32,318 nucleotides of DNA. Source: a virus (lineage: Duplodnaviria; Caudoviricetes). The stretch covers positions 1-32,318 of IMG/VR virus record IMGVR_UViG_3300037467_000591. One strand, written 5' to 3'. Under the pieces are notes generated by a model. The model saw nothing but the letters and a program-made list of their open reading frames with translations. It ran no database searches and was not told where the DNA came from. Both the position numbers and the translations under genes were made by a program. This document shows positions 1 through 32,318 of this stretch, in pieces. Position 1 is the first letter of the stretch. Each line of letters starts with the position of its first letter.

Positions 1-7
1 GACAAAT

Positions 8-27
8 AAAAAACCCGGTTGCCCGGG
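8..27 (-). terminator. Rho-independent terminator
   Basis: Minus strand CCCGG-gcaa-CCGGG followed by a T-run, just after the stop of ORF 30..167. Confidence 0.7.
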
Positions 28-29
28 CG

Positions 30-167
30 TTAATAATGTAATTTATCAAATTCTTTTTTTGCAACTTTCCAATTTTCGCTTTGCGGCATACTCCGCATAA
101 TTAGGTTAAATAACAATCTTTTTTTGCGGTGCTTATTCTCAATTTTTAAAATGGTTTCTAATTTCAC
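30..167 (-). CDS. small basic hypothetical protein (45 aa, MKLETILKIENKHRKKRLLFNL...)
   Basis: Hand-translated; GTG start with AAAAGGCGGG upstream; ends at a terminator; not in the ORF track. Confidence 0.55.
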   Translation of the reverse strand: MKLETILKIENKHRKKRLLFNLIMRSMPQSENWKVAKKEFDKLHY

Positions 168-293
168 TTTAAACCCGCCTTTTATTTTATTTTAAACCTT
201 GTTGCCTGGGCCGGATCATTTATATTTGATTTTTCCAATATGTTCTAAACTCATTTATAACTTTTGAATTTTAAACAATATACGTAAAATTTT

Positions 294-581
294 TTATTCT
301 GTAATTTCTGCGCAATTAGTATGAAAATAAATATAGTAGTCATTCCCGTTTAATAATTCGATCCTTTGAGAAAATGCTTTTTCTCCTACTTTTATTATTT
401 TGTTACATTTATTGCATTTGCACGCTTTGCGTTTTGTTACAACTTTTGAATTTTCTTTTGATAATTTAGCAATTTTATTTTGATCGTTGCAGTTTGCGCA
501 ATTTATACCGTCTATTAATTCGGTTTTTAATTTCATTTCTTTACACGTACAACATTTAGAATGAGTTTTCCAATTGTGCAT
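294..581 (-). CDS. Cys-rich putative zinc-binding hypothetical protein
   Basis: Several CxxC motifs and a C-terminal HxxC; GGAGGGG RBS favours the ATG at 581 over the TTG at 596. Confidence 0.7.
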   Translation of the reverse strand: MHNWKTHSKCCTCKEMKLKTELIDGINCANCNDQNKIAKLSKENSKVVTKRKACKCNKCNKIIKVGEKAFSQRIELLNGNDYYIYFHTNCAEITE

Positions 582-600
582 TTGCAACCCCTCCAATTTT

Positions 601-735
601 TAAGGTGATAGAGGTTTTACTTTTCGTTTTGCGCTACTTTCCTCACCTCGTAAAATAAATTTACCCCGTGGGCCTTCACGCTCTCAACAACTCCGCATTG
701 GAATAGTAACGATATAGTTTTTACATATCACCTTA
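601..735 (-). ncRNA. putative structured leader or small RNA
   Basis: 10-bp terminal inverted repeat (601-610/726-735), inner 11-bp stem (632-642/700-711) and two small hairpins; begins at the predicted +1 of the promoter at 743-771. Confidence 0.5.
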
Positions 736-742
736 TAAACCT

Positions 743-771
743 ATGTTATCATACTACGTTTACTTTGTAAA
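743..771 (-). promoter_or_regulatory. sigmaA-like promoter with overlapping palindromic operator
   Basis: TTTACA-17-TAACAT with TGn extension; GTTTAC-ttt-GTAAAC palindrome at 758-772. Confidence 0.6.
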
Positions 772-781
772 CATTATTCAT

Positions 782-816
782 AAAAAAATAACCGGGAATT
801 TTTCACCCGGTTTTTT
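782..816. terminator. bidirectional-type intrinsic terminator
   Basis: ACCGGG...CCCGGT stem flanked by A- and T-runs. Confidence 0.6.
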
Positions 817-958
817 GATCGTTTTCAATGTAATCATAAATTGTCTTTTGCTCTCCGTATACGGTCTTTTTATAGCATTTAGGGCCGTATCCTATCTCTT
901 GGCTCCGTTTGTCTTTTAATGGACGGCCGCAACGTTTGCATTGGTCATTGATCTTCAT
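803..958 (-). CDS. DUF6011-like small zinc-finger protein (51 aa)
   Basis: Hand-translated MKINDQCKRCGRPLKDKRSQEIGYGPKCYKK...; CxxCGRPL-D--S---GxGPxC pattern; overlaps the end of the upstream gene; not in the ORF track. Confidence 0.7.
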   Translation of the reverse strand: MKINDQCKRCGRPLKDKRSQEIGYGPKCYKKTVYGEQKTIYDYIENDQKTG

Positions 959-1478
959 ACTTGTATAAGCCCAAACCAATGCGTTTTATTTGCGGATATT
1001 GTCTCATTGCGTCTTTAACGAACCCGGATGCATTATTTCCGTTCCAATCATTACAACCGGAAATATTCATAAATAAAACAATGTCTTTTAATGCTTTATA
1101 TCCATCGTGCGCCCCTCTTAAAAAACTAACTAATAATTGAGCCTCTTTTTTGCGCTGCTCGTATGTACGAGTGATACGCCCTTTAAATTCTCTTTTAATG
1201 CCTTTTTTAACCGTTTTATTAACAGTTTCATCCGGTAAAGGAATACCTTTCATTTCCGGCGGTGCTTTATATTCTTTTTTCTCCGGCTCCTGTTGTTGTG
1301 CTGCTCTTTCTGCTGCATCCATAGCTAATGCAAACGCATATTTGAAAGCTTGTTCAATTGTTTTTTTAGCAATGTTATGCTGAAATCTAATTTCTATGTC
1401 GTGAAATTCCTTATAATCTTCCCATGCTGACGCCGCTTGCTCATTATTTAATTTTAACATTTTTACCCCTCGTTTCAT
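945..1478 (-). CDS. hypothetical protein, possible C-terminal winged-helix DNA-binding domain
   Basis: 177-aa ORF in the operon (true start may be the second Met, after GAGGGG); ends in IKRIGLGLYKY, like a wing. Confidence 0.65.
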   Translation of the reverse strand: MKRGVKMLKLNNEQAASAWEDYKEFHDIEIRFQHNIAKKTIEQAFKYAFALAMDAAERAAQQQEPEKKEYKAPPEMKGIPLPDETVNKTVKKGIKREFKGRITRTYEQRKKEAQLLVSFLRGAHDGYKALKDIVLFMNISGCNDWNGNNASGFVKDAMRQYPQIKRIGLGLYKYEDQ

Positions 1479-2041
1479 TTTATTGTTTTATAAAAATCAT
1501 TGAATTTATGTAAGTAGTCCCACCTATCAATAAATTGGTTGTATTTGCTATTCTTTCCAATGGTTAAAGTTGACGCATGAACCAATTTTGAAGGTATTAC
1601 ATAAATTTTTCTATTACCCATAAATTCACCTATGCAAATAAATAAATCGCACGGCGCATTTTGTTTTGTTTTGAAAACAAAACACTCGTAACCTTTGAAA
1701 TTATGAATTTTAGAAACTTTTATATCAATTTTTATAGAGTTATTGATTAATAAGTCAAACGGATGTCTAGCACTCATTTTTTCAACTGAAAAACCCATTT
1801 TTTCTAAATTTGATTTAGTGTTAAATTCTTCAATTTCTCCGGTTAATGTGTCCGATCCTTTTCGCCTTAAATTTAATTTTTCCGCCCAACCTTTATAAGT
1901 TAATGTTCTGCAAATTTTCAAATGTAAATCATTACGGCCTAACTCTTTCGTTAATTCCACGCTCGTTGGCATACGGTCAATTCCTAACAACTCTATACAC
2001 CACAGTATTTCATCTTTTATTTTTTCGTCAGTCCATCGCAT
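1475..2041 (-). CDS. putative PD-(D/E)xK endonuclease with N-terminal HTH-like domain (homing-endonuclease-like)
   Basis: HPFDLLINNSIKIDIKVS catalytic-type motif; N-terminal WTDEKI...RMPT..EL segment; has its own promoter. Confidence 0.6.
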   Translation of the reverse strand: MRWTDEKIKDEILWCIELLGIDRMPTSVELTKELGRNDLHLKICRTLTYKGWAEKLNLRRKGSDTLTGEIEEFNTKSNLEKMGFSVEKMSARHPFDLLINNSIKIDIKVSKIHNFKGYECFVFKTKQNAPCDLFICIGEFMGNRKIYVIPSKLVHASTLTIGKNSKYNQFIDRWDYLHKFNDFYKTIK

Positions 2042-2070
2042 AATAACACCCCTTTTTAAAAGATATTGTT

Positions 2071-2099
2071 ATTATACGATATTTGACACTATTAATCAA
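2071..2099 (-). promoter_or_regulatory. sigmaA-like promoter
   Basis: TTGATT-17-TATAAT; TGACACT direct repeats at 2084-2090 and 2100-2106. Confidence 0.6.
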
Positions 2100-2111
2100 T
2101 GACACTTTATT

Positions 2112-2597
2112 CTAAAAAGGTAAGTCATCATCCGTAATATCTATTGACTTACCAGGACCGCCAAACGGATCATTATTAAAATTAGGTTTTTGGGCCGGTG
2201 CCTCAAATGGCTTATTTTCGCCCGTATTGGCGTTTTGAGTATTACCCGGTGTATTTGTATTACCGGACCCGTTTGCGTTGCGTGGCTCTAAAAATTGCAA
2301 GCTATCCGCTACAACTTCCGTTACATATACTTTCTTTCCGTCTTGCCCGTCAAATGATCGCGTTTGTATGCGGCCCTCGACTCCTGCCATTGATCCTTTG
2401 CGTAAAAAATTTGCTGCATTTTCTGCCGGTTTTCTCCAAACTACGCAATTAATAAAATCTGCCTCACGCTCGCCGCTTTGGTTTGAATAAGTACGGTTAA
2501 CCGCTAATGTGAATTGAGCAACGGCCACGCCCGAAGGCGTAAACCGTAAATCAACATCCTTTGTTAATCTGCCAACTAATACGACTCTATTTATCAT
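2112..2597 (-). CDS. ssb: single-stranded DNA-binding protein
   Basis: [16 protein letters not shown]-fold start and acidic DDDLPF C-terminus. Confidence 0.97.
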
Positions 2598-3444
2598 TGT
2601 TTAACCCTCCTACCGGTTGCGCTGCTAAAATTTCGCCCGTTTCATAATCAACCTCTATTACGTTCTCGTCCTCTGCCATTGAGTTATGCATTTGAACGCC
2701 GTTAGACTCATCATTAGATAAAAATTCCACGGAAATTGGAAGGTATTTAATCAATTGGCGCAATACTGTTTTCTTGGCCATTGCGTCAAACTCATCCACC
2801 CACGGGCCATATTGTTTGGCTTTACTGTATTTATCGCGGTGGTGCTCGACGTCCTCACGGCTCATAACTACGAATGAATAGCCGCCGTCTTTCATTTTAG
2901 CAAGTGCATAATAAGCAATTACGGCCCCTTTATCTTTTAATGCCGGCTTATGCTCTAATTTATCCTCTAAACCATACTCAAAATTAAATACGTCTTTTTC
3001 GTGTACGGCTTGCGCGCTAATTGTTGATACTTGACCGGATCGTCTAACTAAATCAATTAGGCCCCTGTATCCAATTATAAATTGCGCCTCGTAAACGTCT
3101 ACGCCTGCAGCTTTTGAGGCCTTATAGTTTTTATACGGTAAAATGTACGATTGGCCCAATAACCCCGGCTCTAAGCCTAATTTTGCGCTTTCTAGCACGG
3201 CGCCCATTAAAGATGGTAAATTACATTGCAGCAATAACGGATTGTCGCGGATAACATTTAAACTAATGCGGGCCATGCGGTCACTATTCATATGTTGCGG
3301 TAATACTGATTGGATCGCTTTCATATTTTTTGCTAGGTATTCGCCAACTAATGCCTGCGGTGTTTTTGGTTTTTCTGCAACTTGTCCCCCTGTTGCTTTT
3401 GCAGCTAATGCGCCTTTTAATGCGTCTCTTTTTTCAGTTGTCAT
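2587..3444 (-). CDS. recT: RecT-family single-strand annealing recombinase
   Basis: [44 protein letters not shown] motifs. Confidence 0.93.
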
Positions 3445-4370
3445 TGTACATTTACCTCTCTTTTGTTTAATTTGATTTTTAATGATTTAACGCCGTTTTT
3501 ATTGGCCTTAAAATTAATTTGGTGTGGCCCTGCAAATGCTTGTCCATTTTCTTGCATAGCAAACGCAATACGGTTTTTATGTTCACTCATTGCAGCTTTT
3601 AGTGCTTTTTCTTCCTCTTTTAGCTGCTCGTATCCTTCCACTACGTCTTTAAAGCCTATTGGCAATTCTATTACCGTCTCATCGTATGAATTAGGATACA
3701 TAATTTTCATCATGTCATATTCGGCGTCGCCTCCTGCTGCAACCGGCGGAACCGCGGCCATTACGTGATTATGCCAAAAATCATACTCAATAGCTATTAA
3801 ACTACTAATTGTGTCCTCGTCACGTTTTAAAAAATAATGTTTGTACTTATTCCCGCCAATGACTACAACAACAAATGCAAATTCTAAACCCGTAACCGCT
3901 AAATAATGCATTACTTGTAAGTAATAGGCGTTTGGTATGTCGTCGCCTGCCCAATCATCCTTTAAGTATTCCGACGCCGTTTTAATTTCTAATATGCCTT
4001 TTCCATTGATCGGGCAATTAATAATACCGTCAACATTAGCTAACATAAAATCGTATTTCGGATGCTGCAATAAGTAATTGCATTGGGTAACTTTTACATA
4101 TTGTTCCGGCTCACGGCCTGCATTGATACGTTTAACAAATTCTTTCCTAATAACCGGCTCATATAAATTACCAAAATAAGCGGCGTCATTATCAACCGTC
4201 TTGCTATATAATCCACGTTTTTCCATGTACACAACTAACGGACTAGAATATTTACTAACGCCCGCAACCGCTGCCGCATCCGATCCGCCTAAACCGTTTT
4301 TACGATGGTTTAACCACTCATCTTTAACCATGTTTTTAGTATGAACTAATTTAACCGCCTGCATTGTCAT
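3441..4370 (-). CDS. YqaJ/lambda-exonuclease-family viral recombinase exonuclease
   Basis: WLNHRKNGLGGSDAA, ANVDG, LEIKT, YYLQVMHYL motifs; adjacent to recT. Confidence 0.92.
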   Translation of the reverse strand: MTMQAVKLVHTKNMVKDEWLNHRKNGLGGSDAAAVAGVSKYSSPLVVYMEKRGLYSKTVDNDAAYFGNLYEPVIRKEFVKRINAGREPEQYVKVTQCNYLLQHPKYDFMLANVDGIINCPINGKGILEIKTASEYLKDDWAGDDIPNAYYLQVMHYLAVTGLEFAFVVVVIGGNKYKHYFLKRDEDTISSLIAIEYDFWHNHVMAAVPPVAAGGDAEYDMMKIMYPNSYDETVIELPIGFKDVVEGYEQLKEEEKALKAAMSEHKNRIAFAMQENGQAFAGPHQINFKANKNGVKSLKIKLNKREVNVQ

Positions 4371-4383
4371 TACCCCTTTTTAT

Positions 4384-4521
4384 TTAGTTTTCAATGTTCA
4401 AAAATAACCTTAATGCTTTTTCTACAACGTCCTTACGTGTTTTGTCGTTCATGATGCAATATAATTCTAGTTGCTTTTTTAATTCCGGTGAAATAGCAAC
4501 ATTAAGTTGTTTTGGCTCCAT
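4384..4521 (-). CDS. ribbon-helix-helix (CopG/Arc/ParG-like) DNA-binding protein (45 aa)
   Basis: Hand-translated MEPKQLNVAISPELKKQLELYCIMNDKTRKDVVEKALRLFLNIEN; strong GAGGTGA RBS; not in the ORF track. Confidence 0.8.
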   Translation of the reverse strand: MEPKQLNVAISPELKKQLELYCIMNDKTRKDVVEKALRLFLNIEN

Positions 4522-4608
4522 TTAATCACCTCATTTCCTAGAACCTATATTCATATTAACCTATTAATCTATGTTTGTCTATACAAAATATGAAAATATT
4601 TACAAAAT

Positions 4609-4634
4609 AAAAAACCCGGTAATTAAACCGGGTT
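4609..4634 (-). terminator. intrinsic terminator
   Basis: AACCCGGT-aattaa-ACCGGGTT stem plus T-run after the 485-aa gene. Confidence 0.75.
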
Positions 4635-6090
4635 AAATTGCAGGCGTATTCTTTCCACCGTTTGGTATTGATCCTGTTAATGTTAATGAAATGTAATCGG
4701 TATTTATTACGCTTGCGGTTGTACCGTCTGACGGGTTATTAGTATATGCTAGGAAATGAACAAAACCATTAACATCAATAAAACCGCTCATATTAGTTTC
4801 ACTTACGGTTAATTTAGAAATCGTTCCATTCGAGTGAGAAATAGCGCCTACCCAACTACCCCACCACTTACTAAATGTTGAACCATTACCGCCAACCGAA
4901 CTACCAAACCCCCACCAATCAGCTTTTATAGTACTTATAATACTTTTCGCAATAACAATTTTTTCACTCAATAACGTTTTTCCTTGCCAAATAGAAATAC
5001 CTAAATTTCTCTCAAGGTTGGAAATTATGTCGAATGAGAATAGTTGTTGTATTATACCCCCATTTGTTCCAACACTAACATTGTACGCGTTACCGTCTAA
5101 TGAATTTATTTTCGCATATGACGTTGTTAATATTTCACTAGTAATACCCGCGGGCGCTTGTAATGAAGATGATCCTGTTTGTTTGATAATATTCGGGTTT
5201 TCAACCGTACTACCCGCAACCTTACCCACGAAATCAACCACAAACGAAAATGCGGACGGCTGCAGGATGGCCGGCGTGTTTAATGGGATGTATGGCTCGT
5301 ATGCGGTGGCCGTTGATCCTTTTTCTATTTGCGTTGTTATTGTAACGTCTGTTGCTTGTAAACGGAAATTGATATAAGCGCAATTTGCCGGCGTGGTAAA
5401 TGTTAGTCCACTATTTGAATAGTTGAAATAAGAAATAAAATTCTTATTAATATCGTAATAGTATATATTTTTATTCAAATTAGGCGTTGATTCAGTCAAA
5501 ATATACGTTGTGCTAGGCGTGACAGGAATATATTTATTCGCATTTCTTACATAAGTTGCATTTGCTAAAAGAGTGCCATCCCCTGTGTTATATGATCCGC
5601 TTTCTAATTTACCGTCAAATAAATTCTTTTTCGGTGTCCTAGCTGCTGCATTAGTTGTAGTTGCTGCCGTGTTTAACGGGATGTATGGCTCGAATTGGGT
5701 TGCTGCTGCGCCTTCCTCAACTTGAATATTTTCAAATGTAACGGTTTCAATAGCTAAACTATTTCTCAAATACATTCTCACTAAAGTGTTATTCCCTGTA
5801 TTAAATGAGAAATTAGAATTAGTATAAGAGGCTAATTGTACACTAGCATCATTATTAAAAACGCCCATTTGGCCATTACCAATAGTTTGAGATGTGGCCT
5901 TAAAAGAAATAGTATACGTCATATTAGCTTTTAAAGTAAGATACACATACCCATTTCTATTTAAAATATCGGGTAACCAATCCATTTTAAATTCAGAACG
6001 TACAGTTCTTGAAGCATTACCTTGAATTGGACTAGAAATAAAACCTTTATACAAATTTTTCTTTGGTGTAATAATCGCTGCTTGTACCAT
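4633..6090 (-). CDS. putative receptor-binding/fibre protein with two carbohydrate-binding-like beta domains and a C-terminal domain shared with the 1147-aa tail protein
   Basis: Repeated TPKKNL...Q(V/I)E(E/K)G..AT.(F/Y)EPY modules typical of siphophage CBM-like domains; C-terminal DFxGKV..STVENPN domain. Confidence 0.7.
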   Translation of the reverse strand: MVQAAIITPKKNLYKGFISSPIQGNASRTVRSEFKMDWLPDILNRNGYVYLTLKANMTYTISFKATSQTIGNGQMGVFNNDASVQLASYTNSNFSFNTGNNTLVRMYLRNSLAIETVTFENIQVEEGAAATQFEPYIPLNTAATTTNAAARTPKKNLFDGKLESGSYNTGDGTLLANATYVRNANKYIPVTPSTTYILTESTPNLNKNIYYYDINKNFISYFNYSNSGLTFTTPANCAYINFRLQATDVTITTQIEKGSTATAYEPYIPLNTPAILQPSAFSFVVDFVGKVAGSTVENPNIIKQTGSSSLQAPAGITSEILTTSYAKINSLDGNAYNVSVGTNGGIIQQLFSFDIISNLERNLGISIWQGKTLLSEKIVIAKSIISTIKADWWGFGSSVGGNGSTFSKWWGSWVGAISHSNGTISKLTVSETNMSGFIDVNGFVHFLAYTNNPSDGTTASVINTDYISLTLTGSIPNGGKNTPAI

Positions 6091-6324
6091 TTATTCACCT
6101 TCTTTTTTAGTGCCTAATAAATCGTCTACCGTGTCCCCGTTAATTTCATTTCCTGCGTTTTGTTGGTTGTATTTTGCGGTGATATATTGCGTGTCAATCT
6201 CCGGTTGGTTAATAGTAGGCGTAAAACCTTCGATAATAACTTGTAATTTCTCCGTAATAGCTGCTCTTTCCTCGTCTGTTAGATGCATTACTCCCGGGCC
6301 GTTTGGTGGGTTAACGAATGTCAT
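6091..6324 (-). CDS. hypothetical protein
   Basis: 77 aa, AAGGAGG RBS, in operon. Confidence 0.7.
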   Translation of the reverse strand: MTFVNPPNGPGVMHLTDEERAAITEKLQVIIEGFTPTINQPEIDTQYITAKYNQQNAGNEINGDTVDDLLGTKKEGE

Positions 6325-6337
6325 TTTAAATACCTCC

Positions 6338-6778
6338 TTATCGTAAGTATGTTTTTACTGTTATTGTATGTGATGCCGCATCACTATTATAAGCAAATAC
6401 ACGGCAAAACGGCGCTTTAATGTCTAGTATGCCGCCCTTTGTTTGGTTGGTGTTTGCTGCTATTACTTCATTCCAATCTAAAGTTACGCCATCGTGTGAC
6501 CAATCGACACTAACGGACGTGTTAACGGCTGCGTCACTTTTTAAAATAGCTGCTATTTTATCGAACCCATCACATGAGAAAAACCCTATCCCATAACTAC
6601 CATTTGACGTTGTAACTAAAACGGCATTATGAGTAATGATCGGCTTTGTTGTTCTGCCTTGAATTTCAATAGGCGCCTTAATTGCACTTCCAATAATTGT
6701 TACCGCATTTTGCGGCATTGCCTTACCTGTTGCTGCATCCTCATACATTGCGTGCGGATATTGCGTTAAATCTGCCAT
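6338..6778 (-). CDS. hypothetical protein, probably virion-associated (beta-rich)
   Basis: 146 aa, GGGGAGG RBS; in the fibre cluster. Confidence 0.7.
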   Translation of the reverse strand: MADLTQYPHAMYEDAATGKAMPQNAVTIIGSAIKAPIEIQGRTTKPIITHNAVLVTTSNGSYGIGFFSCDGFDKIAAILKSDAAVNTSVSVDWSHDGVTLDWNEVIAANTNQTKGGILDIKAPFCRVFAYNSDAASHTITVKTYLR

Positions 6779-6797
6779 TACTTTTGGCCTCCCCTTT

Positions 6798-6846
6798 TCT
6801 AAATTTTAGTACAATTTAATTATATAATAAAAAGTCAATAAAAAAA
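6798..6846 (-). promoter_or_regulatory. conserved 49-bp upstream element, copy 1 (candidate late promoter)
   Basis: 42/49 identical to 9314-9362; lies between a terminator and an RBS. Confidence 0.6.
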
Positions 6847-6847
6847 T

Positions 6848-6874
6848 AAAAACCCGATAATTTCTATCGGGTTA
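6848..6874 (-). terminator. intrinsic terminator
   Basis: AACCCGATA...TATCGGGTT stem with T-run. Confidence 0.7.
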
Positions 6875-7159
6875 AACAACTTGGAAAGATTTATTAAAAC
6901 TTGGATACTTTTTATTATTAGGCAAATTAACAACGGCCCAATAATCATATTTCCCTCTATTTGGTATATCTGTTTCTAATATTTCAAACTGACATATGCC
7001 GGCGGACGCGTTTGTAATTTGGGCCGTTTTATTAATCGTAATTGTTCCGTTTTGAATATAAATAGTAACGGTTGCATTGTCTAATACAACTATTCCCGCT
7101 GCATCTTTAATGGTTTCCTCGAATATTACGCCGTTACTACCCAATAAAACCTTTTCCAT
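6872..7159 (-). CDS. BppU-N-like baseplate/appendage adaptor
   Basis: I.D..G..V.L..ATV.I...A.I.NA..G...F.....D....G.Y pattern resembles the BppU N-terminal Ig-like domain. Confidence 0.55.
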   Translation of the reverse strand: MEKVLLGSNGVIFEETIKDAAGIVVLDNATVTIYIQNGTITINKTAQITNASAGICQFEILETDIPNRGKYDYWAVVNLPNNKKYPSFNKSFQVV

Positions 7160-7169
7160 GATCCACCCC

Positions 7170-8603
7170 CTACAAAAATAAATCTCCTTTTACTTGTCTA
7201 ATGATAATTGTTTCCCCGTTGCTTTTACGATTAACGATAATTTCCCCGTTAAACATTCTATTTATGATTAAATCACCTTTTATAAGCTGCTTGTAAATTG
7301 GTTTATTAGGCATTAATACATTAATTGCATCGGATAAAACAACAACGTCAAATAATTTAACGCTGATATTGGCCCCTCTTGCTGCCGTTTCCGTTATTCC
7401 TAACGTTTCCAACTTGCTTTTTACAACGCTTTTTCTAATAGTATCGGTAAAAGATACGGCATCATTTAAAATAACCGTTTTACCGTTAAAAACGCTCAAT
7501 GCGTCACTAGCTGCAATTGCATCGTTAATTTTGCGGTTTGCTGCCTTTTGTTCTCCGTCCGTGCCTGTTATTGCGTCGGCTTGGAATTTAGATAATGCCT
7601 TTTTAATGGCCCCGTCGCTTAATGTAATAGAATCGGATAATAAAACCAATTTACCGCCAATTGTGCTTATTGCGTCCGTTGGCGTTAATGTATCATTAAT
7701 CCGTTTTGCAGCCGCTTTATTTTCCCCGTCCGATCCTGTTATAGTATCGTTTTGTACTTTAGAGGATGTTTTGCGGATCGTTTCAGTAATAGCAATTGCA
7801 TCCGATAAAATAACCGCTTTGCCCGTTAACTTAGTAAAGCTATCACTTGTATTAAGTGTATCAATAATTGCGAATGTCCGTTTTTTTACAACGGTTTCCG
7901 TAATTGTTATTGCGTCGGCTGCGCTCTTTTTTGGTGCTTTTGTCAAAACCTCTGATAACGTTACGTTTTCCGGCAAACTCTTTTTTGGTGCTTTTACAAT
8001 CGTTTCCGATCCTGTTATAGTATCGCTCAACGTTTTTGTATAAGCATTTCCGCCGGTGTCTATTTGCATGTCGTCCACTTGGAAATTGTCATATATCGGA
8101 CTACCCGCCCCGGCTGCCATGCCAAAATATGTTGCCGTTTGGTTAAATGATGAGGTTACACTTGTAAGTTGTGTACTATTTTTATATACGGTAATTGTTG
8201 TGCCTTGACACTTAACCTTAATAGTATCGCCGGAAACGAGCGTAACCGGCGTTGTACCAATATTTGACCAACCACCACTATAAATATAAATGTCTAACCC
8301 TGTGCCGGTGTACTCTACAAAAAAGTATTGGCTATTGCTTGGGCCGGCCCTAAATACTAATTGTTGGCCCCCGGCCGGAAAAATAAAATCAGCTTGTACA
8401 ATAGCATCACTAACGCCGGCATTTGCAATCATACCCCCATCGGATGCCCCTGATATAACAATTTGATTATTATTTATATAAGGAGTACAACCGCCGCCAA
8501 CCTTTAATTGCACCCACGTTTGGCCCGTTTCAGTATTTCCCAAACCGGTTGGGGATGCTGTGGTATTTGCCCGGGTTGCGGTATCTTTTACAACAATAGT
8601 CAT
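7170..8603 (-). CDS. putative tail fibre/appendage protein with N-terminal lectin-like beta-sandwich and repeat shaft
   Basis: Beta-rich N-terminal ~180 aa followed by about 13 repeats of ~18-20 aa (K.l.D.i..(s/t)(D/E)). Confidence 0.65.
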   Translation of the reverse strand: MTIVVKDTATRANTTASPTGLGNTETGQTWVQLKVGGGCTPYINNNQIVISGASDGGMIANAGVSDAIVQADFIFPAGGQQLVFRAGPSNSQYFFVEYTGTGLDIYIYSGGWSNIGTTPVTLVSGDTIKVKCQGTTITVYKNSTQLTSVTSSFNQTATYFGMAAGAGSPIYDNFQVDDMQIDTGGNAYTKTLSDTITGSETIVKAPKKSLPENVTLSEVLTKAPKKSAADAITITETVVKKRTFAIIDTLNTSDSFTKLTGKAVILSDAIAITETIRKTSSKVQNDTITGSDGENKAAAKRINDTLTPTDAISTIGGKLVLLSDSITLSDGAIKKALSKFQADAITGTDGEQKAANRKINDAIAASDALSVFNGKTVILNDAVSFTDTIRKSVVKSKLETLGITETAARGANISVKLFDVVVLSDAINVLMPNKPIYKQLIKGDLIINRMFNGEIIVNRKSNGETIIIRQVKGDLFL

Positions 8604-8606
8604 TTT

Positions 8607-8849
8607 CTAATCACCTACAAACCATGTTAAGACGTTTGCATAATTTAATTGATTGTCATTACAAAACGTTTCTAAATCGTCAATTTTATTCAATTCCGGG
8701 ACGTCCTCATTTATCCCAATTAAAAATTTATCATTAATTATAAGTCCAACGAATGAACCCTCATAATTGGGCCTAAACGGGTTGCTTTTCGATCCGTCAC
8801 CTATTTTATCAACTAAATAATAAAACATTAGTTTAATGTAACGTCCCAT
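8607..8849 (-). CDS. hypothetical protein (possible fibre chaperone)
   Basis: Small ORF with GDGSKSNPFRP; true start probably the second Met. Confidence 0.6.
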   Translation of the reverse strand: MGRYIKLMFYYLVDKIGDGSKSNPFRPNYEGSFVGLIINDKFLIGINEDVPELNKIDDLETFCNDNQLNYANVLTWFVGD

Positions 8850-9295
8850 GTAATTTGTAAGCTATCGGATGCACTCGCAAGGTTAACGGCTCCCGTTAAT
8901 TGATGAGCAAATAATGTACCGGACGTTGCTGCATTGAATAACCCAACCTCTTGTATTGTTGGGTTGCCTGTTCCGCCTGTTAATGTTGCAACGTATCTTA
9001 TAACGTTTCCGCTTGGGTTTGAACGTGTAACCGCTTGTCGTGCATAACCGGAATACGTGCCCGTTGTTAATTCTGTGCCTAATGTTGTGTCGGATGCAGC
9101 AACGGCCGTACTAGACGTACCAAAACCAATATGCGTTACTAATGACGTGCCGGCACTTGCTGAATTTAATAAACTTGCTAATGAGTTTTTTCCAACCGTT
9201 GTAATAACGTTGTCTCTTTCCATTATTGAAATGACTTGGCCATCTCTAATGTGCTCAACTTTAATGCGTCCTGTAACTTTTAAACCTTCATTCAT
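8828..9295 (-). CDS. phage tail-fibre-associated structural protein
   Basis: NVITTVGKN...HIGFGTS.TA....DTTL..E...I.EVGLFNA..SGTLFA pattern typical of fibre-attachment domains. Confidence 0.7.
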   Translation of the reverse strand: MNEGLKVTGRIKVEHIRDGQVISIMERDNVITTVGKNSLASLLNSASAGTSLVTHIGFGTSSTAVAASDTTLGTELTTGTYSGYARQAVTRSNPSGNVIRYVATLTGGTGNPTIQEVGLFNAATSGTLFAHQLTGAVNLASASDSLQITWDVTLN

Positions 9296-9313
9296 TGTAA
9301 AACCCCCATTTTA

Positions 9314-9362
9314 TCTAAATTTTGTTACAATTCAATTATATATCAAAAAGTGCATAAAAAAA
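9314..9362 (-). promoter_or_regulatory. conserved 49-bp upstream element, copy 2
   Basis: 42/49 identical to 6798-6846. Confidence 0.6.
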
Positions 9363-9381
9363 GACCCATTAAAAATGGGTT
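9356..9381 (-). terminator. intrinsic terminator
   Basis: ACCCATT-aaa-AATGGGT stem with T-run on the minus strand. Confidence 0.65.
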
Positions 9382-9598
9382 TCGTTTGAACTAGACAGTT
9401 GTCGAGACTGTTTAAATACTAAGAATGTATTACAAAGTATTATCAAATACCCTGCAATGCTTGGTTAATTGTTTCCGCAACTAACCGTATGAAATGTAAA
9501 TATAAGTATTTTACTACATTTAAAGCGGATAAATAAAAGGTAATTCAGTTAATGAAATAAGGTTAAAATAAAACAAAATACTTAAACGAAAAATATAA

Positions 9599-9629
9599 AC
9601 GGGCCATACGTGCGCATCGTATTGCCCGT
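9599..9629 (-). terminator. GC-rich hairpin downstream of the ATPase gene
   Basis: ACGGGC.ATACG...CGTAT.GCCCGT followed by TTATATTTTT. Confidence 0.55.
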
Positions 9630-9641
9630 ACCGGTAAAACA

Positions 9642-9671
9642 ATTATACTCATTAATTGATTATTTTGTAAA
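9642..9671 (-). promoter_or_regulatory. sigmaA-like promoter with no obvious downstream ORF
   Basis: TTTACA-18-TATAAT; degenerate operator copy at 9658-9672. Confidence 0.45.
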
Positions 9672-9680
9672 CACTTAATT

Positions 9681-12287
9681 TTATATAATTTGTTGCAATT
9701 CTTTCCATGATCGGCCATACATGCGGGCATGGCGTTTTGTTAAGAATGAGTTATCATAAGGCGTATTAACCGGCGGCCTCATATGGCATAAAAATGCCGG
9801 CTGCAACTCTCCCCCGGCCCTAACACTAACTATTGCATGATGCATTGGCGTTTTATATGCGTCCTCTAAGGATATTGTTTCCTCAAATCTATGTTTAGAT
9901 TTATCAAATGTATTTGTATGATCGTTATAAAATAAAAACTGTTGAACGCCTCCACCTTGTAAATTTTCCTGCAAACTATGCGCTAATTTATTCCAATGAT
10001 GAAAAGCATAGATTGAGCCGAAACGCGCTTTTCTTCCCTCGGTACCAATACGGCCCATTAATTTTGTAAGTCCTTCACTTTCGTATTGCTCCGGCTCATT
10101 AAATATCATGAAACAACCGTTTTTTTGGTCCTCTTTGCTCATTAAAATACGTGTCATAAACGCCTTTAACGTGATCCAATGAACTAATATTTTAACGGCA
10201 AATTCTCCGAACCCTTTGCCATTTGGAACGCGTAAAATAATTACTTTTCCCTCTTTCATCCACTTTGCGAAATCTAACCCCTCAATTGGTTCTTGGGCGA
10301 AAATATCAAATAATTTATTGGTCCCGAAAAATCTATTAAGACGGTGTAAAATTGCATCTGCTTTATTACCTAAATACGGGCCGCCTTCCTCATCTTTCCC
10401 CGGCTTTTCATTTGGTCCCCATGCTAACAACTCGCGGGCCAAACGCAATTGTCCTTCCTCGATTAATTCTTGTATGCGCTGCGCTCTATAATTTTCGTCC
10501 TCAATAATGCGTTTAATATTGTATAAGCTGCCGTTGGCTGCCTTTGCTGCATCTGTTAAATACTTTTCGGATCGGCTCAACCCCTCAATTTGTAAAAAGT
10601 CAATCATCTCCATTGCAAAACGATCCGCCCCATTTGGCCCTAATGCTTTAACAACCTCTGTTAAATCTAACGCCGGAGTGAAATCGTCGTCAAATAAATT
10701 AAGATCAATAATATTTTCCGGCGGTAAAGCGTCTCTTATTCCGTCGGCCATTCCTCGCTTTCCTTCCTCAACAATTGCGTCCGGGATAATAAAGCTAATA
10801 CCGTGCTTTAAATTACCCTCTACAACCCAATTTATAACGGCCGTATCTTTCCCGGCCCCTTGCCCTCCTATAAATACATAACCCTTGTAAAACTCATCCG
10901 GGTTACTTACCGGCATATAAATTTGTATTACTTGGTCTTTTAATTCTGCGTTGCCTAAATAAATACCGTTACTATCTCTTAATGCTGCCGGTATTTCAAC
11001 CTCAACGCGTTTTTTCGCGTTCAACGCATCTGCAAACTTACGTTGTAACTCTTTGTTAGGCATCATTAGGGCCAATTTGCTTAATTCATCCGTGCTCACT
11101 AAATTTACATTTGGATCATATTTTGTTTTCATACCTAAATTTAATGTGTTTAATTCCGTTAAAATTTCTTTTGTACGTGAACTATTAATTTTAATTTTAA
11201 TGCCGTTTAATTCGTTTGAATCGCTCAAATCTTGCGTTGATAATGCTAATGTCTCGCTTATCGTTTCGCGTGTTAGGCGGTCCGCTGAATGTGCAGCAAC
11301 GCGAATATGAGTTTTAAAAACGGGTTGGTTTCCTTTTTCGTGACTAAAACGGCTGCTGCCTATTTCATCCTCTAACGAATATGCTTTTTTAATCATTTTT
11401 TCCTTTTCAAATTTCTTTTCACTCTTAAAAAACGAATTTGCTAACGCTTGGAAAGTATCTGTTAATAAATCGTTAATCTCATTAATAACGCCGGCAATAC
11501 CTATTTTTGCGCCTGTTGCAATGCGTTTACCGTCTACATTGGCCCTTTGTGGAATTTTCCCCTTGCTCAATTTTTCATACGCCCATTGCGCATTTTTAAC
11601 CCATTTATTGCGGTTTTCGGCCTCTGCGCATATGCTCATACGTGCAACGTCTCCGTCATATTGCAATTCGTCAACCGTACTTAAAATACTACCTATTGGC
11701 GTTTTAACATCATTGGAATTTGTATTCAAACTAAAAATATCATGCTTTAAGTATTTCATTTCCTGTACGATTGTATTTTCATACGGTATGTGTAAATCTT
11801 CGATTGTCGCCTCACTCATTGTAACGCTCATTTTATTCTCAATTTTTCTTTTTAATTTCTGCGCTTGGTATTCTGTTGTAGATACAAAAAATTCAATTCT
11901 TTTTTGTCCGTTCACTTGTCTAAATACAACATCAAACCAAAAATAATCCTTTTCTCTATATCTAAATTTAAAAATTCCTTTTCGTTCCGTGCGGCTTGAA
12001 TTACTTTCATACATTTCATACATTTTATAAATGGATCGCCACAACCTTTTATTATTGTTCGTAACGTCTGCATGAGGCGTTAATTTATAAACAATCATTT
12101 TATTTTTTTCTACCTGGAAAAACTCTTTGAATGAATAAGATTGTTTCTTTTTAAAAAGTGATCGTTTAACCGGTAAAGCGGGGACGTTCCCCGCATACGG
12201 TACCGGATAAAGATATTGTTCTTTAATCATTGGCGCATTTGGGTTATTCATATCTTTAATCGTGAAATTATCGCCGTGGATCGTCAT
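9681..12287 (-). CDS. VirB4/VirD4/HerA-FtsK superfamily ATPase (868 aa)
   Basis: Walker A GGQGAGKD, Walker-B-like CFMIFNEPEQ, TEGRKARF (arginine-finger region) and AFHH in the usual order. Confidence 0.8.
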   Translation of the reverse strand: MTIHGDNFTIKDMNNPNAPMIKEQYLYPVPYAGNVPALPVKRSLFKKKQSYSFKEFFQVEKNKMIVYKLTPHADVTNNNKRLWRSIYKMYEMYESNSSRTERKGIFKFRYREKDYFWFDVVFRQVNGQKRIEFFVSTTEYQAQKLKRKIENKMSVTMSEATIEDLHIPYENTIVQEMKYLKHDIFSLNTNSNDVKTPIGSILSTVDELQYDGDVARMSICAEAENRNKWVKNAQWAYEKLSKGKIPQRANVDGKRIATGAKIGIAGVINEINDLLTDTFQALANSFFKSEKKFEKEKMIKKAYSLEDEIGSSRFSHEKGNQPVFKTHIRVAAHSADRLTRETISETLALSTQDLSDSNELNGIKIKINSSRTKEILTELNTLNLGMKTKYDPNVNLVSTDELSKLALMMPNKELQRKFADALNAKKRVEVEIPAALRDSNGIYLGNAELKDQVIQIYMPVSNPDEFYKGYVFIGGQGAGKDTAVINWVVEGNLKHGISFIIPDAIVEEGKRGMADGIRDALPPENIIDLNLFDDDFTPALDLTEVVKALGPNGADRFAMEMIDFLQIEGLSRSEKYLTDAAKAANGSLYNIKRIIEDENYRAQRIQELIEEGQLRLARELLAWGPNEKPGKDEEGGPYLGNKADAILHRLNRFFGTNKLFDIFAQEPIEGLDFAKWMKEGKVIILRVPNGKGFGEFAVKILVHWITLKAFMTRILMSKEDQKNGCFMIFNEPEQYESEGLTKLMGRIGTEGRKARFGSIYAFHHWNKLAHSLQENLQGGGVQQFLFYNDHTNTFDKSKHRFEETISLEDAYKTPMHHAIVSVRAGGELQPAFLCHMRPPVNTPYDNSFLTKRHARMYGRSWKELQQII

Positions 12288-13001
12288 TTATACCCCTCCT
12301 AATATACATAAAGCAATTATTAATAGGGCCGTGTATATTGCAATTGGTTTTATCATGCCGCTTTTTCCAAACATGGCCCCTAATATTATAAATACGCCGG
12401 TTGCCATTGCTCCATAACCCATAATATTTGGAAGATGCAGCACGAACCAACCCCAAAACGCCTCCCCTAAATCTTTAAACATTTTAATGACCGGACCTAT
12501 TATAATTTCGTTTTCCTTATTTACCACTTTATCCGAAAAATGATTTATTTTATCCATTATCCAACCGTGACTATGAATGTTTTCAGCAATTTTTAATACT
12601 GTTTGGTGGTCCACGTTCCCGGCCATTTCACTTAAAGACTTTGCATATTCTGTTGGATCAATAAACGTGCCTTTTGCGTTTTGTATCCCGAAATGTAAAT
12701 GTGCGCCGTGAGAATGGCCCGTATTTCCTGTTGCTCCTAAAACGTCGCCCGGATGTATGCGCTGCCCTTTAAATACGTCAATTTGGCTTAAATGTCCGTA
12801 TATATGGTGCTCGCCGTTTGGTGTACGAATAACAACGCCTTTACCAATATTTTTGGTGCCATAATCTACAACCCTTTCAACTACTCCGTCCGTAACGCTG
12901 CGCAATGTCGTCCCGGATGGTGTGGCAATATCTATTCCGTTATGAACGCCTTCTCTAACCGGGGATAATTCCCCAAACCCGCCGCTCAATCGAAATTTCA
13001 T
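12288..13001 (-). CDS. M23 (LytM-type) peptidoglycan endopeptidase with two C-terminal transmembrane helices
   Basis: HNGID (HxxxD), YGHL and HLH (HxH) zinc motifs intact; hydrophobic C-terminus; no N-terminal signal peptide. Confidence 0.88.
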   Translation of the reverse strand: MKFRLSGGFGELSPVREGVHNGIDIATPSGTTLRSVTDGVVERVVDYGTKNIGKGVVIRTPNGEHHIYGHLSQIDVFKGQRIHPGDVLGATGNTGHSHGAHLHFGIQNAKGTFIDPTEYAKSLSEMAGNVDHQTVLKIAENIHSHGWIMDKINHFSDKVVNKENEIIIGPVIKMFKDLGEAFWGWFVLHLPNIMGYGAMATGVFIILGAMFGKSGMIKPIAIYTALLIIALCILGGV

Positions 13002-13114
13002 TATTTATACCCCCATAATTTAGAGATTTTTTTAATCGCTTTATCTGTCGTTTTATTTGCAGCTTTAACCGCCTTAATAACTTTTTTAATGTTGCTTTTC
13101 TTCTTTTTAGCCAT
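13001..13114 (-). CDS. Lys-rich 37-aa peptide (MAKKKKSNIKKVIKAVKAANKTTDKAIKKISKLWGYK)
   Basis: Hand-translated; fills the gap exactly, TAATG-coupled to the M23 gene; AAAGGG upstream. Confidence 0.6.
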   Translation of the reverse strand: MAKKKKSNIKKVIKAVKAANKTTDKAIKKISKLWGYK

Positions 13115-13117
13115 AAC

Positions 13118-13477
13118 TTATATACCCTTTAAAAAATCTCTAATATCAATTGCATGACGTGCAAGTATATAACCGCATGAGACGCCTATAATAATTTCTA
13201 TCGCCTTTGTACGGTGATTTAAACCCCATGACGCCCCGGCAAAAATTAGAACTAATACGACGCCCGCATCAAACGCCCTCATGATCGCCTCGTAAACATT
13301 GCCAAACGTGCCATCCATCGTTTCGCCTAATACGATTTTCGGACCAATTAAAGTCAATGCCGGTGTAATTGCTGCAACTGTTTTTGTAACCGCCGTTATG
13401 CTGCTATCACCTTTTTTAATACGTTTATAATCGCCGCTCATAAATTCCTTAATACTCATTGTTTGAACCTTTGCCAT
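13118..13477 (-). CDS. TrbC/VirB2-pilin-like membrane protein
   Basis: Hydrophobic leader, then two hydrophobic segments joined by a short basic loop (IFAGASWGLNHRTKAIEIIIGVSCGY); GGGGG RBS. Confidence 0.6.
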   Translation of the reverse strand: MAKVQTMSIKEFMSGDYKRIKKGDSSITAVTKTVAAITPALTLIGPKIVLGETMDGTFGNVYEAIMRAFDAGVVLVLIFAGASWGLNHRTKAIEIIIGVSCGYILARHAIDIRDFLKGI

Positions 13478-13491
13478 TATTAAAACCCCCT

Positions 13492-13521
13492 GTATAAAAA
13501 TTTTGATGCCGGGCCATAATA
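13492..13521 (+). promoter_or_regulatory. sigmaF/sigmaG (forespore) promoter
   Basis: GTATA-15-GGCCATAATA matches the B. subtilis sigmaF consensus GYATA-N15-GGnnAnAHTR and the sigmaG consensus GHATR-N18-CATWHTA. Confidence 0.75.
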
Positions 13522-13553
13522 AAAGTACGTTGATGTTAGAAAGGATGATATTA

Positions 13554-13625
13554 ATGTTTATAGCTGCTTTAATTGTTGGTTATGCCGTGGGCCTAGCCGT
13601 TAATGATATGTTGAAAAAAGACTAA
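13554..13625 (+). CDS. 23-aa hydrophobic peptide (MFIAALIVGYAVGLAVNDMLKKD)
   Basis: Strong RBS AGAAAGGATGA; single-TM pattern with charged tail; downstream of the sigmaF/G promoter; stop overlaps the stop of the convergent RHH gene. Confidence 0.7.
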   Translation: MFIAALIVGYAVGLAVNDMLKKD

Positions 13626-13936
13626 TTAAACATTTTAGGGCCGGGCGCAATGTCCGGTTTTTTGTTTTCTAATTCTTTTTTCATTTTTGCTATTTTCTCC
13701 GCTGCCGTTAATGGCTTATTTTCTTTTACAACTTCTTTTATTGGCTCATCTTCTGAAACGTCTTTAAATGCCTCATTTTGGGCTTTTAACGTTTCCCGCT
13801 CCTTTATGTCTGCTAGTATTAATTTTTTCACATATCCGCTAAAATTTCGGCCTTTTACACGCTTTAAAATTTGTTGATCCTCTGCATTTTTAGAATTAAA
13901 GGCAACGGGTTTAGAAAAACGGTTTTTCTCTTTCAT
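13622..13936 (-). CDS. ribbon-helix-helix-like DNA-binding protein
   Basis: SKPVAFN (beta strand) ... NFSGYVKKLILADI (helix) pattern; charged C-terminal tail; AAAGGGGG RBS. Confidence 0.7.
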   Translation of the reverse strand: MKEKNRFSKPVAFNSKNAEDQQILKRVKGRNFSGYVKKLILADIKERETLKAQNEAFKDVSEDEPIKEVVKENKPLTAAEKIAKMKKELENKKPDIAPGPKMFN

Positions 13937-13966
13937 TAGGCGTTTGCCCCCTTTCTTTGTTTTTAT

Positions 13967-13995
13967 ACGATATGAGCGCTAATATCATTTGATGC
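13967..13995 (-). promoter_or_regulatory. sigmaE-like (mother-cell) promoter of the RHH-to-ATPase operon
   Basis: GCATCAA-14-CATATCGT versus the consensus KMATAWW-N14-CATACAHT; lies between a terminator and the RBS. Confidence 0.6.
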
Positions 13996-14004
13996 ACGTA
14001 CCCA

Positions 14005-14038
14005 ATAAAAAAACCGCTCGGAATTTTCCCGGCGGTTT
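14005..14038. terminator. intrinsic terminator, likely bidirectional
   Basis: AAACCGC.CGG...CCGG.CGGTTT stem with T-run on the minus strand. Confidence 0.65.
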
Positions 14039-14112
14039 GTGTTAGCTAATTAGCTGCAACGCGTCTTGCTATATAGCTATGCGGCGGATATGTAAAAGAT
14101 GCATGATCCACA

Positions 14113-14140
14113 AAAATAAAACCCGGTAAATTTATACCGG
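14113..14140 (-). terminator. intrinsic terminator
   Basis: CCCGGTA...TACCGGG stem with T-run. Confidence 0.65.
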
Positions 14141-14329
14141 GCGGCTTAACTCTTTTTCTGTATACATTTTCTTGCAGCTTTTACACTTATAACGAACCGG
14201 TAAAAACGGAACGAATGGTAAAAATAAGATCATTGGCCAAATGATAAAACTAACAATTAAGAATGTGAAAAATTGCATCCCTTTACTAAATTTAGTCATT
14301 TCGTTTTGACAGTTAGGACATATTTTCAA
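14132..14329 (-). CDS. LITAF-like zinc-ribbon membrane protein
   Basis: CPNC, then a hydrophobic hairpin, then CKSC; AAGGAGG RBS. Confidence 0.7.
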   Translation of the reverse strand: MKICPNCQNEMTKFSKGMQFFTFLIVSFIIWPMILFLPFVPFLPVRYKCKSCKKMYTEKELSRPV

Positions 14330-14819
14330 TTTTATTTTCCTCCTTAATTTTAAACGTCCAACCTTTTGTTTGTTTTCTTTTTCCGTTTAAACAACGATTA
14401 ACATTTGATGGCTCTAAATTGTGTAAAAGAGCAAACTTTGTATACCCTAAACCTTCGTATTTTATCCCATCCGGCGAAATAGCTATAAATCTTTTGTTAT
14501 TCCGTCTGTTGTAATTTTGAATGGAATAAGTTGCCCAACGGCAATTACCTAAAAAATAACCTTTTTCATTGTCTATTCTGTCTAAAGTAGTGTTATTTTC
14601 TCCATAAATTTTTACATGGTCTAAATAACTTTCGTACATATCATTTTTAAAATTAATAAAATCTTCCCAATGATCCAAAAAAGTTATACCCCTACCGCCG
14701 TAATTATGAAAGTCTCTATGGGTTTTTATTTCACAACGACTTTTTGCATTTTGCCAAATTCTATAAAATTTAGTGTTCCTATGACCGTGAAATTTTCCTC
14801 TTACCATATTTACCTCCAT
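14313..14819 (-). CDS. free-standing HNH homing endonuclease with C-terminal NUMOD1-like domain
   Basis: YRIW...KSRC, YGGRGI, TLDRIDNEKGY...NCRWAT...Q.YNRR, and C-terminal V.RCLNGKRKQTKGWTF. Confidence 0.85.
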   Translation of the reverse strand: MEVNMVRGKFHGHRNTKFYRIWQNAKSRCEIKTHRDFHNYGGRGITFLDHWEDFINFKNDMYESYLDHVKIYGENNTTLDRIDNEKGYFLGNCRWATYSIQNYNRRNNKRFIAISPDGIKYEGLGYTKFALLHNLEPSNVNRCLNGKRKQTKGWTFKIKEENKIENMS

Positions 14820-14898
14820 ATCTTATGCAATGTACCACAAAATAAATAACCCAATTAGACAAATTAAAGCGCCTATTAAATTTAGACGCTTTAATAAT

Positions 14899-15168
14899 TT
14901 AACGCGCAATATTTAACCTCCTAATTTGTTCGTATTTTTCCACCTCGTAAGCCGGGTAATACGATCCGCCGCCCTCTACAATACCCTCTATTGGTTGGCA
15001 AAAATCTGTATGCCTAACACTCCAATTTTGGACGGTTTGACGGTCAACGCCCCAACGAATAGCTAATGATTGTTTAGTGTATAACGGAAAAACTTTTTTT
15101 ACTGTTTCTACTGAATGGCTCATAACATCCTCAATGCAGCTTTCTAAAAACTCATCGTAATTTTTCAT
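14899..15168 (-). CDS. MerR/excisionase-like winged HTH DNA-binding protein
   Basis: LYTKQSLAIRWGVDRQTVQNW..RH.DF..P...Y...EVEKYE; GGGGGAG RBS. Confidence 0.75.
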   Translation of the reverse strand: MKNYDEFLESCIEDVMSHSVETVKKVFPLYTKQSLAIRWGVDRQTVQNWSVRHTDFCQPIEGIVEGGGSYYPAYEVEKYEQIRRLNIAR

Positions 15169-15299
15169 GCTGAATTACTCCCCCTTCCGTTGTTAAAACG
15201 GCAACCATAACATATAATGAATTTAAGCCGCTCAACCGCCTAAATTGTTCGGCGCATTATTTACCCCTCTGCCCGTTGGATCGCCGCCAACGGGTTTTT

Positions 15300-15496
15300 T
15301 TATAACAAAATTTCTAATAATGCAGCTAATAAAAACCCAATTCCAATAAGAATACCCATTACATCCATAAATACTTTTTAAAAAAACGTGCTGCCGGCGT
15401 TTCTTTTGTTCTAAAATATAAAGCTCCTGCAATTGCTCCAAATGCTAACGATCCAAAAAATAAAACCAAATAAATAAAAGTAAACGGCATATTCAT
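15300..15496 (-). pseudogene. small two-TM membrane protein interrupted by a frame change at a T7A5 homopolymer
   Basis: Frame 0 (15359-15496) MNMPFTFIYLVLFFGSLAFGAIAGALYF...RFFKK; the -1 frame continues VFMDVMGILIGIGFLLAALLEILL to the stop at 15300. Confidence 0.45.
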
Positions 15497-15500
15497 TAAA

Positions 15501-15674
15501 TTACCCCTTTTCTATTTTTGATTTTCGGCCACGCCTTTTAATTTCCACGGTTTTAATTAATTCCCAACGGTTAATTTTGATTTTTTCGTTAATCCCTTTT
15601 AACGCGCCCTCACCTTCAATAATTTCTTTAACGATGTTTAAGCCATTAAAATAGTTAACACTATACTTTTTCAT
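15501..15674 (-). CDS. hypothetical protein (57 aa, MKKYSVNYFNGLNIVKEIIEG...)
   Basis: Hand-translated; GGAGG RBS; not in the ORF track. Confidence 0.65.
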   Translation of the reverse strand: MKKYSVNYFNGLNIVKEIIEGEGALKGINEKIKINRWELIKTVEIKRRGRKSKIEKG

Positions 15675-15746
15675 GGTGTACCGCCTCCGTGTTGTAAAGT
15701 GCTTTCACCTTTTAAGGCCCGGGCATCTGCTGCCTCGGGCCATTTT

Positions 15747-15920
15747 TTAAATTCCTTCTATTACTTCTACTTTTTCGATTCTCATATATCTATTAAAGTC
15801 TTTTTTCCAAATTGTTTCCATTATCTTCTCGATCGCTTGCTCTTTACCTTCTGCTACAACATTCATTTTAGTAACTTTCCCTAACTCATCTGTTACCGTA
15901 CCGTAAAAGTTTTTACCCAA
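15747..15920 (-). CDS. hypothetical protein
   Basis: ORF-track gene; spacing to AAAGGGG favours the second TTG (15920). Confidence 0.6.
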   Translation of the reverse strand: MGKNFYGTVTDELGKVTKMNVVAEGKEQAIEKIMETIWKKDFNRYMRIEKVEVIEGI

Positions 15921-15959
15921 ATTCGCCAACCCCTTTTTGTTTTTGTTTACCTTGTAATC

Positions 15960-15988
15960 ATCTTACAATAAAGTGTATACATTGTAAA
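15960..15988 (-). promoter_or_regulatory. sigmaA-like promoter with two operator copies
   Basis: TTTACA-17-TAAGAT; palindromes at 15945-15959 and 15975-15989. Confidence 0.65.
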
Positions 15989-16037
15989 CAGTTTTTATGC
16001 AAAAAAGAGGCAAATTATTTTTTGCCCCTTGCTGCTG

Positions 16038-16283
16038 CTATTTTTTCACTTGTTCCTCATGCATTTTTAAAACGGCTTTTTGAGTTAGGCCCTTACGCGT
16101 TACATAGTTGTTTTTATACCATGCAATTAGTGCCGTTACGATTGTAAAAACCGTTGAAACGATTAGGTCAATTTGTTGATCGTTGAAATGTAACGGCGAC
16201 TTATCAAAACTAACTAATACTTGGTTAATTAACGCAACCGCTAAAATGATTGTTCTAATTAAACTAGCTTTATCCATTTTCAT
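16038..16283 (-). CDS. SPP1-family holin
   Basis: IRTIILAVALINQ.L...SPL...AWYKNNYVT..G motif. Confidence 0.9.
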   Translation of the reverse strand: MKMDKASLIRTIILAVALINQVLVSFDKSPLHFNDQQIDLIVSTVFTIVTALIAWYKNNYVTRKGLTQKAVLKMHEEQVKK

Positions 16284-16293
16284 TTAAAACGCC

Positions 16294-16893
16294 TCATTTC
16301 ACTCTGATTTTTTGGCCCGGATGAATCAAATTAACATTAATACCCGGGTTTAATTTTTTGATCGTATCCAATGTAACTTTGTATTTTGCTGCAATTTGGC
16401 TTGTTGTGTCCCCTGCTTTAACGGTTACAATTACTTTATCCTCCGGGAATACCGGTTTTTTTCCTGCAATAACTTCTTTTTCAGTTAATCCGCCTAACAT
16501 TTGTAAATGCGGGTAGTCAACAAACGTTTTAAAATCTCCGCCCCATGCAAACCCTAATTTTTTCGCCTCTTTGACTACTTCTAACCAATCCGCTTGGCCG
16601 TCTTTGTCAAAGTCTGTTTTAATGTCCCATGTTGCCTTTTTTCCTGTTGGATCAACTAAACAAAAATCAATCGCTAAACCGTAATTATGCATTGACGTTC
16701 CGCCTTTTGCATTTGTAATGATTTTACCCGGAATAGTACGGCCTTGCGCGTATAGCTTGTCCTGCTCTGCTTTGCTGCGGTACGCTTGCGTAATAATCAT
16801 TTTATAACTTTTAAGCTGCGCATTTGCGTTTTTAATCAATTGCTCTGTTTTCGCTTTAACATAAGGATGTAAACCGTTTAAAGATACTGACAT
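16294..16893 (-). CDS. endolysin: M15 L-Ala-D-Glu peptidase (CwlK-like) plus LysM
   Basis: YRS..EQ..LYAQGRT, SMHNYGLAIDF, WGGDF...DYPHLQ; C-terminal LysM VKAGDT..QIA...NP...LIHPGQKI. Confidence 0.92.
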   Translation of the reverse strand: MSVSLNGLHPYVKAKTEQLIKNANAQLKSYKMIITQAYRSKAEQDKLYAQGRTIPGKIITNAKGGTSMHNYGLAIDFCLVDPTGKKATWDIKTDFDKDGQADWLEVVKEAKKLGFAWGGDFKTFVDYPHLQMLGGLTEKEVIAGKKPVFPEDKVIVTVKAGDTTSQIAAKYKVTLDTIKKLNPGINVNLIHPGQKIRVK

Positions 16894-16922
16894 AATAAAA
16901 CTTCCCCTCTTTTTTTATTTTT

Positions 16923-17159
16923 TTACAACTGAAACAATAAACTAATTGCCCCGGTTGCAAGTGCGCCAATAATGATTGTACCCGCCCAAAAAATAATACG
17001 ATCAATTTTATCAATGCGTAAATGAGCGCTTTTTGATGATGCTAAAGAATCTTTTGCAACGTCCCGAACGTCTCCCATTGCGTCTAATTTTGCCTCTAAT
17101 CTCGTTAACTGTATGATAATGTCAATTTCACGGATGCCGTTATTGTTTTCATTGCTCAT
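16923..17159 (-). CDS. XhlA/hemolysin-like lysis protein
   Basis: Coiled coil, SAHLRIDKI motif and C-terminal TM; in the lysis cassette. Confidence 0.8.
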   Translation of the reverse strand: MSNENNNGIREIDIIIQLTRLEAKLDAMGDVRDVAKDSLASSKSAHLRIDKIDRIIFWAGTIIIGALATGAISLLFQL

Positions 17160-17227
17160 ACTCTCCCCCCTAACATCCTCAAAATATAATCATGTAATTA
17201 TATTTTACTTGAATTAGAGTGCTTGTC

Positions 17228-17455
17228 CTAGACAATTTTTCCAATTATAACATTTTTTAAAACTATAATTCTATCATTTGCCGCCGGCGTATAGCTTGAA
17301 ACGTAAGGAAATTTTTTTGTACTAACTGTACTATTCCCATCAAATAATACTTTAGGGCGCCCGCTCACGTGGGACGGATCAATTTTCCCGAACCTAACAG
17401 TTTTATCTATTTTTTTCTCGTCCATTAAGTCTAAAAAGTCGTTTGGCGTTAACAT
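17228..17455 (-). CDS. small tail-tip protein (OB-fold/spike-base-like)
   Basis: GRPKVLFDG...YTPAANDRI; follows the hub gene. Confidence 0.65.
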   Translation of the reverse strand: MLTPNDFLDLMDEKKIDKTVRFGKIDPSHVSGRPKVLFDGNSTVSTKKFPYVSSYTPAANDRIIVLKNVIIGKIV

Positions 17456-18567
17456 TAGATACTCACAACCTTTCTTACCTCATGTTTCATGCGGCCCCCA
17501 ACCTCTAACGGTATTGACCAACTCGTTTCCGTGTATTTGTCATTTACACCTAATGGGCCGTATTCGATTTTTAAAATGTCGTAATAATCGTGCATGGGCA
17601 TAATTGCCGTTTCAAAGGTTAATTTTCCGTAAACTTGCGACGCCTCAAACGCTATACGCTGCGTGTAACTGTCTAATGCTGATTGATCCGAAATATTATC
17701 TATTTCCCTGTAATCAACTATTGTACGGCCACGGCTTACGGTACTTGTTGGACTTGCTGCATTACTGTTTGTATATACACTTTTTAACGGTGTTTCCTCT
17801 GAATTGGTACGGACAACAATAAATTGGTTTGGTGTATCAAACAAATCTAATTCCTCTTGCATACCCCTATAAGTTACGCTTAATTCATCGTCTTTGTACG
17901 TGTATTCAATAGGCCTTAAACTAGGTGAAATATAGGAATTGCTTGTAAAATAGCCGTTAACATCCACTCTTATTGGCGTAAAGTTAATTTGGCTTAAAAG
18001 GTCATTAATTACGCTAATTTTAGGCGTTCCAACCTCGTATTGCATATCTATTGAAACGGTTTTTGTCGTATCCTCAATGATATATTTTGTTATTCCTGCG
18101 CCTGTTAAAATAGCAATTACGGCCGTTTTAATATTGGTCCCTGCCGTAACCGTGTAAATGTCTGCTAATTTATCGTCAATTAGAATGGTTAACCCGTCGT
18201 ATGCCTCAACGGATCGAATGGCCCCGCCTGTTGTGTCGTCCCTTGTTGGACTTGACGGTAAAAATACACCTAACGGGAACTCAACCCAACTTGTATTATT
18301 AATTAATACCTCGACAAATGGTTGTATCCTATCGCTCAACCAATTTATGGCCGGATCGTCTTTAATTGTAAATGATGCCGTCCTTTTAATATCGTTAAGG
18401 GCGGAAAACTTAACTTCTCCGCCAATAACGCTTGTCAATGTCTGCTTTTTGTTCTCATTCTTATCTAATAAATCATATCTAAAGCGAATTTTACGGCTGC
18501 CGCGTTTACCGTGCAACGCGTCCTTTATTTGATCGTCTGTAAAGCCGCCACGGGCCAATTGCAACAT
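17455..18567 (-). CDS. baseplate hub/Tal-like minor tail protein
   Basis: Position after the Dit-like gene; IKRTASF, EFPLGVF, SPTSTVSRGR motifs of siphophage hub proteins. Confidence 0.7.
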   Translation of the reverse strand: MLQLARGGFTDDQIKDALHGKRGSRKIRFRYDLLDKNENKKQTLTSVIGGEVKFSALNDIKRTASFTIKDDPAINWLSDRIQPFVEVLINNTSWVEFPLGVFLPSSPTRDDTTGGAIRSVEAYDGLTILIDDKLADIYTVTAGTNIKTAVIAILTGAGITKYIIEDTTKTVSIDMQYEVGTPKISVINDLLSQINFTPIRVDVNGYFTSNSYISPSLRPIEYTYKDDELSVTYRGMQEELDLFDTPNQFIVVRTNSEETPLKSVYTNSNAASPTSTVSRGRTIVDYREIDNISDQSALDSYTQRIAFEASQVYGKLTFETAIMPMHDYYDILKIEYGPLGVNDKYTETSWSIPLEVGGRMKHEVRKVVSI

Positions 18568-18570
18568 ATA

Positions 18571-21500
18571 TTAAACCCCCTCGACGTAATAAACTTTTTC
18601 CGGCTTAATGCTAATTTCCCAACATATAGGACCCTCGTCTATTTGTATTTCGGTTACAGTTACATACTCTTTGCGGCCTAAATTATCACGTAATAACAAC
18701 GTTTCGCCCGCTGCTGCTAAAAATTCAATCATTTGTAAATCTGCCCAACTGAAAATTAAATATTTATATTCAAATTGGCTTTCCTTGTTTGTTCCAAATT
18801 CCGTTAATGGATACGGACGGCCCACAAATTGCATTTTTTCACTTTCAACGCTGCTGCTCTTGCTTAAAGTTGTGCCTTTTCGCATTGTAACGATTTTTGT
18901 TGGATCGCTTACCAATGAAAGTTGTGTTAATTCAACGCCAACATTTACCGTGATAATGTCGGAATCTGTAAACGTTCCGTTACTTCCGTATACTCTTGCA
19001 AAATAATCTTGGTTTGTATTTGGTATTGCCTCATAGTCCGTAAATGTTGTTTTAAGGCCCACATAATCAATATCAATTGTAGAGGATGCATAATCTGTTG
19101 ATACTGATGATAAAATAGTGCCGTTTGACGGATCGGCATATGCTAAACCATGTAAAAACCCGTCGCTAGTTATATAAATGCTTGTCTGCGCGCTTGCTCT
19201 CGATAATTTTGTAACTGTTGAATTTGAATGAGTAGCCGGTGTATACCAACCTGTTGTATTTCTCCACATGCTTGTATAAACTTTAACGCCACTTGGCCCG
19301 CTCCCGTAACCCCACCAATCAAATGTAAGGTTTTTGACTTTATCTATTAAAAATTGAACTTTATCAGCTAATAAAGTCCCTGGAATTGTACCGAACACTC
19401 TTTCAATACCTTTTACAAGGTCAAATGAAAATGCTTGTTGCCCGTATGCTAGGTTTGTTGTTGTTGATCGAGTATCTACTGCCCCGTTTAAAGTCTTAAT
19501 ACTATCAATAGCTACTTGGGAAATTGTATCCGCTATTGTGGATGGATCAATTAAAGATGTTTGATTTAATTTCGTCCAAAAAATATTTGGGTTTTCAACT
19601 GTTGACGTCGTAACTTTACCCGTAAAATCTAACGTTGCCGTTTTAGAGTCTGTATATGCAATGTCTGCAACTAAATCTTTTGCAATACGGATAAAATTGC
19701 CGTCGGTACCCCTTCTGAAAACGTCCATTTTTGAAACGGCCGGAACCGTACCGGACGGCGTTAAATTCTTAATTTCTAATGCAACCGATCCTCTCAAATC
19801 GTCTTTTGTCACGTTAACGGTTGGCTTTGCCGGCGCCGTGTATGAAACGTTTATATCAATTGTCGTGTAATTACTCCATAGTCCCCCGGCATCTTTAACG
19901 GCCAATTTCAGCTTATAAGTAGTTGAATTAGATAAATCAATGCCAACGGTTACGGCTTTGTTTGTACTTGTTTTTGTATCTTGCCATAAAATAGTTGCTC
20001 CCGTTGCGTCTAATACTTGTAAATCGTAATCAGTTTGCGCCGGACTACTCCATTGTACAACGGGCCTTGCCGTTGGAATCGTCGCCCCGTTTGTCGGTGT
20101 AATAAATGTTGGCGCCGCCGGCTTATTAGCTGCCGTAAATGCAACAACTGTATTATATGGCCCAACTAATCCCGTTTGATCGTATGTTCTTACTTGCCAC
20201 TCAATCACGCCTGCAGGAAACGTATTGGCCGGTGCATCCCAATAATTATTTGTTGTTGTTTGTGTTACCGTGTTCCATGTGCCGGAACCTTGCAACCTCC
20301 ATTGTAAATCAAATTTACTTTGTGGATCGTTTGTATTTGAGTCTGAATGAGTCCACGACAAACGATTAATTGCAGCTCTGTCTTTTATACCGATCGTTGG
20401 ATTAAGGTTTATTGGCGCATTTGGTGCCAAATTATGCTCAATAGTAAATACGCCCGCTGATTGGTCCCAATTTCCGTAAATAGTGCCGTCATACGCTCTA
20501 ATACGAATTAAACATGTAGAACTTGCCGTTTCATTGATAAAATCGTAAGTATAAGACGTTTGGCCCGGTGCCGTTAATGGTACTATATCTTTCCATGTGC
20601 TGCCGTTGTTTGTACTAAGTTGAATTTGGTATTTAATCGTACTTTGAGCAACTTCGGCGTCTGTTGATGCGAACCATGTAATATTAAATGTACTATTAAT
20701 ATTTTCCCCGCCGTCCGGTGTTAATAATGACGGTTTTGTAGGTGGCGCGTTGTATATTACGGTTAATGAAGGTCTAAAGGCGGACCCTGCATCCGATGAA
20801 TAAAACTCTTTCCATGTATTTGTTGTTATTTCGCTATGAGATGATAATTTAAAACCATAGTTTGGATATGTTCCGTTTAACCAATTTTGGACAAATGTTG
20901 TAATATCTACATTTCCCGGGCTTGACCCCGCAACTGTAAAAGTAACTAACCCCGTACCCGTAACACTCGGTTGCGTGTTCCATGTAACGGTACTTTCGTT
21001 CCAATCGTCTAGTATTCTTTGGACGTCAATTGTTTGGGTTGTTGAATCAAAAGAACCACTTCTAAGTAAATTAAAATATGCACTCGATACGAGCGACTGA
21101 GACGGAATAGAAGATAAATCAAATTTAATCATTGATCGCCAAATATCGGTTTGGGTTGTTGTCCCTACTCGTAAAGTAGTTGACGTACCATAGTTTAAGT
21201 TAGACGGTCCGCCGGTGCTGCTGCCTATTTGTGTATCAATTCCCGCCGTTGGATCGGGTTGCAATGTAGTTGTTGGATCAATGTAAATTGGATAAACTAA
21301 ACCGTCTAAATCTGCCTCTAAATCAATATATGTTACGTCTCCGACTCGTCTTACTGTTTGGCTTACGTCTCTTTTTGTTCCTGCTGCATCTTCTAACCAT
21401 GCCGGCATTAATTGCAATGTACCGGCCGTTAAATCATCCTCTAATGGGCCGTCTACCTCAAATGTAAAAGTGTTTGGCGCTTTATCTGTTTTTAGTACAA

Positions 21501-22014
21501 TTGTTTCTTTAATTCCATTGTTTTTTAATTCTAAACAGACGTCGGCATCGTTCCATACGTCTTGGTAGTGAACGCAATTTTTATTTTCGTCGTCAATAAT
21601 ACCCGTTGCCGGACTTGCGTTAATTGGCTTGTAATGTAAAAATACGTCTCCGTGTCCTATTTGGTACCCTCTTTTAAAATTACGTGGTATTTTAGCTAAA
21701 AATGGTACGTTTAAGCCTTGAAAATCGTAATTATCGCGGTTTAATTTGTTTGCTTGTAAGTCTGTTTGGGACTTTTCAATCGTTTCTAATAGTAAGTCTT
21801 TACCGTATAACTCAATAGGGCCTGCATAGTCGAATAAGTCGGCCTCGTCTGTTAAATCAGTATTAATGTTGTGCAAATTACCCTCGTAATCCTCGAAATG
21901 CACATGCGTATTATAAAGTTGTGTTGTATATGATCCGTCAAAATTGATCCATGTTTTAGAAAAAAGGGAACGCTTATTAAGCAATTCCCCAACTTTAAAA
22001 TTATCTCTTGGCAT
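18571..22014 (-). CDS. large Dit-like distal tail protein with WapA/RHS-like N-terminus, DNRLRE domain, FN3/Ig repeats and an inserted domain
   Basis: Directly after the tape measure; IKETIVLK...YPIYIDPT; RSMIKFDLS...WNESTVTWNTQP...NYGF.L...FYSSD...RPSL (DNRLRE); C-terminal LLLRDNLGRK. Confidence 0.75.
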   Translation of the reverse strand: MPRDNFKVGELLNKRSLFSKTWINFDGSYTTQLYNTHVHFEDYEGNLHNINTDLTDEADLFDYAGPIELYGKDLLLETIEKSQTDLQANKLNRDNYDFQGLNVPFLAKIPRNFKRGYQIGHGDVFLHYKPINASPATGIIDDENKNCVHYQDVWNDADVCLELKNNGIKETIVLKTDKAPNTFTFEVDGPLEDDLTAGTLQLMPAWLEDAAGTKRDVSQTVRRVGDVTYIDLEADLDGLVYPIYIDPTTTLQPDPTAGIDTQIGSSTGGPSNLNYGTSTTLRVGTTTQTDIWRSMIKFDLSSIPSQSLVSSAYFNLLRSGSFDSTTQTIDVQRILDDWNESTVTWNTQPSVTGTGLVTFTVAGSSPGNVDITTFVQNWLNGTYPNYGFKLSSHSEITTNTWKEFYSSDAGSAFRPSLTVIYNAPPTKPSLLTPDGGENINSTFNITWFASTDAEVAQSTIKYQIQLSTNNGSTWKDIVPLTAPGQTSYTYDFINETASSTCLIRIRAYDGTIYGNWDQSAGVFTIEHNLAPNAPINLNPTIGIKDRAAINRLSWTHSDSNTNDPQSKFDLQWRLQGSGTWNTVTQTTTNNYWDAPANTFPAGVIEWQVRTYDQTGLVGPYNTVVAFTAANKPAAPTFITPTNGATIPTARPVVQWSSPAQTDYDLQVLDATGATILWQDTKTSTNKAVTVGIDLSNSTTYKLKLAVKDAGGLWSNYTTIDINVSYTAPAKPTVNVTKDDLRGSVALEIKNLTPSGTVPAVSKMDVFRRGTDGNFIRIAKDLVADIAYTDSKTATLDFTGKVTTSTVENPNIFWTKLNQTSLIDPSTIADTISQVAIDSIKTLNGAVDTRSTTTNLAYGQQAFSFDLVKGIERVFGTIPGTLLADKVQFLIDKVKNLTFDWWGYGSGPSGVKVYTSMWRNTTGWYTPATHSNSTVTKLSRASAQTSIYITSDGFLHGLAYADPSNGTILSSVSTDYASSTIDIDYVGLKTTFTDYEAIPNTNQDYFARVYGSNGTFTDSDIITVNVGVELTQLSLVSDPTKIVTMRKGTTLSKSSSVESEKMQFVGRPYPLTEFGTNKESQFEYKYLIFSWADLQMIEFLAAAGETLLLRDNLGRKEYVTVTEIQIDEGPICWEISIKPEKVYYVEGV

Positions 22015-22018
22015 GGTG

Positions 22019-24154
22019 TTACCCCCTTGCTCTCTTTGTCTGTTTGAATGTGTCGAAAAAGTCGTAAATGCTTTGCATTTGGTTTATATCATCGGCATGT
22101 AATGCAACATTTACTTGGTACGTGTCGCCGCCTGTTGCAGCTACTCCCGGCCCATTAATTTCCGGCATAGTTAACATATTGTTCATTAATCTTTTAACTT
22201 GCGGTATACCTTTTGTTAAACTATCTGAAATAGGTCCTCCGAAATCTAATTTATCTAAATCAGATAATGGCCCGGTTTTTGCCGGTGAAAATGGTAAAAA
22301 GTCTCGGACGTCTGACGCAAGTTTTTTAACGGTGCTAACAACTTTACTTGCTGCATTTTCAATACCCTGTGCCATCATATCAATTAAACCTTTTCCGGCA
22401 TTATAAAACGTTGTCCCTAATCCGGTAATAAATGAAACGATCCCATTTAATCCACTTGTTACGGACTCTTTTGCATCGGAAACACCTGTTGTAAATGCGC
22501 TCTTAATACTTGTCCATAACCCGGTTGCTTTATTAACCATATTTGTTACAAATGTTGTAATTGCTGATATGATCGTTTGTACGAAATCAATATTAATTAA
22601 ACCGGTAATAATGCCAATGAAAGAACTTGCAACGCCTTTTACGCTTTCCCATGCGCCGGACCAATCACCCTTAAATAATTTAATAAATGTTTGGATGATC
22701 CCCAAAATAATGTCAATCGCTCCGCCTATAATAACTTTCATTGCCTCCCATGTTGTTTGGACAAGTGTTTTTATAATTGGCCATGCAACCTTCATTACTG
22801 ATGTTATAACATCCATTACGCCTTTAATATAATTTTGAATAAAACCCCAAACCGCTGACGCAATCGCTTTAATATCTGCGCCGTTTGTATCCCAAAACTT
22901 TTTAAATTTGTCCATTTGTTGTGAACCAAATTTAACTAATGCCTCAATTGCAACCGTAACCGCTTTTTTTATAGCCTCCCATATTGCCAACGCTGACGTT
23001 TTTATAAATTCCCATGCAGCTATAACCGCCGCTCTAAACGCGTCGTTTTTCTGCCATAAAAGAACAACGGCGGCAACTAATACGGCAATTGCTGCGGCAA
23101 CAATTAAAACGGTGCCCATCATTGCGCCTAATCCGGTAATTAACGGACCAATTAACACCCATGCGGACGCCATTGCAGCCTGTAACCCGGCCCATAAACC
23201 AATACCAATGGCCAACGGGGATAATATAAGCATTAGTAAAGGAATGAGCATTAAAAAGCCCTGTATTATTTTCGCTAGCATTGGATGCGCCTCATTGAAT
23301 TTATTCGCTAAATTAGCGACGTGAGTTATCAATTCAATAATTGGCTTTGTAACCGCTGCGAACACTTCAACCATTGGTTGGAAAGCCTCGCGGACGGCGG
23401 AACCCATTTGCCCTACGGCCTCTTTGTATCCCGGCACGCTATCCATTGCAGCTTTTGCAAGTCCTGTGAATAACATTGCCGTACCTGCTGCGGCAACTAA
23501 TGCAACGCTATTCATTCGCATTAATCCGGCACTAATTAACCTTGTCATGTCCATTAATTTCTTCATATTGGCGGTTGGTCCTAACATACGTAAAGCCAAT
23601 GCTGCCGGTTGCCCTCTTGCTGCCATTCTTTCCATGTTACCCGTTACAGTTAACAGACCGTTATTAACCCTATATAATGGGTTGCGCATACGATCAAAAT
23701 TGGCTGCAATTTTAGAACTTGCCGTACTACGGGCCAACATTGCGGAAATACCTTGTATAAAACCCATACGCAACATATTGTTATTCGCTATCATTTGATC
23801 GTTAATCTGTCTATGCCTATTTCCCATTTCGGTTAAATCGTCCATAAACTGTTGAGTTGATCCGCTATAATTGCCCATTCCTTGCGCCATTTGGAAATAA
23901 CCGTATTCAATCTCGTGTTGTGCCTCTCTAAACGGTTGCATCGCTCTCCGTTGCTCATCAAATGCGGCTCTCATTTCGGAACTCATACGCCTGTAACTAT
24001 CGGACATACGGGACGAACTACCGGTAATATTTGTACCTAATGTTTGCATATCCCGTTGTAATTCCCGCATGTCTTGTTGCATGGCCCGGGTTGCTTGGTC
24101 AAATTGGGACGCGTCAGCCCCAATTTCTACAAACATTTCGCTAATAGTTGCCAT
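22019..24154 (-). CDS. tail tape measure protein
   Basis: Position, helical Ala-rich composition, central hydrophobic segments and ~11-residue W/F periodicity; PFSPAKTGPL motif. Confidence 0.9.
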   Translation of the reverse strand: MATISEMFVEIGADASQFDQATRAMQQDMRELQRDMQTLGTNITGSSSRMSDSYRRMSSEMRAAFDEQRRAMQPFREAQHEIEYGYFQMAQGMGNYSGSTQQFMDDLTEMGNRHRQINDQMIANNNMLRMGFIQGISAMLARSTASSKIAANFDRMRNPLYRVNNGLLTVTGNMERMAARGQPAALALRMLGPTANMKKLMDMTRLISAGLMRMNSVALVAAAGTAMLFTGLAKAAMDSVPGYKEAVGQMGSAVREAFQPMVEVFAAVTKPIIELITHVANLANKFNEAHPMLAKIIQGFLMLIPLLMLILSPLAIGIGLWAGLQAAMASAWVLIGPLITGLGAMMGTVLIVAAAIAVLVAAVVLLWQKNDAFRAAVIAAWEFIKTSALAIWEAIKKAVTVAIEALVKFGSQQMDKFKKFWDTNGADIKAIASAVWGFIQNYIKGVMDVITSVMKVAWPIIKTLVQTTWEAMKVIIGGAIDIILGIIQTFIKLFKGDWSGAWESVKGVASSFIGIITGLINIDFVQTIISAITTFVTNMVNKATGLWTSIKSAFTTGVSDAKESVTSGLNGIVSFITGLGTTFYNAGKGLIDMMAQGIENAASKVVSTVKKLASDVRDFLPFSPAKTGPLSDLDKLDFGGPISDSLTKGIPQVKRLMNNMLTMPEINGPGVAATGGDTYQVNVALHADDINQMQSIYDFFDTFKQTKRARG

Positions 24155-24157
24155 TGG

Positions 24158-24463
24158 TTAACCCTCCCCCAATTGTTTAATAAGATCATCAACCATTTTT
24201 TTATTTTCCTCCGGCGTTTTCTTTTTATCTTCCCTTTTCTCACCCAAAAATTCATGCGGATCAATTGGCTTTTTAACATGTGGCATTGTTAACCATGAGG
24301 CCATTTGTGCCATGTGCTGCATTTGACGTTTTTCACGCCAACGCCAACCATCGTACAACTCTAAAAACTCACCATGTGTTAATTTTCCTAGCTGCTCCGG
24401 GTTTAAATTTAAAGGGCCGTATGCAATTTCTTTGATAACGGCCCAATTTAACCCGGAATTTAG
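24158..24463 (-). CDS. tail assembly chaperone, -1 frameshifted extension (gpGT-like)
   Basis: The -1 frame is open from the slippery A AAA AAC (24463-24469) into ORF 24158..24358. Confidence 0.85.
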   Translation of the reverse strand, partial: LNSGLNWAVIKEIAYGPLNLNPEQLGKLTHGEFLELYDGWRWREKRQMQHMAQMASWLTMPHVKKPIDPHEFLGEKREDKKKTPEENKKMVDDLIKQLGEG

Positions 24464-24840
24464 TTTTTTGGCTCGTCACCCTCCGGCAATTCTTCATATT
24501 CTGCATCAATCGCCTTTTCATTTCCGTTTGATAACAATTTAGATTTTTTAAGGGCGTCCATGACCGGCTCCATTAATTCCATAACATTCTTGCCGTTTTC
24601 TTGAATTTCTTTTCCTAACATTTGGCCCACTTTTTCAACTGTTAATCCGTGCATTTTCCATTTTAGGCCCGCCCAATAAAAAGCACGTACCAATTTAAAG
24701 CCTATTTGTTCCTCTGTTAAGATCGCCGCAATTCCTTTCCCGTAAATGTCCTCTAAATCGCATGTACTGTTGTAATCAAATTTCAATAATCTTTCTTCCC
24801 CGTTTAACTCTACCTTTTTATACGTTGTTAAATTTGTCAT
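24460..24840 (-). CDS. tail assembly chaperone (gpG-like)
   Basis: Between tail tube and tape measure; ends PKN-stop on a slippery heptamer. Confidence 0.85.
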   Translation of the reverse strand: MTNLTTYKKVELNGEERLLKFDYNSTCDLEDIYGKGIAAILTEEQIGFKLVRAFYWAGLKWKMHGLTVEKVGQMLGKEIQENGKNVMELMEPVMDALKKSKLLSNGNEKAIDAEYEELPEGDEPKN

Positions 24841-24894
24841 TGCCTGTTTACCCCTCTCAATTTTTAATAGCTTGTACTATTTATAGTTTAATAT

Positions 24895-24930
24895 AAAAAA
24901 ACCCGTCATAATAGTTAAATTTGACGGGTT
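24895..24930 (-). terminator. intrinsic terminator after the tail tube gene
   Basis: AAACCCGTCA...TGACGGGTTT stem with T-run. Confidence 0.7.
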
Positions 24931-24943
24931 TTAAATCATTTTA

Positions 24944-25351
24944 TTATGGTGCCATTACTAATGTTGGTTTGCCTGTGCCTGTTAACTCTACTTTATAAGT
25001 TACTTCGGCGTCATATGGTGCCTCAATTTCGCGGCTTGTAACTAGGGCGTAACCCTCATCAATTGTTGAGTTGCCCGTTTCAGTCCAACGGCATTTTACT
25101 AACGTTTTATTACGCATTGCGTCTCTTAATTGCAGCAATTGCGAATTTCCAATGATATAAACGCCGTCGCAATCTACGGACCACTCACCTAAACCATAGT
25201 CATTCTCTTTATAGCCGCCACTTAATTTGTTTGTAACGTCAATTGTCTCCGATTTTTCGGAAAACTTTGCCCCACGTTGTCCACCAACGGCAACGAATGT
25301 ACCCGGTGACGTTGGGCTTTCAACATAAATTAAAATATCTACTCCACGCAT
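24944..25351 (-). CDS. major tail tube protein (TP901-1 family)
   Basis: GVDILIYV...VGGQRGA...ETIDVTNK...WSVDCDG...EAPYD...Y.VELTGTG. Confidence 0.9.
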   Translation of the reverse strand: MRGVDILIYVESPTSPGTFVAVGGQRGAKFSEKSETIDVTNKLSGGYKENDYGLGEWSVDCDGVYIIGNSQLLQLRDAMRNKTLVKCRWTETGNSTIDEGYALVTSREIEAPYDAEVTYKVELTGTGKPTLVMAP

Positions 25352-25377
25352 GAGTAAAACCCCCTTTTTAAGTTAAA

Positions 25378-25710
25378 TTAAACTTCTGTTGTAGTTGCTG
25401 CAACTGTTACGGATGTTACGGCACTGTAAGCAACTGAAACTTTTCCGTCAATTCCGTTAAAGCGGTTTTGAGGAAACGGGCCAATTTGAGTTGTTGCCCC
25501 TGCTGCAACTGTTGCTACTGCATCGTGTAATGATCCATGAGAACAACGCGTAACCGCTGCAACTGTAACCGTAATTGGTGAACCGCCGCCGTTTTTAACG
25601 TGTAATAGCGTGTCCCCATCATTTAAAATTTTGTCTCCGCCTGCCGTTGCTGCAACTAACGTTGGCGTTACTCCTGTTAAACTTGCTTTTTGTACTAAAA
25701 TATCAGCCAT
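25378..25710 (-). CDS. small Thr/Ala/Val-rich structural protein
   Basis: 110 aa, beta-rich, GGGAGG RBS, between tail terminator and tube genes. Confidence 0.65.
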   Translation of the reverse strand: MADILVQKASLTGVTPTLVAATAGGDKILNDGDTLLHVKNGGGSPITVTVAAVTRCSHGSLHDAVATVAAGATTQIGPFPQNRFNGIDGKVSVAYSAVTSVTVAATTTEV

Positions 25711-25728
25711 TAAAAAAACCTCCCAAAA

Positions 25729-26136
25729 TTAATTTTGTTTTGTGTATACTCTAAATCTGCATACGCCGTGATAAACTTGGTCGTCCTTAAATACTTCTAA
25801 GAACTCCCTTTCAATTCCTTCTAAAGTAAAACCGGTTAATATGATCGGTGTCGCCGTAATAGCGGATAAAATAGCGTCCATTATTACTTTTGCCTCGGTT
25901 TTACCCGGGCCGGCACTCCATACGTTAATAGTTAAGGTGGTATTTTCCCCATAGTCAAGTTTAGTATCATACGATGTAACCGTATCGTTTCCAATTTGAA
26001 TGTATGGTAATAATGCCCCTTCCTCAACTTCATCGTACACCTCATTTACCATAGTTTTTAAAATAGAATCATTTTTCAACCTTAAATAAATCGCTTTTTG
26101 CAATGGTAATAATGCGGTTTTTAAAGGGCCTCTCAT
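25729..26136 (-). CDS. tail terminator/completion protein (DUF3168-like)
   Basis: LQKAIY.RL...VYDEV...PYI.IG...YHGV.RFR. Confidence 0.85.
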   Translation of the reverse strand: MRGPLKTALLPLQKAIYLRLKNDSILKTMVNEVYDEVEEGALLPYIQIGNDTVTSYDTKLDYGENTTLTINVWSAGPGKTEAKVIMDAILSAITATPIILTGFTLEGIEREFLEVFKDDQVYHGVCRFRVYTKQN

Positions 26137-26561
26137 TTAGATAAAACCCCCTTCATAGCTGCTATGAATTTCGGCCTTTCATCCTCTGCCGCCGGATGTA
26201 AAAACGGCTGCGCTCGTTGGCCCTCTGTATAGAAAAAACCTTTTCTAGTACGATAAACCCACGGCGTACTCCGTCCCGGAATTGTTGGATGCTCGGCAAA
26301 TTTACCCGTGCCATATTCTACATAGGGCGCATATTGAACTTTTGTTCCTACTAATAGAGAAAAACCCGGGCCGCTTGCCGGCTCAATAGCTATTGATCCT
26401 CTTAAACGCCCACTATCAACGGCGCAACGTTGTTTGGCTCCTGTTTGCACGTTTATAGCACTTTCGTTTACAACGTCTTTTATTTCCTGTAATTTCTTTT
26501 GACTCCAACGTTTAACGTCTGCATTTGCTGCGTTAAAATTTGCGTTAATCTTTACTCTCAC
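26133..26561 (-). CDS. HK97 gp10-like neck/tail protein
   Basis: VDSGRLRGSI...YAPYVEYGTG...AQPFLHPA. Confidence 0.88.
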   Translation of the reverse strand: MRVKINANFNAANADVKRWSQKKLQEIKDVVNESAINVQTGAKQRCAVDSGRLRGSIAIEPASGPGFSLLVGTKVQYAPYVEYGTGKFAEHPTIPGRSTPWVYRTRKGFFYTEGQRAQPFLHPAAEDERPKFIAAMKGVLSK

Positions 26562-26887
26562 GGATTAACACCCTCTTTGCATTGCAAATTTAACTCTATG
26601 TTTTTCTCATCCGGGTTAAGGATGTATTGAATTAAAAAAATGCGTCCGTTGTAGTTTACCCGGTGTTTATCCTTTTTTAAATTGGCCAAATACCTAATTT
26701 TTATCATATGTGTTACATATTCGCCCCTACGATCCGCTATTACGGCCTCATAAGCGCTTGTTGGTCTAACTTCGGCCCAAACCGTGGCCATTGTCTGCCA
26801 TGCAGGAATTTTATTTCCTGCCCCGTCGTTAATTGTACCGGTGTTTTCCTCAATAATTATTTGGTGCCTTAAACGGTTAATATCCAT
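26558..26887 (-). CDS. head closure protein (SPP1 gp16-like)
   Basis: LRHQI.I...W...ATVWAEV...TH.IKIRY. Confidence 0.88.
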   Translation of the reverse strand: MDINRLRHQIIIEENTGTINDGAGNKIPAWQTMATVWAEVRPTSAYEAVIADRRGEYVTHMIKIRYLANLKKDKHRVNYNGRIFLIQYILNPDEKNIELNLQCKEGVNP

Positions 26888-27238
26888 TTAATCCGCTCCA
26901 TTAATTATATCAGTTTCCGGCGTATCCGTTGCAACAACATTATTATTGGTTGCGGCTCTAAACATTGGAACGCGGTATTTACTTAATGTTGAATAATCCG
27001 GCTTAACGGGTTGGCCTCTATTCTCGAATTTTTGAGCAATGCGGTTTAGTATCCATTCTTTAACCATCGCGGGCGCCTCTTTTGGTACTCCATCAACGGA
27101 AAAATCTGTATTTAAAAATTGTTCGGCCTCGTCAATAGCGCTATCTTTTAACATATCAATTGTCCCTGCCTCTTGGGTTGGATCAATGCGTAAATAGTCT
27201 GCTATTTGCGTGCCTGTAAAAGTGACTTGTAAGGGCAT
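26888..27238 (-). CDS. head-tail connector (HK97 gp6/SPP1 gp15-like)
   Basis: YLRID...A...AEQFLN...P..VK..IL..IA..FENR. Confidence 0.85.
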   Translation of the reverse strand: MPLQVTFTGTQIADYLRIDPTQEAGTIDMLKDSAIDEAEQFLNTDFSVDGVPKEAPAMVKEWILNRIAQKFENRGQPVKPDYSTLSKYRVPMFRAATNNNVVATDTPETDIINGAD

Positions 27239-27243
27239 CGGGT

Positions 27244-27639
27244 TTATTCTCCCTTCAATACTTTAATTAAATCAACTTGCTTCATAGTGTTATAGCCTTT
27301 AATGCCCGCCTCTTTTGCTGCTTTTTTAAGCTGCGGATAATTCATTGCGTCATAATCAACGGAATTGTCTGTTTTTTTATCGTTTTTAGGCGTTTCTTCT
27401 ACTTCCTCGGGTTTTTCTACCTCTACAACTTCCGGCGCCTCTACGGCCTCGTTAATGGCCTCTGACGTTTCCGGCTCAATTTCTTCTTTTTGATCGCTAG
27501 GCCCTACTATTTCGCAATATCCCGCCTCCGCCCAAATATTAACCATTTCGTCATTGTCAATATCATGTAAATGAATGTCGGCCGGGTTAAATGTACTCAA
27601 ATTATGAGTAAATGGTATTAACGCTCTAAATTTCGGCAT
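27244..27639 (-). CDS. head-region protein with acidic linker and C-terminal Rho-N/HeH-like domain
   Basis: YDAMNYPQLKKAAKEAGIKGYNTMKQVDLIKVL. Confidence 0.75.
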   Translation of the reverse strand: MPKFRALIPFTHNLSTFNPADIHLHDIDNDEMVNIWAEAGYCEIVGPSDQKEEIEPETSEAINEAVEAPEVVEVEKPEEVEETPKNDKKTDNSVDYDAMNYPQLKKAAKEAGIKGYNTMKQVDLIKVLKGE

Positions 27640-27672
27640 TATTTACGCCCCCTTTTTTATTGTTTAGCTATG

Positions 27673-27703
27673 AAAAAAGCCGGCGGGCGCAATGCCCCCG
27701 GCC
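27673..27703 (-). terminator. intrinsic terminator after the capsid gene
   Basis: GCCGG.GGGC...GCCC.CCGGC stem with T-run. Confidence 0.7.
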
Positions 27704-27723
27704 TCTTTTAAGAGATTAATTTA

Positions 27724-28899
27724 TTAAGTGATTTTAAGAACGCGTAAAGCATTTGCACGTTTTACATATCCACCTACACGGCGTTTGTAACGGAACCCAA
27801 TTAAACCATCGTTTAAGTATAACTCGTCGATACGCTTAATTGCTCCCTCTTTACGGTCAATAATTTGGTATGCTGATTTAATGTCTCCAAAAATAGCAAC
27901 CTCTTTACCTGTTGTTGTTGCAGTATCCATTGGCTCTACATTATAAACCGGTTTACCGTTAAACATTGACGGCGCCCCCGCTTGTAATGATGGCTGCCAT
28001 AAATATTGGCCCGTTGTGTCTTTCATTAGACGCATAGCTAACTCAATTAATGGGTTAACCATGTATACGCCGTTTTTACGCGCAACGCTTGGTACTTGGT
28101 ACGCAAGTTTAATCATATCGTCTGCAACTAAAGTATTAGCCGTTGCCGTGTTGAAACGTGTAACTGTTGTTCCGTTTAAAATACCCTCCGGCTGCATAGC
28201 TGCATGGCCTGTCCCTTTTAAGAACGCTAATTCCTCCATGTTTGCGTAAGCGTCGCTGAATGAATCAGTTAGGTATTGCGTTAAGTCATAATCGCTATCC
28301 TCTAACTCGTCCTCACCAATTTTAGTAAGACCGTATGCATCCTCTACGTATGCGTAAGTCTCTGTTGGTGTTAATGAACTTTCAAATGATGCCAATTTAG
28401 GATTAGTTTGAATTTCGATTTTACCCCAACCTGTTGTTACTTCGTTCATACCAATACGTCTTACGCGGTCTGATTTAGTCCCACGTACTGACGCAAGGCC
28501 ACGAATTACGTTTAATTGTGGTAACGCACGGTAAATAGTATTGTCAAGGTCTGCCGTTACTAAAATATCGCCCGTTGCATCTTGTACTAGCGCTTTTTCT
28601 TCTCTAGTTAATTCCGTAATACCTTTACGGATGAACTTGAAAAATGCATCATGTTTCTTTTGTTCTTCCTCTGATTTTTGAGGTTTTCCACCTTCAAAAT
28701 TAATGCGGTTTGCTTTTTTTGCTAACTCATCAATTTGAGATTTAAAATTGTCCATCTCTTTATTGATCTTTGCAATTTGTTCGTTTGTTTCTTGACTAGC
28801 TTGTCCGAATTTTTTAATTTCATCTTCCGAACGTTGGCCCATTGCCTTTAATTCAGTAAAGGCCGTTTGCAATTGTGCTTGTAGGTCTTTTAATTCCAT
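27724..28899 (-). CDS. HK97-family major capsid protein
   Basis: N-terminal coiled-coil delta domain; FLKGTG...PEGIL, KDTTGQYLWQP, IFGD...Y.I.DR motifs. Confidence 0.95.
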   Translation of the reverse strand: MELKDLQAQLQTAFTELKAMGQRSEDEIKKFGQASQETNEQIAKINKEMDNFKSQIDELAKKANRINFEGGKPQKSEEEQKKHDAFFKFIRKGITELTREEKALVQDATGDILVTADLDNTIYRALPQLNVIRGLASVRGTKSDRVRRIGMNEVTTGWGKIEIQTNPKLASFESSLTPTETYAYVEDAYGLTKIGEDELEDSDYDLTQYLTDSFSDAYANMEELAFLKGTGHAAMQPEGILNGTTVTRFNTATANTLVADDMIKLAYQVPSVARKNGVYMVNPLIELAMRLMKDTTGQYLWQPSLQAGAPSMFNGKPVYNVEPMDTATTTGKEVAIFGDIKSAYQIIDRKEGAIKRIDELYLNDGLIGFRYKRRVGGYVKRANALRVLKIT

Positions 28900-28918
28900 T
28901 TTCCAAACCCCCTAATTG

Positions 28919-29620
28919 TTATTTGTTACTTGCAAATGCTTGCATATTTTTTAATATGCCTAATATATCCTCGGCGGCTTTCTTCTCATCTTCATTAGGT
29001 TGTTGAGTGCCTGCCGGCGGCTCAATTCCTTTTTCCGATGCGTCTAAAAGTGCCGTTAATGCTTTAATTGCGCCCTCTACTAAGCCTTTATTTTTCTCGC
29101 TTAATACTTTACCGGCTTTTAATTCCTCGTCGATCCATTCACTCATGCGACTAATTCCGGTTGCAAGTGATTTAACACCCGTAACGCCGGCTTGGTCATT
29201 CATTGCAAATGTAACCGGGGAAAACTCCCATAATCGAACCTCTTTAATGCGTCTAGCGCCTGCTAAATTGTCCCAATCGGCCTTAACTGTGTTATAACCT
29301 ATTGACAACTCATCAATAACGCCGTCTCTCATTAATTGTACAACGTCTTTACCTAATTGTGTAGGAGAAATTTTGGCCTTTACGTGTAACCCCTTGCTAT
29401 CCTCGGCCATGTACATTGGTTTTCCTATTGGTTGGTATGGATCGTGCTGCCATAATACTTTAACGCGTTTGCTTTCTTGGATCGTTTTTGTAAATGCTCC
29501 CGGCTCTATAATGTCGTCGCCGGAATCTTTATAATTAAATACGGATGCGTACCCCTCAAACTCATTTTTCTCTAAATTAGCCTTAATTTCAAACGTGAAA
29601 TTTTTAGTTTCAAATGACAT
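28919..29620 (-). CDS. HK97-family prohead protease
   Basis: FEGYASVF...D.I.PGAF, LWQHD, LSIGY, LWEFSPVTFAMN. Confidence 0.95.
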   Translation of the reverse strand: MSFETKNFTFEIKANLEKNEFEGYASVFNYKDSGDDIIEPGAFTKTIQESKRVKVLWQHDPYQPIGKPMYMAEDSKGLHVKAKISPTQLGKDVVQLMRDGVIDELSIGYNTVKADWDNLAGARRIKEVRLWEFSPVTFAMNDQAGVTGVKSLATGISRMSEWIDEELKAGKVLSEKNKGLVEGAIKALTALLDASEKGIEPPAGTQQPNEDEKKAAEDILGILKNMQAFASNK

Positions 29621-29635
29621 AATAAAAAACCTCCC

Positions 29636-30382
29636 TTATTTTCTCACTTTGTATATTTCAGTACAACGGCATTGTATAACTTCCTCGGCTGCTCCTGTTG
29701 GATCGCCCGGAAACATAAGGCCGTTACTATATGGCTTTTCTTTTGCTACTGTTTCCCCGTCCATTGCGTTATGAGTATCTCGCGTTCTGTCGTCACGGGT
29801 TGCCAACCAACTTTTATTTAGTTTTAGGCCTGTTTGGTCTGCTGCTAAACTATTTCCGGCGTTGGATGCGCCTATAACTTCCGTCCTCGCTATTACCTCA
29901 CTACGATTAGGAATAATTTGTTTTAAATAAAGATCATCAATGCGGGCTGCTATTTGGTCGATACTTTCACCCGCTGCCTCACCTTTTTTAATGATGCCTC
30001 GTATTTTCAATTTAGTTGTTAAGCTGATGCCAACAACTTTTTTTGCAACTGTTGAAGAAATAAACTTTTGCACAAACTTATCAAATACCTTGAATACTGT
30101 TTCTAATGGTATTTTTGGCGCCTTTGTTTCTAAATCGTTCCCGGCATCTTTTTTAAATTGGTCCATTAATTGCGTTCCGAAATCATCTATAACCTCAACA
30201 TATACTTTAGTAAGTAATAGCTGCATTTCTTTTTGCATGATCGCCTTTTCTGCTGCATCGGCTCCACCTTTTTTAAATGCAGCAACAACGGCTTTTTGTT
30301 CTGCTGCAAACAATAATTCTAAACTGTCGGCAACGTCTTTATAATACTTTTTGCGGCCGCTCTCCATTGATTTAAAAAACAA
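29636..30382 (-). CDS. MuF/SPP1 gp7-like minor head protein
   Basis: IARTE, K.WLAT.D.RTR.TH..MDG, FPGDP...EVIQCRC. Confidence 0.9.
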   Translation of the reverse strand: MFFKSMESGRKKYYKDVADSLELLFAAEQKAVVAAFKKGGADAAEKAIMQKEMQLLLTKVYVEVIDDFGTQLMDQFKKDAGNDLETKAPKIPLETVFKVFDKFVQKFISSTVAKKVVGISLTTKLKIRGIIKKGEAAGESIDQIAARIDDLYLKQIIPNRSEVIARTEVIGASNAGNSLAADQTGLKLNKSWLATRDDRTRDTHNAMDGETVAKEKPYSNGLMFPGDPTGAAEEVIQCRCTEIYKVRK

Positions 30383-30417
30383 ATCTTTTTCCTCGTCCGT
30401 TTCAATGTCAAACGCTT

Positions 30418-31737
30418 TTACATTACCGTAAAAAAACGGCCCTTCTTACCCTCACCCTCTTTTGGATCGTTACTACCTGGATCATCTTTCGGGTTTTGTT
30501 CCCCTTGTTTTGGCCCTAATATTAGATTGTTATTTTCATCTACAACCCAAACGGAACCCGGTATTAAATGCGTATCCCCGCCCGGTAATTCTTCATAACC
30601 TCGGGCCGCCCTTGCCTCATTTAGAGTAATAACGCCGTTTTTGTAGTCCTCACGTATACGCGCTGCTTTAATGTCGCTATTTTCTTTTAAGGCCTCAATA
30701 GAATCTTTGTCATAGTCTAAATAAAGGTTGTCCCCGTATTTAATAACTAATGTTGAATTTAGTTTATCTCTTAATTTATCTAAAATTGGTAAAATAGCAT
30801 CCTCGTATAATGCTTTGCGGGCCTCCTCGTAATTGGCATACGTTTTATTTTCTCCGTATCCCACAACCTCCGGCGGAACTTGGAAAGCTGCGCAAATTTC
30901 TAATATACTCATCTTTTTAGAGTTTATAAAGTCCATATCGCGGGGACTTAAACTCATGTCTTGCCATTTTAAACCGCCCTCTAAAATTAAGGTTTTACCG
31001 GCATTATTTTTACCAACGTTTTTACTCATTTGCTCGTCTAATCGGTCATATTGTACCTCCGTTAATGTTTCCTCTGTTGACAATGCGCCGGTTGGTCTTG
31101 CTCCATTGGTTAATAATGAGTTATTCCATGCATTAGCAGCGTTGTCATTATCAATACCACGGGCCGCAACTTCAATTGGTGATAGTCCGTAAAAATCGTC
31201 TAACGGGTTAAAAAATTTCAAATGAGATACACGGCTTTTATCTAAAAAAGTTGTTGTTTCGCCTATGTTGTAGTTATAACCTTTAATAAAGTCCACGGCA
31301 TCCGGTACCACTTTTAAACGATCCGAACGTAAAGGCCATAACTCCAACGGCGGGCGGTTTGTATATGGTGAACTCATGTCTAAATATGCGTTACCGCTGA
31401 TTAATAAAAATGCTACTAGTGACTCGAATAATTCTTGTTGGCTCATAAATTCATTTGGCTTTTGCAGCAATTTTAATAAATCATGTTGCGGAACTTCCTT
31501 TTTTTCTCCTTTTGCGTCCACTTGGTACAATAGCCACGGTACGCCGGCCGCTCCCTGCGCTACGGCTTGAATACAACGATAAACCCAAACGTTAGCGTTG
31601 TATCCTTCTTTTGCGAAATTCTCATAATCCCGGTTACTCCATTGCGGGGACAAACCTAAAACCTTAACTATTGCCCGGTGTATTTCAGTCGCTTTTTTAT
31701 GAAATGCGGGCGGCAAAATATAATTTCTCCAACTCAT
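30418..31737 (-). CDS. HK97-family portal protein
   Basis: LL.KPNEFM, GNAY, FYGLSPI, NGARP.G.L, ILEGGLKW, I.AAF.VPP, ITLNEAR. Confidence 0.95.
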   Translation of the reverse strand: MSWRNYILPPAFHKKATEIHRAIVKVLGLSPQWSNRDYENFAKEGYNANVWVYRCIQAVAQGAAGVPWLLYQVDAKGEKKEVPQHDLLKLLQKPNEFMSQQELFESLVAFLLISGNAYLDMSSPYTNRPPLELWPLRSDRLKVVPDAVDFIKGYNYNIGETTTFLDKSRVSHLKFFNPLDDFYGLSPIEVAARGIDNDNAANAWNNSLLTNGARPTGALSTEETLTEVQYDRLDEQMSKNVGKNNAGKTLILEGGLKWQDMSLSPRDMDFINSKKMSILEICAAFQVPPEVVGYGENKTYANYEEARKALYEDAILPILDKLRDKLNSTLVIKYGDNLYLDYDKDSIEALKENSDIKAARIREDYKNGVITLNEARAARGYEELPGGDTHLIPGSVWVVDENNNLILGPKQGEQNPKDDPGSNDPKEGEGKKGRFFTVM

Positions 31738-31761
31738 AACATCACCTCAAAAATAATTATA

Positions 31762-32318
31762 TTATAATTCTCTTACTCTCGGTTGGTTTTCCATCATTTC
31801 CGCCAATCCTGTTAATGCGTCCGGTCCGTCGTCGTTGGCGTTTTTCCCTTCTCTTTGATAACTCGTAATAGCTTTATAGAACTCCGGCCAACGATCATGC
31901 CAATTAGCAGGAAAATAAATATTGTTTTGTACATATGTTGAATTTGTTAAGATGCGGGCCTTTTTGTTCTTGCTTTGGTGGAACCAACGAATAGTTGTTT
32001 TTCTTGTTTTATGATCTTCCCAAATGATCCGGCCAACGTTGCGGGAAAAGCCACGGCCCCCGTTGTTACTCTCAATTTTGGCCAATGTCACGTTGTTATC
32101 AACTAGCATTTGGGCGGTTGCCGGCTCCGTTTTCTCCATACCATCTTTAGTATATAAAACGTCCGTAACATACAATTGACCGTTATACATAGCAGCGCAA
32201 ATACTTGCTAAATAATCGTCGCCCTCGTCTGCCGTATCGGTGTAATTAATAACGCCCTCAATTAAACTATTTCCTTTATCATCTTTAGGTAAATCAGAAT
32301 ACGTTTTAAGAGTTTTAT
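31762..32318 (-). CDS. terL: terminase large subunit, C-terminal nuclease domain (5'-truncated by the window edge)
   Basis: Frame open to the window end; YTDTADEGDDY, IESNNGG and NDDGPDALTG motifs; upstream of the portal. Confidence 0.9.
   Translation of the reverse strand, partial: KTLKTYSDLPKDDKGNSLIEGVINYTDTADEGDDYLASICAAMYNGQLYVTDVLYTKDGMEKTEPATAQMLVDNNVTLAKIESNNGGRGFSRNVGRIIWEDHKTRKTTIRWFHQSKNKKARILTNSTYVQNNIYFPANWHDRWPEFYKAITSYQREGKNANDDGPDALTGLAEMMENQPRVREL

Follow-up and report, generated by a model that had tools for sequence, protein, structure and literature searches.

Gene organization of the locus

The window (the whole stretch of DNA analysed, 32,318 nt) comes from a tailed phage, of which it is a 32-kb fragment, and every recognised gene in it lies on the minus strand. 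A cassette, its features listed in Table 1, follows the lysis genes and a small number of early genes. The tblastn search showed that this cassette corresponds to genes 31, 31.1, 31.2 and 32 of phage SPP1. It was also found in GBK2, 0105phi7-2 and plasmid records of the B. cereus group, and more distantly in SPO1, CP-51, SP10 and D6E.

Table 1. Features of the cassette and of the plus-strand peptide gene (positions in the window)
Feature	Position	Strand	Remark
Predicted sigmaF/sigmaG (forespore) promoter, GTATA-N15-GGCCATAATA	13492..13521	+	GTATA at 13492-13496, 15-nt spacer, GGCCATAATA at 13512-13521
RBS of the peptide gene, AGAAAGGATGA	13538..13548	+	
Hydrophobic GxxxG peptide gene, 23 aa	13554..13625	+	ATG at 13554, 23 codons, TAA ending at 13625; member of a conserved 17-24 aa family
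Intrinsic terminator-like hairpin closing the peptide transcript	13637..13661	+	Lies within the RHH-like gene, at its 3' end
RHH-like protein, low-complexity linker and conserved C-terminal helix	13622..13936	-	SPP1 gp31 homolog, 46% identity
Predicted sigmaE (mother-cell) promoter, GCATCAA-N14-CATATCGT	13967..13995	-	Spacer contains an operator-like palindrome (13969-13986)
Terminator-like hairpin shielding the operon against transcription from upstream	14007..14038	-	Minus-strand U-tract
Upstream element: second sigmaE-like promoter and two GCTA-nn-TAGC palindromes	14045..14102	-	Palindromes at 14045-14054 and 14068-14077
VirB2/TrbC-like pilin candidate	13118..13477	-	SPP1 gp31.1 homolog, 56% identity
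Basic ORF, 37 aa	13001..13114	-	Not constant in the cassette
Two-helix membrane domain with a fused M23 peptidase domain	12288..13001	-	SPP1 gp31.2-like
ATPase, 868 aa, VirB4/TrwB/HerA fold (predicted)	9681..12287	-	SPP1 gp32 homolog, 67% identity

Between the pilin-like and RHH-like genes, a short peptide gene is encoded on the plus strand. The -35 of its promoter begins 2 nt from the RBS of the pilin-like gene (13475-13490, minus strand), and its stop shares 4 nt with the stop of the RHH-like gene. The promoter, the RBS, the 23-codon ORF, the abutting -35 and the overlap of the convergent stops, all described by an earlier sequence-only reading, were confirmed. That reading also called the peptide the only credible plus-strand gene, and this holds: two plus-strand ORFs of at least 15 aa in the window have a strong RBS, and the second lies entirely inside a minus-strand gene. 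The peptide is strongly hydrophobic (hydropathy 2.4 over 16 residues), with a net charge near zero and almost no extramembrane part. The gene is not an assembly artefact, because two of four compared contigs, which come from two other soil runs, span it.

The peptide stop is followed by a hairpin and U-tract on the plus strand (-12.9 kcal/mol, z -2.7), and the predicted transcript is about 140 nt. Read-through to a hairpin at 14005-14038, giving an antisense RNA of about 500 nt to the RHH-like gene, had been proposed from the sequence. Such an RNA is not needed, because the plus-strand terminator-like hairpin comes directly after the stop; moreover, the U-tract of the hairpin at 14007-14038 belongs to the minus strand. 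A hairpin with a U-tail also lies within 60 nt after the peptide stop in 39 of the 52 peptide-bearing loci described below, and the long antisense RNA was rejected.

Proteins of the cassette

In Foldseek, the ATPase model (pLDDT 83) matched TrwK/VirB4 over its full length (E 9.5e-13), followed by TrwB and HerA; its superposition on TrwB had an rmsd of 6.5-6.9 over about 435 columns. The Atlas neighbours of this protein carry TrwB_AAD_bind and DUF8128 domains, and a PDB sequence search using the ATPase profile returned no match. Judged from the model, the product is a P-loop ATPase of the VirB4/TrwB/HerA fold. The pilin assignment is a weak call and the protein is a candidate: the Pfam pilin (TrbC) matches are weak (30 of 86 homologs, best E 2.8e-5), the window protein itself had none, and the fold matches of its model are generic hairpins, in which the Aeropyrum Ced pilus stands near the top (Z 7.6 over 69 residues) tied with unrelated hairpins. 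The RHH label is taken from the annotation of Sam46; the window protein had no Pfam match. The M23 part is optional among the relatives and absent in many copies.

No relaxase, coupling protein or VirB6/B8 scaffold was found in the cassette or was recognisable in the 32-kb window, which is a fragment record; the SPP1 cassette likewise encodes no relaxase, so that the substrate might be double-stranded DNA or protein. The versions in SPO1, CP-51 and 0305phi8-36 add a Replic_Relax relaxase and a partition protein (actin-like in SPO1), which points to DNA handling. Among the ATPase-bearing records, 105 of 106 phages and 49 of 49 plasmids belong, by organism name, to endospore-forming genera; the exception is one Microcystis phage.

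Several other elements surround the cassette. A 380-nt gap after the ATPase gene (9300-9680) contains a sigmaA promoter with 11 of 12 consensus positions (9671-9642, minus strand), inverted repeats and a terminator (9380-9364); SPP1 has a similarly structured gap after gene 32. A second tail-fibre- or decoration-like structural block (4633-9295, minus) stands apart from the main morphogenesis module, with the cassette between them. Upstream of the cassette an HNH/NUMOD endonuclease is inserted (14313-14819, minus), and similar endonuclease insertions occur inside the cassette in three relatives (L028, L036 and L057). The product of 945-1478 (minus) weakly matches the Rok winged-helix domain at its C-terminus (E 0.018).

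Conservation and loss of the peptide

Related loci were collected (103); after those without a pilin match (17) or with too little upstream DNA (4) were dropped and near-identical ones were merged, 59 distinct loci were retained. A homologous hydrophobic ORF of 17-24 aa, led by an RBS and placed on the other strand immediately upstream of the pilin gene, was found in 52 of these 59 loci, which include two FtsK-type cassettes (L018 and L019). One locus scored without the peptide (L102, from MMB025) has two divergent antisense peptides further upstream, and one of the loci dropped before the count (L091) has the peptide. There are 45 distinct peptide sequences among the 52 loci. Across all 50 distinct DNA sequences the two glycines of the GxxxG motif never vary, and 44 of them also encode an Asn. 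The pN/pS ratio is 0.28 in 89 pairs with identity above 85% and 0.20 in 114 pairs with 70-85% identity, with third-position bias, the pairs not being independent; it is 0.54 in 549 more distant pairs, where synonymous sites saturate. The RBS and the hydrophobicity are retained as the DNA diverges to 50-70% identity.

The stops of the peptide gene and the facing gene overlap in 42 of 46 loci, and the predicted transcript overlaps the 3' end of the RHH-like gene. These features could also be read as antisense transcription that alone silences the operon in the forespore, or as an ORF that is a by-product of overlapping signals. The purifying selection, the invariant glycines and the RBS and hydrophobicity kept despite the DNA divergence make such a non-coding reading very improbable; the peptide gene is very likely real.

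In SPP1 a 17-codon copy, MHFFISLLIGYIVGVLV, lies where a gap separates gene 31 from gene 31.1, and the peptide was also found in Ray17 and 000TH010. It is unannotated in the records of SPP1, GBK2 and 0105phi7-2. As judged from these predicted ORFs, many Bacillus-type phages, SPP1 included, share an unannotated gene for a hydrophobic peptide of 17-24 residues. D6E, MMB025, Staley and one further locus (L124) repeat the layout, each with an antisense peptide behind a forespore-type promoter; the ATPases of D6E, MMB025 and L124 are only 24-30% identical, a figure that excludes Staley. The peptides of these four fall below the score range of the profile, and they are linked by position, promoter and composition. 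In MMB025 (about 1830-2000 of its locus, minus strand) two hydrophobic peptides are translationally coupled behind one shared sigmaF-like promoter. SP10 and LysYB1 likewise have antisense hydrophobic ORFs, upstream of the operon and with less clear promoters. Three loci (L017, L018 and L019) have a related pilin-like gene; in place of the VirB4-like ATPase they carry one of FtsK type along with a replication-relaxation-like gene, and no antisense peptide was seen in the FtsK-type cassettes L017 and L018.

The peptide is absent while the machine is kept in Sam46, PBC1, Wes44 and S4-5, and separately in L050. In the ATPase tree, Sam46, PBC1 and Wes44 form a long branch with two internal deletions, whereas L050 is placed amid peptide-bearing loci. 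The machine has been retained without the peptide by at least two lineages. A search of the whole genomes of Sam46 and PBC1 and of one provirus (G004) for a peptide elsewhere found nothing convincing.

The peptide profile gave one strong match in each of four host genomes (E 1e-7 to 7e-6; others 0.03 or worse). In each case this match was the cassette locus from which the query came, and no second chromosomal copy was found in the four genomes. A taxon-range search of 401 genomes of the phylum gave two matches. The peptide matched no Pfam family, and against PHROGs a single weak match was obtained (E 0.006 over 13 residues). Comparison of 39 family members with Pfam gave no TraS, Eex or TrbK match and only weak glycine-zipper matches (best E 0.009). 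The peptide was also considered as a mimic or fragment of the pilin, and this was rejected (HHalign probability 0.9% and 0.3% against the pilin and the membrane protein of the cassette).

The peptide might be an independent effector that targets a host forespore membrane protein or the membrane potential. A trapped phage would then be kept silent, germination would be tuned, or superinfection would be excluded at outgrowth, and the linkage to the cassette would come merely from a common role in spore life. The peptide's own promoter and terminator and its lack of an extramembrane domain are consistent with this, as is its position, which varies among distant modules (SP10 and LysYB1 have it upstream of the operon). 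However, the peptide was never found apart from the cassette in the searched genomes and stays with it across ATPase identities of 24-30%; an independent effector is considered unlikely.

Predicted promoters of the peptide gene and the operon

The pattern for sigmaF and sigmaG promoters was presumed to be a GYATA-type -35, a 14-15 nt spacer and a GG-led -10. The window holds a single match to the sigmaF-type pattern, against a mean of 0.06 in shuffles, of which 6 in 100 give one match, and the sigmaG-type pattern alone is at chance level there (47 of 100 shuffles). The lone site is therefore just suggestive, and the real evidence is its conservation. Unseeded Gibbs sampling of 30 non-redundant leaders (the set after removal of B. 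cereus-group redundancy) returned the motif GGncAtACTA, with an information content of 10.7 compared with 6.2-6.4 for shuffled leaders; a GTATA-type -35 is located 14-15 nt upstream of this motif. With patterns tuned after the data had been seen, the forespore-type promoter was present 24-41 nt from the start codon in 25 of the 30 leaders (shuffles mean 0.7, maximum 5) and in 47 of 52 before merging. The strict sigmaF pattern fits 13 of 30 leaders and the strict sigmaG pattern five. Other sigma factors were tried and rejected, as the sigmaA, sigmaB, sigmaH and sigmaK patterns match 5 (loose pattern), 0, 0 and 0 of the 30, respectively. A spacing of 15 nt is usual for sigmaF and sigmaG promoters, with 14 nt in PsigG (PMC5942855, in excerpt); a G before the -10 is a mark of sigmaF, and ATA is a mark of the sigmaE -35 (PMC3789822, in excerpt). 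The forespore-type promoter of the sequence-only reading thus stands, and we infer that host sigmaF or sigmaG reads it. That the gene is both real and expressed in the forespore is highly probable.

Going beyond the sequence-only reading, a promoter of another type is predicted for the facing operon. The sigmaE pattern, presumed here to be an ATA/CAT-type -35, a 13-15 nt spacer and a CATAnnnT -10, was found ahead of the RHH-like gene and behind a terminator in 41 of 52 loci. It is present in 21 of 30 non-redundant loci (shuffles mean 0.8, maximum 4), and in its relaxed form it matches the window 35 times. The -10 overlaps an operator-like half-site, and unseeded sampling of the operon leader returned that half-site. 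Host sigmaE would read this promoter, a call that is weaker than that of the forespore promoter.

Further upstream, the second sigmaE-like promoter misses the pattern by one base in this window. Together with the GCTA-n-TAGC palindromes before the terminator it was found in 13 of 52 loci by the strict pattern and in six more by the -10 alone. This upstream element (14007-14102, minus strand, with the terminator) also occurs in L005, L020, L023, L024, L072 and others, and is retained even by phages without the peptide; it is a candidate for an RNA of about 70 nt or a cis site for the RHH-like protein. An Rfam search over 9200-16100 gave one match, far below threshold. Spo0A boxes and parS sites in the window were at or below chance.

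Proposed function and alternatives

After asymmetric division, sigmaE is active in the mother cell and sigmaF and sigmaG in the forespore; the mother cell lyses later in sporulation. The promoters of the cassette predict expression only in sporulation and in opposite compartments. In the proposed model, the conjugation-like machine would be expressed under sigmaE in the mother cell from the opposite-strand operon. The RHH-like protein may bind GCTA-n-TAGC-type palindromes and repress its own operon, and its tail may tether phage DNA to the ATPase. Crossing of the septal wall would fall to the pilin-like and membrane proteins, together with M23 in the copies that have it. A phage genome left behind in the mother cell, which is doomed, would be pumped by the machine into the spore. 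If the forespore already holds the phage genome, it would make the peptide from the sigmaF/G promoter; in the forespore membrane, the peptide might block docking or pore opening via helix-helix contacts and thereby spare the spore.

The peptide could thus be a forespore 'already occupied' exclusion signal against a mother-cell machine that moves phage DNA in. This is a tentative reading, for which we infer the sigma assignment, the transfer and the role of the peptide alike. The ORF, the RBS, the terminator and both promoter motifs are conserved, and the gene order is that of a VirB2-like protein, a two-helix membrane protein and an ATPase. In a wider form, also held with less than even confidence, phages of spore-formers (the lytic SPP1 included) might run an intra-sporangium conjugation, with a three-protein injector under sigmaE and a micropeptide entry-exclusion factor under sigmaF/G. 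A control plasmid was lost at 58% in one sporulation round, and the forespore often fails to receive extrachromosomal DNA (PMC4615649, in excerpt); with losses of this size, a rescue device would have a selective rationale.

The peptide would be made only once the genome is in the forespore; it is therefore not needed for first entry, and the natural reading is a stop or exclusion. Because the peptide was lost and the machine kept in some lineages, a dispensable brake fits better than a subunit or a strict antidote. As the peptide has almost no extramembrane part, it could meet the machine only if the machine reaches the forespore membrane.

The same machine might instead be a spore-killer, which harms the forespore unless a phage-carrying forespore makes the peptide as antidote. 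The peptide-less Sam46, PBC1, Wes44, S4-5 and L050 keep the machine and would then harm their own spores, although the ATPase of the first group is shortened and long-branched. The relaxase and partition genes of the SPO1-type versions point to DNA movement, and no toxin domain was recognisable in the domain search; this reading is unlikely. A positive forespore-side partner can also be envisaged: both compartments would be infected, and the peptide would label the forespore side or open it to traffic between them, with proteins or signals going in or DNA going out to the mother cell in a Ced-like manner. The GxxxG motif suits oligomerisation, and the Aeropyrum Ced pilus is among the top (tied) fold matches of the pilin model. 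Nevertheless, the peptide is dispensable in at least two lineages, and because it needs the genome in the forespore first, it cannot aid entry into an uninfected forespore; a partner role is quite unlikely. A still less probable alternative has the mother-cell copy, doomed by lysis, escape to neighbouring cells while the infected forespore is protected from the machine by the peptide. The promoter logic would be identical, and for a related operon Pathria et al. suggested translocation from cell to cell within biofilms (PMC3357382, in excerpt). However, such a machine, built of three proteins, would need to pass through two mature walls, and many copies are without M23.

Among the three roles raised by the sequence-only reading (antidote, exclusion factor and channel partner), exclusion appears to fit best from the sequence comparisons. 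An obligate channel partner and a strict antidote are both weakened, as complete cassettes without the peptide exist. A conserved small membrane-type peptide with a forespore-type promoter, tied to a pilin/ATPase cassette, has stood, whereas the antisense RNA and the type I toxin-antitoxin pair have not.

Novelty and significance

That phage genomes can be trapped in spores has been known for decades. A search of the open-licence PMC and bioRxiv literature found no description of the peptide or of a compartment-split control of the cassette. The cassette is already in print, without an established function. The spore-entrapment mechanisms cited in an excerpted 2026 paper are Spo0A boxes and borrowed segregation elements (PMC12991052). 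If the proposal is true, it would add a dedicated and widespread mechanism of phage entrapment in spores, an 81st gene for the model phage SPP1 and a route for DNA delivery into spores. It would also explain why SPP1 genes that are non-essential on plates look useless in plaque assays. The orphan cassette of SPP1 gains a testable context, and the membership of SPP1 makes the proposal directly testable.

Comparison with known systems

The type IV secretion system core, VirB2-VirB3-VirB4, and the archaeal Ced/Ted DNA import systems are like the cassette in gene order and ATPase fold, and the Ced systems import DNA with a similar minimal set. The cassette is without a VirB6/B8 scaffold, a separate coupling protein and a relaxase.

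SPP1 genes 31, 31.1, 31.2 and 32 form the same cassette in the same order, with the identities given in Table 1. Godinho et al. (2018) proposed a trans-membrane translocon for genes 31-32, found 31.2 and 32 to be non-essential, and counted the 31-31.1 gap among five non-coding segments inside transcription units (PMC6316719, in excerpt). The cassette is treated there as early and sigmaA-driven, with the heavy chain alone annotated; the word 'sporulation', the antisense peptide and the sigmaE/sigmaF-type promoters do not appear in the available main text (PMC6316719).

Pathria et al. (2012) described a 'DNA translocation operon' in 0305phi8-36 and in SPO1 (gp27.3-27.9), non-essential on plates, with the proposal of transfer in biofilms; neither 'spore' nor 'sigma' occurs in the available text (PMC3357382). 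This operon shares a homologous ATPase (SPO1 gp27.4, 25% identity) and a pilin-like gene, with upstream sigmaE-like sites in both phages; it differs in carrying a relaxase and a ParM-like protein, and no clear peptide homolog was found in it. The 0305phi8-36 locus has forespore-type promoter matches at 7754 (plus, before orf208, a predicted regulator) and 1027 (minus, just past the relaxase gene). In the SPO1 (776-1187) and CP-51 (956-1365) loci, a divergent small membrane-type gene (gp29.12 and gp98, respectively) lies beside a sigmaE-like site. SPO1 and CP-51 share GACCC repeats there, a possible transfer origin, and gp29.12/gp98 may be an analog of the peptide.

ToxIN(Bt), a killer of plasmid-free forespores, also addresses the loss of extrachromosomal DNA at sporulation, whereas it is a constitutive RNA/RNase pair of one compartment with no secretion-like machine (PMC4615649, in excerpt). 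The type I toxins TxpA, BsrG and BsrE of B. subtilis prophages (treated in the accessible part of PMC10730256) share with the window a short hydrophobic peptide and a convergent 3' overlap. In the window, by contrast, the partner is a protein-coding operon, the leader is 19-35 nt, the net charge is near zero and the promoter is developmental. A type I toxin-like peptide had been the alternative in the sequence-only reading, and it found no support: the opposite strand is the operon mRNA with no dedicated antitoxin RNA, and Rfam gave nothing except the one sub-threshold match. A conserved RBS-hiding hairpin was rejected, as a 5' fold below -6 kcal/mol was found in 6 of 44 leaders, the window's among them.

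The conjugative entry-exclusion proteins TraS, Eex and TrbK are small membrane proteins of the element-holding recipient, encoded with the transfer genes and unneeded for transfer. The peptide is likewise encoded with transfer-like genes and dispensable for the machine. Unlike TraS, Eex and TrbK, with which no sequence likeness was found, it is much shorter and has no lipoprotein signal or soluble domain. In contrast to entry exclusion between cells, donor and recipient would here be the two compartments of one sporangium, separated by sigma factors.
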